Both the position numbers and the translations under genes were made by a program. The notes under the pieces were generated by a model. It saw nothing but the letters and a program-made list of their open reading frames with translations, did not search any database and was not told the origin of the DNA. A DNA stretch of 64,000 bases from Candidatus Bathyarchaeota archaeon. GTDB taxonomy: Archaea; Thermoproteota; Bathyarchaeia; Bathyarchaeales; Bathycorpusculaceae. The stretch is taken from positions 1,920,001 through 1,984,000 of the forward strand of contig OY970280.1 in the NCBI GenBank assembly GCA_963715865.1, read 5' to 3'. Positions 1 to 64,000 of the stretch are shown one piece after another; position 1 is the first letter of the stretch, and the number at the start of each line of letters is the position of its first letter.

Positions 1-593
1 ATCATGTGGGTGGTTATAACGACGGTTGCGCCGTTTTCCCGGTTTAGTTTCTTTATGAATTCTCTGATTTCAACTGAGGACTGGGGGTCTAAACCTAACG
101 TGGGCTCATCCAAAAACAGCACCTGAGGCATGTTAAGTAACGCTCGGACCACATTCATTCTCTGGCGCATTCCAGTTGAAAACGTGCCCACTTGGGCGTT
201 CTTCCACTGAGTCAGCTGCACCAGTTCCAGCAGTTCATCGATGCGTTTGGTTAAGACGTCTTTGGGGATGTTGAAGAGGCTGCCGAAAAACCAGAGGTTC
301 TCTTTGGCGGTTAGGCGGTTGTACATTATCATTTTCTCGGAGACGATGCCGATAAGTGTGCGCACTTCAGTGTCGTCTTTGACAATGTCATAGCCGCCTA
401 TTGTGGCGGTTCCCTTGGTGGGTCGGGCTAACGTGGAGAGCATGCGCAGGATTGTGCTTTTGCCAGCTCCGTTGGGACCGAGCAAGCCGAAGATTTCGCC
501 TTTTTTGACGTCGAATGAGATGTCGTCTACGGCTGTGAATTTGTTGAACATTTTTGTGAGGTTCTTGACTTCGATTATCGACGCATTCGCCAT
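1..593 (-). CDS. ABC transporter ATP-binding protein (DrrA/NodI-like), 3' end runs off the window
   Basis: Manual reverse translation from ATG at 593: MANASIIEVKNLTKMFNKFTAVDDISFDVKKGEIFGLLGPNGAGKST (Walker A); not in ORF track because it is partial. Confidence 0.93.
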   Translation of the reverse strand, partial: MANASIIEVKNLTKMFNKFTAVDDISFDVKKGEIFGLLGPNGAGKSTILRMLSTLARPTKGTATIGGYDIVKDDTEVRTLIGIVSEKMIMYNRLTAKENLWFFGSLFNIPKDVLTKRIDELLELVQLTQWKNAQVGTFSTGMRQRMNVVRALLNMPQVLFLDEPTLGLDPQSSVEIREFIKKLNRENGATVVITTHM

Positions 594-611
594 TTCGGTA
601 ACCACATTAAC

Positions 612-638
612 GCAATATTATTCAGAGCAATATATTGC
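612..638. promoter_or_regulatory. Palindromic operator candidate between divergent ABC and PadR genes
   Basis: Perfect palindrome GCAATATATTGC at 627-638 plus a second GCAATAT half-site at 612-618. Confidence 0.5.
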
Positions 639-684
639 GGTAAAATATAAGTATTACTGCAGACAACTATAGATTCGAAGCACT

Positions 685-1278
685 ATGGCAACAGAAACTG
701 AAGAGAAGACAACCGCAAACTGGCTCAAAGAAGCCCAAAAAGGCTACATACGCATTGGAGTCCTCATCCTTCTCAACAAGAAACCCTCCCACGGCTACGA
801 AATCATGAAAGAAATCAACAAGCGAACCAAAGGCTTCTGGAAACCCACCGCAGGCGGCGTCTACCCCATTCTACGCGACTTGGAAAAATCAGGATACATC
901 AAAGGCGAATGGCAAATCCAGAAAAACCGCAAGCTCAAAGTTTACAAAATCACCGAATCAGGAGAACTCATCCTCAGACGAGCCATCGTAAAACAAGCCG
1001 AAATCTCCGATAACATCGGCAACCTTTTCCGAGAATTCGCCAAAGACGTCCTCAACATCGAGACGACAACATCGTCCATGCCGAACATGCCTTCCCTCTT
1101 TACACCGTTCCTTGAAGAGAAACCAGACAGCGAAGAAAACCTCACACACCTGAAGCATGAGCGAAAACACATCTACGAAACGGTAAAAATGATGCAGGAA
1201 CGACTAAAACTCATCGACGAGAGAATCGCAGAAATAAAAAAAGAAGCCAAAAGCGATTCTTCCAGAGCCCCAGAGTAG
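685..1278 (+). CDS. PadR family transcriptional regulator
   Basis: ILLNKKPSHGYEIMKEI...GGVYPILRDLEKSGYI...RKLKVYKITESG PadR wHTH pattern; C-terminal coiled coil; divergent from ABC gene. Confidence 0.92.
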   Translation: MATETEEKTTANWLKEAQKGYIRIGVLILLNKKPSHGYEIMKEINKRTKGFWKPTAGGVYPILRDLEKSGYIKGEWQIQKNRKLKVYKITESGELILRRAIVKQAEISDNIGNLFREFAKDVLNIETTTSSMPNMPSLFTPFLEEKPDSEENLTHLKHERKHIYETVKMMQERLKLIDERIAEIKKEAKSDSSRAPE

Positions 1279-1340
1279 CGAACATGCGAAACTGTTATTT
1301 TGGCAACCGCTTCTAATACTCTTTCAAGGAAGCCGACCCC

Positions 1341-1778
1341 ATGGCAAGTGAACGTTATGCTTACATCTTAACGGTTGACGAGAAATATTGGAACCGATTG
1401 CGCCAACGCAACAAAACCACTCTTGGAACACACGTTTTTATCCGAAAAAACCAAGTTGCACCCAAACAGGTTCAGCAGTTACTATTTTATGTTACTAGAA
1501 AACGGCAAGTTTTAGGTGCTGCAGATTTCGTTGAGCGCTTAACTGGCAATTACGAAGAGTTATGGGAAAAGTTTGGCAGCGAAAGCTGTTTTGAATCATT
1601 CGATGAATACAAAAAGTTCGCTGGTGGTAGAGAAATGATGACTTTCATAAGGTTCAGCAATTTTAATGAAATCGCTAATCCTAAGCCTAAAGAAGAACTT
1701 TCCAAGGTTCTTGGGTCTTTGCATCGCTTCGGAATAGGAAAATACCTTGATAAGGAAACTGCCATGCAATTGGTGTAA
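1341..1778 (+). CDS. PUA/ASCH/EVE-superfamily protein (DUF365-like)
   Basis: LLFYVT...VLGAADFVERLTG..EELWEKFG pattern resembles ASCH/DUF365 domains. Confidence 0.5.
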   Translation: MASERYAYILTVDEKYWNRLRQRNKTTLGTHVFIRKNQVAPKQVQQLLFYVTRKRQVLGAADFVERLTGNYEELWEKFGSESCFESFDEYKKFAGGREMMTFIRFSNFNEIANPKPKEELSKVLGSLHRFGIGKYLDKETAMQLV

Positions 1779-1826
1779 AGAATTAAATCTGTGACCTCAA
1801 TATCTCCTTAAGGTAGTGAGTCCTGA

Positions 1827-2150
1827 ATGTTCCGCGTGAGAGTAAACAAAATCGAGTCAACCCGTGATTTAGACGGCAACCTTGGAAAAAGAATTGAATT
1901 GCTTGAAGAGCGAGAAGTCAACCCCTATGTGCTAAGACCACAATCGGATGAAGCCAAAATGGCACAGGATATCATGCAAGCACTCCAACAGCAAATGCCT
2001 TTCCTGCCCCAGAGAACTCAGCTTGCCACGCCAAAAATAATCCTTTTCTTAACGGAGCAGGAATACGACAGTTTAGGCATAAGCTTTGATGTTAACCAAG
2101 TTTACGAAGTAATGCTGGAAAACCAAGCAATACGTTTCACGAAAGTTTAA
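1827..2150 (+). CDS. Arcadin-1-like protein
   Basis: RVNKIESTRDLDGNLGKRIELLEER...PKIILFLTEQEYDSLG...VNQVYEV pattern recalled from the arcadin-1 family. Confidence 0.7.
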   Translation: MFRVRVNKIESTRDLDGNLGKRIELLEEREVNPYVLRPQSDEAKMAQDIMQALQQQMPFLPQRTQLATPKIILFLTEQEYDSLGISFDVNQVYEVMLENQAIRFTKV

Positions 2151-2475
2151 GGATTTCCTTTCTCATCTGCCTCAGAGCAGTATGCTTAGGATGAAAAGAC
2201 AAAACAAACATCATACTCCTCAACGCTGAACATATCTCCTCTAAACCAGACATTTTGCCTTCATCACAGTAAAGCGGAATAGGCTCATCGCCATCGCTTT
2301 CCTCATAGTAAACGTAAATCGGCGAACCCGCCCCATCGAACCTTACCATCTCAAAATTTAAATTCAAACGCTTAGCCGTTTCCCGCGTGGCAGTCCTAAC
2401 CGATTCCAACCGTTTCCTACATGGAACACCAGTTGACGCGTAAACCATCAGTTTCCCACAGTTCCCCTTGAACAT
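2137..2475 (-). CDS. Hypothetical protein
   Basis: ORF 2137..2502 with ATG at 2475 (MFKGNCGKLMVYAS...); occupies its own slot between convergent/divergent genes. Confidence 0.6.
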   Translation of the reverse strand: MFKGNCGKLMVYASTGVPCRKRLESVRTATRETAKRLNLNFEMVRFDGAGSPIYVYYEESDGDEPIPLYCDEGKMSGLEEICSALRSMMFVLSFHPKHTALRQMRKEILKLS

Positions 2476-2600
2476 GGCACACCACAAACACTCAGTCTGC
2501 AAAAAATGCTTTTAAAACAAGTCATGAAACGACTCTTTCAAGCAGTAGAGAGGTGAGTGAAAGTGAAAACCTCTTAAACCGCCAAAAGAAGATTTAACCC

Positions 2601-2870
2601 ATGAAAACCAGAGTACACGTCTTTGTAAGTGGCAGAGTTCAAGGCGTTTTCTTTAGGCAAAAAACCAAGCAGCAAGCGGAAAGTTTTGGTGTTACAGGTT
2701 GGGTACGTAATTTGCCTGATGGTAGAGTGGAAGCAGTTTTTGAAGGTGAAGAAGAAGCTGTTAAAGCACTCGTGGAATACTGCCATCATGGTCCTTCGTA
2801 TGCAAGAGTAACAAACATTGATGCATCATGGGAAGATTATCGAGGAGAATTTAGCGACTTCAAAATGTGA
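2601..2870 (+). CDS. acyP: Acylphosphatase
   Basis: VSGRVQGVFFR and GWVRNLPDGRVE motifs. Confidence 0.96.
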   Translation: MKTRVHVFVSGRVQGVFFRQKTKQQAESFGVTGWVRNLPDGRVEAVFEGEEEAVKALVEYCHHGPSYARVTNIDASWEDYRGEFSDFKM

Positions 2871-2879
2871 TAGGCAAAG

Positions 2880-3278
2880 TTACGCTTTTTTATTGGGGAC
2901 TCTAAAATGTGAATCTTTTCCAGCGCTAATGTATTCGCCGCCCATGCCTCGCACTGCTGAAGCAATCTTTGCAAAGTTTTCTGAACCTAAAAACTGCTTT
3001 GGTTTAATTATTATGTATTCGCCTTTCTCCTCAAAGGTTAATCGAGCTTCCAGTTCCTCTGGGAATGACACGCGAATGTCATCAAGCGACCTCTGTTTTG
3101 TACTAACGTCACGTGTTGCTGGCGCTTGAGCAGTTGCAGGCTGAGTAATTTGACCCACTGCAAGTGACTTCATTGATGCTGAAACGGAACGCAAATCTTC
3201 TGAAATTTTGCTTAAAACAGTAAGTATTTCATCAACTTTTCCGACTAGCTCATTCAGTTTTTCTTTGTCAGTGCTCAT
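2880..3278 (-). CDS. Hypothetical protein (N-terminal coiled coil, small C-terminal alpha/beta domain)
   Basis: 132-aa ORF with heptad N-terminus, APAT linker and C-terminal FLGSENFAKIASAVRGMGGEYISAGKDSHFRVP. Confidence 0.75.
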   Translation of the reverse strand: MSTDKEKLNELVGKVDEILTVLSKISEDLRSVSASMKSLAVGQITQPATAQAPATRDVSTKQRSLDDIRVSFPEELEARLTFEEKGEYIIIKPKQFLGSENFAKIASAVRGMGGEYISAGKDSHFRVPNKKA

Positions 3279-3372
3279 GCAAACGCTCCCTTCAAACTCC
3301 TAATTAATCCCAAGACGCTTATTAATTATTTGCAAACCTCCACACTAACTAAAATCTGGAAGAAAAAAAGGC

Positions 3373-4410
3373 ATGATTGAAATCGACGGAAGCCAAAAAA
3401 GCGGAAGCGGCACAATACTTCGCCTCTCCGTAGCCTTGGCAGCCATCGCAAAACAGCCACTACATATCTATAACATAAGACAAAACCGCCCTCAACCAGG
3501 CTTAAAACATCAACATTTGGAAGCAGTGCTGACAGCAGCCAAACTCTGCAACGCCAAAGTGCGAGGAGCAACCTTAGGTTCACGGGAGCTTTGGTTCACG
3601 CCCCAGCAAATAAAAGGCGGTAGCATTGAAGCAGAAATCGAAACCGCAGGAAGCATCCCAATGCTGCTACTGGCGACACTGCCAATCTGTTTGTTCGCTA
3701 ATAACCCTGTGCACTTACATGTGGCAAAAGGCGGAACAGACACAACTCATGCACCCACCATCAATTACATGCGAAATGTGTTCCTGCCAGCGTTGAAGCA
3801 AATGGGAATTGACGCTGCCGTAACTGTTCAAAAATACGGTTATTACCCAAAAGGAATGGGAGAAGCAACAATGACCGCCAGACCTAACCCAACGCTAAAA
3901 CCGATTCAGCTGGAGAATTTTGGCAAGTTAAAAAGCATAAAGGGCGTTTCAGTCTGCACCTTCTTAGCCCATAAGCAAGTGGCAGAGCGGCAAGCAAAAG
4001 CAGCAGAAGACCACCTCTCACAAAAAGGCTATAAAGCCACTATCCAGATTGTAAACGACCAATCCAATCCTTTCCAAAAAGGAAGCTCAATTGTTTTGTG
4101 GGCTGAAACCGACACAGGCGTAATCATTGGTTCTGACGCGATAGGTGAACTCGGTAAAACCAGTGAAGCCGTTGGAAAAGAAGCCGCAGAAAAGCTCATC
4201 ACCGAGTTATCTGCTGAGCCAACGGTTGATGTTTACTTGGCAGATATGCTCATTCCCTACATGACGCTGGCACAGGGCAAATCAGTCTTTCTGGCGAGAG
4301 CAATTTCTGAGCATATTGAATCTAACATTTGGCTGATGGAAAAAATGTTAAACGTTAAATTCACCATTCAAAAAGTAAACAACCTCTATAGGATAGAAAG
4401 AAGCAGCTGA
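3373..4410 (+). CDS. rtcA: RNA 3'-terminal phosphate cyclase
   Basis: IDGSQKSGSGTILR, RPQPGLKHQH, GYYPKGMG, VDVYLADML motifs. Confidence 0.95.
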   Translation: MIEIDGSQKSGSGTILRLSVALAAIAKQPLHIYNIRQNRPQPGLKHQHLEAVLTAAKLCNAKVRGATLGSRELWFTPQQIKGGSIEAEIETAGSIPMLLLATLPICLFANNPVHLHVAKGGTDTTHAPTINYMRNVFLPALKQMGIDAAVTVQKYGYYPKGMGEATMTARPNPTLKPIQLENFGKLKSIKGVSVCTFLAHKQVAERQAKAAEDHLSQKGYKATIQIVNDQSNPFQKGSSIVLWAETDTGVIIGSDAIGELGKTSEAVGKEAAEKLITELSAEPTVDVYLADMLIPYMTLAQGKSVFLARAISEHIESNIWLMEKMLNVKFTIQKVNNLYRIERSS

Positions 4411-4414
4411 TTGC

Positions 4415-5485
4415 ATGCCTAAATCAACCATTTGCATAAAAGTTCCAAAAAAACAAGGCCAGAGAACAATAGCATTAGCCAACAAACTTGAACTTATCGA
4501 TAAATCATTGGGAATTCAACGGGATGAAGGCACCCTTTGCATCCCCTTAATTAGGCATCCAGAAGAAACTGAGTTGGCAACGCTAAAAAACCAAGTGCCA
4601 AATTATCAATTAACAACTAGCGTTTTCACTGAAAAAAAGCCTCCAGCAGAAACTCTCATTCAAGCGCTCGAAAAAACCTTACCTTCGCATTTGCTGGCCA
4701 CTTTGCCTCAGGCACTAGACATAATCGGAGACATAGCTATAATTGAAGTTCCACCAGAACTCAAAACGTACGAAAACCTCATCGGCGAAGCAATCCTGAA
4801 AACACACAGAAACATTCGAACTGTGCTCGCAAAAGCAGGCGCAATAAGCGGAACCTACCGACTCCGCGAGTTCACTTTTATCGCTGGAGAACACAAAACC
4901 CAAACAGTCCACAGAGAATTTGGATGCCAATATCACGTTGACATTGCCAAAGCGTATTTTTCTCCTCGGCTTTCACATGAGCACCAGCGCGTTGCATCAC
5001 TCGTGCAAACTGGCGAAACCGTGGTAGACTTATTCGCTGGAGTTGGACCCTTCTCAGTGCTAATCGCCAAAAAAAACCTAAAAGTGAAGGTTTATGCTGT
5101 TGATATCAATCCTGAAGCCGTTGAGTTGCTTAAAGTTAACGTAAGGGTTAACAGGGTTGAAAACCGAGTTTTCCCCATCCTCGGAGATGCAAAGCAAATT
5201 ACCTCAAACAAGCTTAAGGGCTTGGCAGACCGTGTAATAATGAATTTGCCTGAAACAGCAATCGAGTTTGCGGATGCCGCTTGCCAAGCAATCAAGCCTC
5301 AAGGTGGAATAATCCATTTTTACGCTTTCGTTCGTTCACCTGACTCAATAGAAAACCTAAAACTTCGTTTTTCTGAAGCTGCAAGGAAAGCCGGCAGAAA
5401 AGTGGAATCGTTTCTTTACGCAAAAAGCATCCGTGAAACTGCTCCATACGAGTCGCAGATTGTTTTAGATGCTAAAGTTGCTTAG
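4415..5485 (+). CDS. trm5: tRNA (guanine-37-N1) methyltransferase Trm5 family
   Basis: DIIGDIAII, YFSPRL, VVDLFAGVGPF, DRVIMNLP motifs. Confidence 0.92.
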   Translation: MPKSTICIKVPKKQGQRTIALANKLELIDKSLGIQRDEGTLCIPLIRHPEETELATLKNQVPNYQLTTSVFTEKKPPAETLIQALEKTLPSHLLATLPQALDIIGDIAIIEVPPELKTYENLIGEAILKTHRNIRTVLAKAGAISGTYRLREFTFIAGEHKTQTVHREFGCQYHVDIAKAYFSPRLSHEHQRVASLVQTGETVVDLFAGVGPFSVLIAKKNLKVKVYAVDINPEAVELLKVNVRVNRVENRVFPILGDAKQITSNKLKGLADRVIMNLPETAIEFADAACQAIKPQGGIIHFYAFVRSPDSIENLKLRFSEAARKAGRKVESFLYAKSIRETAPYESQIVLDAKVA

Positions 5486-5916
5486 TCATGAAGAATGAGT
5501 GTAATGTTGACTTTCTGTCGTGGATTTTTTAGCTTCTCCACCAATTCTCTTGGTAAATCATTTGCTGATTTGTCAGCACGAATTGCCAACGTTCGGTTAC
5601 AAATATAATCGCTTTTTCTAATCACCATATCGGTTGGATGAGTTAAAATCAACCTTGGTGAGCCAAAGGCGTTAATTTGCTCTGTTAAGCCGCCAGCCTC
5701 GATAATGATGGTTAGTTTAGCGTTTGGTCTTTTCAATTTGTCTTTGAATGTTGGGTTTAAGTCCGCTACTGCTTTATCTGCGGCTACTCCGATTATGCAA
5801 TCGCCAGTTTTTGACAGGCGCTTTTCTCGTGTAAACATTAAAGTTGAAGGGTGAATAGCTTTAATATTTTCGTGCCCAGCAGCCGACATGTTTTCTCTTG
5901 TTTCTTTAGCACTCAA
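5482..5916 (-). CDS. DUF371 domain protein
   Basis: GHENIKAIHPSTL...GDCIIGVAAD...VIRKSDY...RTLAIRADKSA. Confidence 0.88.
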   Translation of the reverse strand: MSAKETRENMSAAGHENIKAIHPSTLMFTREKRLSKTGDCIIGVAADKAVADLNPTFKDKLKRPNAKLTIIIEAGGLTEQINAFGSPRLILTHPTDMVIRKSDYICNRTLAIRADKSANDLPRELVEKLKNPRQKVNITLILHD

Positions 5917-6879
5917 TTACTCGTTAACCTCAATGGAATCCACTTTGCCGTCCCCATCTAAATCAAACCCCTGAATCACAACGGCGAAAGTGTCCTCGCC
6001 TTTGTATTTTTGCAGAGTATTTTTCCAAAAATTAGTCAAGGCTAAAACGCACGCTTTTGTTCCTACGGCTTTGTTTCCTGCTAAAACCACGATGCGCTTG
6101 GTCTTATCCCATGGATTAACAATTTTAGCTATTAACCCTGAAACATCCGAAGTGTAAACTTGCAAAGTCTTTTTTGACGACAAACCACCCAGCAGGAATC
6201 CTTGCTCGGATGACTGCATTATGAATTTTATGGGTAAATACTCGTTTATTTCCTGTGTAAGAAGGTTGGTTCCCGGTCCACCAACAAGGATTAAATTGTT
6301 TTTTTCCTCTTTCTCCGCTTTCACATCAACGTCGAGTTTCACGGCGAATTCCGTTGGCATTTTAGTAAATTGCCCAAGGAAAAACGCTAAATGAGCAGCG
6401 TAATGTCCATCTCTGGCACTGGTTTTGAATGGTCCATGCGGTTGCGGGCTGCCTACAACTATTTTTCCGTCAAAGATGCCGTTGCTAATGAATTCTTTGA
6501 AGAACTCTTGGAGTTGCTCATCTATGCTTAGAAGGCATAGGTTTTGGATTGGTTTGTAGCCATAGGGGAGCTCGATGCCGAAGGCTGGTGAAACGGTTTT
6601 GTAATATTTTGCTGTTGCACCTTTCTTCTTTTCTTCTCTTTCGACTGTTATGGCGCCTGCTTTGGCTAGTTTTCTTATGTGGTAGTAGACTTTTTGCTCA
6701 TGCATTCCGAGTTGCCGTGCGATTTCTAAGGGGTACATTTCTTTTTTTGATAGCAGGGTTAGGATTTTCCAGCTTAGGCTGCCTAGTATCAGTTTTAGTT
6801 TTTGTGAATCGTTTATTATGCTGATTTCTTTTACTTCTTGGATGTTGCCGTTGTCTTGCAGTAGCAGTTTTTTGTCCAT
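5917..6879 (-). CDS. ArsR-like HTH fused to S-layer-C-like alpha/beta domain
   Basis: N-terminal YPLEIARQLGMHEQKVYYHIRKL HTH; NLILVGGPGTN motif; C-terminal DLDGDG; no signal peptide. Confidence 0.7.
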   Translation of the reverse strand: MDKKLLLQDNGNIQEVKEISIINDSQKLKLILGSLSWKILTLLSKKEMYPLEIARQLGMHEQKVYYHIRKLAKAGAITVEREEKKKGATAKYYKTVSPAFGIELPYGYKPIQNLCLLSIDEQLQEFFKEFISNGIFDGKIVVGSPQPHGPFKTSARDGHYAAHLAFFLGQFTKMPTEFAVKLDVDVKAEKEEKNNLILVGGPGTNLLTQEINEYLPIKFIMQSSEQGFLLGGLSSKKTLQVYTSDVSGLIAKIVNPWDKTKRIVVLAGNKAVGTKACVLALTNFWKNTLQKYKGEDTFAVVIQGFDLDGDGKVDSIEVNE

Positions 6880-7102
6880 GGCATGGTCGAGATGAATAAC
6901 ATCAAGGTACTATAAAAAATTTATTTATAACGGTTGAAAAAATCAGGCTCCTGCTGTGCAACTTTACGCTAACACGAAGAAGCAAAATGAAAAGGCTTAA
7001 AAAAAAAGTTTTTAGCACTCAAAGTTTTATCCTAAAAATCCTTATTAACAAAGCGCAGCTTTCCATAAGTTAGTACTATTGTGTGAAAGCGAGGCTTCGT
7101 AA

Positions 7103-8932
7103 ATGTGTGGAATCTTTGGTTGCGTTTTAAAAGAAGGAAACGCTGCGCCTGTAATACGTTCATCACTTAAACGGCTTGAATATCGCGGCTACGATTCAGT
7201 AGGCATAGCAACAATATCCGATGGAAAAATTTACCTAAAAAAGGACCAAGGAAAAATAGATGATGTTCACAAAATCCTAAACCTCGACGATTTACCTGGC
7301 AACATAGGTATTGGTCACACACGGTGGGCAACGCATGGTGCGCCCTTAAAAGTTAACTCTCACCCTCACGCCGATTGCACAGGAGAAATAATGGTTGTTC
7401 ATAATGGAATCATTGAGAATTTTATGGAGCTCAGAACAGAACTGCAGAATCTTGATCACACATTTGTTTCAAAAACTGACACCGAAGTAATCCCACACCT
7501 TATTGAGGAAACCCTCAAAGAGAACCCCAAACTCTCTTTTGCCGATGCGGTTCAAGAAAGCCTTAAGCGTCTTGAAGGTTCCTATGCCCTTGCCATAATC
7601 TCCACAAAAGAGCCTGACAAGATTATCTGCGCCAGAAACGAAAGCCCCCTAGTTTTAGGCATCAATGGTAACGGTGTTTTTTGTGCTTCTGATATTCCAG
7701 CGTTTCTGCCAGTTACCAACAAGGCAGTCATGGTGAATAATGGTGAACTCGTTATTCTGACAGCGCAAGGTTACGAGATTAAGAAAATTCAGGACTCCAG
7801 CCTTGTCAAGCGCGCACCGGAAACTATTGAGTGGACAGCGGAAATGGCTGTTAAACAAGGCTATCCGCATTTTATGATTAAGGAGATTCATGAGCAGCCT
7901 GAAACTCTTCGCAACACGTTGAGAATGCAGGAGCATTATTTGGATTTACTTTCAACTTTTCTTGACCGCGCGAACGAGGTTTTTCTTGTTGCATGCGGAA
8001 CAAGCTACCATGCGTGTTTGGCGGCTTCATACATGTTTTCTAAACTTGCGTTTTTGCCCACTTACCCGGTTTATGCTTCAGAATTTATAGAGCAACATGG
8101 CAAATCAGTAAACATAGACAGCACCATCTTAGCTGTTAGTCAGTCAGGCGAAACAGCCGACACCATAGCAGCCGTTACCTGTGCCCAGCAGCGTGCAGCC
8201 ACGATTCTAAGCTTAACTAATGTTATCGGCTCTACTTTGACACGTATTTCTCGTGTTTATATTGGTCAGCAGTCTGGTCCAGAGATTGGAGTTGCAGCTA
8301 CGAAAACTTTTACGTCTCAGCTTTCCGTGTTGGCGCAACTTGCGCTTAGGTTGGCAAAGAAGAGAGGCAAAGTTTCTCAGGATGAAATAGACAGTCTTGA
8401 AGAGAATTTAGATAAATTGCCTGATATTGTTGATACAGTAGTTAAGACGCAGGAGGAAAAAGTTAAGCAAATTGCCAAGAAATACAAGGATTCCAAAGTG
8501 TTCTTTTTCTTAGGCAGAGGAATCAGCACTGCCACCGCTTATGAAGGCAGACTCAAGCTAATGGAGATAGCGTATATTCCGTCGATAGCGTTTCCAGCAG
8601 GCGAGAGCAAGCATGGCCCAATTAGTCTTGTTGAAAACGGTTTTCCGGTGGTTTTCATTTGCCCAAAGGATGATTCGCATAAGACGTTGATTGGTAACAT
8701 TATGGAGATGAAAGCCAGAGGAGCATCAATCATTGCCGTTGTCGAGGAGGGGGACGAGGAAATCAAGACGTTGGCAGATGAGTATGTTGAGGTTCCGAAG
8801 GGCATTCCCAGTGTTCTGTCGCCGATACCTTTTGCGGTGCCCCTGCAGCTTTTAGCGTATTATGTTGCTCTTGAGAAAGGATACAACCCGGACATGCCAA
8901 GGAACCTGGCTAAGTCTGTAACTGTAAAGTAA
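7103..8932 (+). CDS. glmS: Glutamine--fructose-6-phosphate transaminase
   Basis: N-terminal MCGIFG, GHTRWATHG, SQSGETADT, C-terminal PRNLAKSVTV. Confidence 0.98.
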   Translation: MCGIFGCVLKEGNAAPVIRSSLKRLEYRGYDSVGIATISDGKIYLKKDQGKIDDVHKILNLDDLPGNIGIGHTRWATHGAPLKVNSHPHADCTGEIMVVHNGIIENFMELRTELQNLDHTFVSKTDTEVIPHLIEETLKENPKLSFADAVQESLKRLEGSYALAIISTKEPDKIICARNESPLVLGINGNGVFCASDIPAFLPVTNKAVMVNNGELVILTAQGYEIKKIQDSSLVKRAPETIEWTAEMAVKQGYPHFMIKEIHEQPETLRNTLRMQEHYLDLLSTFLDRANEVFLVACGTSYHACLAASYMFSKLAFLPTYPVYASEFIEQHGKSVNIDSTILAVSQSGETADTIAAVTCAQQRAATILSLTNVIGSTLTRISRVYIGQQSGPEIGVAATKTFTSQLSVLAQLALRLAKKRGKVSQDEIDSLEENLDKLPDIVDTVVKTQEEKVKQIAKKYKDSKVFFFLGRGISTATAYEGRLKLMEIAYIPSIAFPAGESKHGPISLVENGFPVVFICPKDDSHKTLIGNIMEMKARGASIIAVVEEGDEEIKTLADEYVEVPKGIPSVLSPIPFAVPLQLLAYYVALEKGYNPDMPRNLAKSVTVK

Positions 8933-8958
8933 CTTTTCCTTTTTTTAACAATCGTATA

Positions 8959-9678
8959 ATGTTAAAAGGGGCAAACGCACAGTATCTATTTTGGTGTTCC
9001 GGTTTGGGGAAGGCGGAATGGGAAAAACTTATCGATGGTTTAGTGAAACAGGGCATTCTTTACTCGCCGAAAGTAGTAAATGCAATGCTTAGTGTGCCCC
9101 GCGTTAAATTCTTGCCTGAAGACATTCAACCTTATGGCGCCGTGGACACGCCTCTTCAAATTGGTTTTGGCCAAACAGTCTCGGCGCCACATATGGTTTC
9201 GATAATGAATGAAGCTCTCCAATTGGAAGTTGGCCAAAAAGTCCTCGAGGTTGGTGCTGGTTCAGGCTGGCATGCTGCAACTATAACAGAGTTGGTAGCG
9301 CCGAAAGATGTGCCTAGAAGTGAGTGGGGACACGTTTATACTGTTGAGATAGTTCAGGTTTTAGCGGAAACGGCTAGGAAGAACATTATGAACGCTGGCT
9401 ATGGCGACCGCATAACTATAATCAACGCTGACGGGTCAAAAGGGTATCCTGAAAAGGCTCCTTACGACCGTATCGTTGTGACGGCTGCAGCTCCAGAAGC
9501 CCCCCAGCCACTACTGGACCAGTTGAAAGCTAATGGAGTAATGGTGATTCCAGTTGGCGAAATTTCGCTCTTCCAAACTCTAATGAGGCTAACTAAAGAT
9601 GAGGCTGGCAAGATTAGGCAGGAGAATCTTGGGGAAGTAGCTTTTGTTCCATTAACAGGCGAATATGGACACGGCTAA
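8959..9678 (+). CDS. pcm: Protein-L-isoaspartate O-methyltransferase
   Basis: TVSAPHMV, KVLEVGAGSGW, APYDRIVVTAAA, VAFVPL; true start may be a few codons downstream. Confidence 0.95.
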   Translation: MLKGANAQYLFWCSGLGKAEWEKLIDGLVKQGILYSPKVVNAMLSVPRVKFLPEDIQPYGAVDTPLQIGFGQTVSAPHMVSIMNEALQLEVGQKVLEVGAGSGWHAATITELVAPKDVPRSEWGHVYTVEIVQVLAETARKNIMNAGYGDRITIINADGSKGYPEKAPYDRIVVTAAAPEAPQPLLDQLKANGVMVIPVGEISLFQTLMRLTKDEAGKIRQENLGEVAFVPLTGEYGHG

Positions 9679-9679
9679 G

Positions 9680-10714
9680 CTAGCTGAACCATTTTTCCAA
9701 TGATACTTTGCCTTTCTGCTTCTTTGTGCCTTCTAGCATTTTATCTAGTGATTTTCTCACGCGGTCTTCCGAGAAGTCTTTCTGCCTGCAAAGGAAATCG
9801 GCGACGCCTTCTACGTCGGGTTCTTTCCATTCTAACTTGTAGTTATCTGTGACTTGCGGGTGCAGAAAGATTTCTCTTATGCAGTTGGGCTCAACTGGAA
9901 AAGTGGCGTTTTTTATATTGGGTAACGCGTTTTCTAATGTTCCGTATTGTTTTATTAGTTTTAGGGCGGTTTTTGGTCCTAGCCCTTTTATGCCCTCTGG
10001 GTTATAGTCTGTTCCAATTAGGATGCCTACGTCTATTAGTTGCTCGTAAGTTAAGCCGCATGCGTCTAGGGCTTTGGATAGTTCAATTACTTCAGGCACA
10101 ATGTCGATGTAGATGTTTTTGCTTGGAAGCTTCCGCCTACCAGAAATAGTAACGTTCCGAAGGAGTCTTGGAGCGCCGAAAAGTAGGCTGTCGTAGTCTT
10201 GGCTTGCGCAGTAATCCGCATTGCTACGTTTTGTCATGTGTGCGGCTTGGGCTTCTCCTTCGCTTGGCGCTTGGACCCATGGCAACCCCATGAGGCTCAG
10301 CAGTTTCATGGCGTCGTCCTTCATGTAGTCCTTCATGGTCATAGTAGCCTGCGCAAACATCCGCATCTTTGCCGTATCGCCTATCGCCACCGCCTTCTCA
10401 TAGTGCACGGCGGCTCCCACTTTGACTTGCCTGCGCCGCTCAATCTCAGCCGCCTTCAAGGTTGGCGGAACACCATCGAAAACGTAGATGGTTTTTATTC
10501 CCATTTCCACTAGGTTGCTTGTGCGGTAGAATAAGCCGCTTAGGTGACTGGTGACTTTTCCCATGCTGTCTTTTAGCGGTGTGCCGTCTGGTTGTCGAAT
10601 GATGGCGAGAAACTGGTAAATCGCGTTGTAAGCGTCTATGGCGATGATTTTGCCACTTAAATCCTCCAGCTTAACAGGAGTTTTCGGAACGAGGCCTTTG
10701 AAGTCTACGCCCAA
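9680..10714 (-). CDS. fen: Flap endonuclease 1
   Basis: MGV..., IDAYNAIYQFL, APSEGEAQAA, SQDYDSLLFG, C-terminal PIP box SLEKWF; TTG start. Confidence 0.98.
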   Translation of the reverse strand: MGVDFKGLVPKTPVKLEDLSGKIIAIDAYNAIYQFLAIIRQPDGTPLKDSMGKVTSHLSGLFYRTSNLVEMGIKTIYVFDGVPPTLKAAEIERRRQVKVGAAVHYEKAVAIGDTAKMRMFAQATMTMKDYMKDDAMKLLSLMGLPWVQAPSEGEAQAAHMTKRSNADYCASQDYDSLLFGAPRLLRNVTISGRRKLPSKNIYIDIVPEVIELSKALDACGLTYEQLIDVGILIGTDYNPEGIKGLGPKTALKLIKQYGTLENALPNIKNATFPVEPNCIREIFLHPQVTDNYKLEWKEPDVEGVADFLCRQKDFSEDRVRKSLDKMLEGTKKQKGKVSLEKWFS

Positions 10715-10808
10715 AACTTATCACGAATGAAATAAGGCAAGACACCTTCTTAATAAACTTGCGAAATAGCTCATTTCTTGGTGGTAGTCGCTTAAGGTAT
10801 AAATATGG

Positions 10809-10826
10809 GTTATACTTTTGTATAAC
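10809..10826. promoter_or_regulatory. vapBC operator candidate
   Basis: GTTATAC-TTTT-GTATAAC inverted repeat just downstream of TATAAATA (~10798-10805) and 13 nt before the antitoxin start. Confidence 0.6.
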
Positions 10827-10839
10827 TGGTGGTTAGACA

Positions 10840-11103
10840 TTGATTGAGGAAGAAATGAAAGTCGGTCCAAAAGGGCAGGTCGTAATTCCGCGAGCAATGC
10901 GCAAAGCCCTGAAAATTGAGCCCGGCTCCAAGGTCCTATTCACGTTGGAGGATGACAAGTTAATCCTGAAAAAGCCTGCTTTCGACGCGGTGGCTGTATT
11001 TGAAAGAATAGCTAAGAGTGGCAAATCAGTTTCCAAAGTGGATCCTCACGCTTACGAAGAAGAACTTGAAGAGAGATACAAACGTGCTCTATCTGGACGC
11101 TAA
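10840..11103 (+). CDS. vapB: AbrB/MazE/SpoVT-type antitoxin (VapB)
   Basis: KVGPKGQVVIPRAMRKALKIEPGSKV swapped-hairpin motif; overlaps PIN gene. Confidence 0.92.
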   Translation: MIEEEMKVGPKGQVVIPRAMRKALKIEPGSKVLFTLEDDKLILKKPAFDAVAVFERIAKSGKSVSKVDPHAYEEELEERYKRALSGR

Positions 11104-11482
11104 CGTTTTCATTTTCGCTGCTTTAAACGCTGAAGAGTTTGGAAGCAAAGCAGTGTCTTTGCTTAAGAAAATTCAGCAAGGTGAGGAACAAGCGATCACT
11201 TCGGCATTGACCTTTGATGAAACATTTTGGGAAGTAAAAAAGAACCGAGGAATTGAAAAAGCGTTGGAAGCAGGAGAGGCTATGTTGAATTTTCCTAACT
11301 TAGAGATTATACCTGCTGACAGAGAAGTGGTTTTGTCAGCTTTGCAAATCATCAGGGAATGCCATTTAGCGCCAAGAGATGCCATTCATGCGGCAACGGC
11401 TATAGCAGAAAAAGCAGACTTCATAGTTTCAACGGATACTCACTTTGATAGGGTAAAAGAGCTAAAACGGAAAAAACTATAA
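11084..11482 (+). CDS. vapC: PIN-domain toxin VapC
   Basis: YLDANVF...TFDE...PRDAIHAATA...STDTHFD PIN acidic residues; GTG start at 11084 preferred over 11018. Confidence 0.93.
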   Translation: MLYLDANVFIFAALNAEEFGSKAVSLLKKIQQGEEQAITSALTFDETFWEVKKNRGIEKALEAGEAMLNFPNLEIIPADREVVLSALQIIRECHLAPRDAIHAATAIAEKADFIVSTDTHFDRVKELKRKKL

Positions 11483-11601
11483 CAGTACTCAAACAAAGCA
11501 AGTTGCCGTCAAGTTGGCACCCAAGTGATGCAGTTAGAATATGGCGATTCTATTGGTAATAAACTTGCCCAAGAACATTAGTAAAATAGCTTACAGTATA
11601 T

Positions 11602-12381
11602 TTATATGCACTTTCCTTTGTCCCAGTAGTAAAGAAACAGGTCTCTGACCCAGTTGAGGAACACTGTGTCTTTTCCAAAAAAGCCTGCATGATCTTGTCT
11701 TCCCCCAATGAATCGAAAGCATATGACCGCCTCTTTTTCCGTGAGCCCGAAGATTGCTGGAAGGTCTGGAAGAGTCCGATTTTCAAGGTTTGGAAATTTT
11801 GCAGGCGGGAGGGGGGAAAGAATTTGGAATTCTACTTTTTTTGGGATTTGTTTCACTATCGTATCAAAGGATCCAGGGGGTGGTTCTGGGATGGCTCCCC
11901 ACATGTATTGTTCGGCTTCTCCAATCATCTGTGAAGACTTGGTTGTGCTCTCTATCATGCCCATTCGCAGGCTTGTTTGTGAAAGCTCGCCCAGTCTCTT
12001 CACGAATTGGTGAGGAAGCCGCCAAACGTCATGAGTTAAGAAGTATTCCTTATGTTTGAGTACAAATTCTATAGGAGAAGAGAGTTCTAACACGAGTCTG
12101 CCATACTCGGTAATGGCGTATGTGCCTTCAGGTTGCTTTTGAACAAGCATGGCTTCGCTCAGGCGTTGCAATTGTCTGAAAGTCTCGGTTGTGGTTAAGT
12201 TTAGTTTGCGGGCGACATCGTTCATCTTCCCATTTTTCTCTTTTAGCTGGAGCAGTATGTCGAGTCTGCTTTCGCTTGCGAGTTCATAAAACAGCCTTTC
12301 AATGCCTTCCTGTTTATCCAACTTTTTATCACCGATGTTAAAGCATTCACACCACTGTATTCCATTGCACATTGTAAGCAA
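11602..12381 (-). CDS. ArsR-family wHTH regulator with C-terminal effector domain
   Basis: LFYELASESRLDIL...TTETFRQLQRL...YAITEYG; the start is probably the downstream TTG (LDKQEG). Confidence 0.8.
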   Translation of the reverse strand: MLTMCNGIQWCECFNIGDKKLDKQEGIERLFYELASESRLDILLQLKEKNGKMNDVARKLNLTTTETFRQLQRLSEAMLVQKQPEGTYAITEYGRLVLELSSPIEFVLKHKEYFLTHDVWRLPHQFVKRLGELSQTSLRMGMIESTTKSSQMIGEAEQYMWGAIPEPPPGSFDTIVKQIPKKVEFQILSPLPPAKFPNLENRTLPDLPAIFGLTEKEAVICFRFIGGRQDHAGFFGKDTVFLNWVRDLFLYYWDKGKCI

Positions 12382-12432
12382 ATAAAGGTAATCGGCTTCC
12401 GACGCTTAATAAGAAATCAAGAGGCAAGAAAG

Positions 12433-12723
12433 ATGGCAAACGAAATTGAAGAAACGGAACGCTTCTTTTCCATCGAACTCAAATCAAAAGCTGACCTAAA
12501 GAACATTACCTTGGCAAATGGCGCCCAAGACAACGTCCTCGTGGAGGGCACAATAGGCGAACTTGTACAAGCAACCTTCGTGGAAGGTGTCATTTTGGAA
12601 ATTGCTGGCAAAAAAGGAACAGTGAGAATTAACTTGAAAGAGAAAGAGCTAAGAAAAGAGACCAAAGGCGAGGACACCTCTGTGAACGAAAAAGAATCAC
12701 GGGAGGTGAAATTATGCCAGTAA
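12433..12723 (+). CDS. Hypothetical protein
   Basis: 96-aa ORF divergent from the ArsR gene, overlapping the next ORF. Confidence 0.7.
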   Translation: MANEIEETERFFSIELKSKADLKNITLANGAQDNVLVEGTIGELVQATFVEGVILEIAGKKGTVRINLKEKELRKETKGEDTSVNEKESREVKLCQ

Positions 12724-12923
12724 CAGCACTGAGAATATTTGTTTATGCTGCGATTATCATATTGAGTATTGCTGCTGTTAAGACGTTAATCCCTAATTCG
12801 CAAGCAAGTAAACCATGCCTATTAGGATACAAGGCTACCTGCTCTTTCACACCCATAAGCACTGCAATCTTGATTGTGGCAGCCATTATCTTATTCCTTA
12901 TAGCGAAAGGAGTGATTGGCTGA
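12714..12923 (+). CDS. Small two-TM membrane protein with a Cys pair in the loop
   Basis: Two hydrophobic helices flanking ASKPCLLGYKATCSFTP; preceded by GGAGGTGA SD. Confidence 0.7.
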   Translation: MPVTALRIFVYAAIIILSIAAVKTLIPNSQASKPCLLGYKATCSFTPISTAILIVAAIILFLIAKGVIG

Positions 12924-13030
12924 TGATTTACGAAAGAACTGAGCTTTAATTCCAGCTTTTTTCTGTTTTTAATAAGCATAGCAGATATAAGGAACCCTTA
13001 CAATTTAAAACCGCAACGAAGTGTTCCCTT

Positions 13031-13213
13031 ATGACAGAAAGAACATTATCCTTAGTCACCTGTACAAGCTGCGGCAAACCAATTCCGCCAGGCAGCGAAT
13101 CCACAAAATTCCAGTGCCCCAACTGCGGAGAAATCCAAATCAAACGCGACGGAAAATGCCGCAAATTCGGCCGCTTGTACAAATGCCCGAAATGCGGATT
13201 CACAGGACCATAA
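13031..13213 (+). CDS. Small zinc-finger protein (HVO_2753/DUF1610-like)
   Basis: CTSC..CPNC..CxK..CPKC; conserved position upstream of EF-1beta. Confidence 0.9.
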   Translation: MTERTLSLVTCTSCGKPIPPGSESTKFQCPNCGEIQIKRDGKCRKFGRLYKCPKCGFTGP

Positions 13214-13226
13214 AGGCGATTTAACC

Positions 13227-13502
13227 ATGGGAAGCGTTTTGGTAACATACAAGATTTTCCCAGAAGACATAGTGGAAAACTTTGACGACCTCAAAAAGAA
13301 AATCCAAAACATCATGCCCGAATTCTCCGCAATCGAAGGATACGGCGAAGAACCAATAGCCTTCGGACTCGTAGTGCTGCTTGTTCAAGTTAAATTTCCA
13401 GAAGATAAAACAGGCATCGTTGACGAATTCGAAGAAAAACTCGCAAAAATACCAGGCATAAGCCAAGCCCAAACCTTCATGGTGCGCAGAACAAGCAGAT
13501 AA
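13227..13502 (+). CDS. ef1b: Translation elongation factor 1-beta
   Basis: MGSVLVTYKIFPE...EEPIAFGL motifs. Confidence 0.93.
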   Translation: MGSVLVTYKIFPEDIVENFDDLKKKIQNIMPEFSAIEGYGEEPIAFGLVVLLVQVKFPEDKTGIVDEFEEKLAKIPGISQAQTFMVRRTSR

Positions 13503-13645
13503 AACGCTTAATTACCCAAAAAGCCACAAGACACTTCTTTAATATGCGCCTGAAAGTCTCAACCGTTACGCTTTAAAGTTTATATAGGAATAAACGTTCT
13601 TTTCAAACACACACTCTTAACATCAAATTATTTGGAGGATTCTGT

Positions 13646-15817
13646 TTGAGCGAAATTCAATTACACGTTGGAGACGCACGGCAAAGAGACGTGGGCAGAG
13701 GAATCGCCCGCATAGACCAGCGAACCATGCAGAAACTAGGCATAAGCGCTGGAGACGTAATAGAAATCATAAACAAACGCACAACATCAGCCATCGCTTG
13801 GCCTGCATACAGCGAAGACCAAAACCGCGACATCATCCGCATCGACGGCTTCACACGCAAAAACAGCGGCGTAGCCATAAACGAATATGTAGTGGTGCGA
13901 CCGGCAAAAGTCAAAGCAGCATTAAGCATAACACTTGCACCTGTCGACATGCGCTTAAACGTGGACGAAGACTTCACAAACTTCGTTAAAAACCGCCTCA
14001 TGGAACGCACCCTCGTAGAAGGCGACACAACCTTAGTAATGATGCTAGGGCACGCCATACCATTCACCGTGTCAAAAACTCGACCTCACGGCATAATAAA
14101 AGTAACAACCGAATCACGCTTAACCATACTAAACGAACCAGCACCCGAAGGCAAAGGTCTACCGAGAACCACATACGAAGACATCGGCGGCTTACACGAA
14201 GAAATCCAACGAGTCCGCGAAATGGTAGAACTACCACTCCGCCACCCAGAACTCTTCCAACGTTTAGGAATAGAACCTCCAAAAGGCGTACTCCTTCACG
14301 GTCCACCAGGCTGCGGAAAAACCCTCCTAGCCAGAGCAGTCGCCAACGAGTCAGAAGCCAACTTCTACTCAATTAACGGTCCAGAAATCATGAGCAAATT
14401 CTACGGTGAATCCGAAGCACGCTTACGCGAAATTTTCCAGCAAGCCCAACAGAACGCGCCAAGCATAATATTCGTGGACGAACTTGATGCCATAGCGCCT
14501 AAACGAGAAGAAGTCACAGGCGAAGTTGAAAGACGCGTCGTTGCACAACTCCTCGCATTGATGGATGGTTTAAGCGGAAGAGGAAACGTCATAGTCATCG
14601 GCGCAACCAACCGTCCACAAGCACTTGACCCTGCACTGCGCAGACCTGGAAGATTTGACAGAGAAATAGAAATCGGCGTACCCGACAAGAAAGGAAGATA
14701 CGAAGTCCTCCAAATACACACAAGAGGCATGCCACTTGCTGAAGATGTTGACCTCAAAAAACTCGCTGACATAACCCATGGCTACACAGGCGCCGATGTA
14801 TCCGCGCTAGGCAGAGAAACAGCCATGAAAGCCCTCCGCAGATACCTACCACAAATAAACCTTGAAGAAGAACGCGTTCCACCAGCCGTCTTAGAGAAAA
14901 TGGAGGTTAAAATGGACGATTTCGTTGGCGCATACAAGGAAGTCACGCCTACGGCCATGCGTGAAGTCTACATTGAAGTTTCCACTGTTCACTGGGATGA
15001 CACCGGTGGACTCGACGATGTAAAACAGCACCTCAAAGAAGCTGTTGAGTGGCCAATGAAGAATCCTGAAATGTTCACTAGGCTTGGAATTAGACCGCCA
15101 AAAGGCATACTGCTGTATGGTCCACCAGGCTGCGGCAAAACCCTCCTAGCCAGAGCAGTGGCAACAGAAAGCGAAGCCAACTTCATATCAATCAAGGGTC
15201 CTGAAGTTTTCTCCAAATGGGTTGGAGAATCAGAAAAAGCCATACGCGAAGTATTCCGCAAAGCCCGAATGGCAGCGCCTGCCGTCATATTCCTAGATGA
15301 AATAGACTCGCTCACGCCTAGACGTGGAATGGGTATGTCTGACAGCGGCGTTTCAGAACGAGTCATAAGTCAACTCCTAACAGAAATGGATGGCATAGTA
15401 ACATTACAAGACATTGTAGTTATCGCTGCTACCAACCGTCCCGACATGGTGGATTCCGCCGTTCTACGTCCCGGAAGGTTTGACAGACTGATTTATGTGC
15501 CTGAACCTGATGAAAAAAGCCGCTTGCAAATATTCAAAATCTACACAAAAGGTATGCCAATCAGCAAAGATGTTGACTTGAACCAGTTGACAATGATGAC
15601 CAAATACTATTCGGGCGCTGACATAGAATCCTTGTGCAGAGAAGCCGCAATGCATGCGTTAAGAAGGGATGTAAACTCCCAAGAAGTCACTATGAAAGAT
15701 TTCCAGGATGCCTTGAAAGAAATGGGTCCATCAGTATCGCCTGACATGGAGAAATGGTACAAGAGCTTCATACAGCAAGTCCGGCAAGTACAAAAACCAG
15801 CAACACCAGTTGCTTAG
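13646..15817 (+). CDS. cdc48: CDC48/VCP AAA ATPase
   Basis: N domain plus two AAA modules (GPPGCGKT x2, RPGRFD x2); TTG start. Confidence 0.98.
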   Translation: MSEIQLHVGDARQRDVGRGIARIDQRTMQKLGISAGDVIEIINKRTTSAIAWPAYSEDQNRDIIRIDGFTRKNSGVAINEYVVVRPAKVKAALSITLAPVDMRLNVDEDFTNFVKNRLMERTLVEGDTTLVMMLGHAIPFTVSKTRPHGIIKVTTESRLTILNEPAPEGKGLPRTTYEDIGGLHEEIQRVREMVELPLRHPELFQRLGIEPPKGVLLHGPPGCGKTLLARAVANESEANFYSINGPEIMSKFYGESEARLREIFQQAQQNAPSIIFVDELDAIAPKREEVTGEVERRVVAQLLALMDGLSGRGNVIVIGATNRPQALDPALRRPGRFDREIEIGVPDKKGRYEVLQIHTRGMPLAEDVDLKKLADITHGYTGADVSALGRETAMKALRRYLPQINLEEERVPPAVLEKMEVKMDDFVGAYKEVTPTAMREVYIEVSTVHWDDTGGLDDVKQHLKEAVEWPMKNPEMFTRLGIRPPKGILLYGPPGCGKTLLARAVATESEANFISIKGPEVFSKWVGESEKAIREVFRKARMAAPAVIFLDEIDSLTPRRGMGMSDSGVSERVISQLLTEMDGIVTLQDIVVIAATNRPDMVDSAVLRPGRFDRLIYVPEPDEKSRLQIFKIYTKGMPISKDVDLNQLTMMTKYYSGADIESLCREAAMHALRRDVNSQEVTMKDFQDALKEMGPSVSPDMEKWYKSFIQQVRQVQKPATPVA

Positions 15818-15831
15818 AGAAGGAAAGCTTG

Positions 15832-16062
15832 ATGCCTCAGATAAAAACTTGGAAAACACGCCCAGCTTACTCCGTTATATTGGAAATTCTCAATAAAAAG
15901 GGCGACATGGCTGATGACGACCTGTTTGCTCAGTTAAAAGACGAGTATGACGATTTAGGCTACAAAGACTTCAATGATCTGCTGCTAAGGCTTGAGGTAA
16001 CCGGCAAAATTCGCACTTCTTCCATGGCGCGTGGAAAACGCCGAGTCGAGTTAGTCCATTAA
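15832..16062 (+). CDS. Small winged-helix-like conserved hypothetical protein
   Basis: ATG at 15832 (MPQIKTWK...), follows cdc48; LLRLEVTGKIR wing-like motif. Confidence 0.7.
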   Translation: MPQIKTWKTRPAYSVILEILNKKGDMADDDLFAQLKDEYDDLGYKDFNDLLLRLEVTGKIRTSSMARGKRRVELVH

Positions 16063-16066
16063 CGTA

Positions 16067-17320
16067 ATGATGATGACGCACATAGTGCAAACAACAGGCA
16101 ATACTCCCGACGCCATAGTTGTTGGAGCGGGACCTGTTGGTTCATATGCAGCACTAAACTTGGCTAAACTAGGCGTTAAAGTCACAGTTTTCGAAGAGCA
16201 CCCTGAAATTGGGTTACCTTCCCATTGCGCTGGGCACCTGAGCATTCGAAGCTTAAGCAACATGGGTTTGTATCCGCTTCCAAATGGGATTGTTGAAAAC
16301 ACTTTTAGTACAGCCAACTTTTATTCGTCCGCTGGCACCAAATTTTCACTTCACCTTTCTCGCCCAGTGACTGCCGCTGTGAACAGGGCACGTTTTGACA
16401 AGTACTTGGCTAGGCAAGCTGAAGCGGCTGGCGCACGTTTCGTCTTAAACGCCTGTGTCCAATCGCTGATTATGGCGGATGGCTTTGTCAAAGGCGTAAA
16501 TATCCAACGAAACGGGGGAAAAGAAGAGAAAGTTTATTCTAAGATTACTTTGGATGCTGAGGGCGTAGCTTCTAGGGTTTTGAGACAAGCAGGTTTAACA
16601 GCACTTAAACCTGAAGGACTGGTTTATGCGGTTGAAGCTGAAGTAGAAAACGTGCAGGATGTTGAGCGTAACGCGGTTGAAGTTTACTTTGGCAAGGCTT
16701 ATGCACCTGGCTTTTACGGGTGGCTTATTCCAAAGCTTGATGGAACTGCGAAAGTTGGTTTAGCAACAAACAAGGGAGACCCCCGAAAGTTCCTGCGTGA
16801 GCTAATGTCGAAGCATCCCGTTGCTTCTAAACAGCTTGGTAAAGCCAGAATAACACAAATTGGGTATCACGCCATATCTTTGGGTGGTCCAATCGGCAGA
16901 GCTTACTCGAACGGTTTTCTTGCTGTCGGCGACTGCGCTTCGCAAGTTAAACCAACCACTGGAGGGGGAGTAATTTTCGGGTTAACATGCGCCAAAATAG
17001 CAGCGGAAACTGCTAGTGGAGCCCTACAGCGAGGCGATGTTTCCTCTGATTTCCTGCGGGTTTACCAAAAGCGCTGTTCTGACTTGTTGGGTTTTGATTT
17101 TAGTGTTATGCTTAGGCTTAGGCGGTTTCTTGATTCTTTGTCTGACGTGAAAGTGGATGAGGTGTTGCGGTTCTGCGGAAAGTTGGGCGTGGATAAAGCA
17201 TTAAGCGATGTGGATGAAATTGATTTTCAAGGAAAGCTTATGCTTAAGGTTATAGGTAAACCTTCAATGCTGGCGGCTATTGCTTACTTTGTTATGCTTT
17301 ACTTGTCTGCAAAGCCTTAA
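16067..17320 (+). CDS. Geranylgeranyl reductase family FAD oxidoreductase
   Basis: VVGAGPVG, HCAG, RFDKYLA, YGWLIP, VGDCASQVKPTTGGG. Confidence 0.92.
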   Translation: MMMTHIVQTTGNTPDAIVVGAGPVGSYAALNLAKLGVKVTVFEEHPEIGLPSHCAGHLSIRSLSNMGLYPLPNGIVENTFSTANFYSSAGTKFSLHLSRPVTAAVNRARFDKYLARQAEAAGARFVLNACVQSLIMADGFVKGVNIQRNGGKEEKVYSKITLDAEGVASRVLRQAGLTALKPEGLVYAVEAEVENVQDVERNAVEVYFGKAYAPGFYGWLIPKLDGTAKVGLATNKGDPRKFLRELMSKHPVASKQLGKARITQIGYHAISLGGPIGRAYSNGFLAVGDCASQVKPTTGGGVIFGLTCAKIAAETASGALQRGDVSSDFLRVYQKRCSDLLGFDFSVMLRLRRFLDSLSDVKVDEVLRFCGKLGVDKALSDVDEIDFQGKLMLKVIGKPSMLAAIAYFVMLYLSAKP

Positions 17321-17355
17321 AATCTTGGATGCCAAACTATAGGCGGGAAACGCGA

Positions 17356-17718
17356 ATGAGCGAATTTGAATATAAGCAAGTCCTCGTTTTCCGCGCGGAT
17401 TTGAAGATGAGTAAAGGAAAAATTGCAGCGCAAGCTGGGCACGCAGCGGTTTCTGCTGCTCAAGACGCTTTTGTGCATCATAAGAAGTGGTGGGAAGCCT
17501 GGCTTTTTGAGGGGCAACGTAAAATAGCGGTTAAGGTTCCCGGCGAGAAGGAGCTGGGTGAGCTTGAAGAGGCAGCTGACGAGTTGGGTTTGCCTCATGC
17601 GTTGATTGTTGATCGAGGTTTAACGGAGGTTCCAGAGGGCACAATAACCTGCTTGGGGATTGGTCCTGCACCAGCAGAAAAGATCGATCGGTTAACGGGC
17701 AAGCTTAAATTGTTCTAA
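17356..17718 (+). CDS. pth2: Peptidyl-tRNA hydrolase Pth2
   Basis: KQVLVFRADLKMSKGKIAAQAGHA, DRGLTEV, LGIGP; ATG at 17356. Confidence 0.96.
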   Translation: MSEFEYKQVLVFRADLKMSKGKIAAQAGHAAVSAAQDAFVHHKKWWEAWLFEGQRKIAVKVPGEKELGELEEAADELGLPHALIVDRGLTEVPEGTITCLGIGPAPAEKIDRLTGKLKLF

Positions 17719-17727
17719 GGCGATTTT

Positions 17728-19101
17728 TTGCCTATTCCTGAAATTGACAAGTTGCTCGGAATCGAAGTTTATGCTACTAAAACTTCGGGTGTTGGCGGTG
17801 TCATTCGTGAAGTGGTTGATGATTTTGTGGTTGAAGAGGTTCTGGTTGACGGCTCCAAAGCGAGTGTGAATGGGGTTGTTGCAACCAGGGTTTTAGGTTC
17901 TACACTTCAAAGCCAGCGGTATTTGCTGTGCGTTTTGGTTAAGCGTAACTGGGACACCTTCATTGCAGTCAAAAATGTTGCAAGGGGATTAGGCATTGAC
18001 CAAGCGAGAGTCCAGTTTGCAGGGATAAAGGATGCTAAGGCTGTTACTGCCCAACATATCACTATTGAAAACGTTTCGATGGAAGATGTTGGGAAAGTTA
18101 ACGTTAAAGATATAGAAGTTCATCCTGTTGGTTACGTTCGAGAAAAGTTATCGCTGTTTTACCTTTTAGGCAACAATTTCACTATAACAATCAAATCCAT
18201 TAAGCATTCTGAGGCAACCGTTGAAAAACGAGTAGCCCAAGCAATACAGGAAATTAAAGCTTTAGGTGGCATTCCAAACTTTTTTGGGCACCAACGTTTC
18301 GGAACCACACGCCCAATAACGCATTTGGTTGGAAAAGCTCTTGTTAGAGGCGATTTTGAGGAGGCAGCAATGCTTTTTCTAGCTAAATCAAGCGTTCATG
18401 AGCATCCAGCCTCAAGGCAGGCACGCCAAGAACTGCAGTCAAAAAGAAACTTCAAGCAGGCGCTGGAGAATTTTCCTAAGCAACTTCGTTTTGAAAGGTT
18501 AATGCTGAGTCACTTGGTTAATAAACCGGATGATTATGTTGGTGCCTTTCAACGGTTGCCTGCTAAGCTTCAAGAGCTTTTTGTTCAAGCACATCAATCT
18601 TACCTGTTTAACCGTTTCCTGAGCGAGCGGGTTAAGCAAGGTTACTCTTTGAATAAGGCTGAGGTTGGGGATTATGCGGTTGGTGTTGAGCGTTCTGGAT
18701 TACCCTTTACCAGCATGTCAAAAATTGTAACCGTGGAAACTGTGGCTGAAGTTAACGAGCAAATTAAGGCTGGAAAAATGCGAGTTGCTTTACCCATAGT
18801 TGGAGTAAAACAGAAGTTGTCTCAAGGGGTCATGGGGCAGATGGAAAAAGAGGTTCTTGAGGAAGAAGAAATCAAGATGGAAAACTTGCGAATTAACGCT
18901 TTATCAAGGATTGGCGGTAAAGGCGGGTTGCGAACGGCAGTTACTCCAATCAGAGACTTCAAGCTTCAAAATGTTTCAGCAAATGCAGGCGGCAAAGGCT
19001 GCCAAGCAGAATTAAGCTTCATGCTGCTTAGAGGTTCCTACGCAACGGTTCTTCTAAGAGAGATAATGAAGCCATCTAACCTGATAACCGCTGGCTTCTA
19101 A
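17728..19101 (+). CDS. truD: tRNA pseudouridine(13) synthase
   Basis: DFVVEE, AGIKDAKAVT, PNFFGHQRFG, GSYATVLLRE. Confidence 0.96.
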   Translation: MPIPEIDKLLGIEVYATKTSGVGGVIREVVDDFVVEEVLVDGSKASVNGVVATRVLGSTLQSQRYLLCVLVKRNWDTFIAVKNVARGLGIDQARVQFAGIKDAKAVTAQHITIENVSMEDVGKVNVKDIEVHPVGYVREKLSLFYLLGNNFTITIKSIKHSEATVEKRVAQAIQEIKALGGIPNFFGHQRFGTTRPITHLVGKALVRGDFEEAAMLFLAKSSVHEHPASRQARQELQSKRNFKQALENFPKQLRFERLMLSHLVNKPDDYVGAFQRLPAKLQELFVQAHQSYLFNRFLSERVKQGYSLNKAEVGDYAVGVERSGLPFTSMSKIVTVETVAEVNEQIKAGKMRVALPIVGVKQKLSQGVMGQMEKEVLEEEEIKMENLRINALSRIGGKGGLRTAVTPIRDFKLQNVSANAGGKGCQAELSFMLLRGSYATVLLREIMKPSNLITAGF

Positions 19102-19304
19102 ACCTTTAAAATTTTTCCCTTTAGCTTGGTCTATTTAAAATGGGCTTTAGTGACTTAGAGCTAGAATTCAAACGCTAATACTTCTCAAGCTGCTCAGTGA
19201 TAAAGTTGATAAGCAAGTGGTAAATTCACTTTCTATTAGGAAGTTTTTTTACGGAAAATGAACGGCAATGCGTTATACCGCTTCACAAACCAAGTCTCAA
19301 AGAA

Positions 19305-19808
19305 TTGATCTTCTTTTTCGCTTCAGGAGTCCTCGTAAGCATCCCTTTTACTTTGTTTTTTTCGCAGTTTTACTTTTTGTTCCCGTCAGCTTTGGCAGTA
19401 ATTGTTTTAGCGCCCTTCATAGAGGAGTTAGCTAAAGTTTTCCCTCTATTCTATAGGCATGGTGAAACAGAAAGGTCCCTTGTTACATTAGGTATTTTGA
19501 TTGGGTTAGGTTTCGGCATTTCTGAACTGGTATTGTATGTTGCCTTTTTGGGTGCGCCTTTGATTGATAGAATTCCAGGCGTCATTTTTCATGCTTCAAG
19601 CGCAGCCATAACTGCTTACGGTATAGCTAAGAAAAATCCTCTTCCTTACTACTTGTTGTCTGTGGTGCTTCACGCAACAAATAACTTCATTGCTTACGAA
19701 CCTCAGGTGACTTTTGGTTTGTTCGTTGAATTGATAGTTTTAATCGCGGTTTATCTTCTTGCTTGGCGCTTTTACCATAAGGCTTCAAAAGAAAAAATAG
19801 TCGTATAA
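19305..19808 (+). CDS. PrsW-family intramembrane glutamic protease
   Basis: APFIEELAK, GLGFGISE, FHASSAA, LHATNN motifs; the true start may be ATG 19258 with a 1-nt indel. Confidence 0.85.
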   Translation: MIFFFASGVLVSIPFTLFFSQFYFLFPSALAVIVLAPFIEELAKVFPLFYRHGETERSLVTLGILIGLGFGISELVLYVAFLGAPLIDRIPGVIFHASSAAITAYGIAKKNPLPYYLLSVVLHATNNFIAYEPQVTFGLFVELIVLIAVYLLAWRFYHKASKEKIVV

Positions 19809-19810
19809 CG

Positions 19811-20335
19811 CTAAACTTTCTCAGTTCTAGCTAAATCTCTGAGCCTGTTGACCCCATCTATCTCATTAATGAAGTCAGCGACGCTTTTAGGAACAAGCTC
19901 TGTCCAACTGTCGCCTTTAAGCATTTTTTCTCTAACGATGGTTGACATGTAAAGTTTCCTATCAAACAACGGAATGCTTTTGACCGGATAACCTGCTTCC
20001 ATGAAAAGTCTTTGTGTCAACGGCTCATTAGAATAACAAACATTGAACTTTGGCGTGTAACCTTCAACCGCACTAACCCAAAGCATATGCAAATGGACAT
20101 CTGGAACGGGAACAATCCAAAGTCTGGAATAATCCACTTTGGCTTCTTGCAATGCACGGCGAATCATAACTAGTCTTTCGCCCGCTGTAAACGGGTTGTT
20201 GATGTTATGACTATACTGAGCGCTACCGATGACTATGACGAGTTCATCAACTTCTTTTAATACGGCCTTGATGGCGCCAAGGTGACCTAAATGGAAAGGC
20301 TGAAATCTGCCAACGTAAAAGCCCCGATTAACCAC
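19811..20335 (-). CDS. nadM: Nicotinamide-nucleotide adenylyltransferase
   Basis: YVGRFQPFHLGH, NPFTAGER motifs. Confidence 0.96.
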   Translation of the reverse strand: MVNRGFYVGRFQPFHLGHLGAIKAVLKEVDELVIVIGSAQYSHNINNPFTAGERLVMIRRALQEAKVDYSRLWIVPVPDVHLHMLWVSAVEGYTPKFNVCYSNEPLTQRLFMEAGYPVKSIPLFDRKLYMSTIVREKMLKGDSWTELVPKSVADFINEIDGVNRLRDLARTEKV

Positions 20336-20401
20336 AATACTTCCTCGCCTTTGAGGTTAAACTCGCATGCTTTTATGATTTGCGTTTAAAAAAAATGCAA
20401 G

Positions 20402-20986
20402 TTAAACCAAATTTCTTAGAACATATTCAACAGGGAAAACCTGAAGCAGACCACCATTTGCTTCTATTTCTTTTGAGGCTGAAAAACCTCTTTTCTCTCG
20501 ACGTAAAAGCGCATGTTTAACTTTTAAGCCTCCGCCGTAACCACCTAGCGTAAAATCGGATTTTACAACCCTGTGGCAGGGAACAATGGGTGCAAAAGGA
20601 TTTGCTGCCATAATGTTGCCAACAGCTCTTGGACCACCACCCACAGCCTTGGCGAGTGAACCGTAGGAAGCTACATAACCAAGTGGAATCTCCGCAGTTG
20701 CTTTAAGCACTTTTTGAGTATAAACTGGCAAACGAGTCAAGGCTAAAGGGAAGCTTACGTTAACGTTTTTTCCATCATAAATGTTCTTCAAAGAAGCAAG
20801 AATGTTTTTGGCGAAAGCTGAGGGCTCATGGAAAACCTGAAAGGGTACATTGAACGGTGTACTTCTTAAAATGTTATTTAATATTACTTGTTGGCTTGCA
20901 CCAAAGGATGATGCGACGATTTGATGTTGAGCGCAGGCAACGCTGAACCAAACACCATCAATGTTTTGACTATAAATTTCTATCAA
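20402..20986 (-). CDS. ogt: Methylated-DNA--protein-cysteine methyltransferase
   Basis: IPLGYVASYG, RAVG, IVPCHRVV active site. Confidence 0.95.
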   Translation of the reverse strand: MIEIYSQNIDGVWFSVACAQHQIVASSFGASQQVILNNILRSTPFNVPFQVFHEPSAFAKNILASLKNIYDGKNVNVSFPLALTRLPVYTQKVLKATAEIPLGYVASYGSLAKAVGGGPRAVGNIMAANPFAPIVPCHRVVKSDFTLGGYGGGLKVKHALLRREKRGFSASKEIEANGGLLQVFPVEYVLRNLV

Positions 20987-21033
20987 TTGCTTTCACTATG
21001 CAGTTATTTGCCATGTTAACAGCATGCGGTATG

Positions 21034-21204
21034 TTAAAAGTTTCTGCGGTATAAACTTGTTTTGCCTTTACATTCCATGCAAATAGCCACTATCTTAACA
21101 TTCTCCATGGGTTGCTGAAAATTCAGTAAACCCTTCCCAAGCACGGTTATGTAACCGACTGGTTTTCCACATTTCTGGCATCTTACAGGCTTAGACTCAC
21201 TCAT
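21034..21204 (-). CDS. Small zinc-ribbon protein
   Basis: MSESKPVRCQKCGK...ICMEC; ATG at 21204. Confidence 0.7.
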   Translation of the reverse strand: MSESKPVRCQKCGKPVGYITVLGKGLLNFQQPMENVKIVAICMECKGKTSLYRRNF

Positions 21205-21289
21205 GTTAAGTCGCCTCACCTAGTCTAGAATTGTTATAAGTAACCTTAATAGATTGTCTTGTGTATAACAACGGGAAAAGGCGAAAATT

Positions 21290-21952
21290 ATGGAAGGATA
21301 TGGACCACAATTACCGCAAATACCACAAGATCAATCACAGCAAGCCCAGCAAGGCGGCTACGCGTGGATTCCAGGCGCCACCACAGTTGGCGCTGTCTTC
21401 TCAGGCGGAGTAATTTTAGCCTCTGAAAAAAGAGTAACATACGGTTATTTTGTTATGAGTAAAGGCGGCAAAAAAGTATTCAAAATAACCGACCGAATCG
21501 GCGTTGCCTGCGCAGGACTTGTTGGAGACATGCAAATTCTCGCTAAAGAAATGGAAGCGCAAGGTAATCTTTTCAGCATGGACACTGGCAGAAAAATCAG
21601 CGTGCGCTCAGCAGCAAAACTTATGGCAAACATCCTCTTCAACCGTCGATATGCGCCATTAATTACTCAAACAATTGTTGGCGGCATGGATGAAGAAGGC
21701 CCATCGCTTTACGTTCTAGACGTTTTAGGCTCACTTATACCTGATAAATATGCGGTGGTCGGTTCAGGAACAGAAATAGCCATGGGTGTTTTAGAAGAAG
21801 GCTACAAAGAAAGCATGAACACAAAAGAAGCGAAAGAACTCGTAATGCGATCTATAAAGTCAGCAATAAGCAGAGATTCAATGAGCGGCGACGGCATAGA
21901 CTTCCTTATTATAACTAAGGAAGGCATAACTGAAGAATCCGTAAAGTTTTAA
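21290..21952 (+). CDS. psmB: Proteasome subunit beta
   Basis: Propeptide, then GATTVG, ASEKR, GSG, SRDSMSGDG. The processing site reads GA/TT rather than the usual G/TT. Confidence 0.96.
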   Translation: MEGYGPQLPQIPQDQSQQAQQGGYAWIPGATTVGAVFSGGVILASEKRVTYGYFVMSKGGKKVFKITDRIGVACAGLVGDMQILAKEMEAQGNLFSMDTGRKISVRSAAKLMANILFNRRYAPLITQTIVGGMDEEGPSLYVLDVLGSLIPDKYAVVGSGTEIAMGVLEEGYKESMNTKEAKELVMRSIKSAISRDSMSGDGIDFLIITKEGITEESVKF

Positions 21953-22031
21953 ACAATTTTTCTTCAAAATTTATCTTCACATTAAAGAGATTCAGCAGCG
22001 CATATCCGCATGTAGCTAAGAAGGAAGCGTT

Positions 22032-22655
22032 ATGTCGTTTGAACTAAGCCTAGAAGAAGGAAAATTCTTAATTCAACTTGCCCGAAGCGCAGTAAAAGAA
22101 CACCTAGAAAAAGGGAAAGCCATTCAACCTCCAAAAGAAACTCCCAAGAAACTTTTTGAACAATGTGGCGTTTTCGTAACAATAAACAGCGTAAGGAACT
22201 GCGAGAAGGAGCTTCGCGGCTGCATAGGTTACCCTTACCCAACAAGTCAGCTTGTGGAGGCAGTGATTGATTCAGCCATTAATGCTGCAACGCAAGACCC
22301 ACGGTTTTATCCCTTATCCTTAGATGAGTTGAGCAAAGTTGTTTTTGAAGTAAGCGTGCTAACGCCTCCAGAACCTGTGGAAGTTAAAAATCCAAAAGAG
22401 TACTTGAGTAAAATTAAGGTTGGCGAAGACGGCTTAATTGTTGAAAAAGGCTACTATAGGGGTTTGCTTTTGCCACAGGTGCCTGTTGAATGGGGATGGT
22501 GCGAAGAAGAATTTCTTTGCCAATGCTGCATCAAAGCAGGGGTTCCCCCGGACAGTTGGCTAACGAAAGGCACTAAAATATACAAGTTTAAAGCTATAAT
22601 TTTTGAGGAAGAAACGCCAATGGGCGAAGTTAAACGTCTACACCTTAGCAAATAA
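22032..22655 (+). CDS. AMMECR1 domain protein (TIGR00296-like)
   Basis: GVFVT...LRGCIG, DPRF, EVSVLT, GLLLPQV. Confidence 0.95.
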   Translation: MSFELSLEEGKFLIQLARSAVKEHLEKGKAIQPPKETPKKLFEQCGVFVTINSVRNCEKELRGCIGYPYPTSQLVEAVIDSAINAATQDPRFYPLSLDELSKVVFEVSVLTPPEPVEVKNPKEYLSKIKVGEDGLIVEKGYYRGLLLPQVPVEWGWCEEEFLCQCCIKAGVPPDSWLTKGTKIYKFKAIIFEEETPMGEVKRLHLSK

Positions 22656-22664
22656 CAATTGGCG

Positions 22665-23804
22665 TTAATCTAGTAGGGTTTCAATGATTGTAACTGCCCT
22701 GTCTAAACCTTTAAACTTGTTAGAAAACTCATTCAGGGCCAACATGTTTCTGTCGAAGGATTCTTTTTCCTTTTCCATTTTTTCAACAGCTTTTTCAAGC
22801 CCGCTTTTGTTTTTAACAGTTATTGAGCAGTTTAAGTCTTGAAGTTTAGCAGCGTTTCCCAACTGTTCAGGCTGTGTAGGAATGCAGATGCTTGGTTTTG
22901 CGTATTTGATGGTTTCAAAGCATGTTATGTGACCACCGCTAAAGATTACGAATTTAGCGTTTTTCATACATTCCTGCCTCTCTTCGGCAGAGAGCCATGT
23001 GTGAAGCTCACAATTGCCAATTTTTGCTGTGGCTTTTTTTCCAGGCGTTCCTAAGCTAACGATACATTTAGTTTTCAGTTTTTCAAGAACTGGAAAAAGG
23101 GTTTTCATTAGTTTTGCTTTTGTTCCCGATGGTCCGCTTACTGGGGCAAAAATATGTTCTTGTGATCCTTTAACGTATGTTGTGTCAACGAAGCTTCCAA
23201 TAAACTCAACTTTTCCGTTTAATCCTATTTTATCCAAGTTTCCAATGCTGTACTCTGAAATTGTGTACGGCGGCGGATTGTCTGGAATTATTATTTTTGA
23301 GCAGTGCTTTACATACCGTTCAACCAATCTTTCGCCTGGATTTAGAAAAGCAGAGAAACCGTAGCTTGGCCTTATCATGTTAGCTATGTAAACTGAGGGA
23401 ATTCTCCATCTATGAGCAAGTCGAAGCGCGTTTATGTCACCATCGGCGATAAGAATGTCCGGCGCAATATCGCGAATGTTTTCTCTAAGGTCATAGTAAC
23501 GATGTATAGTTTCCATCGCATTAGAATTTTTTATTTCCAGCCTATTTTTTTCCATGTTAAACAATGGAAGAGGAAATAAAACGTTGATTAGTGAGGCAGA
23601 AGTGATTATGCCGTAAGCGTTCTCATACCAGGATACTGGCGTGCATTTGTAAACATTTCTAAATTCCTTTTGGAGCATCTGGTAAGCTTTGCCGCCTGAG
23701 AAAAAGAACAGTTCATGACCATTTTTCTCAAGCCTCTTTCCTAATGGTATGATGCGGGAAACATGGCCTAAGCCAAGTTCTGAACAGCTTAATAGCAGTC
23801 TCAT
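22665..23804 (-). CDS. GT-B glycosyltransferase (MurG/GT28-like)
   Basis: GLGHVSR N-terminal motif; GGHITCFE...PTQPEQLGNA C-terminal motif. Confidence 0.85.
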   Translation of the reverse strand: MRLLLSCSELGLGHVSRIIPLGKRLEKNGHELFFFSGGKAYQMLQKEFRNVYKCTPVSWYENAYGIITSASLINVLFPLPLFNMEKNRLEIKNSNAMETIHRYYDLRENIRDIAPDILIADGDINALRLAHRWRIPSVYIANMIRPSYGFSAFLNPGERLVERYVKHCSKIIIPDNPPPYTISEYSIGNLDKIGLNGKVEFIGSFVDTTYVKGSQEHIFAPVSGPSGTKAKLMKTLFPVLEKLKTKCIVSLGTPGKKATAKIGNCELHTWLSAEERQECMKNAKFVIFSGGHITCFETIKYAKPSICIPTQPEQLGNAAKLQDLNCSITVKNKSGLEKAVEKMEKEKESFDRNMLALNEFSNKFKGLDRAVTIIETLLD

Positions 23805-23896
23805 ATGCTTACAGATAAGTTGGTGATTTATTTTAACTATCTCTTATTGGGCTGAAAAAAGCAAGCAATTTAAAGCTTAGTTGATAAATTATAGTT

Positions 23897-24754
23897 ATGT
23901 TTGTTCCTCGAAAAATTCTGGAAGAAAAGCTCAGGCAAATACTTGCTGAGGACATAGGGCAAGGTGATGTAACAGCCCAAGCAATTATTCCTCCAAATTT
24001 AAACGTAAAGGCAATAGTTATAACTAAAGAGGAAGGCATAGCTGCTGGAATTGAAGAAACAATCATTCTTGCTGAATATTTAGGATTAAAAGTTAAAGCT
24101 AAAGTTGCTGATGGAGAAAAAATCAAAAATAAGCAAGTATTAATGGAAATCTCAGGAGATGCCCAAACCATTCTCTCGGCTGAGAGAACAATGCTAAATC
24201 TTCTTTCACGAATGAGCGGCATCGCAACCATCACGCGAACGTTAACAGAGAAATTAAGAAAAGCAAACGTGCCAACAGCAATTGCGGCAACACGCAAAAC
24301 AGCGCCAGGACTGCTTTACTTTGACAAAAAAGCAGTCACCATAGGGAGCGGAGACCCACATAGGCTTCATTTGGATGATATGATTTTGATTAAAGACAAT
24401 CATATTGCAATAGTTGGAAGCCCTGAAGAAGCAGTTAAAAAAGCAAAAGCAAACGCTTCTTTCACCAAAAAAATCGAGGTTGAAGTTACAAAAGCCTCAG
24501 ATGTCTTGAAAGTTGCACAGGCAGGAGCAGACGTGATAATGCTTGATAACTTCTCAATCGAGCAGGTTAAAGATGCTGTAGGTTTGCTGAAGAAGGCGGG
24601 CTTTTTAGGCAAAGTAATTTTGGAGGCAAGCGGTGGAATCACAGCTAAAAACATAATGGATTATGCAATGGCAAAAGTCGATATCATCAGTATGGGAGAA
24701 ATAACTCATAGTGTCAAAGCGATAGATATTAGTTTAGAAATTGAGAAAAGTTGA
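23897..24754 (+). CDS. nadC: Nicotinate-nucleotide diphosphorylase (carboxylating)
   Basis: EDIGQGDVT, AERTMLN, TRKTAPG, HRLHLDD.ILIKDNH, MLDN, EASGGI. Confidence 0.97.
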   Translation: MFVPRKILEEKLRQILAEDIGQGDVTAQAIIPPNLNVKAIVITKEEGIAAGIEETIILAEYLGLKVKAKVADGEKIKNKQVLMEISGDAQTILSAERTMLNLLSRMSGIATITRTLTEKLRKANVPTAIAATRKTAPGLLYFDKKAVTIGSGDPHRLHLDDMILIKDNHIAIVGSPEEAVKKAKANASFTKKIEVEVTKASDVLKVAQAGADVIMLDNFSIEQVKDAVGLLKKAGFLGKVILEASGGITAKNIMDYAMAKVDIISMGEITHSVKAIDISLEIEKS

Positions 24755-24757
24755 AAT

Positions 24758-25309
24758 TTAGCCTCCGATAGAGATCAGCCACGTTTCAACGATAGCTCCA
24801 ACCACAAGCAAAAGTGCACAAATCCCAATTAAAATGCCTGTGTTTTTAAGCTCTCGCCATCGCCTTTGCAGCAGTCTACGGAACAGCCAGATGCTTTCAG
24901 TAATGCCGATTGAGTAAGATGTAAATTCTAACCAAAATACGGGTGTAATAACCAGAAGTGCAAAACCTAAGAGCGGAGAGTATCCTTGTACGCTGGCAAT
25001 AGCACCCATCGCCATGCCAGTATCAAAAAGTATTAAGAAGCCCAGCATTGGTCCAATGACGGGAACGAACATTAGCAAGCAGATATAGAAGTTGTTTAAG
25101 AAAATATATTCAGGTAATGTGCCATTAGCTTGGTTTGTGGTGAGTGTTTGATTTACGCCATCACTTATTTGCTTCGCGTCTTGAGCGCTAAGCGGCACCA
25201 AAGATCCAATGATAGTTAATAAGACCGCGATCACGAAAATTATTATCGTAGAATAGATTCTCTTGCGTTTTGATGACGCCTTCTTCCAAAAAGACAAATC
25301 AAGCTTCAT
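24758..25309 (-). CDS. Stage II sporulation protein M-like membrane protein
   Basis: IFLNN, PVFWLEF, LLVVGAIVE motifs; multiple TM helices. Confidence 0.82.
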   Translation of the reverse strand: MKLDLSFWKKASSKRKRIYSTIIIFVIAVLLTIIGSLVPLSAQDAKQISDGVNQTLTTNQANGTLPEYIFLNNFYICLLMFVPVIGPMLGFLILFDTGMAMGAIASVQGYSPLLGFALLVITPVFWLEFTSYSIGITESIWLFRRLLQRRWRELKNTGILIGICALLLVVGAIVETWLISIGG

Positions 25310-25325
25310 GACATGAACCTTCTTT

Positions 25326-26018
25326 TTAGCGTATGGGCTTAATTTTTAAGGCACGAAATCCTCGTGCACAAGGGTTTAACGTTTCAGACAATTTAACCTT
25401 TGTTAAAGTTCCTTCAACGTCAACAGCATAACCACGTACGTCATGCTCAGCAGCTATGAGTGAACTAAGATACACGCGGTCTTCTTGTATTGTTGGCTGG
25501 CACAATAAAGGTAAACCCAACAAAACAGGCTCTTTTTCATCCACCGCTTTTTTGCAATCATAAAGAATCGCTTCTGCACCAGCCGTTAACTCAGCAATCC
25601 GCACAGGAACACTCTCTTTACCAATAGCCAACGTGTCCACGTCATAGAGCCGTTTGATTTCGCCAGCAATTTTCCTAAGCCTGGGCAAAATCTTGAGAAT
25701 GTTTTGCCTTCCCGTTCTTGACGCACGCAAGTTTAAAAGCTCAACCGGCGATAACTCCTCAATTGAGACACCGCCAAGCGACATATCCAAATGCACAACA
25801 TCAGCCTTCATTTTATCAAGCAAACTTCTGCAAAGCTCAGCCTCATGCACTATCACCTCAAACCCGTTTTCAACTTCCCTAAAAATCGGTTCAGCCAACC
25901 GAAAAGATGGCTCCCTATACGGTGGATTAACCAGCACCGAAACAGAAGCAACAAGGTACAGTGGCTTAAACTGTGGGTCCAGTATTGCTGCTGCAGAATC
26001 CGCCGATATAACTCTCAA
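25326..26018 (-). CDS. DUF4152 family protein
   Basis: RVISADSAAAILD...EAEL...DVVHLDMSLGG...IGKES.PVRIAEL. Confidence 0.8.
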   Translation of the reverse strand: MRVISADSAAAILDPQFKPLYLVASVSVLVNPPYREPSFRLAEPIFREVENGFEVIVHEAELCRSLLDKMKADVVHLDMSLGGVSIEELSPVELLNLRASRTGRQNILKILPRLRKIAGEIKRLYDVDTLAIGKESVPVRIAELTAGAEAILYDCKKAVDEKEPVLLGLPLLCQPTIQEDRVYLSSLIAAEHDVRGYAVDVEGTLTKVKLSETLNPCARGFRALKIKPIR

Positions 26019-26057
26019 GTCTTACACCTAACAATAATAGTAGCTAAGCAGAAGAAA

Positions 26058-26699
26058 TTAGCTTTCCTCTTCACATTTACCCTTCGATTTCAAGCCTAAA
26101 GCCAAAAGGTACATTTCAGAACTTTTAGCTCGGCTGGCCTGAGGCTTCACAATCTTAACTGTTTCAAAAAGATTCTTTACTGTTTGAATAAAATCGTTGA
26201 GCAAGTCACCTTCAAAAACCTTAACAAAAAAGTTCCCTGAGGGTCTCAGTAGGCATTGGGCTATTTCTAATGCTTTGGTCGCTAAGTCGATTTGTCTTGC
26301 ATGGTCAACTTCCCATACCCCAGTAATGTTCGGTGCAGCATCAGAAATTACCACATCCGCTTCGCGAGGTAAGAAAGAGCGTATTTCCTCTACTATTCCC
26401 GGCTCAGTTAAGTCTGCAACTATTGTCCTAACGTATTCCTGAGTGAAAGGGTCGATTGGTTTCAAGTCGACGCCTAGAACAAAACCGTTTTTTCCAGTCA
26501 TTTTCCTTGCTGCTTGAATCCAGCCGCCTGGCGCAGCACCTAAATCGACTACTATGTCGTTTCTTTGTATGAAACCATATTTCTCGTTGGCTTGAACTAG
26601 CTTGTATGTGGCTCTGGAGCGGTAGTTTTCTTCTTTGGCTTTTTTATAGTAGTATTCGCGTTTTCTATCTTGGATCCAAGCTTTCGGCAACTGAACCAT
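26058..26699 (-). CDS. rlmE: 23S rRNA (uridine-2552-2'-O) methyltransferase
   Basis: YRSRATYKL, DLGAAPGGW, SDAAPN, KP.ASR..SSEMY. Confidence 0.96.
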   Translation of the reverse strand: MVQLPKAWIQDRKREYYYKKAKEENYRSRATYKLVQANEKYGFIQRNDIVVDLGAAPGGWIQAARKMTGKNGFVLGVDLKPIDPFTQEYVRTIVADLTEPGIVEEIRSFLPREADVVISDAAPNITGVWEVDHARQIDLATKALEIAQCLLRPSGNFFVKVFEGDLLNDFIQTVKNLFETVKIVKPQASRAKSSEMYLLALGLKSKGKCEEES

Positions 26700-27096
26700 C
26701 CTCTTGTGTGCTGGGTGCGCTCGGACCTTCAGGAATAGCGGTAGCCTCTTTTCCTAAACCTAAAACCCAATCAGTTAATTTTGGGCAGGTTTTAGGGGAA
26801 AGTGCGGTTGTTGGGTCACACCTTGCGTTGTCTGGACAGAGCAAGCATGGGCAGTCAACGATGGTTTCTATTGATGCTGGAAGCCTTTTTGGGTAAAGCC
26901 GATAGGTCCATCTGCCTTCTTGCAGTTCTTTTTCTCGGCGGATTAACCCTTTTTCTTCTAGTTTAATGGAGACGCGTGAGCCTTCTCGGCTGCTTGCGCC
27001 TAGTTCTCGCCATAAGTCTGATTGAAGCACGCCTTGATAACCTGTGTTTACCACATAATGGAGTGCTTTCTGTTCAAGGTCATTACGTTTAGGCAT
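26665..27096 (-). CDS. tfeB: Transcription factor E beta subunit (RPC34/C39-like wHTH plus 4Fe-4S)
   Basis: wHTH (QSDLWRELG...GRWTYRL) followed by PCLLC-x5-C-x9-C-PKLTDW, the TFE-beta Fe-S cluster pattern. Confidence 0.85.
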   Translation of the reverse strand: MPKRNDLEQKALHYVVNTGYQGVLQSDLWRELGASSREGSRVSIKLEEKGLIRREKELQEGRWTYRLYPKRLPASIETIVDCPCLLCPDNARCDPTTALSPKTCPKLTDWVLGLGKEATAIPEGPSAPSTQEDGSVAESLDPR

Positions 27097-27134
27097 CTAA
27101 TATCAATCCAGATAATGCAATTAGAATATAAGCG

Positions 27135-28214
27135 TTGAATTCACATAAAAATATGTATCCCTTAAAAAACTTGGAATCCATGGAAAACATGCCGAAAAAG
27201 CAGCGAAATGAGGAAATTTACTGTTTAGGCATAGAATCTACAGCGGATGATTTCGGTGTTGGAATAGCCGCCTTTAACGGAGAAATACTCGCCAATAAAT
27301 CCGACAGTTACATACCAGCGGAAGGCGGAATCCACCCCAGAGAAGCAGCAAGGCATCATGCTGAAGTGGCTGATAAAGTCCTAAACGATGCCTTAAGTGC
27401 AGCTGGTGTAAAACCAAGTGACCTGGCGGTTATCGCTTTTTCTCAAGGTCCAGGTTTAGGACCATGTTTGCGCACGGGAGCTACTGTTGCCCGAGCTTTA
27501 GCTTCGTATCTTAACATTCCCCTTGTGGGTGTTAACCATTCCGTGGCGCACATTGAGATTGGGAAACTTAAAACTGGCGTTGTTGACCCTGTGACCCTTT
27601 ACGCTTCAGGAGGCAACACTATGGTGACGGCTTTTGAGTCTGGGCGCTACAGAGTTTTCGGTGAAACCTTGGATATTGCGCTTGGGAATTGTTTGGATGT
27701 TTTTGCTCGGGAAGCTGGTCTTAAGCATCGGAAGGGTTTGCCGCTTGGGGCTGCCGTGGAGCGGCTGGCGTCTGATGGGAAAAGGCTGGTTTCTTTGCCG
27801 TATGTTGTGAAGGGCATGGACTTATCCCTTAGCGGTTTATTGACTGCGGCAACGGCTCTGCTACACAGGGGCGACTGTTGCTTGGAGGATTTGTGTTATA
27901 GTCTTCAGGAGAACGCTTTTTCAATGGTGACTGAAGTTACTGAGCGGGCGTTGGCGCATACTGAGAAGGAGGAGGTTTTGTTAACTGGCGGGGTAGCAGC
28001 CAATAAACGGTTGCAATCCATGCTTGCTGTTATCGCGGAGGAGCATGATGCGCGGTTTAGTGTGGTTCCGCTTGAGTTTGCAACTGACAACGGCGCCATG
28101 ATTGCTTGGACTGGCGTTTTAGCTTACAGGCACGGATTGGTTACGCCTTTGGACGAGAGTTTTGTTAAGTTGCGGTGGCGAGTGGATAAGGTGGATGTGC
28201 CATGGATACAGTAG
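27135..28214 (+). CDS. kae1: KEOPS tRNA threonylcarbamoyltransferase Kae1
   Basis: LGIESTA, GGIHPREAARHH, GPGLGPCL, VNHSVAHIE, DNGAMIA; start possibly a downstream ATG. Confidence 0.97.
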   Translation: MNSHKNMYPLKNLESMENMPKKQRNEEIYCLGIESTADDFGVGIAAFNGEILANKSDSYIPAEGGIHPREAARHHAEVADKVLNDALSAAGVKPSDLAVIAFSQGPGLGPCLRTGATVARALASYLNIPLVGVNHSVAHIEIGKLKTGVVDPVTLYASGGNTMVTAFESGRYRVFGETLDIALGNCLDVFAREAGLKHRKGLPLGAAVERLASDGKRLVSLPYVVKGMDLSLSGLLTAATALLHRGDCCLEDLCYSLQENAFSMVTEVTERALAHTEKEEVLLTGGVAANKRLQSMLAVIAEEHDARFSVVPLEFATDNGAMIAWTGVLAYRHGLVTPLDESFVKLRWRVDKVDVPWIQ

Positions 28215-28861
28215 CCGAGCAAACGCTGCTTAAGAAAGGCGCGGAAGCCAGCCTCTACCTTGCCGATTGGCATGGAAGAAAAGTAGTCGTCAAGGTGCGA
28301 ATCCCTAAAAAGTACCGTCCAGCAGCGTTGGATGAGCAGATTCGAAGTTACCGAACAGTGCATGAACCGCAGTTGATGCATGAAGCGAAAGCGGCTGGCG
28401 TGCCGACTCCGCTGATATACATGGTTAATGTTCCAGAAGCTTCGATTACGATGGAGTATGTTGAAGGGCAGCAGATTAAGCAGCTACTGAACAGGGTTCC
28501 GCAGGACAAACGAAGAGAATTGTGCGTTAAAATCGGTGAATTAATCGGAAAACTGCACAGACAAGGCTTAATCCACGGCGACCTTACAACCTCAAACATG
28601 ATCCTTAGCCCAGAAGGCAAAATTTACTTTGTTGACTTCGGCTTGGGCGAAAAAAATATCGAGTTAGAGGCGCAGGGTGTGGATTTGCATTTGATGAAGC
28701 GGGCGCTGCAGAGTACGCATTACCAGTTCTGGGAAGAATGCTTCAAAAACGTGTTGTATGGTTACTCGTTGGTTTTAGGTGTCGAGGCAGTGGAAAAGGT
28801 TTATGAGAAAATCAGGGAGATAGAGAGGCGTGGCCGCTATGTCGAGGAAAGAAAACAATAA
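28202..28861 (+). CDS. bud32: KEOPS kinase Bud32
   Basis: KGAEA, IHGDLTTSN, DFGL, C-terminal RGRY. Confidence 0.97.
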   Translation: MDTVAEQTLLKKGAEASLYLADWHGRKVVVKVRIPKKYRPAALDEQIRSYRTVHEPQLMHEAKAAGVPTPLIYMVNVPEASITMEYVEGQQIKQLLNRVPQDKRRELCVKIGELIGKLHRQGLIHGDLTTSNMILSPEGKIYFVDFGLGEKNIELEAQGVDLHLMKRALQSTHYQFWEECFKNVLYGYSLVLGVEAVEKVYEKIREIERRGRYVEERKQ

Positions 28862-29465
28862 CCAAACCTGCAGTCTCAATGGCAAGGTTGTCTTTTTTGC
28901 CACGGGCAACGTTAACAAGTTTAACGAAGCACGAAGCATTCTTAGCCCTTACGGCATTGCGGTCGGAATGCTACGCGTAAAAGGCGACGAGATACAAAGC
29001 GACAGCCTCAAAGAAATAGCCCAACAAAGCGCCATAAACGCGTATAAGCGAAGCCGACTGCCCATTTTTGTGGAAGATGCAGGTTTATTTATCGATGCCC
29101 TAAGCGGTTTTCCTGGTCCTTATGCGGCTTACGCGTATAAAACGATTCATAACAGCGGCATTCTGAAGCTAATGGAAAACGTGAAAGATAGGCGAGCGAA
29201 ATTCCAGTCAGTCATAGCTTACAGCGACGAAACCCTCTGCGAACCAGAATGCTTCGACGGCGAATCCAATGGCGAAATAACCTTAACTGAACGCAGGCAG
29301 AAGGGAAAATCAGCTTTTGGCTTTGACCCGATTTTTCAGCCACTTGGGAGCAGTAAGTCGTTTGCGGAAATGACTATTGAGGAGAAGAATGGTTTTTCTC
29401 ATAGGGCGATGGCTATACGGAAATTCGCTGAATGGTACAAACAAAGCTTATTCGCAAAAAAGTGA
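28830..29465 (+). CDS. rdgB: Non-canonical purine NTP pyrophosphatase (RdgB/HAM1)
   Basis: FATGNVNKFNE, VEDAGL, GFPGPY, FGFDPIF, SHRAMA. Confidence 0.96.
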   Translation: MAAMSRKENNNQTCSLNGKVVFFATGNVNKFNEARSILSPYGIAVGMLRVKGDEIQSDSLKEIAQQSAINAYKRSRLPIFVEDAGLFIDALSGFPGPYAAYAYKTIHNSGILKLMENVKDRRAKFQSVIAYSDETLCEPECFDGESNGEITLTERRQKGKSAFGFDPIFQPLGSSKSFAEMTIEEKNGFSHRAMAIRKFAEWYKQSLFAKK

Positions 29466-29495
29466 TTTATAGACCATAATCCTAATACTAACCTT

Positions 29496-29639
29496 ATGAA
29501 AGAGCTGACCTTCTACATTACTGATGCTGAAAAAATAAACAAAAAATACGGTGAAGATTATGTTTGCCGTGAAATTAATTCAATCTCCAACTCAATGCAG
29601 AAATGTCTCTCAGAAGTGGAGCAAATTTTAGTATTATAA
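29496..29639 (+). CDS. Small ORF of unknown function (47 aa) at the island edge
   Basis: Manual: MKELTFYITDAEKINKKYGEDYVCREINSISNSMQKCLSEVEQILVL*; no recognised motif. Confidence 0.25.
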   Translation: MKELTFYITDAEKINKKYGEDYVCREINSISNSMQKCLSEVEQILVL

Positions 29640-29704
29640 TAACTTCCCGTTTTAAGTTGTATTAATCAATTGTTTAAACTTTCAAAAATTGCGCCCGATA
29701 TTAG

Positions 29705-29741
29705 TTTCGCTATCAGCGAAATTATTTAAAGCGGAGCGAAA
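29705..29741 (+). repeat. Left 37-bp inverted repeat (palindrome + TATA-like + half-site) at the 3' end of the AbiEi-like gene
   Basis: TTTCGCTATCAGCGAAATTATTTAAAGCGGAGCGAAA; 29/37 ungapped matches to the reverse complement of 30435..30471. Confidence 0.85.
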
Positions 29742-29743
29742 GT

Positions 29744-30421
29744 TTACCGCGGACGTTTTTGGCTCTTTCTGGAATTCCAATCTTTCTCAAGGCTTTCAAG
29801 CAGAACGCCAGCAGCTTCTTCTCCTCGGGCAGGATAGTTAAAGAGGTCCACGTATAGCTGTACCTTACTCACAACGCTAACCTCGCCTATTTTGGTCAAG
29901 CCGTAAAACACTCCTTCATCATATGGCAAAACCATAGATACATTTCCACCTTTTTCGGTTGGTCTCAAGTCCAACTGTTGAGCTATACTCACAGCTTTGT
30001 CCCTTTCTTTGATGTAGAAGTGGATAGTCGTTGGTCTCACGTAGGGCGCAATAAGATTAGCACCCGCTAAGACAGTGAGAGCATATCCTGCGCTGCTTAA
30101 CTCTTTCATCTTCGAAATAAAAACTTCAATATCTCTCTCGAAAGTATGATAATTCAAGAATGTGTTCATAGAAGTATAGTTGTTAAATGCAGCCCACCGT
30201 TGCAAAAGTCTCACGGGATCCGACACATTTAGCTCATATCGGTCATCTCTATCAACATGCCCTTGATCGATTAGCGACATCACAACGGCATGAGTAAAAC
30301 CCAAAGAAACCTTTGACTCTTTTGACAAGCCCTCGATGGTCCAGCCTTTGAAAGGATCAATAAGGAGAACCCGTAGTACGCGGGAGGCTTTAGGCGAAAA
30401 AATGTTCCGTACCTTTCTCAT
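29744..30421 (-). CDS. Type IV TA AbiEi-family antitoxin (wHTH + DUF2186-like C-domain)
   Basis: KASRVLRVLL wHTH; DP..LL..W; YALT..AGA; GNV...PYDEGVFY; QLYVDL...RGEEAA. Confidence 0.88.
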   Translation of the reverse strand: MRKVRNIFSPKASRVLRVLLIDPFKGWTIEGLSKESKVSLGFTHAVVMSLIDQGHVDRDDRYELNVSDPVRLLQRWAAFNNYTSMNTFLNYHTFERDIEVFISKMKELSSAGYALTVLAGANLIAPYVRPTTIHFYIKERDKAVSIAQQLDLRPTEKGGNVSMVLPYDEGVFYGLTKIGEVSVVSKVQLYVDLFNYPARGEEAAGVLLESLEKDWNSRKSQKRPR

Positions 30422-30434
30422 ATGGGAAAGATTG

Positions 30435-30471
30435 TTTCGCTCTCATTTATAAAGTTTCGCTATTAGCGAAA
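30435..30471 (-). promoter_or_regulatory. Right 37-bp inverted repeat = AbiEi promoter/operator
   Basis: Minus strand TTTCGCTAATAGCGAAACTTTATAAATGAGAGCGAAA: perfect 8-1-8 palindrome abutting TTTATAAA, ending 14 nt before the AbiEi ATG. Confidence 0.85.
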
Positions 30472-30544
30472 ACGAAGCTTAAACTATAAAAAGGGTTCAG
30501 AAAGTAAATTGTCCCAACCCTCAAATAGTTAAAGGTGACTATAC

Positions 30545-31342
30545 TTGTACGATAGGAACCAGACTGAAGTTTCTAAGGGCGCGCTCGTTGAGCTGGCTCT
30601 AGCATTGGGACTTTACAAGGATGACCTAGTTTTAGCTGGTGGATGGACTCCCTATTTCTTAAGCCAAGGTTACATAGAGCATTGTGGCTCTGTTGATATA
30701 GACTTAGTGTTGCGTCCTTCCATTATGGCTCGGTACGAGTCAATTCGGGATATCGTACTGAGTCTCGGTTATGAACCCACGGAAAACCCTTTCCGTTTAC
30801 AACGAGAACTTGTTGCTCTTAACGGAGCACCTTTCCCATTTCATCTTGATTTTCTTACAGAGCCAGAGGCAAAGAGTCAAGTAAAAAACTTGATAGAAGT
30901 TCAAGAAGGGTTACAAGCAGTCTTTATTCCTGGTTGTAGCATCGTATTCACTTATAACTACTTGGAAACTGTCAGGGGTACTTTGCCTAAGGGTGGAGAG
31001 GGCGTTGTCAACATTAAAACCTCCGATATAGTTGGAACACTAACGATGAAAGGTCTTGCACTGGGCCGTTCACGAAAGTTGGAGAAAGACAGTTATGACA
31101 TATACACAGTGGCTGGTTTCCATGGAGGAGATCCTTACAAAGCTGCCTCCATCTTCAAGCAATTGGTAAAAAAGCTAGGCAATGCCGTTATACTTGAAGT
31201 CACAGATATAGCCCTTAAAAAGATCAGAGATGGTTTCGCTTCGTCAAACAGTTATGCGGCTCGAGCAGTTTCACGCTTCGTTGAAGAAGACGTGTCAACA
31301 GACGCATCAGAAAGAGTCTCAGCATTTATTTCCAAAATATAG
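30545..31342 (+). CDS. AbiEii-like nucleotidyltransferase (type IV TA toxin candidate)
   Basis: LVLAGGW...HCGSVDIDL, HLDFL, K..A...R...KDSYDIY pol-beta-fold motifs; SD AGGTGA before TTG. Confidence 0.82.
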   Translation: MYDRNQTEVSKGALVELALALGLYKDDLVLAGGWTPYFLSQGYIEHCGSVDIDLVLRPSIMARYESIRDIVLSLGYEPTENPFRLQRELVALNGAPFPFHLDFLTEPEAKSQVKNLIEVQEGLQAVFIPGCSIVFTYNYLETVRGTLPKGGEGVVNIKTSDIVGTLTMKGLALGRSRKLEKDSYDIYTVAGFHGGDPYKAASIFKQLVKKLGNAVILEVTDIALKKIRDGFASSNSYAARAVSRFVEEDVSTDASERVSAFISKI

Positions 31343-31412
31343 AATGACAACGCAAAACATGCATATGTGGGTGTTTATCAAAAAATTTTTTTCCCCTCAC
31401 TTGCTCACCAAC

Positions 31413-31604
31413 TCAAGGGCACTCGATAATTTTAGGCAAAAAGCCTAACAAGCTTTCAGGGTTCTTCCCAATTCTGTCACAATACAACCTTAACCGTCGT
31501 AAGAAAACACGTTTTGTTGCATCGGAAACCAACTTATTGTACCAAGTCTTATCAGACTCAAAGCTCAAAATCCACCTGGTCAATTCTTCCGTCTGAGGGC
31601 TCAT
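31413..31604 (-). pseudogene. Truncated N-terminus of a tyrosine integrase
   Basis: W...L.S..TKRVFLRRLRLYC...GKNPESLL resembles the SAM-like core-binding N-domain of archaeal integrases; stops at 63 aa with no catalytic domain. Confidence 0.55.
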
Positions 31605-31744
31605 ATTTCATTACCTCTAGAAGAATAATACAATTTTAATTCGGGAAGAAAGAGGAAGCCAAAAATCGAAATAGTTCTGCCTGTGGTTGGAGCTACTTTT
31701 AAATATTCGTGAGGTATGGTTTAGGTGCAGTTTAAGGTGTAAAG

Positions 31745-32185
31745 ATGCCAAAGCAGGAAAAAGGAAAATCACATTCAATACGACCAGTCAGCAGGCGTCC
31801 TCCAAGCTGGTGTAAGTACCAGCCTGAAGAAGTAGAATCATTCATAATAAAATTAGCCAAGGAAGGTCACTCACTCAGCAGCATAGGCACCATCCTTAGG
31901 GATCAATACGCGATTCCACTGGTGAAGCCTATAGTTGGCAAAAGCATAAGCGACGTTCTCCAAGGCGCAGGATTAGCCCCATCCTTGCCAGAAGACCTAT
32001 CAAACTTGATGAAGAAGGCTCAGAGCCTCGCAGTGCACATGGATAAAAACAAGAAGGACCTGCATAACAAGCGCAGCATGCAGATGATTGAAGCAAGAAT
32101 CCACAAGCTCTCGCGATACTATAAGCGTGAAGGTCTTTTGCCAAAGAACTGGAAGTACGAAGCTAAAATCGCCTCCGTAACCTAA
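31745..32185 (+). CDS. rps15: 30S ribosomal protein S15
   Basis: GKSHSIRP, IGTILRDQY, LPEDL, ESRIHKL-like motif, RYYK. Confidence 0.97.
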   Translation: MPKQEKGKSHSIRPVSRRPPSWCKYQPEEVESFIIKLAKEGHSLSSIGTILRDQYAIPLVKPIVGKSISDVLQGAGLAPSLPEDLSNLMKKAQSLAVHMDKNKKDLHNKRSMQMIEARIHKLSRYYKREGLLPKNWKYEAKIASVT

Positions 32186-32280
32186 ACGCTTCTTTCCTTA
32201 ATTTTACGGTTTGCTATTTGTTGGTTGATGCGCCAGCTTTAAATCCAATCAGAGCCTTTTAGCCAAAGAGTGAACTATGC

Positions 32281-33747
32281 ATGGCTGCACAGCAAACATC
32301 CATTGAACGCTTTCTAGCTTCAGCCGCAGAAGCATCAAAAGTAATTTTGGAAACGGTCCAGAAAGACGGTTTTATCCATGTTTTTTCGCATTTGGATGCT
32401 GATGGGGTTGCGGCTGCAGGCGTGATTGGAAAAGCGCTCTACAGGCTTGATGCTCGCTTCAGAATAAGGGTTACTCAGTGGGTTGACGAGAAAATCATCG
32501 GTGAAATCGTTGCTGATAAGCCGCAGTTGGTTATTTTGACGGATTTTGGAAGCGGCTACCTTGACCTGTTAAACGAGAAAATTCCGAATTTTAAGGTTTT
32601 AATTCTTGATCATCACCAGATAACGGGCATCTTGGCTAATGAGAATTTTGTTCAGGTAAACCCTCACTTGTTTGGTATCGACGGTGCGACGGATGTTAGC
32701 GGTTCAGGTGTAGCTTATTTTGTGGCTAAAGCAGTGAACGCGTTGAATGTGGATTTGGCGCCTGTGGCTTTGGTTGGCGCTTTAGGTGACATGCAGGACA
32801 GGTATGAGCAGAGAAAACTGTGCTGTCTAAACGAGATCATGGTTAACGATGCTGTGGCTGCTGGCTTGCTTAAAGTTGAGAAGGACTTAACGTTTTTCGG
32901 CAGAGAAACCCGAGCAATCCATAAGACATTGGCTACGACGACTAACCCGTTTATTCCAGGCTTAAGCGGAGAAGAAGACAAAGCATTAGCCTTCCTTGCA
33001 AGCTTAGACATTCCCATCAAGCAAGGTGAAAAATGGAGGGCACTCCGAGACCTAACCGAAGACGAAAAGAAACGATTATGCTCAGCTCTAGCGGACCACC
33101 TATTGTCTAAGGGGTTGCATTTAGAAGTTGAAAACCTGATCGGGTACATTTACGTTTTAACCAAAGAAGAACCAAACACATCACTGCGGGATGCAAGGGA
33201 ATTCGCGGTAGTATTGAACTCGACGGGACGCATGGACAGACCAAGCCTCGGCATTGCCATCTGCATGGGTGACCGCGGAGCAGCCCTTGAAGAAGCAAAC
33301 AAAATCCTCGAAGATTACCGTAAGAACATTAGCAAGTATCTGGGTTGGGTAATGGAGAAACCCGAACGCATGCGAGAACTCCAAAACATCTATGTTATTT
33401 ACGGTGAGAACTTTATCAACGAAAAAATCATCGGCACCGTCTCATCCATAATTGTCTCTGGGCTTGCCAACGCTGAAAAACCACTCATAGCTTTTGCTAA
33501 CGTTGAAAAAGAGCAGGCAGCCAAATTCTCGGCAAGAACAACGGAAGCAGCAATCCGCAAAGGCGTAAACTTGGGCGAAGTTATGCGGTTAGCTTCCGAA
33601 GCGCACGGGGGCAAAGGCGGAGGACACAACATCGCTGCAGGCGCACAGGTGCCGTTGGACAAGATTGAAGGCTTCGTTAAAACTGTGGACGAATTGGTTG
33701 GCAAACAGTTGAGGGGCGAGAAGATTGGAAGCGACAATAACGCTTGA
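32281..33747 (+). CDS. DHH/DHHA1 phosphoesterase (archaeal RecJ-like)
   Basis: SHLDADG, TDFG, DHH, GGGHNIAAGA; conserved S15-DHH-Pcc1 order. Confidence 0.93.
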   Translation: MAAQQTSIERFLASAAEASKVILETVQKDGFIHVFSHLDADGVAAAGVIGKALYRLDARFRIRVTQWVDEKIIGEIVADKPQLVILTDFGSGYLDLLNEKIPNFKVLILDHHQITGILANENFVQVNPHLFGIDGATDVSGSGVAYFVAKAVNALNVDLAPVALVGALGDMQDRYEQRKLCCLNEIMVNDAVAAGLLKVEKDLTFFGRETRAIHKTLATTTNPFIPGLSGEEDKALAFLASLDIPIKQGEKWRALRDLTEDEKKRLCSALADHLLSKGLHLEVENLIGYIYVLTKEEPNTSLRDAREFAVVLNSTGRMDRPSLGIAICMGDRGAALEEANKILEDYRKNISKYLGWVMEKPERMRELQNIYVIYGENFINEKIIGTVSSIIVSGLANAEKPLIAFANVEKEQAAKFSARTTEAAIRKGVNLGEVMRLASEAHGGKGGGHNIAAGAQVPLDKIEGFVKTVDELVGKQLRGEKIGSDNNA

Positions 33748-33970
33748 ATACGCTGACGAGAAGACTGCAGAGGCAGTTGCCAACGCGGTTTCGCCTGACA
33801 ACTTCAAAACGCCAATTGGACTGCAGGTTAAAACAGTGAGGGAAGAGAGAAAAGTGGTAACTGAGATTCAATGCGAAGGTAAACTCTCGACTTTCACCGC
33901 CACAATTGACGATTTACTTTTCAGCGCGTCAACTGCAGAAAAAACACTTAAAACCATTAAAAGAATTTAG
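33725..33970 (+). CDS. pcc1: KEOPS subunit Pcc1
   Basis: A...AVSPDN...STFTATIDDLL pattern; follows DHH. Confidence 0.88.
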   Translation: MEATITLEYADEKTAEAVANAVSPDNFKTPIGLQVKTVREERKVVTEIQCEGKLSTFTATIDDLLFSASTAEKTLKTIKRI

Positions 33971-34142
33971 AAAACCGTTTTAGCAATCAACCGCATTAAC
34001 GTTTATGTTTTAAAATAGAAAAGGTAACAGCGTGTGTTTTGTCTGCTTTTGGGCTTAGCCTCTAAATATTGCATTGTTTACGGTAAAAGTAAATAAATAA
34101 GCGAACATAACATTATTGAAACTTTGACTTGGGTGAATTCGG

Positions 34143-35957
34143 TTGAAGCGAGTCCATGCAGCCTTAATGATTACAGTTTTCTTGTTACTAGTTTTCTTGC
34201 CGGTTGTTTTGCCTTCGGGAACGGTTTTTGCTCAAACCACTGGTTACACTATTCAAAAAGTGGATCATTCGGTTGAAGTAATGTATTCTGGGCAAATTGT
34301 CATTCGGGATACAATTCATGTTTATGGACAAGTTACTGATGGCTTCACGATTGGTTTACCCTCTAAATACAGTGCATACATCCTCAAAGCTATGGCGTTC
34401 GACGCAGACAACGTTTACCAAGTAAATTTAGGTGTCCAATTAGGTGACCGAAGCGGATTTTACGGTGCAGAAGTAAACTTCAACGGACAATCACCCACCG
34501 TTTTCACAGTCGCATTTGTTCTATCCAACAGCCTTATTACTTTTGCACAAGTTACCGGCGTTTACACGCTTGATTTTCCAGCTTACCCAAGCCTCACACA
34601 AGATGTTGCTAGCTGCAACGTAACCATAACTCTTCCAAGCACTCCCACAAGCATAACTATCACAAAAAGCGACGGAGAAGTAGACACAGACAACTATGTT
34701 ACACAAAACTTGGCAGCATACACTTATTCCACAGGTTCAGCAGCCTTCCAAATACCAACAGGAACTCTACAGTTAACCAGTATAAGTCAGCTAAACCGCC
34801 AAATAACCATTGATCCAACTGGCAAAGTGACTACTTCAGATAGTTACCACATAACCAACAACTCGACATCAACAATGACATGTTTTGTTTTGAATTTACC
34901 AACTACTGCCTCAAACATAGTTGTAAAAGACGAATTTGGCAGAGTATTAACAACCGTTACTAGCTCTCTTGCAAGCCGCGACATTTTGCTGACCAATGCC
35001 ACTTTGATAACATTCTTAACAAGTGGCCAATCTGCGATTATCTCAGCTGACTACAATTTACCAAGCGCAACCATTCAAGGTTCCCAATACGTCCTAGACG
35101 ACTTCAAGCTTTTCCCAAATTTTTATTATTACGTTAACGATGCCACTTTCACTTTTATTCCACCTGAAGGAGCAACGATTGTAACGCCACAGTTATCGTC
35201 TCTTGATTCCTCCGCAACTCTGACAAGAGAATCCTTCCAAGACACCCTTACAGTAACGAGAGATGGCATAAGCTACTTGGATTACGGCAGCCCTGAAAGC
35301 AATACCGTGCAATTTTCATATGATTATAATCCAGTTTGGGTTTCTTTTAGGCCTACTTTTTGGGTCTCATTCTTAGCAGTAGTTGGATGTGTAGCTGCCG
35401 TTTTCATTAGAAGACGCAAGCCAAGCGAAAAAGAACCAACCATAACTAGAACAGAACGGTTGTCAACTCCACAACCGACGCCGACAACGTCTTCCCAACA
35501 GGCAAAGAGTGTTGAGCCTATAACTGGTCAACGTATTACTACAGAAAACGTTAGGGAATTCACTGATGCCTATGAAGAGAAAAAGCAGTTAAATACAGAA
35601 TTGAAATCGCTGGATAACAGAGCGCAAAAAGGAAAGATTCCAAGACGGCAATATAAGGTTCAACGCAGAGCAATAGAAATTCGCTTAGAAACACTGACAA
35701 GAAATACAAACAGACTAAAAGATACATTCCGAAGTTCAACCAGTCTTTACTCAGATTTAGCTAAGCAGCTTGATGCTGCCGAAACTGACCTGGTTGAAGC
35801 TGAAGAAAACATCAAAAAACTTGAATCACGCCAAAGCACAGGCGAAATTTCCCTAGAAACGTACAAGAAAAATATTGGAGACTACCAGAAACGCAAAGAT
35901 AAAGCTGAATCAACCATTAACGGAATCCTGCTGAGACTACGTGAAAAAACACGCTAA
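34143..35957 (+). CDS. Type I membrane protein, ribophorin I (OST1)-like architecture
   Basis: Signal peptide, two repeated beta-sandwich units, PPEGA..V motif, one TM (FWVSFLAVVGCVAAVFI), cytosolic helical bundle. Confidence 0.55.
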   Translation: MKRVHAALMITVFLLLVFLPVVLPSGTVFAQTTGYTIQKVDHSVEVMYSGQIVIRDTIHVYGQVTDGFTIGLPSKYSAYILKAMAFDADNVYQVNLGVQLGDRSGFYGAEVNFNGQSPTVFTVAFVLSNSLITFAQVTGVYTLDFPAYPSLTQDVASCNVTITLPSTPTSITITKSDGEVDTDNYVTQNLAAYTYSTGSAAFQIPTGTLQLTSISQLNRQITIDPTGKVTTSDSYHITNNSTSTMTCFVLNLPTTASNIVVKDEFGRVLTTVTSSLASRDILLTNATLITFLTSGQSAIISADYNLPSATIQGSQYVLDDFKLFPNFYYYVNDATFTFIPPEGATIVTPQLSSLDSSATLTRESFQDTLTVTRDGISYLDYGSPESNTVQFSYDYNPVWVSFRPTFWVSFLAVVGCVAAVFIRRRKPSEKEPTITRTERLSTPQPTPTTSSQQAKSVEPITGQRITTENVREFTDAYEEKKQLNTELKSLDNRAQKGKIPRRQYKVQRRAIEIRLETLTRNTNRLKDTFRSSTSLYSDLAKQLDAAETDLVEAEENIKKLESRQSTGEISLETYKKNIGDYQKRKDKAESTINGILLRLREKTR

Positions 35958-36020
35958 AACACCTAAACCCTTTTATTTCACGCAATAGCTTTTCAATAAA
36001 AATTGCAGAGGTAAACAAAA

Positions 36021-36200
36021 ATGGTAAAAATAGTTGTTGATCCTAAATGCACCGGATGCGAAACATGCGTAAACACTTGCCCTGTAGGCGTATATGAAAT
36101 CAAAGACGGCAAATCTACACCAACCAAAATAAGCGAGTGCTTAGTCTGCAGAGCATGTGAAGCTCAATGCCCTGAAGGTGCAATTCAAGTAATCGAGTAA
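36021..36200 (+). CDS. Small dicluster ferredoxin (59 aa)
   Basis: Manual: MVKIVVDPKCTGCETCVNTCP...ECLVCRACEAQCPEGAI; two CxxCxxCxxxCP motifs; below the ORF-track cutoff. Confidence 0.95.
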   Translation: MVKIVVDPKCTGCETCVNTCPVGVYEIKDGKSTPTKISECLVCRACEAQCPEGAIQVIE

Positions 36201-36324
36201 ATTTGAAGCTTATATTGAATTACACGTGTATCTCTCGATTGATAGCTGAGAGATTATTCCCTTCTTTATTAGCTAACTTTTAAATGTAAACTATCCGCTT
36301 CTCCTGTTAGTTGAAAAAAGTTTG

Positions 36325-36551
36325 TTAATCTTCTATATTTCTTAAAAATCGCATAATTTTTGCAATTTGCTCCGCTGTAGCACGGTCGACTTTTTGTTCT
36401 TCTTCTATGTTCTTGAGCGGAATAGCGCTTACCATACGCAACCTATTGGCTGCTTTCGTTATAACAATTATGTTGGCAGTTACTTCGAACTTCGAAGTAG
36501 CGGGAAAAGTGTGGCTAAGCATTTTAACGGTTTTATGTATTTTTTTGGCAT
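36325..36551 (-). CDS. Hypothetical protein; ATG 36551 joins the main frame only by a -1 shift at A7
   Basis: TTTATAAA ~25 nt upstream of ATG 36551; ATG CCA AAA AAA then the -1 frame continues IHKTVKMLSHTFP...; alternative start at 36522. Confidence 0.5.
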
Positions 36552-36702
36552 GTTGTTAAAGTGAAATTGTACCGTTTATATCATCGCTTCTTAAAGCATT
36601 TGAAATGTTTTTGCCACTGTACAAGTGAAGATGTTTTTCGAAGGAAAATTGTTGATTTCGCAGGTAAAAGTTATATGTTAAAGGTTATGCTTAGTTCTGT
36701 TT

Positions 36703-36978
36703 ATGCCAGATAAAATTCACTGTGCACACATACTGGTCAAAACAGAGACAGAAGCAAAAAACATCAAAGCTCGGCTCGACAAAGGGGAAAAATTCGCAGC
36801 CATAGCCAAAAACGTTTCCCTCTGCCCATCCGCAAAGAACGGCGGAGACTTGGGAACTTTTACAAGGGGCAAAATGGTTAAGGAGTTTGAGAAAGCTGCC
36901 TTTGCGCTTGAGAAGGGTCAGACTTCTGGTCCTGTTAAGACGCAGTTTGGGTACCATATAATTAAACGGTTAGAGTAA
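36703..36978 (+). CDS. Parvulin-type peptidyl-prolyl isomerase
   Basis: HCAHILV, SLCPS...[20 protein letters not shown]. Confidence 0.96.
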
Positions 36979-37075
36979 TCCATTGCATAATAAGTAGGTT
37001 AATGCTTTATAGCGCCCTGTTATACAGCAGAGTTTAATCTATAACATTGGCACTAAAATTAGAGTCGAATTAGAA

Positions 37076-37804
37076 GTGAACGGTCCAAAATTATCCCGAA
37101 ACGAACAGTTGCTAATGCTTGTTTGCATAGTGTTTCTTACTGGTTTTTTGCTTGTTGCATTTTTTAGAGCAAGCTTTCACTCATTTGACGTTGGAGTTAA
37201 CGTTTGGATTCCATCAATCCAGGCAAGCTCATTCACTGTTATAGCCAAAGGAATTGCTGTTGTTTTTGACACTGTGACCCTCCTGCTATTTTCCTTGGTG
37301 CTTGCGGCTTATCTTTTCATCAAGAAGTATAGAGCTGAGAGCTTGTTGCTACTTGGGGCAATGGGCGGAGACGCATTAATCGTTTCGGTTGTTAAAGGTT
37401 TAGTTCAGTCTCCCAGGCCTTTGAATGGATTAGTTGTTTATTCTGGGTTTTCTTTTCCAAGCGGTCATGCTGCTGGGAGTATAGTTTTTTGTGGTTCCCT
37501 TGCTTTTTTTGCTTGGCAGCACTGGAAAAGCGCAAGGGCACGAGCATCGGTTGGAACGGGAGTCTTTGCAGTAATGTCTGTGGTGGGTTTTAGTCGAGTA
37601 TATTTGAACGTTCACTGGTTTAGTGATGTTCTTGGCGCGGGTATGCTTGGGGTTTTCTGGCTGTCTTTTGCCGTTTTAGTGTTCAAGCTCTTGCAGGACA
37701 TGGATAAGTTTCAATCGGAAAGGTTTCGCTCAGTTGCTATTTTTCTCTTTGTTGTGGCTATTGTTGTTGCGGTTTTTGTTGTGGTGAGGAGTTTGCTTGG
37801 TTAA
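37076..37804 (+). CDS. PAP2-family phosphatase
   Basis: K.....PRP, SFPSGHA, SRVYLNVHWFSDV. Confidence 0.93.
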   Translation: MNGPKLSRNEQLLMLVCIVFLTGFLLVAFFRASFHSFDVGVNVWIPSIQASSFTVIAKGIAVVFDTVTLLLFSLVLAAYLFIKKYRAESLLLLGAMGGDALIVSVVKGLVQSPRPLNGLVVYSGFSFPSGHAAGSIVFCGSLAFFAWQHWKSARARASVGTGVFAVMSVVGFSRVYLNVHWFSDVLGAGMLGVFWLSFAVLVFKLLQDMDKFQSERFRSVAIFLFVVAIVVAVFVVVRSLLG

Positions 37805-37829
37805 TTATTTTCCTGATTGTGGATTGATT

Positions 37830-37869
37830 AAAAGATATATCTTTTTCAGACACGTTTATATTGATAAAC
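37830..37869. promoter_or_regulatory. Two palindromes upstream of copA (operator candidates)
   Basis: AAAAGATATATCTTTT (37830-37845, perfect) and GTTTAT-ATTG-ATAAAC (37854-37869). Confidence 0.4.
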
Positions 37870-37905
37870 ACCAAATTCATATTCTAATATAATGAGAGAA
37901 AATTT

Positions 37906-40011
37906 ATGACGAAAGTACGAGACCCCGTATGCGGCATGGACGTTGACACAGAAACAGCCATAAGCCGCAAAATAGGCGACCGAACCTACTATTTCTGCAG
38001 CCAACAATGCGCCGACGTCTACACAGCGCCCGAACGTGAACTGAAAGCTATGCAGCGCAGAGTAGCAGTCACATTAATCGGCGTAGTAGCAGCCCTTGGC
38101 TTGCGAGTACTCACACTTTTCGGTTTAGTAGCAGCAATAATGTATTTTGACATAGTCGGCGGACTGAGAGTCTACGACCTAGCAATCTTCATAGTGTCAA
38201 CACCTGTTGTCTGGATAGCAGGCTTCAGAATATACAAAGGCGCATACCTGTCGCTTAGAAACCGCAACGTAAACATGGATGTGCTCGTTACAGCAGGAGT
38301 CCTTGCAGGCTGGACGTACGGTGTAATAAACGTGTTCTTCCTACCTGTCGCCCAAGCAGGCTCAGGTTACCTGGAAGTAGCCATCGGCATCTTGGCCTTC
38401 GTTTTACTAGGCAAATACATTGAGGAATTAATCCGACGCCGTTCCGCCGCATCAATACGCAAACTCTTGGAGCTTCAACCAACCATGGCTAGAGTAGTCA
38501 GAGACGGAAAAGAAGTTGACCTGCCCATAGACGAAGTCCAAATTGGCGACATAATCATTGTTAAGCCAGGCGAAAAAATCCCCATCGACGGCACTGTAAC
38601 TGCAGGCTACTCGTCAGTAGACGAAAAACTCCTCACAGGCGAGAGCATCCCTGTGGAGAAAACTGTCGGAAGCGATGTTATCGGCGCCACAATCAACAAA
38701 ACTGGGCTCCTAACCATCAAAGCCACAAGAATCGGCGACGAAACCGCTCTATCACAAATAGTCCACCTTGTCGAAGAAGCACAGGCTTCAAGCGCTCCAG
38801 TGCAAAGGTTCGCCGACCGCGTAATCAGATGGTTTGTCCCCATGATTTTCACCGTCGCAGCAGTCTCATTCGGCTACTGGTACATAACAAGCGGCTTCAC
38901 AACAGCATTCCTAACCCTGCTGGCTGTGCTGTTAATCGCTTGCCCATGCGCTTTAGGAATAGCAACTCCGACAGCCATTCTTGCAGGTGTCGGAAAAGGC
39001 GCAGAATACGGCGTACTCCTCCGCAGTGGAGAATACGTTGAAAAAGCGAGAAAACTCACAACCGTCATATTCGATAAAACTGGCACCTTGACAAAGGGAG
39101 AGCCAAGCGTTACCGACATTAAAACCTACAACGCATATAATGAACAAAACGTACTGCGATATGCAGGAGCAGCTGAGAAAGGTTCAGAACATCCCTTGGC
39201 AGAAGCAATACTCGCCAAAGCCGAAGCCGATAAAATAAACATTCCTCAAGTCGACAGTTTTGAAGCTTTACCCGGCAGAGGCGTTCAATGCAAGGTTGAA
39301 GGCAAGGCAGTGCTGCTTGGAAATCGCAAGTTAATGCAGGAACAAAACGTTTCCATCAGCGAGTTAGAAAACGACCTTACAACGCTGGAAGCGCAGGGAA
39401 AAACTGTTATGATACTAGCTGTCGATGGCAGTGCTTCTGGGTTGATTGCGGCTATGGATACTCCAAAAGATAGCGCTGCCCAAGCCATAGAGCAGTTGAA
39501 AGGCATGAATTTGGAAGTTGCAATGCTAACGGGAGATAATGAGCGAACAGCCAATGCTATAGCTCAACAATTAGGTATAAGCCAGGTTATTGCGAACGTT
39601 CTGCCATGGCAAAAGGTAGATGCCATCAAAAAGTTGCAGAGTGAAGGAAAAGTTGTAGCTATGGTTGGTGACGGCATAAACGACGCCCCAGCATTGGCAC
39701 AGGCAGACATCGGTATTGCTATTGGAAGCGGAACCGACATTGCCAAAGAAACAGGCGGCATAGTGCTGATAAGAGACGACTTGCGAGACGTAGCCTTAGG
39801 AGTTGAACTAAGCAAAAAAACCATGCGGAAAATCGACACAAACCTGTTCTGGGCTTTCGCTTACAATGCAGTTATGATTCCAGTTGCAGCCTCGGGCTTG
39901 TTGAACCCCATGTATGCGGCTGGGGCAATGGCGATAAGTAGTTTAACGGTAGTCAGTAACTCGGCACTGCTGAAGTTGGCTAAGTTTAAATCAAGCAAAG
40001 TAAATCAATAA
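37906..40011 (+). CDS. copA: Cu(I)-type P1B ATPase with N-terminal YHS/TRASH domain
   Basis: [47 protein letters not shown]. Confidence 0.95.
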
Positions 40012-40026
40012 AATGTCTAACGTGAG

Positions 40027-40227
40027 GTGAAAATGATTATGGCTAAAGATCCAGTTTGCGGCATGATGGTTGACGAGAAAAAAGCAAAATTCAAATCAGA
40101 CTACAGCGGCAAAACTTTCTATTTCTGCGCTGCCTCCTGCAAGGCAACATTTGACAAGAGCCCTGCTAAATTCGCTGGCGCCTCTAGTGGAAAACAAGAT
40201 ACTTGCAGTTGTGGTGGTCACTGCTAA
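40027..40227 (+). CDS. YHS/TRASH metallochaperone
   Basis: DPVCGM...FYFCAASC; C-terminal CSCGGHC. Confidence 0.92.
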   Translation: MKMIMAKDPVCGMMVDEKKAKFKSDYSGKTFYFCAASCKATFDKSPAKFAGASSGKQDTCSCGGHC

Positions 40228-40241
40228 AGCCACAATTTAAC

Positions 40242-41069
40242 TTACCGTGATTTTTCTTTTTTATTTTGAGAACGTTCTTTTTCTATGGCTTTATCAACTT
40301 CTTCCCTTATCGTAAAACCGCCAATATGCAAAATAGGCTCTTTCGTTTCTGGGTCGGTGTTCATGGTTGCAGTGCACGGGTAACTATGATGCGCTTTGGC
40401 AATGGCATCGTACAGTTCTTCCTTTTTTGTGGATACGCCTGCAAGTTTATGCGCTATGTACCATGTAGAACCGCACGGTGCACTTCGCCTAACCACCGCG
40501 CACTCGATGACCTCTTTTTTATCAACCATCGCGAGGGTAATTTCAAGCATTGGACGCCCAACCTTGGTTTCCTCAATAAAGCGGGCAATCGTAGGCTTAT
40601 CTTTCTCAGGCTCAAGCGTGCAGAAAGGCTTAGGAAAAGCGCATTCAAGCCCAAGTTCGTTACATTTTGCTTCACCTTGTTTCCGCACTCCCAAGGGCAC
40701 TTCAACCCAATCCTCGATTGGAGCAATTAACGCTTTGATTCCTGCCTTCTTAAGTTGGTTAGGCAACTCCAGCAGCAAGTCTTTATGTAATCCAGATGCT
40801 AAGCAAATGTCAGCCTTAGGCAGCTTTTTTGGCATGTACTCTTCAGGATTATCAATAAAATCTGGCAGATCCGCTGAATTGGGCAGTTGGATAGCTGCGC
40901 GAACGTTCTGTACAAAACTGTAAACGTTGTATTTGCATGATTCACAGTAGAGTCCGCATGATTGGCAGAAACATGGGTCATTGATTAGGTTGCGGATTAC
41001 GCGCTCCATGAAGTCTTTGCTGTAAACAAACACTAAAGCTAAGGTTTCCTTGTTGCCTTTTTTACTCAC
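40242..41069 (-). CDS. DUF166 family protein
   Basis: FPKPFC.L, RSAPCGST, HHSYPCTA motifs; N-terminal CxxCxxxCxxC. Confidence 0.85.
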   Translation of the reverse strand: MSKKGNKETLALVFVYSKDFMERVIRNLINDPCFCQSCGLYCESCKYNVYSFVQNVRAAIQLPNSADLPDFIDNPEEYMPKKLPKADICLASGLHKDLLLELPNQLKKAGIKALIAPIEDWVEVPLGVRKQGEAKCNELGLECAFPKPFCTLEPEKDKPTIARFIEETKVGRPMLEITLAMVDKKEVIECAVVRRSAPCGSTWYIAHKLAGVSTKKEELYDAIAKAHHSYPCTATMNTDPETKEPILHIGGFTIREEVDKAIEKERSQNKKEKSR

Positions 41070-41087
41070 GCCTTAACTGCTCCTTTT

Positions 41088-41732
41088 CTAGAACGCGCCC
41101 AACAGCACGTGCTCAGCGAACAAGTCTTCATTGAACGCTCCGACAAACTCTATTTTCTCATTAATAATAACTTTCGGTACCCCAATCACATTGTATTTCA
41201 TGGCTAAGTCTGGAAACTCGCTGCTGTCTATAACGTCTGCTTTTACCATGTCGCTTTCAATGGCTAATTTATGCGCTACGGCAGCCGCAGCGGGGCAATG
41301 GGGGCATGTTAAGGTGACGAAGACTTGAATATGAACTGGTGATTTGACTTCTGCTAGAATTGACTTAGTTTTGTCTGAAAGGTCAGTTTTGCCGCTGGAA
41401 ACATTAACTATGGCTTCAATTAACGTTTGAAGTTCGTACCCGTATGGTATTCCGTAAATTCTTACGCCGTAATCTTTTTTGCCTATTATTGCTATGGCTG
41501 GAATCTTGTTGATTCCGTATTCCTTGGCTTTATCAGCGTTTGCTACGAAATCATAAATCTCAACCGTTAACTTGTCATTGAGGGGGGCTAAGTCTTGTAC
41601 TAGTTTTCTGGTGTCAGAGCAGAATCGGCACTCTAACTCTTGAGTAAACATGACAATTTTTACTGGGTCAACCAGTTTCTCCTTAAAATCGTTTTTAAGT
41701 AATTCTTTCTTGTCATCTGGAATCAAACTCAA
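41088..41732 (-). CDS. Protein disulfide oxidoreductase (double thioredoxin fold, PDO)
   Basis: CRFC and CPHC; GIPYGYE; GVPK..IN..FVGA. Confidence 0.94.
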   Translation of the reverse strand: MSLIPDDKKELLKNDFKEKLVDPVKIVMFTQELECRFCSDTRKLVQDLAPLNDKLTVEIYDFVANADKAKEYGINKIPAIAIIGKKDYGVRIYGIPYGYELQTLIEAIVNVSSGKTDLSDKTKSILAEVKSPVHIQVFVTLTCPHCPAAAAVAHKLAIESDMVKADVIDSSEFPDLAMKYNVIGVPKVIINEKIEFVGAFNEDLFAEHVLLGAF

Positions 41733-41938
41733 TTTTTTGCCTCCACAAAGGATGGTTTGCCAGTTTAATTTGGCATCTACTGGTAAACTTTGTTGTCTCC
41801 CAAATATAACTGTAGAGTTTTAAGCGGCTGAATTTTTTAGGCAACGAAACTATTATAAGAGTATGCATGATGAAATTTTCTATTGGTCCCCGGATAAAGC
41901 CGGCGGCTTGATTTTAAAAATGTCTAGGAGAAATAAAA

Positions 41939-43126
41939 ATGGTTAAAGTAACCCTAAAAGAAGGAATAAACTGGGTTGGAGTTGTTGATTGGAACCTACG
42001 AGACTTTCACGGCTATGTTACCCGCCGAGGAAGCACCTACAATGCATACTTGATTTCAGATGATAAAACAGCGCTCGTAGACACTGTGAAGAGCACGTTC
42101 TCCAACGAGCTTATCGAGAACATCTCGGAGTTAACAAGCTTTGAAAAAATCGATTATATAATAGTTAATCATGTGGAGATGGACCATTCAAGCAGCTTGC
42201 CCATAATTGCGAAGCTTGCGAAAAACGCCAAGATACTTGCTTCTCAAAGAGGAAAAGACGCTTTAATCGAGCATTATGGGGCAGACTTCAGTAGGGTTGA
42301 AACTGTGAAAACTGGCGATGAGCTTAAGCTTGGAAAGAGAACATTGCGGTTTCTTGAGGCGCCTATGCTGCATTGGCCAGACAGCATGTTCACCTACCTT
42401 GTCGAAGACAAAATACTGATGCCTAATGACGCGTTCGGTCAGCACCTTGCCAGTTCAGGACGGTTTGATGATGAGGTTGATGAGCATGTGCTTATGGAAG
42501 AAGCCATAACGTATTACGCTAACATCTTGATGCCGTTTGCGCCGCTCATTACACGTAAGATTCAGGAAGTTGTTCAAATGGGGATACCTATCGACATGAT
42601 AGCGCCAAGCCACGGCATCATTTGGCGAAAGGACCCATCGAAGATAATTAATGCTTACTTGAACTGGAGCTCAGGCACAGCTAAACAGAAGGTGGTTATT
42701 GTTTTTGATACCATGTGGGGCAGCACTGATAAAATGGCAAGAGCCATCGCTGACGGCGTAATCAGCCAAGGCGTCGAGGTTAAGCTGCTTAAGCTTCGAG
42801 CTACAGATAACACCGATGTAGTAACTGAAATTCTTGATGCTAAAGCCGTTCTTGTGGGTTCGCCAACGCTGAACAATCAAATGTTCCCCACCATTGGCTC
42901 GTTTCTAACGTACATTACTGGTTTGAAGCCTAAAGGTAAACTGTGGAGTTTCTTTGGCTCTTACGGCTGGGGAGGCGGCGCCGTTAAAGGCATGATTGAA
43001 ACAGCGAAAAAGGCTGGCTTCGAAGTGTATGAACCAGGCGTCGAAGTGAAATATGTTCCAGACCAAGAGGATATAAAGAAATGCTTTGAATTCGGGCAAC
43101 AAATAGCCCAAAAAATCAAAGCCTAA
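41939..43126 (+). CDS. fprA: Flavodiiron protein FprA
   Basis: HVEMDHS, HWPD, DAFG, PSHG; C-terminal flavodoxin TMWGST, GSPT, GSYGW. Confidence 0.96.
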   Translation: MVKVTLKEGINWVGVVDWNLRDFHGYVTRRGSTYNAYLISDDKTALVDTVKSTFSNELIENISELTSFEKIDYIIVNHVEMDHSSSLPIIAKLAKNAKILASQRGKDALIEHYGADFSRVETVKTGDELKLGKRTLRFLEAPMLHWPDSMFTYLVEDKILMPNDAFGQHLASSGRFDDEVDEHVLMEEAITYYANILMPFAPLITRKIQEVVQMGIPIDMIAPSHGIIWRKDPSKIINAYLNWSSGTAKQKVVIVFDTMWGSTDKMARAIADGVISQGVEVKLLKLRATDNTDVVTEILDAKAVLVGSPTLNNQMFPTIGSFLTYITGLKPKGKLWSFFGSYGWGGGAVKGMIETAKKAGFEVYEPGVEVKYVPDQEDIKKCFEFGQQIAQKIKA

Positions 43127-43232
43127 CCCTTTCCCTTTTCCATGCGACAGCCTAATTATTTATCTTTTGTTTTAGCTAAGCCCACACCAAGAGAGCGGTT
43201 AGCCCCAAGTTTAATATCCTAAACTAAACAAA

Positions 43233-44675
43233 ATGGGACAGGCGAGTTTCCTGTTGAACAAGTTTCATTGGGATTTGGGCATCCTTCTTGCAGTTCTTTT
43301 GTTAAGCACTTTAGCTATGAACGCTACATCGGGCCAAACCGCGAGTTCTACAACTGGTTCTGCGCCTGCCACAGAATGGCAAAAAGCCTATGGGAACAAT
43401 AGTGTCGAATCAATATCCAACATGGTTCAAACAAGTGACGGCGGATACGCTTTCTTGGATTTAGGCTGGGCATATCAGTTCACTTTTACACCATCCACCT
43501 TTTACAAGATTGATTCTTCAGGTAACGTGCAATGGCAAAAAACGTTCAATTTGTTTTCGGCGGCTAGCTTTGTTCAAACAAGTGATGGAGGATATACAAT
43601 ATTGGGGGCATGGTCTACGTACGGCACAACTTATGAAAACACTCCTACGCTTATTAAAACCGATTCAAAAGGAGACATAAAATCGGTTGAAAACTATTCT
43701 ATTGGAATCGGTGGACAAATCTTGCTTACTAGCGACGGCGGGTTTGCCGTATTAAGTGGAGGCGCAAACCTGCTATACTACCCTAGTACCAGTAGCGCAA
43801 CTATCACCAAAACTGATTCACATGGAATAAAACAATGGAATAAAACATTTCGTGAACCTGCAAACTTTAGCGATATTAACTCAATGATTCAAACAACTGA
43901 TGGCGGCTATGCATTGATAGGTACCACAAGTTATAACGGTACAAGCGATACGATAAACCTTTATTTCTGGATGGTAAAGACTGATTCACAAGGCAACTTG
44001 GTTTGGAGTCGAGAGTATGGAGATGGACTTACGACTGTAAACCCAAACCTGCCTTTTGGTTATGCTAAAGACTTAGGATTGAACAGAGATGTATCAGGCG
44101 ACAATGAAGCCTTTTCTGTCGTTCAAACATCCGACGGCGGCTATGCTTTTGTAGGAAGAAGCTTTCCTCAAGACCATGCCGTTACAATGTTGGTCAAGAC
44201 CGATTCGAACGGCAATATTGAGTGGAACCAAACCTTCGATGGCGGATATGCGTCATCTCTTATTCAGACAAGTGATGGAGGATTAGCTTTTGCAGGGTCC
44301 GGAGGAATATATAAAATCGATTCAAATGGCAATATTCAATGGACAAAAGGAGACGTAACATTTCCGAGTTTAAGTATTATACCTTCTCTTCTCGGCGTAT
44401 CATCTCTTATCGAAACATCAGACGGTGCGCTTGCAGGACTGGGTGTTGGAAACCCTGATGGGAATCCTCGTATGGGTACTATTTACTTGTTTAAGACAGA
44501 AGCGTTTTTGCCTTTGCCGACGCCCTCGCCAACGCCGATACCAGCTCAAATGCTTAACACTTCAGTTTCAGCATTGACTATCGGCACTGTAGTTGTGGTT
44601 GTCCTAATTATAGCGGTTTTTCTGCTCTTTTACTTGAAGAAAAATAGGAAAAGCGAAAATAAGCTTACAGTTTAA
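43233..44675 (+). CDS. Membrane-anchored surface protein with 7 (Q/L/E)T(S/T)DGG-type repeats (beta-propeller-like)
   Basis: Signal peptide, seven repeats, PTPSPTP linker, C-terminal TM and basic tail. Confidence 0.85.
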   Translation: MGQASFLLNKFHWDLGILLAVLLLSTLAMNATSGQTASSTTGSAPATEWQKAYGNNSVESISNMVQTSDGGYAFLDLGWAYQFTFTPSTFYKIDSSGNVQWQKTFNLFSAASFVQTSDGGYTILGAWSTYGTTYENTPTLIKTDSKGDIKSVENYSIGIGGQILLTSDGGFAVLSGGANLLYYPSTSSATITKTDSHGIKQWNKTFREPANFSDINSMIQTTDGGYALIGTTSYNGTSDTINLYFWMVKTDSQGNLVWSREYGDGLTTVNPNLPFGYAKDLGLNRDVSGDNEAFSVVQTSDGGYAFVGRSFPQDHAVTMLVKTDSNGNIEWNQTFDGGYASSLIQTSDGGLAFAGSGGIYKIDSNGNIQWTKGDVTFPSLSIIPSLLGVSSLIETSDGALAGLGVGNPDGNPRMGTIYLFKTEAFLPLPTPSPTPIPAQMLNTSVSALTIGTVVVVVLIIAVFLLFYLKKNRKSENKLTV

Positions 44676-45175
44676 GCTATTTTCATGAATTTTTCTTTCG
44701 GCGTAGCGCAGATTGGGCACTTGTCGGGTGTTGAGCCTTCAAATGTGTTGCCGCAGACAGGGCAAACGTAATAGTCAGCTTTTGCAGGTTGCTTTTTGTT
44801 TTTCAATGCGTCCAGCGCTTTCTGGTAGAGGGCTGCGTGGATTTGTTCAACCTTGTTTGCGTAGTCAAAGCTCATTTCAGCCTGTTTATTTCCTTCCTTT
44901 TTTGCGTCAGCGAGGAAGTCTGGGTACATTTTTTTGAACTCGTATGTTTCGCCTGATACGGCTGTGCCAAGGTTATCAGTGGTTGATTTTACCTGCCCCA
45001 TGACTCTTAGATGGTTGAGGGCGTGGACGGTTTCTGCTTCAGCAGCAGCTTTAAACAGTTTAGCAATTTGAGGGAAGCCTTCTTCCTCTGCCTTCTTAGC
45101 GAAAGCCAAATACATCCTGTTAGCTTGGGATTCGCCTGCGAAGGCAGCCTTCAAGTTCTCATTGGTTTGAGTCAT
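44672..45175 (-). CDS. rbr: Rubrerythrin
   Basis: AFAGESQA, AEAETVHA, E..HA..Y; C-terminal CPVCG...CPIC. Confidence 0.96.
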   Translation of the reverse strand: MTQTNENLKAAFAGESQANRMYLAFAKKAEEEGFPQIAKLFKAAAEAETVHALNHLRVMGQVKSTTDNLGTAVSGETYEFKKMYPDFLADAKKEGNKQAEMSFDYANKVEQIHAALYQKALDALKNKKQPAKADYYVCPVCGNTFEGSTPDKCPICATPKEKFMKIA

Positions 45176-45301
45176 AAACTCACCAGAAAATACTAAATCA
45201 AATGCAGATAATAAGCTATACTAAAACGGGTTGGTTATCTTTAAAGTAAAGTATATTAGGTGTAAACTACTTTGGTTTTGTTTGATTTTTGGTGAAAATT
45301 A

Positions 45302-45913
45302 ATGGAGAAAATAAAATCTTTTACTCTACCAAAACTGCCGTATGATTACAATGCTCTTGCACCCTACATTTCGGAGCAGCAACTAAAACTTCATCATGAC
45401 AAGCACCATCAAGGCTACGTAAACAGCGCAAACGCGGCTTTTGAAAAACTTGACAAGGCACGCAGTGAAAACGCGGAAATCGACATGAAAGCCACGCTCA
45501 AAGAGTTAAGCTTCAATGTTGGCGGACACATCTTGCACTCGATTTTCTGGGAAAACATGGCGCCAGCCGGTAAAGGCGGCGGAAAACCAGGCGGAGCCGT
45601 AGCTGACATGATTGACATGGGATTTGGAAGCTTTGAGCGTTTCAAAAAAGAATTCACTACTGCTGCTACAAGCGTTGAAGGTTCAGGATGGGCTGCTTTA
45701 GCCGTTCACCCATGCATTGGCAGGCCGCTTATAATGCAAATCGAAAAACACAACGTTAACGTTTACCCGTCATTCAAGATTCTCATGGTTTTGGATGTGT
45801 GGGAGCACGCTTATTACGTTGACTACAAGAATGAACGCGCAAAGTTCGTTGAAGCCTTCTGGAACATTGTCAACTGGGATTACGTAAACAAAAACCTAAG
45901 CCTCGTAAAGTAA
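45302..45913 (+). CDS. sod: Fe/Mn superoxide dismutase
   Basis: [30 protein letters not shown]. Confidence 0.98.
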
Positions 45914-45993
45914 GCCTTCGCTTACCTTTTTCTTTAGTTCATAACACTTTTGTTAATAAAAATAGAAGCGCCCCAAAAATCAGCGCTTGCCTT

Positions 45994-46323
45994 TTAGGGT
46001 GGCGGAGTTATTTTTATCGCTTGCGCTGGGCACTGCATTTCGCAGGCTAAGCATTGTATGCAGTCGTTTTCGCGGGCAGGGTCAGATTTCCTTTCAGAAA
46101 GCGGGTGCCCAGGAGATTCAGCCCAATCATACAATGAAACTGGGCAAACGTCTATGCATACTCCGTCTCCAATGCAGGAATCCCAGTCGACAGCGCTGGT
46201 TGTTCCATGAATTCCCAGTTTCTGTGGGGCTTCAACTGGTCCCCAAACTTTATGTCCGTTATGTTCGCCGACAACTTGTCGCTTTGTTTGAAAATCAGGG
46301 TCTATTGGCAAAAATTTCACCAA
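45994..46323 (-). CDS. Zinc-containing ferredoxin (Sulfolobus Zfx type)
   Basis: IDPDF...GEHNGHKVWGP...GIHG N-extension, CxxDxxCxxxCP, KSDP, CxxCxxCxxxCP. Confidence 0.9.
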   Translation of the reverse strand: MVKFLPIDPDFQTKRQVVGEHNGHKVWGPVEAPQKLGIHGTTSAVDWDSCIGDGVCIDVCPVSLYDWAESPGHPLSERKSDPARENDCIQCLACEMQCPAQAIKITPPP

Positions 46324-46407
46324 TTTTTTAAGGGAGGGGGCAAATATTAGGCTTTCTACCTAACGGCTTTTCCACAAAACATTTTGGGCAAGGCAGCATA
46401 ATCTAAA

Positions 46408-47196
46408 GTGGTTCGAATGGCTAGATACGATTTGCCGGCTGGCATGAGATACGCCAGTCTTGAAGAAAGAAAACAATTCTACACCAAAGAATTCAGCCTC
46501 CAAAAAGTAGCTGAGTGGTTCCAAAAATGCGATGGCAAAACCAAGTTTGCAGTAATAATAGGTAGGCACACGAGAATTTACCCGGAGAAATACAAAGAAG
46601 ATGCGTCAACCACTATAATAATCGACGAATACGCAAACTTAGAAGACGTGCACCAGCAAATAATTGAGTTTTTGCCTGAAGCAGTGTATTATGACAGAAA
46701 CGTCTACGACGAAAACGACCGCATAACGGGTCAAGAACTCGCTTTTGACCTTGACCCAGAAAACATAACCTGCCCAATTCACGGTAGCCTGGCGGATAAA
46801 ATGAAGCGTGGTCAAGGTTTGAGCTTTTGCGAGTTAGAGTTTGATATGGTGAAGCGTGAAGCAACAGAACTCTACGAATATCTTGCGAATCGCTTTTCAG
46901 AATTAAAGGTGGTTTATTCTGGCAGAGGCTTTCACATACACGTTTTAGACAAGCTAGCCTACAAGCTGAACAATCAAGAAAGGCTTAACCTTGCGCACCA
47001 AGTAAAAAAAGAAGGATTTCACATTGACGAGTGGGTGACTTCTGGAGAAATGCGTTTGATTCGGCTTCCCTACAGCCTAAACGGTTTAGTATCGAGAATT
47101 GTGTTGCCACTAAAAAAGGATGAACTAGAAAGTTTCGACGCTGTTCACGACGAAAGGTGCCTACCAAAATTCCTGAGCAAAAAGCTTACTTTTTAA
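46408..47196 (+). CDS. Archaeo-eukaryotic primase small-subunit-like paralog
   Basis: ELAFDLD (motif I), YSGRGFH (motif II), RLIRLPYSL (motif III region). Confidence 0.85.
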   Translation: MVRMARYDLPAGMRYASLEERKQFYTKEFSLQKVAEWFQKCDGKTKFAVIIGRHTRIYPEKYKEDASTTIIIDEYANLEDVHQQIIEFLPEAVYYDRNVYDENDRITGQELAFDLDPENITCPIHGSLADKMKRGQGLSFCELEFDMVKREATELYEYLANRFSELKVVYSGRGFHIHVLDKLAYKLNNQERLNLAHQVKKEGFHIDEWVTSGEMRLIRLPYSLNGLVSRIVLPLKKDELESFDAVHDERCLPKFLSKKLTF

Positions 47197-47284
47197 CTTC
47201 TTTGGCTTTTTTCTCTTTCTTGGCATAGTAGGCTTTCTTTTTCTTTTCTTCTTCTGCTTTTGTTGGTTTTGTTGATTTTGCCAT
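47186..47284 (-). CDS. Lys-rich microprotein (32 aa)
   Basis: Manual: MAKSTKPTKAEEEKKKKAYYAKKEKKAKEVKK*; explains the T/C-rich intergenic tract. Confidence 0.5.
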   Translation of the reverse strand: MAKSTKPTKAEEEKKKKAYYAKKEKKAKEVKK

Positions 47285-47401
47285 GAAAATCCCTAAAAAA
47301 TAGTATCTTAGAAGCAACATAAAAGCGTTTCCAGAAATCAACCGTTGAAAAGTTTATTTGGCATTTAACGTTTCTCTCTAACACGTCATTGAGGGTTTAT
47401 T

Positions 47402-48775
47402 ATGGAGCGATTCGATGTACTTGTTATAGGTTCAGGCTCTGGAATGATTGTTGCTTCTGCAGCAGTTGAGCAAGGTTTCAGAACAGCATTAGTTGAGCAT
47501 GGAAAAATGGGCGGCACCTGCATAAATGTAGGTTGTGTCCCATCAAAAATGCTTATTTACCCGGCAGACGTGGTTGCCACCCTTAAAGATGCAGGGAAAT
47601 TGGGCATCAACGCAACTGTGGATTCGGTTGATTTCAACAATATCATGACTAGGATGCATACGCTGGTTAATCATGACTCAGGGCAACAGGCAAGAGCAGT
47701 TGAAGCCACTCCTAATCTCACATGGTTTAAGGAAACAGGCGAGTTTATCTCAGATTACACCATGCAAGTAGGCTCGCACACAATTACGGCAGAAATGATC
47801 TTTATTGTTTCAGGCGCACGCACTGCAATACCACCAATCAAAGGCATAGAAAACATAGGTTACCTGACAAGCGACACTGTCCTAGAACTGCAAACGCAGC
47901 CCAAAAGCATCCTAATCGTTGGCGGAGGCTACATTGGCATGGAGTACGGGCACTTCTTCTCAGGCATCGGCACAAAAACCACCATACTCCAAAGACCCTA
48001 CCGAGTGGTGCCTGATGAGGAACCAGAAATATCTGACTTGTTAAAGAAGGAAATGCAGCAGCGAATGGAAATATACACCGGCTATGAAGCCATCGAAGCA
48101 AAACAAGAAGGCACACAAAAGGCGCTTATCGCCAGAAATCGCCAGGACGGCAGCCAAAAGGAATTCTCCGCTGAATCAGTAATGATTGCCACAGGCAGAG
48201 TATCTAACGCTGATATTTTGAAACCTGAAAAAACGGGCGTAGAACTTGACGAGCGCGGATACATAAAAGTTAACGAGTACCTTGAAACGAGCAAGAAGAA
48301 CATTTGGGCTTTCGGCGATGCAATCGGCACCCAAATGTTCAAGCATGTAGCCAACTACGAGGCAGGCGTGGCCTGGCACAACGCCATTCATGACCACAAG
48401 GTTAAAATGGATTTTTCAGCCGCGCCGCACGCGGTTTTTACCCATCCGCAAGTTGCCTCAGTCGGCTTAACAGAGGAAGAAGCCAAACAGCAAAATTACA
48501 AAATCCTAGTAGGCAAAACTCTTTACAAGGAAACAGCCATGGGTGCTGCTATGGGGTTTCCTGAAGGTTTCGTGAAAGTGATAGTTGAAAAAGAAACTGG
48601 GAAAATCCTTGGCGGCCACATAATTGGCGCTGAAGCATCGATTCTCATTCAAGAAATCGTTAACGCGATGATAACTGAAACCAGAAACTTTGCTCCCATC
48701 GCACGAGCCATGCATATTCACCCTGCCATGTCAGAGGTGGTTCAGAACGCTTTTGGCAATCTTATACCAGCATAA
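47402..48775 (+). CDS. Class I pyridine nucleotide-disulfide oxidoreductase (Lpd/mycothione-reductase-like)
   Basis: GSGSG, GGTCINVGCVPSK, GGGYIG, C-terminal HIHPAMSE. Confidence 0.93.
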   Translation: MERFDVLVIGSGSGMIVASAAVEQGFRTALVEHGKMGGTCINVGCVPSKMLIYPADVVATLKDAGKLGINATVDSVDFNNIMTRMHTLVNHDSGQQARAVEATPNLTWFKETGEFISDYTMQVGSHTITAEMIFIVSGARTAIPPIKGIENIGYLTSDTVLELQTQPKSILIVGGGYIGMEYGHFFSGIGTKTTILQRPYRVVPDEEPEISDLLKKEMQQRMEIYTGYEAIEAKQEGTQKALIARNRQDGSQKEFSAESVMIATGRVSNADILKPEKTGVELDERGYIKVNEYLETSKKNIWAFGDAIGTQMFKHVANYEAGVAWHNAIHDHKVKMDFSAAPHAVFTHPQVASVGLTEEEAKQQNYKILVGKTLYKETAMGAAMGFPEGFVKVIVEKETGKILGGHIIGAEASILIQEIVNAMITETRNFAPIARAMHIHPAMSEVVQNAFGNLIPA

Positions 48776-48831
48776 AACTCGCCATACTAAACAGTTATAT
48801 TCGCGTCAAACAAAGTTTAAAAGGTGAGAAT

Positions 48832-49116
48832 ATGGAGTTCTCAAAAGTTTCTGGCAAAAAAAACAATCACAAAGTTACCTTGTACGCTTTAAGCACGTGC
48901 GTTTGGTGCAAATTAACAAAGCAGTTCCTAAATGAAAACGAAATTTCATACGAGTTTGTCGATGTAGACTTACTTGACGAAGAAGATAAACAGAAAGTGC
49001 ACCAAACCATCACAAGCAAAGGCGGAAGCCTAACCTACCCAACAACCATTATTGATAACAAAGTTGTAATTACTGGTTTCCGCAAAGACAAACTCAAAGA
49101 GGCGCTGGAAATTTGA
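48832..49116 (+). CDS. NrdH/glutaredoxin-like protein
   Basis: LSTCVWC active site, YP.TII, GF...L. Confidence 0.92.
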   Translation: MEFSKVSGKKNNHKVTLYALSTCVWCKLTKQFLNENEISYEFVDVDLLDEEDKQKVHQTITSKGGSLTYPTTIIDNKVVITGFRKDKLKEALEI

Positions 49117-49688
49117 CCGCATTGGAGCAGGTTCGCAAAAGAGCCGAAGCCGACGCCAAAACCTACGGTTACTATTTAACTCCTCAGCCTGACCTTCTGC
49201 AAGGTTTCCTTGAAGGATTAAAAATAAACGAAGACCGCTACGGCTACCCCTTATGCCCCTGCAGACTCACATCAGGCAAATTCGAGTACGACCGCGACAT
49301 AATATGCCCCTGCGACTACCGAGACCCAGACGTCGCCGAATACGGTGCATGCTACTGCAGACTCTACGTTAACAAAGCTGTTTATGAAAGCAAAATTTTG
49401 CCTGAAGTTCCAGAACGAAGACCACTCGAAAAACAAGCAAGAGCATACGCGCCCCAAGTTGCAGTTCAATCGGCGCCCACGCAAGGAGCACAAGAAAAAC
49501 CGCCAACACCAGCGCCAGCAACCCAACAAACCGCGACACAGCAACCTGAGGTCAAAAAGAAGCTATGGTATTGCAAACAATGCGGATATGTTGTTTTTAG
49601 AGAGGACCCACCGTACATTTGCCCAATATGCAAGGCTAAAAAGGAAATGTTTGCTGAAATAGAAAGCACAGTTGAATTTAACGGCTAA
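49113..49688 (+). CDS. Ferredoxin:thioredoxin reductase catalytic domain + rubredoxin-like domain
   Basis: CPCR, CPCDY, CYC motifs; Pro/Ala/Gln linker; CKQC...CPIC. Confidence 0.93.
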   Translation: MTALEQVRKRAEADAKTYGYYLTPQPDLLQGFLEGLKINEDRYGYPLCPCRLTSGKFEYDRDIICPCDYRDPDVAEYGACYCRLYVNKAVYESKILPEVPERRPLEKQARAYAPQVAVQSAPTQGAQEKPPTPAPATQQTATQQPEVKKKLWYCKQCGYVVFREDPPYICPICKAKKEMFAEIESTVEFNG

Positions 49689-49690
49689 CT

Positions 49691-49840
49691 TTATTTTTGG
49701 ATTTCTATCTCGATTTTTTTCCAGTCCTCTCGTATTCCTCGAAGAGAAGTTACAGCGCCCGTTATGGTTCCGTTTAAGATTTTCTCTACAAAATCGTTGA
49801 GCGGAATTTCTTTTCCATCAACTTTTAATTTCAAGCTCAA
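49691..49840 (-). CDS. Small conserved protein (49 aa)
   Basis: Manual, TTG start after GGTGA: MSLKLKVDGKEIPLNDFVEKILNGTITGAVTSLRGIREDWKKIEIEIQK*; resembles the domain found C-terminal to MobB proteins. Confidence 0.75.
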   Translation of the reverse strand: MSLKLKVDGKEIPLNDFVEKILNGTITGAVTSLRGIREDWKKIEIEIQK

Positions 49841-49917
49841 ACTTGGTCACCTAGAATATTGGTTAATGTGAAGTGAGGGGTAAAAAGTTTTACGCAGACA
49901 ACAAGCGTGCAGCCTAT

Positions 49918-50484
49918 TTACACTCTTGCTGTGCCGGGTTTAACGGTAACTCTTAGCTTAGTTAAGTTCTCTTTTATCTCAGCCTTAACACCCATAGCCG
50001 CAAAGTACTCTTCAAGAAATATTCTGATGAAGTCCTTTGAAGTCTCAGAAACCAAAACCAATGTAAATTCGTTTGCAGCGTTCTTAGTTAAACGGAAAAA
50101 GTTGCAGACCTCAAGTCTAGCCAGCAATTCTTCTGCCGAATGTACCTTTGTTTTAAGCTGTTCCCAATGCGCTCGAGCTACTTCTTTGTGTTCAGTCCAA
50201 AACTTGTCCTGCTCAGGCGATGAAGCGATTAGGCGCAGGAACATGAGCCAGTGGTCAACGTCTAGGATTATGTGTTCGCCGCTAAGCAGCATGTCTATGT
50301 ATGCCTGAATTTTTTTCTTGATTGCTGGGTCTTCGAGAGCCTTGTTTTCATTGTAGAATTTTAGGGCACGGCGCATGACTTCGCTTTGTGAAACTTGTGC
50401 TTCGGTGCTTATTTTTTCTAGTAAGTCAGCTGTTGTTTTGTCGAATGCAACTGTTATTCTTGTCGGGTTCACCATAACGATCAC
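49918..50484 (-). CDS. Ribbon-helix-helix (CopG) regulator with C-terminal domain
   Basis: RITVAFD...SQSEVMRRAL. Confidence 0.85.
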   Translation of the reverse strand: MIVMVNPTRITVAFDKTTADLLEKISTEAQVSQSEVMRRALKFYNENKALEDPAIKKKIQAYIDMLLSGEHIILDVDHWLMFLRLIASSPEQDKFWTEHKEVARAHWEQLKTKVHSAEELLARLEVCNFFRLTKNAANEFTLVLVSETSKDFIRIFLEEYFAAMGVKAEIKENLTKLRVTVKPGTARV

Positions 50485-50691
50485 TTGCAGTATTTAACAT
50501 GTTTTCAAATTATTGGAAATTATATAAACATTACGCAATTACACACAGATAATACTTTGCAAATTTAGAGCATAAAATTATATTATTAAACAAATGTTAA
50601 AAGAGCCAAATTTGTCAGGGTCAAAAATCTTTTATTCACTGCCCTATTTACTTCATTAATACCGATTATGCTTCTAAGGAGAAATCCCTGA

Positions 50692-51351
50692 ATGAAAAGA
50701 CCAGAAACATACCTTGAACCCAAACAGAGAGCAGCAAAAGTAATCGAACTGCTCGAAAAAGAGTACCCCAACGCAAAAACCGCCCTAAACTATTCCAATC
50801 CTTTGGAAATGCTCGTAGCCACCATGCTTTCTGCCCAAACAACCGATGAAAGAGTCAATATAGTAACCAAAACCCTGTTTAAAAAATACCGCACACCTGA
50901 AGACTACGCTAACGCTGATTTAAAAGAGTTAGAACAAGATATACGTTCAACAGGTTTCTACCATAACAAAGCCTTGAATTTGAAAAAATGTTGCCAACTC
51001 CTAGTCCAAAAATACAATTCGCAAGTACCTAAAACAATGGAGGAATTAATGGAGCTTTCAGGTGTCGCGCGAAAAACCGCCAACATAGTGTTATACAACG
51101 CTTACGGCATAACTGCTGGCATAGCAGTTGACACCCATGTCCGCAGGCTCTCACAGCGGCTTGGGCTTTCAGAGCAAAATGATCCTGCTAAAATAGAACA
51201 GGACCTAATGCAAATTACTCCGAAAGAGAAGTGGATGCAACTTACCGATTTGTTGATTTTTCATGGAAGGCAAATATGCATAGCTAGAAAACCTAAATGC
51301 GAAATATGCGTTCTCAATAAGATTTGCCCGTGTGCTTTTGCTTTTGGCTAA
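50692..51351 (+). CDS. nth: Endonuclease III
   Basis: LSAQTTD, GVARKTAN, VDTHV, CxxxKPKCxxCxxxxxC. Confidence 0.97.
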   Translation: MKRPETYLEPKQRAAKVIELLEKEYPNAKTALNYSNPLEMLVATMLSAQTTDERVNIVTKTLFKKYRTPEDYANADLKELEQDIRSTGFYHNKALNLKKCCQLLVQKYNSQVPKTMEELMELSGVARKTANIVLYNAYGITAGIAVDTHVRRLSQRLGLSEQNDPAKIEQDLMQITPKEKWMQLTDLLIFHGRQICIARKPKCEICVLNKICPCAFAFG

Positions 51352-51397
51352 AAAGCATCACCAATTTATACACCTTCGTCTTTCATAGAATTGAGGA

Positions 51398-51886
51398 TTG
51401 TTTTTAATGGTAAGCCAAATTAAAGTCGGAGATAAAGCACCGAATTTCACTTTGCCCGATGTTGACTTGAAACCGAGAAGCCTAAAAGAATTTATGGGTC
51501 AAAAAACCGTGTTAGCCTTTTTCGTTGGCGCATTCACTTCAACATGCACAAAGGAGATGTGTGAATTTCGTGATTCCATGGCTCGGCTTATTGATTTGAA
51601 GACCCAAGTCATTGGAATAAGTGTAAACGACCCTTTCTCGAACAAAACTTTTGCAGAAAAAAACAGGCTGCCCTTTCCAATACTAAGCGACTACAAACGT
51701 GAAGTCATCAAAACCTACGGATTGGAGTTGCCTAATTTCGCTGGACTCAATGGTTACACGGTTGCCAAGCGTTCAATTTTCATTCTCGACGAGAACGGCA
51801 CAGTGAGGTACGCTTGGATTTCTGATGATCCAGCTGTTGAACCAAACTATCAGGAAATACAAAAAACGCTGGAGAAAATGAAGTAG
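51398..51886 (+). CDS. Peroxiredoxin (BCP/PrxQ-like)
   Basis: GDKAPNFTL, FTSTCTKEMC, AKRSIFI. Confidence 0.93.
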   Translation: MFLMVSQIKVGDKAPNFTLPDVDLKPRSLKEFMGQKTVLAFFVGAFTSTCTKEMCEFRDSMARLIDLKTQVIGISVNDPFSNKTFAEKNRLPFPILSDYKREVIKTYGLELPNFAGLNGYTVAKRSIFILDENGTVRYAWISDDPAVEPNYQEIQKTLEKMK

Positions 51887-51887
51887 G

Positions 51888-52550
51888 CTAAGGCTTTTTT
51901 TGCATTAATGCTGTAAAAAAGAAACGTATGTAGCCGTCGCCTTCCCGCGAAGGATAATGCTCAATCTTGTCTATCTGGAAATAGTCGGAGAATAAGTTAA
52001 CTATCTGCTGCCTTGTGAAATGATTCCACGCTGGCCCGTTCATGTAGCTAAAACAGGTAAGCATGTAAACGCCTCCTTTCTTTAAAACGCGAAAAACACC
52101 TTTAATGAATGTGGGTCGGTCTTCAACTTCAACGTGGTGGAAGCAGCCCATGTCAAAAACGAAATCGAACGCTTCATCCTTAAACGACAAATCAATAAAA
52201 CTCTCGGTCAGAAAGTTAATGTTAACTTTTGCTTGCTTTGCTTTTTTCTTTGCCATCCCAATAGCAGTCAATGAAATGTCAATGCTTGTTACGTCAAAAC
52301 CGCTTTGGGCAAGGTAGATAGGGTTGGTTCCAGCCCCGCAGCAAGTATCCAAGGCTTTGCCTTTTTTTATTAGCCCTTTTTCTACGTATTCAACAAGTAT
52401 TGGTCTGGGTTTGCCAAGTTCCCAGCCTAACTCTCCAAGGGGATACTTGCGGTAATACTCGTCCCAATCAGCGTAATCAGAACACATAAAAAAACCACAT
52501 AGTAGATGCTTGTTGCGAAATTTTAACCTATTTCCAGAAGCAAGAGCCAA
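51888..52550 (-). CDS. Class I SAM-dependent methyltransferase (TPMT/TehB-like)
   Basis: W...Y....LGW, ALDTCCGAG, FDMGCFH; probable start at the internal ATG (MCSDY). Confidence 0.9.
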   Translation of the reverse strand: MALASGNRLKFRNKHLLCGFFMCSDYADWDEYYRKYPLGELGWELGKPRPILVEYVEKGLIKKGKALDTCCGAGTNPIYLAQSGFDVTSIDISLTAIGMAKKKAKQAKVNINFLTESFIDLSFKDEAFDFVFDMGCFHHVEVEDRPTFIKGVFRVLKKGGVYMLTCFSYMNGPAWNHFTRQQIVNLFSDYFQIDKIEHYPSREGDGYIRFFFTALMQKKP

Positions 52551-52700
52551 TTTTTATGTAAAGAGTGGGAGATAGTTCTTTGTGCGTGCGAGCACAGTGC
52601 CCTTAACTGGAAAACTCAAAGGCGAACCATTGAAACGCACAAAAAGTTATTAGCCTCTTTAAAAGTTATTTGTGTGTCGTTCAAAACGGTGACTATTTAG

Positions 52701-53564
52701 GTGTCCTTTGAAATCCAAGAGTTACCTGACGTTATCCGCGTTATTGTCCTATTAAACCTAAGCAAGGGCGCTAAAATAAAAAAATCAGCCCTAAAAAACC
52801 GGGTTGACGGCATCTGCGTTAGCTACGCCTGCATAGAAATGAACGAGTTGGATAAAGCACTCAAAGAAATGTCTGCTGAAGGGCTTATCATCGAAAAAGA
52901 AGACATGGTGCAGTTAACGCCGCAAGGCCAAAGGCTAGGCAAAGAATGGGAAAGTCTTCTCTTAAAGAAAGAACCTATCATGGAAGTTGTAGCTGGTTTA
53001 GTTGATGGCTCAATAACCAGTTTAGTCGTTATTCTCTCAGCTTTCATAGCAACGTTAACCGCTAACACCGCATTTTTTGGGAACCCGAAAACAGTCGTTT
53101 TCGCTGCCTTCTTAACACTGAGCGCAGTTGCCATAACCAACTTCTCAAGCTTCCTCCTTGGCGGAATCACCGAAGACTTAGCTGACATCATGACGCTGCA
53201 GAACTTGATGAATTACAGTCTAAGTGACATACCTGACAAGAAAGAACGCGACAAATCCTTGCTGTTAGTGCAGAAACTCTTTACTTTACTTGGCAAACAA
53301 ATACACAGGTCGAATCTTTACGCGGCCATAATCTGTGGAACCACAACTTTTCTTGCTGGAATCTTCCCAATTGCAGCTTACCTAGTTCTTCCGCCCTATT
53401 ACAATATTGTCGTGTCGCTCATTCTAGTTATCGCTATTGCAGGGGTATTCCTAGTCCGGTACCGCTCAAAGAAGACCCGAGTGAACTGGAAAGTAACACT
53501 CTCCGAGACTATAGCCATCGTTATAATCGCAACCGTTGCATCCTTACTGCTTGGCGCAATATAG
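52701..53564 (+). CDS. wHTH fused to VIT1/CCC1-like membrane domain
   Basis: N-terminal helix-rich wHTH ending VQLTPQG; VAGLVDGSITSL, A..N......E motifs; about 5 TM helices. Confidence 0.72.
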   Translation: MSFEIQELPDVIRVIVLLNLSKGAKIKKSALKNRVDGICVSYACIEMNELDKALKEMSAEGLIIEKEDMVQLTPQGQRLGKEWESLLLKKEPIMEVVAGLVDGSITSLVVILSAFIATLTANTAFFGNPKTVVFAAFLTLSAVAITNFSSFLLGGITEDLADIMTLQNLMNYSLSDIPDKKERDKSLLLVQKLFTLLGKQIHRSNLYAAIICGTTTFLAGIFPIAAYLVLPPYYNIVVSLILVIAIAGVFLVRYRSKKTRVNWKVTLSETIAIVIIATVASLLLGAI

Positions 53565-53568
53565 CCCG

Positions 53569-53994
53569 CTAAGCTAAGCGGTGATGCTCAACCATCAAAC
53601 ACTTATCCATAACAACAATCAAACCAGCACGCCTAGCCGCCTCAGCAGCCTGCTCATTAACTATTCCAAGCTGCATCCAAACCACAAAAGGCTTACCATA
53701 CAATGCTCTAAGTTTAATGGCTTGTTCTACTATCAGCGGAACGTCCTTTGCTGGCCTGAAAATGTCAACGATTTCGATGGTTTTCTGGATTTCAGGCGGA
53801 ATATCAAGCAGGTTCTTGTAACTTTTCTCGCCAAGAACTTCATCTGCAAATGGATTTACGGGTATAATGCGGTATCCATGCTGTTTTAGGTAAGCGCTAA
53901 CTTTATGGCTGTCTTTCCCCGGCTCTTTGGATAACCCAACAACCGCGATAACCGTGTATTTCTTTAAGATTTCTTTAATTTGACTTTGACTCAA
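53569..53994 (-). CDS. CoA-binding domain protein (YccU-like)
   Basis: IAVVGLS, IIPVNP, VDIFRP, VWMQLG, VMDKC. Confidence 0.95.
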   Translation of the reverse strand: MSQSQIKEILKKYTVIAVVGLSKEPGKDSHKVSAYLKQHGYRIIPVNPFADEVLGEKSYKNLLDIPPEIQKTIEIVDIFRPAKDVPLIVEQAIKLRALYGKPFVVWMQLGIVNEQAAEAARRAGLIVVMDKCLMVEHHRLA

Positions 53995-54017
53995 CCGAAC
54001 CCTTCCAAAAAAATTGC

Positions 54018-54128
54018 TTATGGCGCTTCGCTTAGTTTTAACTCAAAAAAGAGCTCCCTACCATTGTTAACTACGCTTTTAGTTACTTTTTCAATGATGT
54101 CTAAAACAGCATTCTCGTCATATAGCAT
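54018..54128 (-). pseudogene. Possible stump of an HtrA/S1C protease N-terminus
   Basis: Manual: MLYDENAVLDIIEKVTKSVVN then divergence and a stop at 36 aa. Confidence 0.3.
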
Positions 54129-54188
54129 TGAATTTTCCTCAAAATCAGTTTAATCTTTGCTTTTAATAAATAAATTCCCTTTTTTTAG

Positions 54189-54575
54189 TTAGCGGCAGAA
54201 GAAGCAGTTTTCCGCCCACTCTTGGGGCATTTCTTTTTGGCAATGTGGACACATTAATCCTTTTTCTCTGATGGCTTTGCATGTTTGGCAGAAGAGTTTG
54301 AGGATTTCTGTTTTGTTGTTTGGTTCTTTTATGAGGGAAGTTACCATTTGGTCTATAAGTGCCAAGACTTCAGTCGCGTTTTCGACTGTGAGTAGGTTTC
54401 CTCTTTCTTTATTTACATATCTGCTTACTGCGGATTGGGATAAGCCGAGAAGTTCTGCGGTTTGTTTTTCGTTCAATCCATGTTTTTCGACGATTGACCT
54501 CGCCATGATAGCTTTGACTGCGGGTAAAACGGTTTTTACTCCCACTTCGCACGGTAGTATCAAATTCCACACCAA
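54189..54575 (-). CDS. XRE-like HTH regulator with Cys-rich C-terminus (COG2522-like)
   Basis: LPCE...LP, TAELLGLSQSAVSRY; CQTC, CPHC, CFFC. Confidence 0.85.
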   Translation of the reverse strand: MVWNLILPCEVGVKTVLPAVKAIMARSIVEKHGLNEKQTAELLGLSQSAVSRYVNKERGNLLTVENATEVLALIDQMVTSLIKEPNNKTEILKLFCQTCKAIREKGLMCPHCQKEMPQEWAENCFFCR

Positions 54576-54607
54576 TTACTCTTATTTCTGGGGGAAACTT
54601 ATTTAAA

Positions 54608-54642
54608 TATGACGCTTGTCATATTTTTATGACGCGTGTCAT
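54608..54642. promoter_or_regulatory. Tandem palindromic operators ATGAC-N4-GTCAT
   Basis: ATGACGCTTGTCAT (54609-54622) and ATGACGCGTGTCAT (54629-54642), 20-bp period, adjacent to the TTTAAATA of the minus-strand HTH gene. Confidence 0.75.
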
Positions 54643-54734
54643 GACGGGCTATCAATCGCAAAAAAGCAGTTTTACACCCAATCTCTCACTCCTTACCCGT
54701 CACGACACACGCGCCAGGATAGGAGAATAAACAA

Positions 54735-55679
54735 ATGGGCAACGTCCTGTCACCACCTCGAAAAGGCGACAACCACGACTTAGCGGGAATGCTCAGGTCA
54801 CTTAATGCAGAATGCAGAAACTGTGCTCCAATAACACCCTTAGAGTGCATAAGCCGATGCCGAGTATACAAACTAAAAAACGAGCTAAGAAAACTCCGCG
54901 AAACCATGGACAAACCAAACTACATAAAAGAACTCTTCAACGTCTTAAAAAATGAGACGAGACTGCACATTCTACAAGCAATCGTAAACGGCAGATACTC
55001 AGTAAGCCAACTACAACAAGAACTAAAAAAAACAGGACACAGCCACAGCCAAGACACCATCAGCGAGGAATATTTACGCCCATTAATGGCAGTAGGGCTA
55101 GCGACCGAAGCACGAGACGAATACTACGCAACCACGTTCGGTGGTCGTCTAACAGAGTTACTTGGAAACTTCCCTGAATTTGTCGAAATGCTACCAGCCC
55201 ACTCAGAATGTTATGAAGAAACCCTTCTACAATCCTTACTATCGGGACCGAAAACGTTTGAAGCCATTGAAGCCCTTATCTCGCCAAAAATCGCTTCACG
55301 AATCCTCAAACGCTTACGCTCAGCCGGTTTAATAGAAACTTCCATGGAAAGAGACTACATATTTTTCTTCAAATCAAAACGAGATCCCGACAAAGAAAAC
55401 TTCACATTAACCGAACGAAGAATTTACGACGCAATCCATAATGAAGGAATTTCCGCCGGAAAACTTGCCAAAGAAACAGGACTTTCCATAAGAAGAACCT
55501 ACAAGTATCTAAGAGGCTTGAAAGGCAAAAAACTAGTTTTCATAAGAAAAACGCCGAAAGCCTACGGTTTAACCTGCAAAGGTGAAAAGTTAGCTTCAGT
55601 ACTGCAGGAGCTTCAGCAAATAGTCGAAGAGACATGGAACTCTTCTGAACAAGTCATGCATGGCAATGCTAACTCTTAG
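54735..55679 (+). CDS. Multi-wHTH protein with N-terminal four-Cys motif
   Basis: CRNC-x7-C-x3-C, then about three wHTH units (ETRLHILQ..; KRLRSAGLI; LSIRRTYKYLRGL). Confidence 0.75.
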   Translation: MGNVLSPPRKGDNHDLAGMLRSLNAECRNCAPITPLECISRCRVYKLKNELRKLRETMDKPNYIKELFNVLKNETRLHILQAIVNGRYSVSQLQQELKKTGHSHSQDTISEEYLRPLMAVGLATEARDEYYATTFGGRLTELLGNFPEFVEMLPAHSECYEETLLQSLLSGPKTFEAIEALISPKIASRILKRLRSAGLIETSMERDYIFFFKSKRDPDKENFTLTERRIYDAIHNEGISAGKLAKETGLSIRRTYKYLRGLKGKKLVFIRKTPKAYGLTCKGEKLASVLQELQQIVEETWNSSEQVMHGNANS

Positions 55680-55712
55680 CAAACAATCCCCAAAAGCCAC
55701 TTTCCTTTTTTG

Positions 55713-56198
55713 TTATCCGCCACCAGGGGCTCCGTGAAACGGCACGTTTTCCCAGAGCAGTTTCCACCAATCCGCCTCTGTTATGGTTTCTCCGTGAACA
55801 ATTATATCCAGAACCATCTTTAGCATAGCGTGGTGTCTACATTCATCAGCCAATATGGCCTTTAAGAGAAACTCAACTTTCTTATTCTCAATTGTGGGCA
55901 TGATAGCTTCAAGTTTTTTTATTAATTTCGCTTCTATCTCAATGTGTTTCTCCACTAGTGCTCTTTGCTCATCAAGATTTTCCTGAGTTAATGCTGTAGA
56001 AGCATGTGTCAACAAGGTAATGGCTGCCGAGTAAAGTTCTGCATGCTTCACAGAATCCAACGATACACCCTTTAATACTCCTTTAACAGCTGGATTTTTC
56101 ATGTCAACAATTGCTTTTTCAAGGGAGGCTACAATTTCTTTTTCTATTACTATTTGATTTTTCAAAAATTCGAGGAGATTATTCTTTGATTTTTCCAT
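55713..56198 (-). CDS. Ferritin-like domain protein
   Basis: E..I...DSVKH...E..L...DECRHH diiron-type ExxH pattern in four helices. Confidence 0.82.
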   Translation of the reverse strand: MEKSKNNLLEFLKNQIVIEKEIVASLEKAIVDMKNPAVKGVLKGVSLDSVKHAELYSAAITLLTHASTALTQENLDEQRALVEKHIEIEAKLIKKLEAIMPTIENKKVEFLLKAILADECRHHAMLKMVLDIIVHGETITEADWWKLLWENVPFHGAPGGG

Positions 56199-56222
56199 TT
56201 TTTTCTCCCATCCGCTTAAGTG

Positions 56223-56666
56223 TTAAGTCCTGTTCATCAAGCTTTCGGAAATTCTTTTTCCTAAATCCCTACAGGCGCTAAGCATTTTTTGGTCAGGAAC
56301 ATAATTAACTAGTAAAGGCGGTTCAACCACAAGCATTTCAAACTTGTTTTTCATAATTTCCAAAATATTTTTGGGTGCTTCACCGCTCCATCCATAAGAA
56401 CCAAATGTTGCGCCTATTTTACCCTTCAAACTTATGCCCTTTGCTGCAACTTCCTCGAAAAGTCTTTTGAAATCAACAGGCAACTCATGATAATAAGTTG
56501 GTGCACCGACAATTATAGCATCAAAAGTGCTCAGTTCCTCAGGTTCAACGTGAAAGTTTAATTCCACTTCAATGTTATCGTTGATTTGTGCTCCCTCAGC
56601 TACGGCTTTCGCCATTTTTTCAGTATTTCCGGTTCTGCTATAATATAGGACAAGAATTTTCTTCAT
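56223..56666 (-). CDS. Flavodoxin domain protein
   Basis: YYSRTGNTEKMA, GAPTY, FGSYGWSGEA. Confidence 0.93.
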   Translation of the reverse strand: MKKILVLYYSRTGNTEKMAKAVAEGAQINDNIEVELNFHVEPEELSTFDAIIVGAPTYYHELPVDFKRLFEEVAAKGISLKGKIGATFGSYGWSGEAPKNILEIMKNKFEMLVVEPPLLVNYVPDQKMLSACRDLGKRISESLMNRT

Positions 56667-56771
56667 AAAAACGTAATAGAATTAATTATTATTTCAATAT
56701 TTTGGCGTTTCATGCTTGAATGAGAAATTAAACAATAAGAAAGAGCATGCAAAAGTGTGGTCTATCCATTG

Positions 56772-57041
56772 TCATTCTCGTTTAGTACGTCCCACTTCTG
56801 CCCTTCGTCTTCTACCACGCGTTACTTTGGTTCCAATGATTTTACTTCCTCGGCTTTCGCCACCTTTCCTGCCTATTTCTTTATAGAATTCGGAACCACG
56901 CTCTTCAGCTACTTTTTCTCCACCTTTCCTACCAATTTCCCTATAAAATTCTCGACCTCTTTCTCTTGCCACTTTTTCTCCACCTTTTCTGCCGGCTTCT
57001 TCACGGGTCATCTTCCTTTTTTCTTCACTTTTAACCGCCAA
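56772..57041 (-). CDS. KGG/Em-like hydrophilin paralog 1
   Basis: EAGRKGG, EFYREIGRKGG, EFYKEIGRKGG; TTG start after GGAGGTGA. Confidence 0.9.
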   Translation of the reverse strand: MAVKSEEKRKMTREEAGRKGGEKVARERGREFYREIGRKGGEKVAEERGSEFYKEIGRKGGESRGSKIIGTKVTRGRRRRAEVGRTKRE

Positions 57042-57103
57042 AACTATTCACCTCCGATATTTTTTGAAAAAAGCTGTCTTGTTATCTATTCCAAGGATAG
57101 CCC

Positions 57104-57120
57104 TTAAGCATATGTGGTTA
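57104..57120 (-). promoter_or_regulatory. Shared upstream motif copy 1 (TAACCACATATGCTTAA)
   Basis: About 63 nt upstream of the 57041 start; matches the copies at 58386 and 59211. Confidence 0.65.
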
Positions 57121-57225
57121 TCAAGAAGCAATCACAAACCTACCAGGCATAACTTTGGTTTAACTACTTGTGGAGGCTCTAGTAAAAAAACTGAAATAAA
57201 GAAAACTGAATGACAATTTATTTGT

Positions 57226-57510
57226 TTATTCAATTTTGCCTATTTCTTTTGTTACATCGATTGGCGAGTTATAGGTCTTATCTGGCAGCTTGTTCAATAA
57301 ATCTATCACGTCGTCGGGGGCATCTTTATTCTGAGCATTATTTAATAAGTTCTTCTTTTCAGCCGGATAATGTATCCCGCCGAGATACTTTTCTACAATA
57401 GCTGGGCTCACATGACCAGATTTTCCGCTTCTATTTGTATACTGCCGTCTAGTTCCTCTACCTTGACCTATTCCTCTACGCCTAGTTGTTTGAGTTTCTT
57501 GTCTACTCGT
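57226..57510 (-). CDS. DUF2795 protein with Arg/Gly-rich N-terminal extension
   Basis: YLGGIHYPAEK..L...A......L..LP...Y.SP.DV; the frame is open 33 codons upstream of the GTG to an ACG 6 nt after GGAGGTGA. Confidence 0.85.
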   Translation of the reverse strand, partial: TSRQETQTTRRRGIGQGRGTRRQYTNRSGKSGHVSPAIVEKYLGGIHYPAEKKNLLNNAQNKDAPDDVIDLLNKLPDKTYNSPIDVTKEIGKIE

Positions 57511-57574
57511 TGCTTTTCACCTCCATATTCTTAAACGAATTAACTTTGAAAGAAAAAACATGATTACTTACCGT

Positions 57575-57742
57575 TTATTCCTCTTCACGCTCTTTCCCTT
57601 CCCGAACAAGCTTGCGAACCTTTTGTCCGCCTTTTCTGCCTATTTCGCTGTAAAATTCTGGGCCATGAGTCTCCGCTGTTTTTTCACCACCCAAACGCCC
57701 AGCCTCTTCAACAGTCATCTTTCCTTTCCTTTTCTCTGCCAA
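57575..57742 (-). CDS. KGG/Em-like hydrophilin paralog 2 (55 aa)
   Basis: Manual, TTG start: MAEKRKGKMTVEEAGRLGGEKTAETHGPEFYSEIGRKGGQKVRKLVREGKEREEE*. Confidence 0.9.
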   Translation of the reverse strand: MAEKRKGKMTVEEAGRLGGEKTAETHGPEFYSEIGRKGGQKVRKLVREGKEREEE

Positions 57743-57806
57743 TAAATTCACCTCCTAAAAATTAACTTAAACCAAAATTTAGAAAATGCACAAAATTAGC
57801 CTACAG

Positions 57807-57986
57807 TTACTCGTTCTCGTGCTCTTTTCCTTCCTAGATGAGCTCGCGAACTCTATGTCCGCCCTTACTTTCTATTTCTTCATAAAACTTTCGCCCATGT
57901 GTCTCAGCGGTCTTTCGTCCACCTTTCTGGCCGCCTTTCCTTCCAGCTTCTTCAACGCTCATTTGGCCTTTCTTTTTTTCAGTCAG
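57807..57986 (-). pseudogene. KGG/Em-like paralog 3 with in-frame TAG
   Basis: Manual: (L)TEKKKGQMSVEEAGRKGG...RVRELI*EGKEHENE*; TAG at 57836-57834 precedes the conserved C-terminal tail. Confidence 0.8.
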
Positions 57987-58061
57987 TGTATTTTACCCCC
58001 TAAGAAATCAGAACATGCACATTTGACCCCAAAGGGACGATTCAGTAAAAAAATTGTTTGT

Positions 58062-58313
58062 TTATTCTTGTTCATGTTCTTTTCCAACTTGAATAAGCCT
58101 GCGAACCTTTTGACCCCCTCTATGCCCAGCCTCTTCCAGGCTTGTTTTTCCTCTTGCTTCTAGTGAGCCTTCGTGCTGCTTGGCTCTCTCAGAACCACCT
58201 TTACTTCCTATTTCGCTGTAAAATTCTGGGCCATGAGTCTCCGCTGTTTTTTCACCGCCCAAACGCCCAGCCTCTTCAACAGTCATCTTTCCTTTCCTTT
58301 TCTCTTCACTCAC
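58062..58313 (-). CDS. KGG/Em-like hydrophilin paralog 4 (mosaic)
   Basis: GTG start 5 nt after GGAGGTGA; EAGRLGG, EFYSEIGSKGG, EAGHRGG. Confidence 0.9.
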   Translation of the reverse strand: MSEEKRKGKMTVEEAGRLGGEKTAETHGPEFYSEIGSKGGSERAKQHEGSLEARGKTSLEEAGHRGGQKVRRLIQVGKEHEQE

Positions 58314-58385
58314 GCATATCACCTCCACAAAAGGGTTAACAGTCGCTTTCTCAATTTCCCAATTTTCTAGCCCGAAACATAACTT

Positions 58386-58402
58386 TTAAACATATGTGGC
58401 TG
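58386..58402 (-). promoter_or_regulatory. Shared upstream motif copy 2 (CAGCCACATATGTTTAA)
   Basis: About 73 nt upstream of the 58313 start. Confidence 0.65.
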
Positions 58403-58536
58403 TCTTAACACAGTAACAACGGGAAAAAGAGCCTTTTTTAGTCCAAAATGGAATATAGGCTATGAATAAATTGAAAAAACTTTTAACGTGGAAAATGAGC
58501 TTTCCAAATCTAAAATAAGATGAATATCAGTTTTAC

Positions 58537-58731
58537 CTATTCCTCTTCGTGTTCTTTTCCTTCGCGGATGAGCTTACGGACTCTTTGCCCACCTTTCGGT
58601 CCGCCTATCTTTCCACCCTTGCGGCCTATTTCACTATAGAATTCTTCTCCATGGGTTTCGGAGGTTTTTAGCCCGCCTTTCCTCCCTGCTTCAGCAACAG
58701 TCATTTTACCTTTTTTTTCTTCTCTTGACAA
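58537..58731 (-). CDS. KGG/Em-like hydrophilin paralog 5
   Basis: TTG start after GGAGGTGA; EAGRKGG, EFYSEIGRKGG. Confidence 0.9.
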   Translation of the reverse strand: MSREEKKGKMTVAEAGRKGGLKTSETHGEEFYSEIGRKGGKIGGPKGGQRVRKLIREGKEHEEE

Positions 58732-58827
58732 TGCCTTTCACCTCCATAAAAAACAAACTATGCCTTTGATATCTAAAGAACCAGGAAATTAACAAGTAGT
58801 TACAAAAATAGTTGATAAAAAGACCTG

Positions 58828-59148
58828 TTATTCTTCCTCATGTTCTTTGCCTGCTTGGATTAGTTTTCGGACCCTCTGTCCACCTCTATGTCCTGCTTCT
58901 TCCAGGCTTGTTTTTCCTCTTGCTTCTAGTGAGCCTTCATGCTGCTTAGCTCTCTCAGAACCGCCTTTGCTTCCTATTTCGCTGTAAAATTCTGGGCCTC
59001 GCTCTTGAGAAACTTTTTCGCCGCCTTTGCGACCTATTTCCTCATAAAATTCTCGTCCATGAGTTTGAGCAGTTCTTTCTCCGCCTCTCCTCCCTGCTTC
59101 AGCAACAGTCATCTTGCCCTTTCTACTTTCTTCTTCACGCATACTCAA
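58828..59148 (-). CDS. KGG/Em-like hydrophilin paralog 6
   Basis: EAGRRGG, EFYEEIGRKGG, EFYSEIGSKGG, EAGHRGG; TTG start (an ATG follows 2 codons later). Confidence 0.9.
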   Translation of the reverse strand: MSMREEESRKGKMTVAEAGRRGGERTAQTHGREFYEEIGRKGGEKVSQERGPEFYSEIGSKGGSERAKQHEGSLEARGKTSLEEAGHRGGQRVRKLIQAGKEHEEE

Positions 59149-59210
59149 AAAATTGTCACCTCCTATTAAACTATGGAAAAGTTACCAATAGTAGAGCCGA
59201 ATAACCGCTC

Positions 59211-59227
59211 ATAAACTTATGTGGTTG
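59211..59227 (-). promoter_or_regulatory. Shared upstream motif copy 3 (CAACCACATAAGTTTAT)
   Basis: About 63 nt upstream of the 59148 start. Confidence 0.65.
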
Positions 59228-59389
59228 TAGCATAACTGTAACATGCTAACTAAGCACCATAAAATATTCTGAAATATGAATAAATAAACAAAAAACAGCT
59301 TACACTATGAACTTCCAAATGATAATTTAAATTATAAGTTAATTTAAATATCTCCGACTGGTCAACTTAATAATCATTGGGTAACCTGA

Positions 59390-60871
59390 ATGAAAGTGCT
59401 TCTCATCAATCCGCCTCAAACATTTTATCCAGGTTCAGAACAGCCCGCAGGCAATCTGCCTCTAGGCTTAATGTACATAGCGGCGGTGCTTGAAAGAGCA
59501 GGGTACAAAACGGAAATTTTAGACGCTTTTATGACTGATTACTCATTCCAGAAAAACGGCGAAACCATAAACGTTGGCATGCCGTTTGAACAGATAAAGC
59601 AGGAAATTTGCAGGCGAAAACCAGACATCGTTGGTATAGCAGGACCATTCACTTGCCAAATAGAAAATTCACTTAAAATAAGCAACTTAACCAAGCAAGT
59701 TGACCCAGGCATTTTAACAGTTGTAGGCGGTCCACACGTCACCACGGTGCCAAAAGGATTCCTTGAAGAGGCAAAAAACGTTGACATCGCTGTAACAGGC
59801 GAAGGCGAAAACACTATGCTTGACATAGCCCAGTATTTTGAAGGCAAAAAACAGTTAAGCGAAATTCTTGGCATCGCCTACCGCAAAAATGGAGAAGTCA
59901 CGTTAAATTCTCCAAGGCCTTTCATCAAAAACTTAGATGAGCTTCCCTACCCAGCCTACGACCTAGTGAATATGGAGCAGTACCTAAGCCCCAAAAAGAT
60001 AGGTTACCGCAGTTTCAGGAACAGGGCGATATCAATGATTACCAGCAGGGGTTGCCCCTTTAACTGCTGTTTCTGTTCGGTTCATTTGCATATGGGCAGG
60101 GAGTTTAGGGCGAACTCTGCAAGTAACGTGTTAAACCACATCCAATACGTTGTGGAAAAGTTTAATGTTAAGAACATTTTCTTTGAAGATGACAACTTAA
60201 CGCTTGATCTTGCAAGGTTCGAAGCTATCTGTGACGGTTTAATCGCGAAAAAAATCAGTATTGGTTGGGAAACACCAAACGGCGTCAGAGCAGACTGCTT
60301 AAATTTGAATCTGCTGAAAAAAATGAAAGAGTCGGGTTGCCAAAGCGTCTTTTTCGGAGTAGAATCAGGCGACCAACAAATCTTAGATAACGTGATCTGT
60401 AAAAGCCTTGACTTAAACCGTGTAGTGGAAGTTGCGAAAATCTGCAGAGACATCGGATTGAAAACTGGCGCATTCTACATTATTGGCTTTCCAGGCGAAA
60501 AGAAAGAGGACATGCAGAAAACCGTTGATTTTGCTTTAAGGCTCAAACGTGATTTTGATGTTGGCATGCACTTGTTCTTTGCAACGCCATCGTTTGGCAC
60601 AAGACTGTATGATGAGTGCAAGGCTAAAGGTTACATTCAGGAAAATTTGACTTGGAACTCTTTTGCTGAGGCTCGCCAGCCAAAAGGCATGCCGTTGATT
60701 TCGACTGAAGACTTCACCTCCGAAGAAGTGAAAGAGATAGCTGCTAAGGCGCTTCAGGAGTACAAGAAGTTATCCTTGCTAAATCACATCAAAAATCCGC
60801 GGAAAGCGTTGAAGACAGCGTTTGATCAGCCGCAACTCATTTTGAAATACGTCAAAAACTTGTTTAGGTAG
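59390..60871 (+). CDS. B12-binding radical SAM protein
   Basis: PLGLMYIAA, VGGPH, SRGCPFNCCFC, FEDD, GVESG, IIGFPGE. Confidence 0.95.
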   Translation: MKVLLINPPQTFYPGSEQPAGNLPLGLMYIAAVLERAGYKTEILDAFMTDYSFQKNGETINVGMPFEQIKQEICRRKPDIVGIAGPFTCQIENSLKISNLTKQVDPGILTVVGGPHVTTVPKGFLEEAKNVDIAVTGEGENTMLDIAQYFEGKKQLSEILGIAYRKNGEVTLNSPRPFIKNLDELPYPAYDLVNMEQYLSPKKIGYRSFRNRAISMITSRGCPFNCCFCSVHLHMGREFRANSASNVLNHIQYVVEKFNVKNIFFEDDNLTLDLARFEAICDGLIAKKISIGWETPNGVRADCLNLNLLKKMKESGCQSVFFGVESGDQQILDNVICKSLDLNRVVEVAKICRDIGLKTGAFYIIGFPGEKKEDMQKTVDFALRLKRDFDVGMHLFFATPSFGTRLYDECKAKGYIQENLTWNSFAEARQPKGMPLISTEDFTSEEVKEIAAKALQEYKKLSLLNHIKNPRKALKTAFDQPQLILKYVKNLFR

Positions 60872-61018
60872 AAATTACCGTTATGTTTTGACGAAAGTCG
60901 AATCATTGTTATCACTAAGCTATCAAGCGTACAGGCGTAGAACAAGAGACACCAAGAGACCAGCAACACTAAAGCTTATATTGAAACATGAGACAAAATA
61001 TATGTTGTGATTTGCAGG

Positions 61019-61279
61019 ATGAACAGACATGAAGCAGTCACTTATTTAAAAGAAATCACTAATACTTGTACGAACATGTCGCCGAATGCTGTTGCTTTGT
61101 TTGATTCAAGACCAGATGACCCAGACTCAACGGGGTATCAAGTACACATTAAAACAATTCTAGATAATGAAACCAAACAGCGGTTACAAAACATTGCTGA
61201 AAAACACAGCTTAGCACTAAGAGAAGAAAATGGCAAAGTTGTTATCTATCAGCCTAAAGAAGTCACGAAAACAGCTTAA
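61019..61279 (+). CDS. Hypothetical small protein
   Basis: ATG at 61019, MNRHEAVTYLKEI...; TTATA-like box upstream. Confidence 0.7.
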   Translation: MNRHEAVTYLKEITNTCTNMSPNAVALFDSRPDDPDSTGYQVHIKTILDNETKQRLQNIAEKHSLALREENGKVVIYQPKEVTKTA

Positions 61280-61401
61280 TATGCTATTTTGAAGTTGGCA
61301 CCGCACTTATCACAAGTGTAAACTGCTATGCAAAAGAAATCGTTTTCTATCTTCCTATCTGGTTTGGTGAGGTTTTTTCCACAGTTTTGACAGCTAACCA
61401 T
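61276..61401 (-). CDS. Zinc-ribbon microprotein (41 aa)
   Basis: Manual: MVSCQNCGKNLTKPDRKIENDFFCIAVYTCDKCGANFKIAY*. Confidence 0.7.
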   Translation of the reverse strand: MVSCQNCGKNLTKPDRKIENDFFCIAVYTCDKCGANFKIAY

Positions 61402-61511
61402 AGGAGCACACTTGTGAGAGTTTGCTATAAATTAGCGGAAGCATTATAAGAATACTTGTTGTCTCGCTCAAACTACCACAACTATACCATTGATGGATTA
61501 CAAAGCAAAAA

Positions 61512-61552
61512 GGCGGGCCCGCTGGGATGCGCTTAATTATTTAAGCGAATCC
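61512..61552 (-). other. tRNA 3'-end fragment fused to an 11-6-11 palindrome (att-like scar)
   Basis: Minus strand ATCCCAG-CGGGCCC-G-CC then a T-tract; GGATGCGCTTA-ATTATT-TAAGCGAATCC at 61525-61552. Confidence 0.5.
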
Positions 61553-61653
61553 TCACGCCATAATATTCCACTCACAAATCAGTTTGTCTCCACCCATCAA
61601 TTCGCATGATTTGAGCGTTCTTTTGGATTAACTTTTCTATGCAGCATATTTTC

Positions 61654-61818
61654 TTACTTCATCTGTAGTTTATCTTTGAGACTGGGATGCATTTTCACCC
61701 GCGAGGTTTGCTTGCCACAGCAAGTCCACCTGAACGTTTCTCTGCGGCAACTTTGGCAGAAGCGTTTGTGGTCTGCGAACTCTGGATTCTTCAAATCTTT
61801 CTCGGCGAACTTACTCAT
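61654..61818 (-). CDS. Small Cys-rich zinc-finger-like protein (54 aa)
   Basis: Manual: MSKFAEKDLKNPEFADHKRFCQSCRRETFRWTCCGKQ...; its ATG overlaps the end of the upstream gene, with GGTGA SD. Confidence 0.6.
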   Translation of the reverse strand: MSKFAEKDLKNPEFADHKRFCQSCRRETFRWTCCGKQTSRVKMHPSLKDKLQMK

Positions 61819-62314
61819 GTACTTCACCTATCAGCCTGTGTTTTTTCAGGGTACGTTTTTTTCTATTGTTTTCACTTTGTGTTTTTCTTCGGAGCCAAAT
61901 GCCTTCACTCAGGAACAGCACCATGGCAATGGCGGTTGGAGCCATCAAGTAAAACAGGTAGAGACTGGGTGTTTGGCCTTTTTGGAAAAAGGGGATGGCA
62001 ATGGCTATGGCTTCTACGCATAGAATACCGATAAAGAAAAAGGAGTAGAAGATTAGGCGGGGCACAAGGGTTTTCCCAATCCAGAGGTGCCCGCTGATAT
62101 TTACTTTTTCTTTGATAAAGTATTCGCCGTATTGGTTTTTTGTTATTAAGCCGAATGATTCGAGTTTTTGCAGATGCCAGTAGGCCACACTTGGGCTGCT
62201 AAGGTTGGCTAGTCGCATGGTTTCTCGGGGACCCAAGGACTTACCTTCTTTAACCATGCAGGCGTAGACGTTTAGGGTTTTGCCTTCAAGTTCTTCTGTG
62301 TTAAGGTTTGTCAC
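61811..62314 (-). CDS. wHTH protein with two C-terminal TM helices (membrane-tethered regulator candidate)
   Basis: GPRETMRLANLSSPSVAYWHLQKL...G.Y wHTH, then two hydrophobic helices. Confidence 0.8.
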   Translation of the reverse strand: MTNLNTEELEGKTLNVYACMVKEGKSLGPRETMRLANLSSPSVAYWHLQKLESFGLITKNQYGEYFIKEKVNISGHLWIGKTLVPRLIFYSFFFIGILCVEAIAIAIPFFQKGQTPSLYLFYLMAPTAIAMVLFLSEGIWLRRKTQSENNRKKRTLKKHRLIGEVHE

Positions 62315-62452
62315 TTTAATTCCCTTCCGATCAGTTTCCTAAGAGAGTCAATCCCAAAAAATGGGGTGTAGAGGTTAACCCTCTATTTTGCCGAATACGC
62401 CGCTGTTTCCTGCTCTTTGCAGTTCCACAGTGTTTAGCTGGGTTTATGTTGG

Positions 62453-63766
62453 TCACGGCCTTGAAGTCGGCGCTACAGTTACTTCTATGCTTGAATTGCC
62501 CAGTTGGAACGTTTGATTATCAGCCAAGATTGCATTATACACATATCCGTTTTGAGTTTCAACCAGTTGTAGTTGAGTTACTTGGGTGGCAGTTGAGACG
62601 GTATTGAAGTAGGTTCCGTTAACTGGCTGGTTGTTGATGTAGTTTGAGACAGAAGAGTACAGTGTAATGTTTCCTGATTCGAGCGCAGCTAGGCCCGCGG
62701 TTGGTGCTGCCCCTGCAGGGTCTATTATGAACATTTCCGTGTTGTTGAACATGATCAGCCTTGACTCATGTGGTGCCCAAGTGTTGTTGAATCCCTTTTG
62801 GTTCCAATCCCATGGGAGCCAGCTATATCCTCGTCCAACATCCCAATCGCCCCATGTCGGCAATGTCGTTATGGCGCCTAGGCTTGAATTCATGTTTTCG
62901 TATGGTTGTGCTCCCACTGTTAAGACATCGTTTACCAGCGGGTTTGATATAGTTGTCATTGGCTGTGTGTTGTCGACTTTTACTTTGCCCGTCACGTCAA
63001 CCCATGCCCCGTTAATGTACATCTCGGTTATCAAGGGGTTTCCGTTTTGGTCGTAGTATTCTGTGATGGGTACGCCTCCAAACGAGATGCCTGTGTCGCT
63101 TGCATTTTCTGGCAGAGCTGGAACTGTGCCGTTGATTGTGTGGTCTGCACTGTAGGCGCGGATGTTGTCTGGGGTGAGGGGTCCGCCCATGATGCCTCCG
63201 TGATAATTGGCTTCGGTAAATAAGTACAAGCATTCTGGGTAAGGTACAAGAGTCGATGTGCCGTTATTGTCTGTGTAGGTGTTTGGCATCCAAGTGGCGT
63301 TTACCCATTTGTTGTTGAGGTAAACTCCGGAAACTATGCCTCCGAAGTACCAGTATGGGAAAGCGCTGGATGTACTGTTGTTTCCGTAGATATAGATTGT
63401 GCCGCCTAGAATTGAAGACTGCTGAACGTTGATGCCCTGAGCGGCTGCGAAGGAAAATTCGTAGACTGTGGCGGGTTGGTTTGAGAGGTTTGTAACGTTG
63501 AGGACGACGTTGTATGTAATGTTGATTGCTTGGTAGGTGTCAACTGAAGGGTTGCCTGAGAAATCGTAATCTGTTCTGGTGTATTGCCAGTTGACGGGAG
63601 TGAAGTTGGCGTAGACGACGTTGACGCTGAAATCGGCTTTAGGACCCTCCGGCACTTGCGGAAAGGGCTGAACATTGGTCGGCGCTATTAAAAGCGGCGC
63701 AGCAAAAACCGTTCCAACCAACAAGGCTAGAGCGGCAACTGCAATGAGTTTAAATTTGAACTCCAT
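62453..63766 (-). CDS. Secreted Asn/Thr-rich surface protein
   Basis: Signal-like KFKLIAVAALALLVGTVFA; many N-x-S/T sequons; beta-rich. Confidence 0.8.
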   Translation of the reverse strand: MEFKFKLIAVAALALLVGTVFAAPLLIAPTNVQPFPQVPEGPKADFSVNVVYANFTPVNWQYTRTDYDFSGNPSVDTYQAINITYNVVLNVTNLSNQPATVYEFSFAAAQGINVQQSSILGGTIYIYGNNSTSSAFPYWYFGGIVSGVYLNNKWVNATWMPNTYTDNNGTSTLVPYPECLYLFTEANYHGGIMGGPLTPDNIRAYSADHTINGTVPALPENASDTGISFGGVPITEYYDQNGNPLITEMYINGAWVDVTGKVKVDNTQPMTTISNPLVNDVLTVGAQPYENMNSSLGAITTLPTWGDWDVGRGYSWLPWDWNQKGFNNTWAPHESRLIMFNNTEMFIIDPAGAAPTAGLAALESGNITLYSSVSNYINNQPVNGTYFNTVSTATQVTQLQLVETQNGYVYNAILADNQTFQLGNSSIEVTVAPTSRP

Positions 63767-63816
63767 TTGATTTCACCATGAAGCGATATGCTAAGTGCGC
63801 CTATTAGCTCTGGTTA

Positions 63817-63843
63817 TAGAACGCTTTGTTCTAAGGCTAGAAC
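63817..63843. promoter_or_regulatory. Triple alternating half-site operator candidate
   Basis: TAGAAC-N5-GTTCTA-N4-TAGAAC overlapping a TATA-like CTATAA about 50 nt upstream of the 63766 start. Confidence 0.45.
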
Positions 63844-64000
63844 AGCTATAGAAGTAGCTTTTACAGCTACAAACTGAAGTGTTACTAAAGATGTAAGGAA
63901 AATGATGACAAACATTAAGCTAAATTCTTGCCTCTGTTACCCATAATTTACTCTAAGAGATGGTTGACAATAAAAGACTTGTCACAGCGGGTTCTTGACA

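Follow-up and report, generated by a model that had tools for sequence, protein, structure and literature searches.

The 64,000-nt window, the whole stretch of archaeal DNA analyzed here, contains a 1.64-kb cassette (29699..31343) that is common to relatives. It consists of a left repeat unit (U_L), an abiEi-like antitoxin gene, a right repeat unit (U_R), a putative toxin promoter, and a toxin gene. The abiEi-like gene (29744..30421, minus strand) encodes a 225-aa antitoxin/regulator with an N-terminal winged helix and a C-terminal AbiEi_2 domain (PF09952, E 4.4e-12, residues 68-209). PF09952 was detected in all 45 aligned antitoxin relatives, HTH_IclR in 27, and MarR_2 in 14. In the structural model (pLDDT 91.9), residues 5-84 align with winged helix-turn-helix (wHTH) regulators with Z of ~9 and rmsd of 2.2-2.5 Å over 72-73 residues (VIA-align). 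Solved AbiEi structures are absent among the Foldseek and VIA-align matches listed, which are only wHTH regulators and barely cover the C-terminal domain. Sequence searches with single sequences and with 45-row profiles found no significant match to solved structures, those of AbiEi and AbiEii included; the best was MarR at the antitoxin N-terminus (E 0.023). NCBIfam gave no match and PHROGs nothing meaningful. The protein has both parts of an AbiE antitoxin, the wHTH at the N-terminus and the AbiEi domain at the C-terminus.

The toxin gene (30545..31342, plus strand) encodes a 265-aa AbiEii/MenT-like DUF1814 nucleotidyltransferase. Its PF08843 (AbiEii) match (E 1e-4) clears the cut-off of 22.5 bits only narrowly, at 22.8, and the same domain was detected in 32 of 45 aligned relatives, with 3.8e-11 as the best E-value. 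G32, G33, S49, D51, I52, and D53 are invariant in 45 sequences. GG and the downstream DxD constitute the nucleotidyltransferase catalytic motif. The best Foldseek matches of the model (pLDDT 91.2) were TglT/MenT3 and MenT1, with E-values of 2e-4 to 1e-3 and a probability of 1.00. Both the DUF1814/AbiEii assignment and the catalytic residues are in place. The gene is likely to have a separate promoter, as a TATA-like sequence CTTAAACTATAAAAAGGG is found at 30478..30495 on the plus strand, 7 nt from the U_R palindrome. CTTAAAC-N2-3-TAAAA is kept there in seven of eight aligned loci of the divergent clade, and G030 has CTAAAC. A Shine-Dalgarno-like GGTGA (30534..30538, plus strand) lies 6 nt before the TTG start codon of the toxin gene. 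GGTGA or GGTGG is present upstream of the toxin in all eight loci, and the start is TTG in seven and ATG in one.

The antitoxin gene is bracketed by two inward-facing units. The 37-bp inverted repeat described in the initial annotation was re-derived without gaps; 29705-29741 (plus) and 30435-30471 (minus) pair at 29 of 37 positions (78%), and the same architecture is seen in both copies. U_L (29705..29741, plus strand), located 3' of the abiEi stop codon and pointing into the 3' end of the gene, is composed of the palindrome TTTCGCT-N3-AGCGAAA (29705-29721), an AT-rich BRE/TATA-like box TTATTTAAA (29722-29730), and a third half-site GAGCGAAA (29734-29741). U_R (30435..30471, minus strand), the putative promoter/operator unit upstream of abiEi, has the same palindrome at 30455-30471, an AT-rich TATA box TTTATAAA at 30446-30453, and a third half-site GAGCGAAA at 30435-30442. 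In U_R, the TATA box is accompanied by a BRE-like GCGAAA, and both lie between the palindrome and the third half-site. U_L is separated by 2 nt from the stop codon (29744-29746), as annotated, but the distance between U_R and the ATG (30419-30421) is 13 nt, not 14. Because this distance is so short, the abiEi mRNA is probably leaderless.

Taken by itself, the repeat is unusual only to a modest degree, since an inverted 37-mer with at least 29 of 37 matches was obtained in 3 of 200 dinucleotide shuffles of 29000-32000. The copies are imperfect, and their longest identical run is 8 nt. The palindrome is found at these two places only in the 2.35-Mb genome when up to one mismatch is allowed, and a reversed control pattern is found at three places under the same condition; it is the exactness of the sites and their pairing at 750 nt that matter, not their number. 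Within the window there are two exact palindromes against 0.53 expected at up to two mismatches. RNA structure z-scores at the units were -0.95 to -1.19, indicating nothing beyond the trivial hairpin of the palindrome. The decisive support for the repeat comes from comparison across relatives.

The borders of the cassette are sharp. The alignment with G030 (87.5% identity over 1646 nt) takes in 6 nt ahead of the U_L palindrome and ends 1 nt past the toxin stop codon, and the flanks outside are unrelated between the two genomes. Metagenome contigs lose homology to the cassette at 29700 or 29705 and at 31343. Relative to close relatives, a segment of ~2.1 kb (29554..31693) that includes the cassette is inserted between the genes for Ham1 and rpS15 in this likely Bathyarchaeia genome; in G102 and G100, only 58 and 15 nt separate the counterparts of window positions 29441 and 29468 from that of 31694. 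Other relatives carry different inserts at this place, and the Ham1-rpS15 interval is an insertion hot spot. Longer terminal inverted repeats of the whole insertion (29585-29667 against 31623-31692) were considered and rejected, as their best local alignment scored 25 and shuffled sequences averaged 19.4 +/- 2.6 and reached 29. ARAGORN found no tRNA gene as an attachment site in the 64-kb window, and there were no Rfam matches in 29300-31800 at E up to 1. A plus-strand housekeeping operon (Kae1, Bud32, Ham1) runs toward the 3' end of abiEi in this genome.

An integrase fragment downstream of the toxin had also been annotated, and the 63-aa reading frame at 31413..31604 (minus strand), 70 nt past the toxin gene, is indeed the N-terminal piece of a tyrosine-recombinase-like integrase family. 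By itself, it has no Pfam or PHROG match. Its similarity is to the N-terminal ~55 aa of reading frames from 42 of 119 further genomes in the genus, and about half of the matching frames reach ~400 aa. One full-length relative has PF00589 at residues 131-322 (E 3.1e-6), and a second has no Pfam match. The stump is without the catalytic region and adjoins the cassette only in this genome. Its only match within this genome is itself, no homologue is found in the flanks of 10 other divergent records, and no recombinase family is represented among 16 flanking open reading frames of five other loci.

The two genes are divergent, with abiEi on the minus strand, the toxin gene on the plus strand, and ~120 nt between them. 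It had been pointed out that AbiE pairs are usually co-oriented and that the antitoxin gene is inverted here relative to the canonical order. Both statements hold: among relatives with 44-55% AbiEi identity and an adjacent toxin gene, all 87 distinct loci are co-oriented, and co-orientation is also described in PMC3985639. In contrast, the close clade (AbiEi identity of at least 69%; 12 full-length records representing nine distinct loci) is divergent with a tail-end repeat at 9/9 loci. Two truncated remnants show the same layout and the same tail-end repeat. The AbiE bicistron with antitoxin before toxin is found neither here nor in the nine close-clade loci. Of the 98 distinct loci in the census, nine are divergent and 87 co-oriented; the metagenome loci include eight divergent (69-78% identity) and 69 co-oriented among 80. 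In a 105-row tree, obtained by a quick search and rooted at the midpoint, the divergent loci form a single clade (SH-aLRT 100), requiring one change. Their confinement to one clade indicates that the inversion is old and fixed. If the ancestor had two tandem units, a single inversion of the proximal unit together with abiEi is enough to produce the present order. Starting from relatives with the order unit-antitoxin-toxin-unit, which have the closest half-site word, inversion and circular permutation are needed. We do not commit to either route, because the sister group is not resolved by the tree.

Across the nine distinct loci, the mean pairwise identity of U_L is 0.963 for half-sites, 0.972 for the TATA box, and 0.521 for spacers. 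The corresponding values for U_R are 0.958, 0.944, and 0.688. Four-fold degenerate sites of abiEi, used as the neutral comparison, show an identity of 0.494, which excludes very recent copying of the loci. The TATA variants specific to each copy, TATTTAAA on the left and TTTATAAA on the right, are kept clade-wide. U_L is strongly conserved and kept by selection, and it is not a relic. In U_L, GCGAAA followed by TATTTAAA conforms to the promoter consensus, faces abiEi, and is under selection.

The promoter/operator-like nature of the repeats, proposed in the initial annotation, agrees with the relatives, most of which have the same succession of palindrome, TATA, and half-site beginning 47-51 nt before the start codon of abiEi. 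The half-site words are clade-specific (TTTCGCT/AGCGAAA, GTTCGCT/AGCGAAC, GCTCAA-N5-TTGAGC, and TGAACA) and co-vary with the protein clade. Most relatives have two units, and the second unit of each cassette bears the half-site word of its own primary unit. Its placement depends on the clade: tandem, head-to-head, or after the toxin stop codon. Tandem units are observed in 27 of 29 loci with the GCTCAA word. Among 40 assessable loci with the GTTCGC word, the toxin stop codon is immediately followed by a direct unit in 28 and by an inverted one in a single locus; six have a head-to-head pair upstream, and five have none. An inverted unit follows the abiEi stop codon at 9/9 divergent loci. The 3' units of canonical relatives retain the TATA-like spacer with no gene beyond. 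Orphan units are present at five loci without AbiE genes (L047, L071, L073, L076, and L077), and two remnants (L015 and L132) retain a unit next to a broken abiEi.

The best reading of U_L is a putative second AbiEi-bound promoter/operator facing abiEi, which would serve as an antisense promoter or, alternatively, as an auxiliary operator. Binding of AbiEi to the units is suggested by their position, their symmetry, and the clade-wise co-variation of their words, and the firing of the promoters and its regulatory outcome are likewise deduced from sequence. An antisense promoter repressed by AbiEi at the left copy, an option raised in the initial annotation, is favored by the conservation of its TATA box and half-sites and is probably the better of the two. 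Our overall explanation, held with moderate confidence, combines two units recognized by AbiEi, an old and fixed inversion, and a convergent left promoter involved in regulation. Both repeats would be copies of one archaeal promoter/operator unit, recognized by the AbiEi-like regulator encoded between them. U_R would be the true abiEi promoter, with its palindrome abutting the separate promoter of the toxin, and the divergent order would be an old inversion fixed in the clade rather than one state of a reversible switch. When AbiEi is abundant, it would fill all six half-sites and thereby shut both its own promoter and the convergent one on the left; the promoter of the toxin would probably be closed as well. 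When AbiEi drops, for example upon infection that shuts off host expression, both promoters flanking abiEi would open. Convergent transcription from the left unit could then counter abiEi by collision or antisense pairing, limiting antitoxin recovery and sharpening the release of the separately transcribed nucleotidyltransferase.

An antisense RNA would be marked only by the unit itself, as there is neither a conserved antisense reading frame nor excess synonymous conservation. No RNA run was listed among those that contain the locus. A protein antisense to abiEi behind U_L was rejected: in eight clade loci and the L015 remnant, stop codons are present in all three frames in 9/9 sequences, and there is no conserved start. 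The 3' end of abiEi shows no excess synonymous conservation, with third-position identity of 0.48-0.65 in all windows. A T5 run is located ~15 nt after U_L in this genome, near the predicted start. A conserved oligo-T terminator was rejected as inconsistent, because a T5-6 run at ~+210/+255 occurs in six of nine loci and early runs vary. As a tentative extension, the antitoxin might rule a pair of promoters that face each other across its own gene, so that AbiEi loss activates an antisense promoter that suppresses abiEi further. This would be a self-reinforcing commitment switch for an archaeal abortive-infection toxin with a promoter of its own, in a family that would need two units per cassette, mostly at the cassette ends. 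Such placement hints that AbiEi-bound end units may define the cassette as a looped or mobile unit.

The closest alternative is that U_L binds AbiEi, perhaps together with TBP/TFB, without productive transcription. It would loop the 0.73-kb abiEi or buffer free AbiEi, tightening or tuning autorepression, and the TATA-like spacer would be needed by the binding architecture. A position-tolerant operator would be expected to vary in place and orientation among clades, as the second unit does. The 3' unit of canonical relatives points at DNA that lacks a conserved gene and still keeps its TATA-like spacer, so TATA conservation may reflect operator architecture. The missing trace of a constrained antisense RNA points the same way, as do the several repeat sets of Rv2827c with cooperativity effects, described in PMC7319586. 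However, the left TATA box is fixed to the base (0.972), beyond what AT-richness asks for, and follows the BRE-like GCGAAA, a combination characteristic of working archaeal promoters; no AbiE case was found in the literature searched on toxin-antitoxin systems and DNA looping. This alternative is possible, but we would not expect it to be the correct one. We consider it improbable that U_L is a cassette-end element marking where a mobile cassette physically ends, either a boundary for recombination or insertion or a protein-bound roadblock shielding abiEi from read-in transcription. Homology to other genomes does start at the left palindrome, or no more than 6 nt from it, in five separate contexts (G030, the G036 remnant, X1 contigs with two different flanks, and X2), and it stops at the toxin stop codon. 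Direct unit copies bracket 28 of the 40 assessable canonical relatives with unrelated DNA outside, and the Kae1-Bud32-Ham1 operon would supply the read-in transcription in this genome. Nevertheless, the cassette carries no travelling recombinase, there is neither a target duplication nor a second end-repeat at the toxin end, and the exact palindrome is nowhere else in the genome. Sharp ends of homology are also expected if only selected parts remain recognizable.

The initial annotation had proposed a phase-variable switch, in which recombination between the repeats flips abiEi between the divergent and an operon-like layout. The inverted repeats flank exactly one gene, the flipped state would be the canonical order of relatives, and the integrase fragment is close to the toxin gene. 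An active switch is nonetheless not supported by the comparison. The flipped form, looked for among orthologues, is seen in none of the 12 full-length records and neither of the two remnants; all close-clade members are divergent and carry the downstream copy. Contigs from two DNA metagenomes (X1 and X2, ~85-92% alike) bridge the same junctions with no inversion joint, although contigs drop rare variants and rare inverted forms would not be visible in them. The repeats are imperfect, with copy-specific TATA variants maintained over 69-100% protein identity, and either flip state leaves abiEi with one promoter in front and one behind. The integrase piece is limited to the N-terminal ~55 aa, lacks the catalytic region, and is adjacent to the cassette in this genome alone, and the 16 flanking reading frames of the five other loci include no recombinase family. 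Among the features of an inverton, only the flanking inverted repeats are present; a dedicated recombinase and both orientations are not. We regard the switch as very improbable, and the same applies to a dead relic of rearrangement with no present function, the outcome that the annotation had named in case the left copy proved inert. Orphan units and units beside broken abiEi genes speak for a relic. However, the half-sites and TATA box of U_L are conserved as well as those of the functional promoter, its spacers are at the neutral level, and the unit is present at all nine distinct loci.

AbiE/MenAT modules are widespread in defense and as toxin-antitoxin systems, and their regulation has been worked out for bacterial operons only, with repeats within one promoter. 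The archaeal branch described here would be a rebuilt module, with separate transcription of toxin and antitoxin and, at the tail of the antitoxin gene, another copy of the antitoxin's promoter/operator under strong selection. If U_L fires, it would constitute an antitoxin-controlled antisense circuit, which could explain type IV commitment to toxin release. Should U_L bind AbiEi and do nothing more, the locus would exemplify auxiliary operators that act over a long range in an archaeal toxin-antitoxin cassette. Second units are general over ~100 loci and offer concrete sites for binding and transcription tests.

In the AbiE type IV toxin-antitoxin/abortive-infection systems of Streptococcus agalactiae and Lactococcus, as described by Dy et al. 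2014 (PMC3985639), the regulator gene precedes the nucleotidyltransferase gene, and repeats over the antitoxin promoter suggest negative autoregulation by AbiEi. The cassette shares with them an antitoxin composed of a wHTH and a C-terminal domain, paired with a DUF1814 nucleotidyltransferase, although no significant sequence match to solved AbiEi or AbiEii was found. It differs in having an archaeal BRE/TATA promoter instead of -35/-10 elements, three half-sites per unit, and divergent genes in place of the bicistron overlapping by 4 nt (PMC3985639). The toxin here also has its own predicted promoter and Shine-Dalgarno sequence, and a second complete inward-facing unit follows the antitoxin stop codon. 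Autoregulation by AbiEi and Rv2827c proceeds through inverted repeats in their promoters, present as one set or as two (PMC3985639 and PMC7319586). The AbiE homologue Rv2827c-Rv2826c (Beck et al. 2020, PMC7319586) has two sets of inverted repeats, and binding of the antitoxin to more than one of them gives autoregulation a non-trivial cooperativity. Both sets lie in one promoter there, whereas the two units here are 0.73 kb apart in opposite orientation, with a gene between them and a TATA box each.

The predicted fold of the toxin matches the MenT/TglT DUF1814 toxins (PDB 6j7n, 6y5u, 8an4, and 8xhr), with only 14-17% sequence identity. The target of MenT is reported to be the tRNA acceptor stem. 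In fimS, hin, Bacteroides invertons, and other invertible promoter switches, inverted repeats surround a short segment, as they do here, next to a gene whose expression can depend on the orientation. Unlike them, the present locus has no cognate recombinase and one orientation in all records, and its imperfect repeats are themselves the putative promoters/operators. No published AbiE case of repressor-controlled convergent promoters around the repressor's own gene was found in the literature searched. In lac O2/O3 looping and in coliphage 186 pR-pL, a distant second repressor site or face-to-face promoters tune expression. In contrast to these, both convergent promoters here would be governed by a repressor whose own gene lies between them, within an archaeal toxin-antitoxin cassette.

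The 37-bp inverted repeat described in the initial annotation is real: window positions 29705-29741 (+) and 30435-30471 (-), here the left and right units, pair without gaps at 29 of 37 positions. As claimed, both copies contain the palindrome TTTCGCT-N3-AGCGAAA, an AT-rich box (TTATTTAAA or TTTATAAA), and then GAGCGAAA, and 2 nt separate the left unit from the abiEi (antitoxin gene; 29744-30421, -) stop codon. The right unit is indeed close to the abiEi ATG; the gap is 13 nt, not the 14 nt given. The repeat alone is only modestly improbable, as shuffling the 3-kb region 200 times gave 29/37 three times. In the whole 2.35-Mb genome, the exact palindrome is confined to these two units.

The 225-aa antitoxin is AbiEi-like (PF09952, AbiEi_2, E 4.4e-12), and its N-terminal 80 residues show a wHTH fold (Z about 9; model pLDDT 91.9). 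The half-site word of the unit varies by protein clade (TTTCGCT/AGCGAAA, GTTCGCT/AGCGAAC, GCTCAA-N5-TTGAGC, and TGAACA). Because of this co-variation and the wHTH fold, the unit is predicted to be the AbiEi operator. Its architecture begins 47-51 nt 5' of the start codon in most relatives. In the right unit, a BRE-like GCGAAA stands immediately 5' of the TATA box, which would put the abiEi ATG roughly at the start expected for a leaderless transcript. These words are putative BRE and TATA elements by established archaeal promoter anatomy; the neighbours of the cassette are the archaeal housekeeping genes Kae1, Bud32, Ham1, and rpS15.

The divergent gene encodes a 265-aa AbiEii nucleotidyltransferase toxin, matching PF08843 (AbiEii) at E 1e-4, barely above the cut-off. 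Its model (pLDDT 91.2) resembles TglT/MenT3 and MenT1 (E 2e-4 to 1e-3), and its GG...DID residues are invariant across 45 relatives. In the divergent clade, the relatives sharing this gene order, the toxin gene has its own predicted expression signals: 5' of it, at 5-10 nt from the right palindrome, a conserved CTTAAAC-N2-3-TAAAA box, then a Shine-Dalgarno sequence (GGTGA/GGTGG) and, in seven of eight loci, a TTG start.

Relatives were collected by three routes. The antitoxin protein was searched first in 61 and then in 332 genomes of the genus and family, and also in metagenome contigs (80 loci kept of 460 relatives); the unit was sought as a DNA pattern in a single genome of each species (64 loci). 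Among the 64 pattern loci, 19 have AbiE genes and 45, mostly bacterial, resemble chance matches. The 80 metagenome loci comprise 69 co-oriented pairs with the toxin directly downstream, 8 divergent pairs, and 3 without an assessable toxin. A census of distinct loci with at least 44% identity, which leaves out shorter matches and those below 44%, has 98 entries: 87 co-oriented, 9 divergent, and 2 lacking a toxin. The claim that AbiE pairs are normally co-oriented thus holds, also in PMC3985639, where AbiE is bicistronic. At an antitoxin identity of at least 69%, every record is divergent (12 records, 9 distinct sequences: G000, which is this genome, G030, also fetched as L092, L081, and L104-L111). 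In a 105-row tree (quick search, midpoint root), the divergent rows form a single clade among co-oriented clades (SH-aLRT 100), with one change of orientation.

Two truncated remnants keep the tail-end unit beside a broken abiEi. In L015 (1435-2073, genome G036, identical to L052), only the last ~52 abiEi codons of the divergent clade remain (76% identity), and the half-sites of the left unit after them are perfect. These codons are fused in frame to a preceding N-terminal piece that looks RelE/ParE-like by eye; a small putative antitoxin gene lies upstream. L132 (2217-2790) has lost the wHTH part but retains abiEi residues 49-218 (64% identity) and, after them, an inverted unit that has partly decayed. 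As its identity falls between the divergent and canonical, or co-oriented, clades, L132 may have branched early. The L081 contig, labeled uncultured Eubacteriales, carries a divergent-clade cassette 76-78% identical to that of the window and nearly identical to metagenome locus L104. Its label may be a binning error, because every other titled AbiE-family member fetched is archaeal.

The initial annotation proposed a phase-variable invertible switch, for which no flipped record, inversion joint, or cassette-linked recombinase was found. The orthologue comparison that it called for gave a flipped abiEi in none of the 12 records and two remnants. Contigs of two DNA metagenome runs (about 85-92% alike) have the same order of left unit, abiEi, right unit, and toxin gene, and none contains an inversion joint, contigs being unable to reveal rare forms. 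The integrase stump noted near the toxin gene is confirmed as an integrase N-terminus (31413-31604, 63-aa ORF). Of 119 other genomes of the genus, 42 have longer reading frames whose first ~55 residues align with the stump; about half of these matches are ~400 aa long. Among two full-length relatives examined, one has a PF00589 match at residues 131-322 (E 3.1e-6) and the other no Pfam match; the stump therefore lacks the catalytic part. Nothing corresponding to it is present beside the other 10 divergent records, in their flanks, and no recombinase family was matched among 16 flanking ORFs of five loci. By geometry, abiEi is preceded by one promoter and followed by another both before and after a flip between the repeats. 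Since the orientation is fixed, no recombinase is linked, and promoters stand on both sides either way, the switch is very improbable.

DNA homology between this genome and G030 (87.5% over 1646 nt) begins 6 nt 5' of the left palindrome and ends 1 nt past the toxin stop, and the flanks are unrelated. At the Ham1/rpS15 site (compared in L193, L203, L194, and L198), G102 and G100 are empty: there, window positions 29441/29468 and 31694 are separated by 58 and 15 nt. Other relatives have different inserts of about 190 nt, about 730 nt, and >1.4 kb. Segment 29554-31693 is therefore an insertion, and the site is a hot spot for inserts. Several relatives encode integrases of the stump's family about 1-11 kb from Ham1. 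This suggests that an integrative element attaches at the hot spot and either delivered the AbiE cassette or acquired it afterwards. No tRNA gene was detected by ARAGORN in the 64-kb window. The insertion's left edge, with homology to relatives stopping at 29553, falls within a 47-aa ORF (29496-29639) that has no family match and is probably not a gene.

Across the 9 distinct divergent loci, the left unit is conserved like the right one. Mean pairwise identities are 0.963 (left) and 0.958 (right) for the three half-sites, 0.972 and 0.944 for the TATA box, and 0.521 and 0.688 for the intra-unit spacers; the abiEi values for comparison are 0.494 at four-fold degenerate sites and 0.558 at third codon positions. 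The TATA variants are copy-specific throughout the clade (TATTTAAA left, TTTATAAA right), so the copies evolve as separate orthologous elements without homogenisation. The distance from the abiEi stop codon to the left unit is 2 to 23 nt. On these identities, the left unit is under selection. The dead duplication relic named as the alternative outcome is excluded by the conserved half-sites and TATA box, with spacers near the level of four-fold sites, and by the TATA variant kept clade-wide.

Most cassettes of the family have a second unit. It is an inverted unit after the antitoxin stop in 9/9 divergent loci and one of two tandem upstream units in 27 of 29 GCTCAA-word loci. The 40 assessable GTTCGC-word loci include 28 in which a second unit, in direct orientation, follows the toxin stop by no more than a few tens of nt, 1 with an inverted unit there, 6 with head-to-head upstream pairs, and 5 with none. 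The 3' units of canonical relatives keep the TATA-like box, and unrelated DNA without a conserved ORF lies beyond.

In the GTTCGC-word canonical clade, direct copies bracket the whole operon (L017, L112, L114, L120, L124, and 23 others), and the 3' palindrome is usually imperfect, with the right half AACGAAC. The loci with head-to-head pairs (L059, L080, L155, L160, L173, and L174) form a subclade; the paired units are about 37 nt apart, start to start, and their outward-facing unit is directed at non-conserved neighbours. Reversed GCTCAA-type units just upstream of GTTCGC-word cassettes (L021, L135, L145, L147, L151, and L153) suggest two AbiE cassettes of different specificity, head to head. 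Orphan GTTCGC-type units with no AbiE gene within 3 kb are observed on archaeal contigs (L047, L071, L073, L076, and L077), that of L071 upstream of a RelE-like gene. L082 (1180-3035), undetected by tblastn with the cassette proteins, has a distant regulator and nucleotidyltransferase pair (sequence motifs, by eye). A GTTCGC-type unit directly past the stop codon of the second gene is directed back into that gene, and could represent a separate instance of an inward-facing unit at a gene's tail end.

Very likely, the left unit works as a second operator/promoter unit whose placement is fixed throughout the clade. This is much firmer than its antisense role: we give an even chance to the reading that AbiEi binds both units and that the left one is a second AbiEi-controlled promoter into the abiEi 3' end. 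AbiEi would occupy both units, the right one being the abiEi promoter, whose palindrome would also overlap the upstream edge of the toxin promoter. Once AbiEi is low, the left promoter would fire into the abiEi 3' end, and convergent transcription or antisense pairing would hold antitoxin expression down, leaving the toxin promoter free.

Against the antisense step, neither a conserved antisense ORF behind the left unit nor extra synonymous constraint in abiEi was found, and a T5 run lies near the predicted antisense start in this genome. The relatives' 3' units also conserve the TATA-like spacer without a gene to drive. That conservation is the chief argument that the left unit is instead an auxiliary operator working through looping or titration, a possible, if rather doubtful, role. 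The sharp end of homology at the unit and the bracketing of canonical cassettes by units would fit a role at the cassette end, for instance as a boundary for recombination or as a transcriptional roadblock, which we regard as improbable.

Within the text covered by a full-text literature search, no report was found of AbiE genes in divergent orientation, of an AbiE operator from an archaeon, or of an antitoxin gene with a further operator/promoter copy at its 3' end. PMC7319586 describes two repeat sets in one promoter of Rv2827c, with negative cooperativity. AbiE as presented in PMC3985639 is autoregulated via inverted repeats within the promoter; there the genes form a bicistron with the regulator gene first, whereas here they are divergent.
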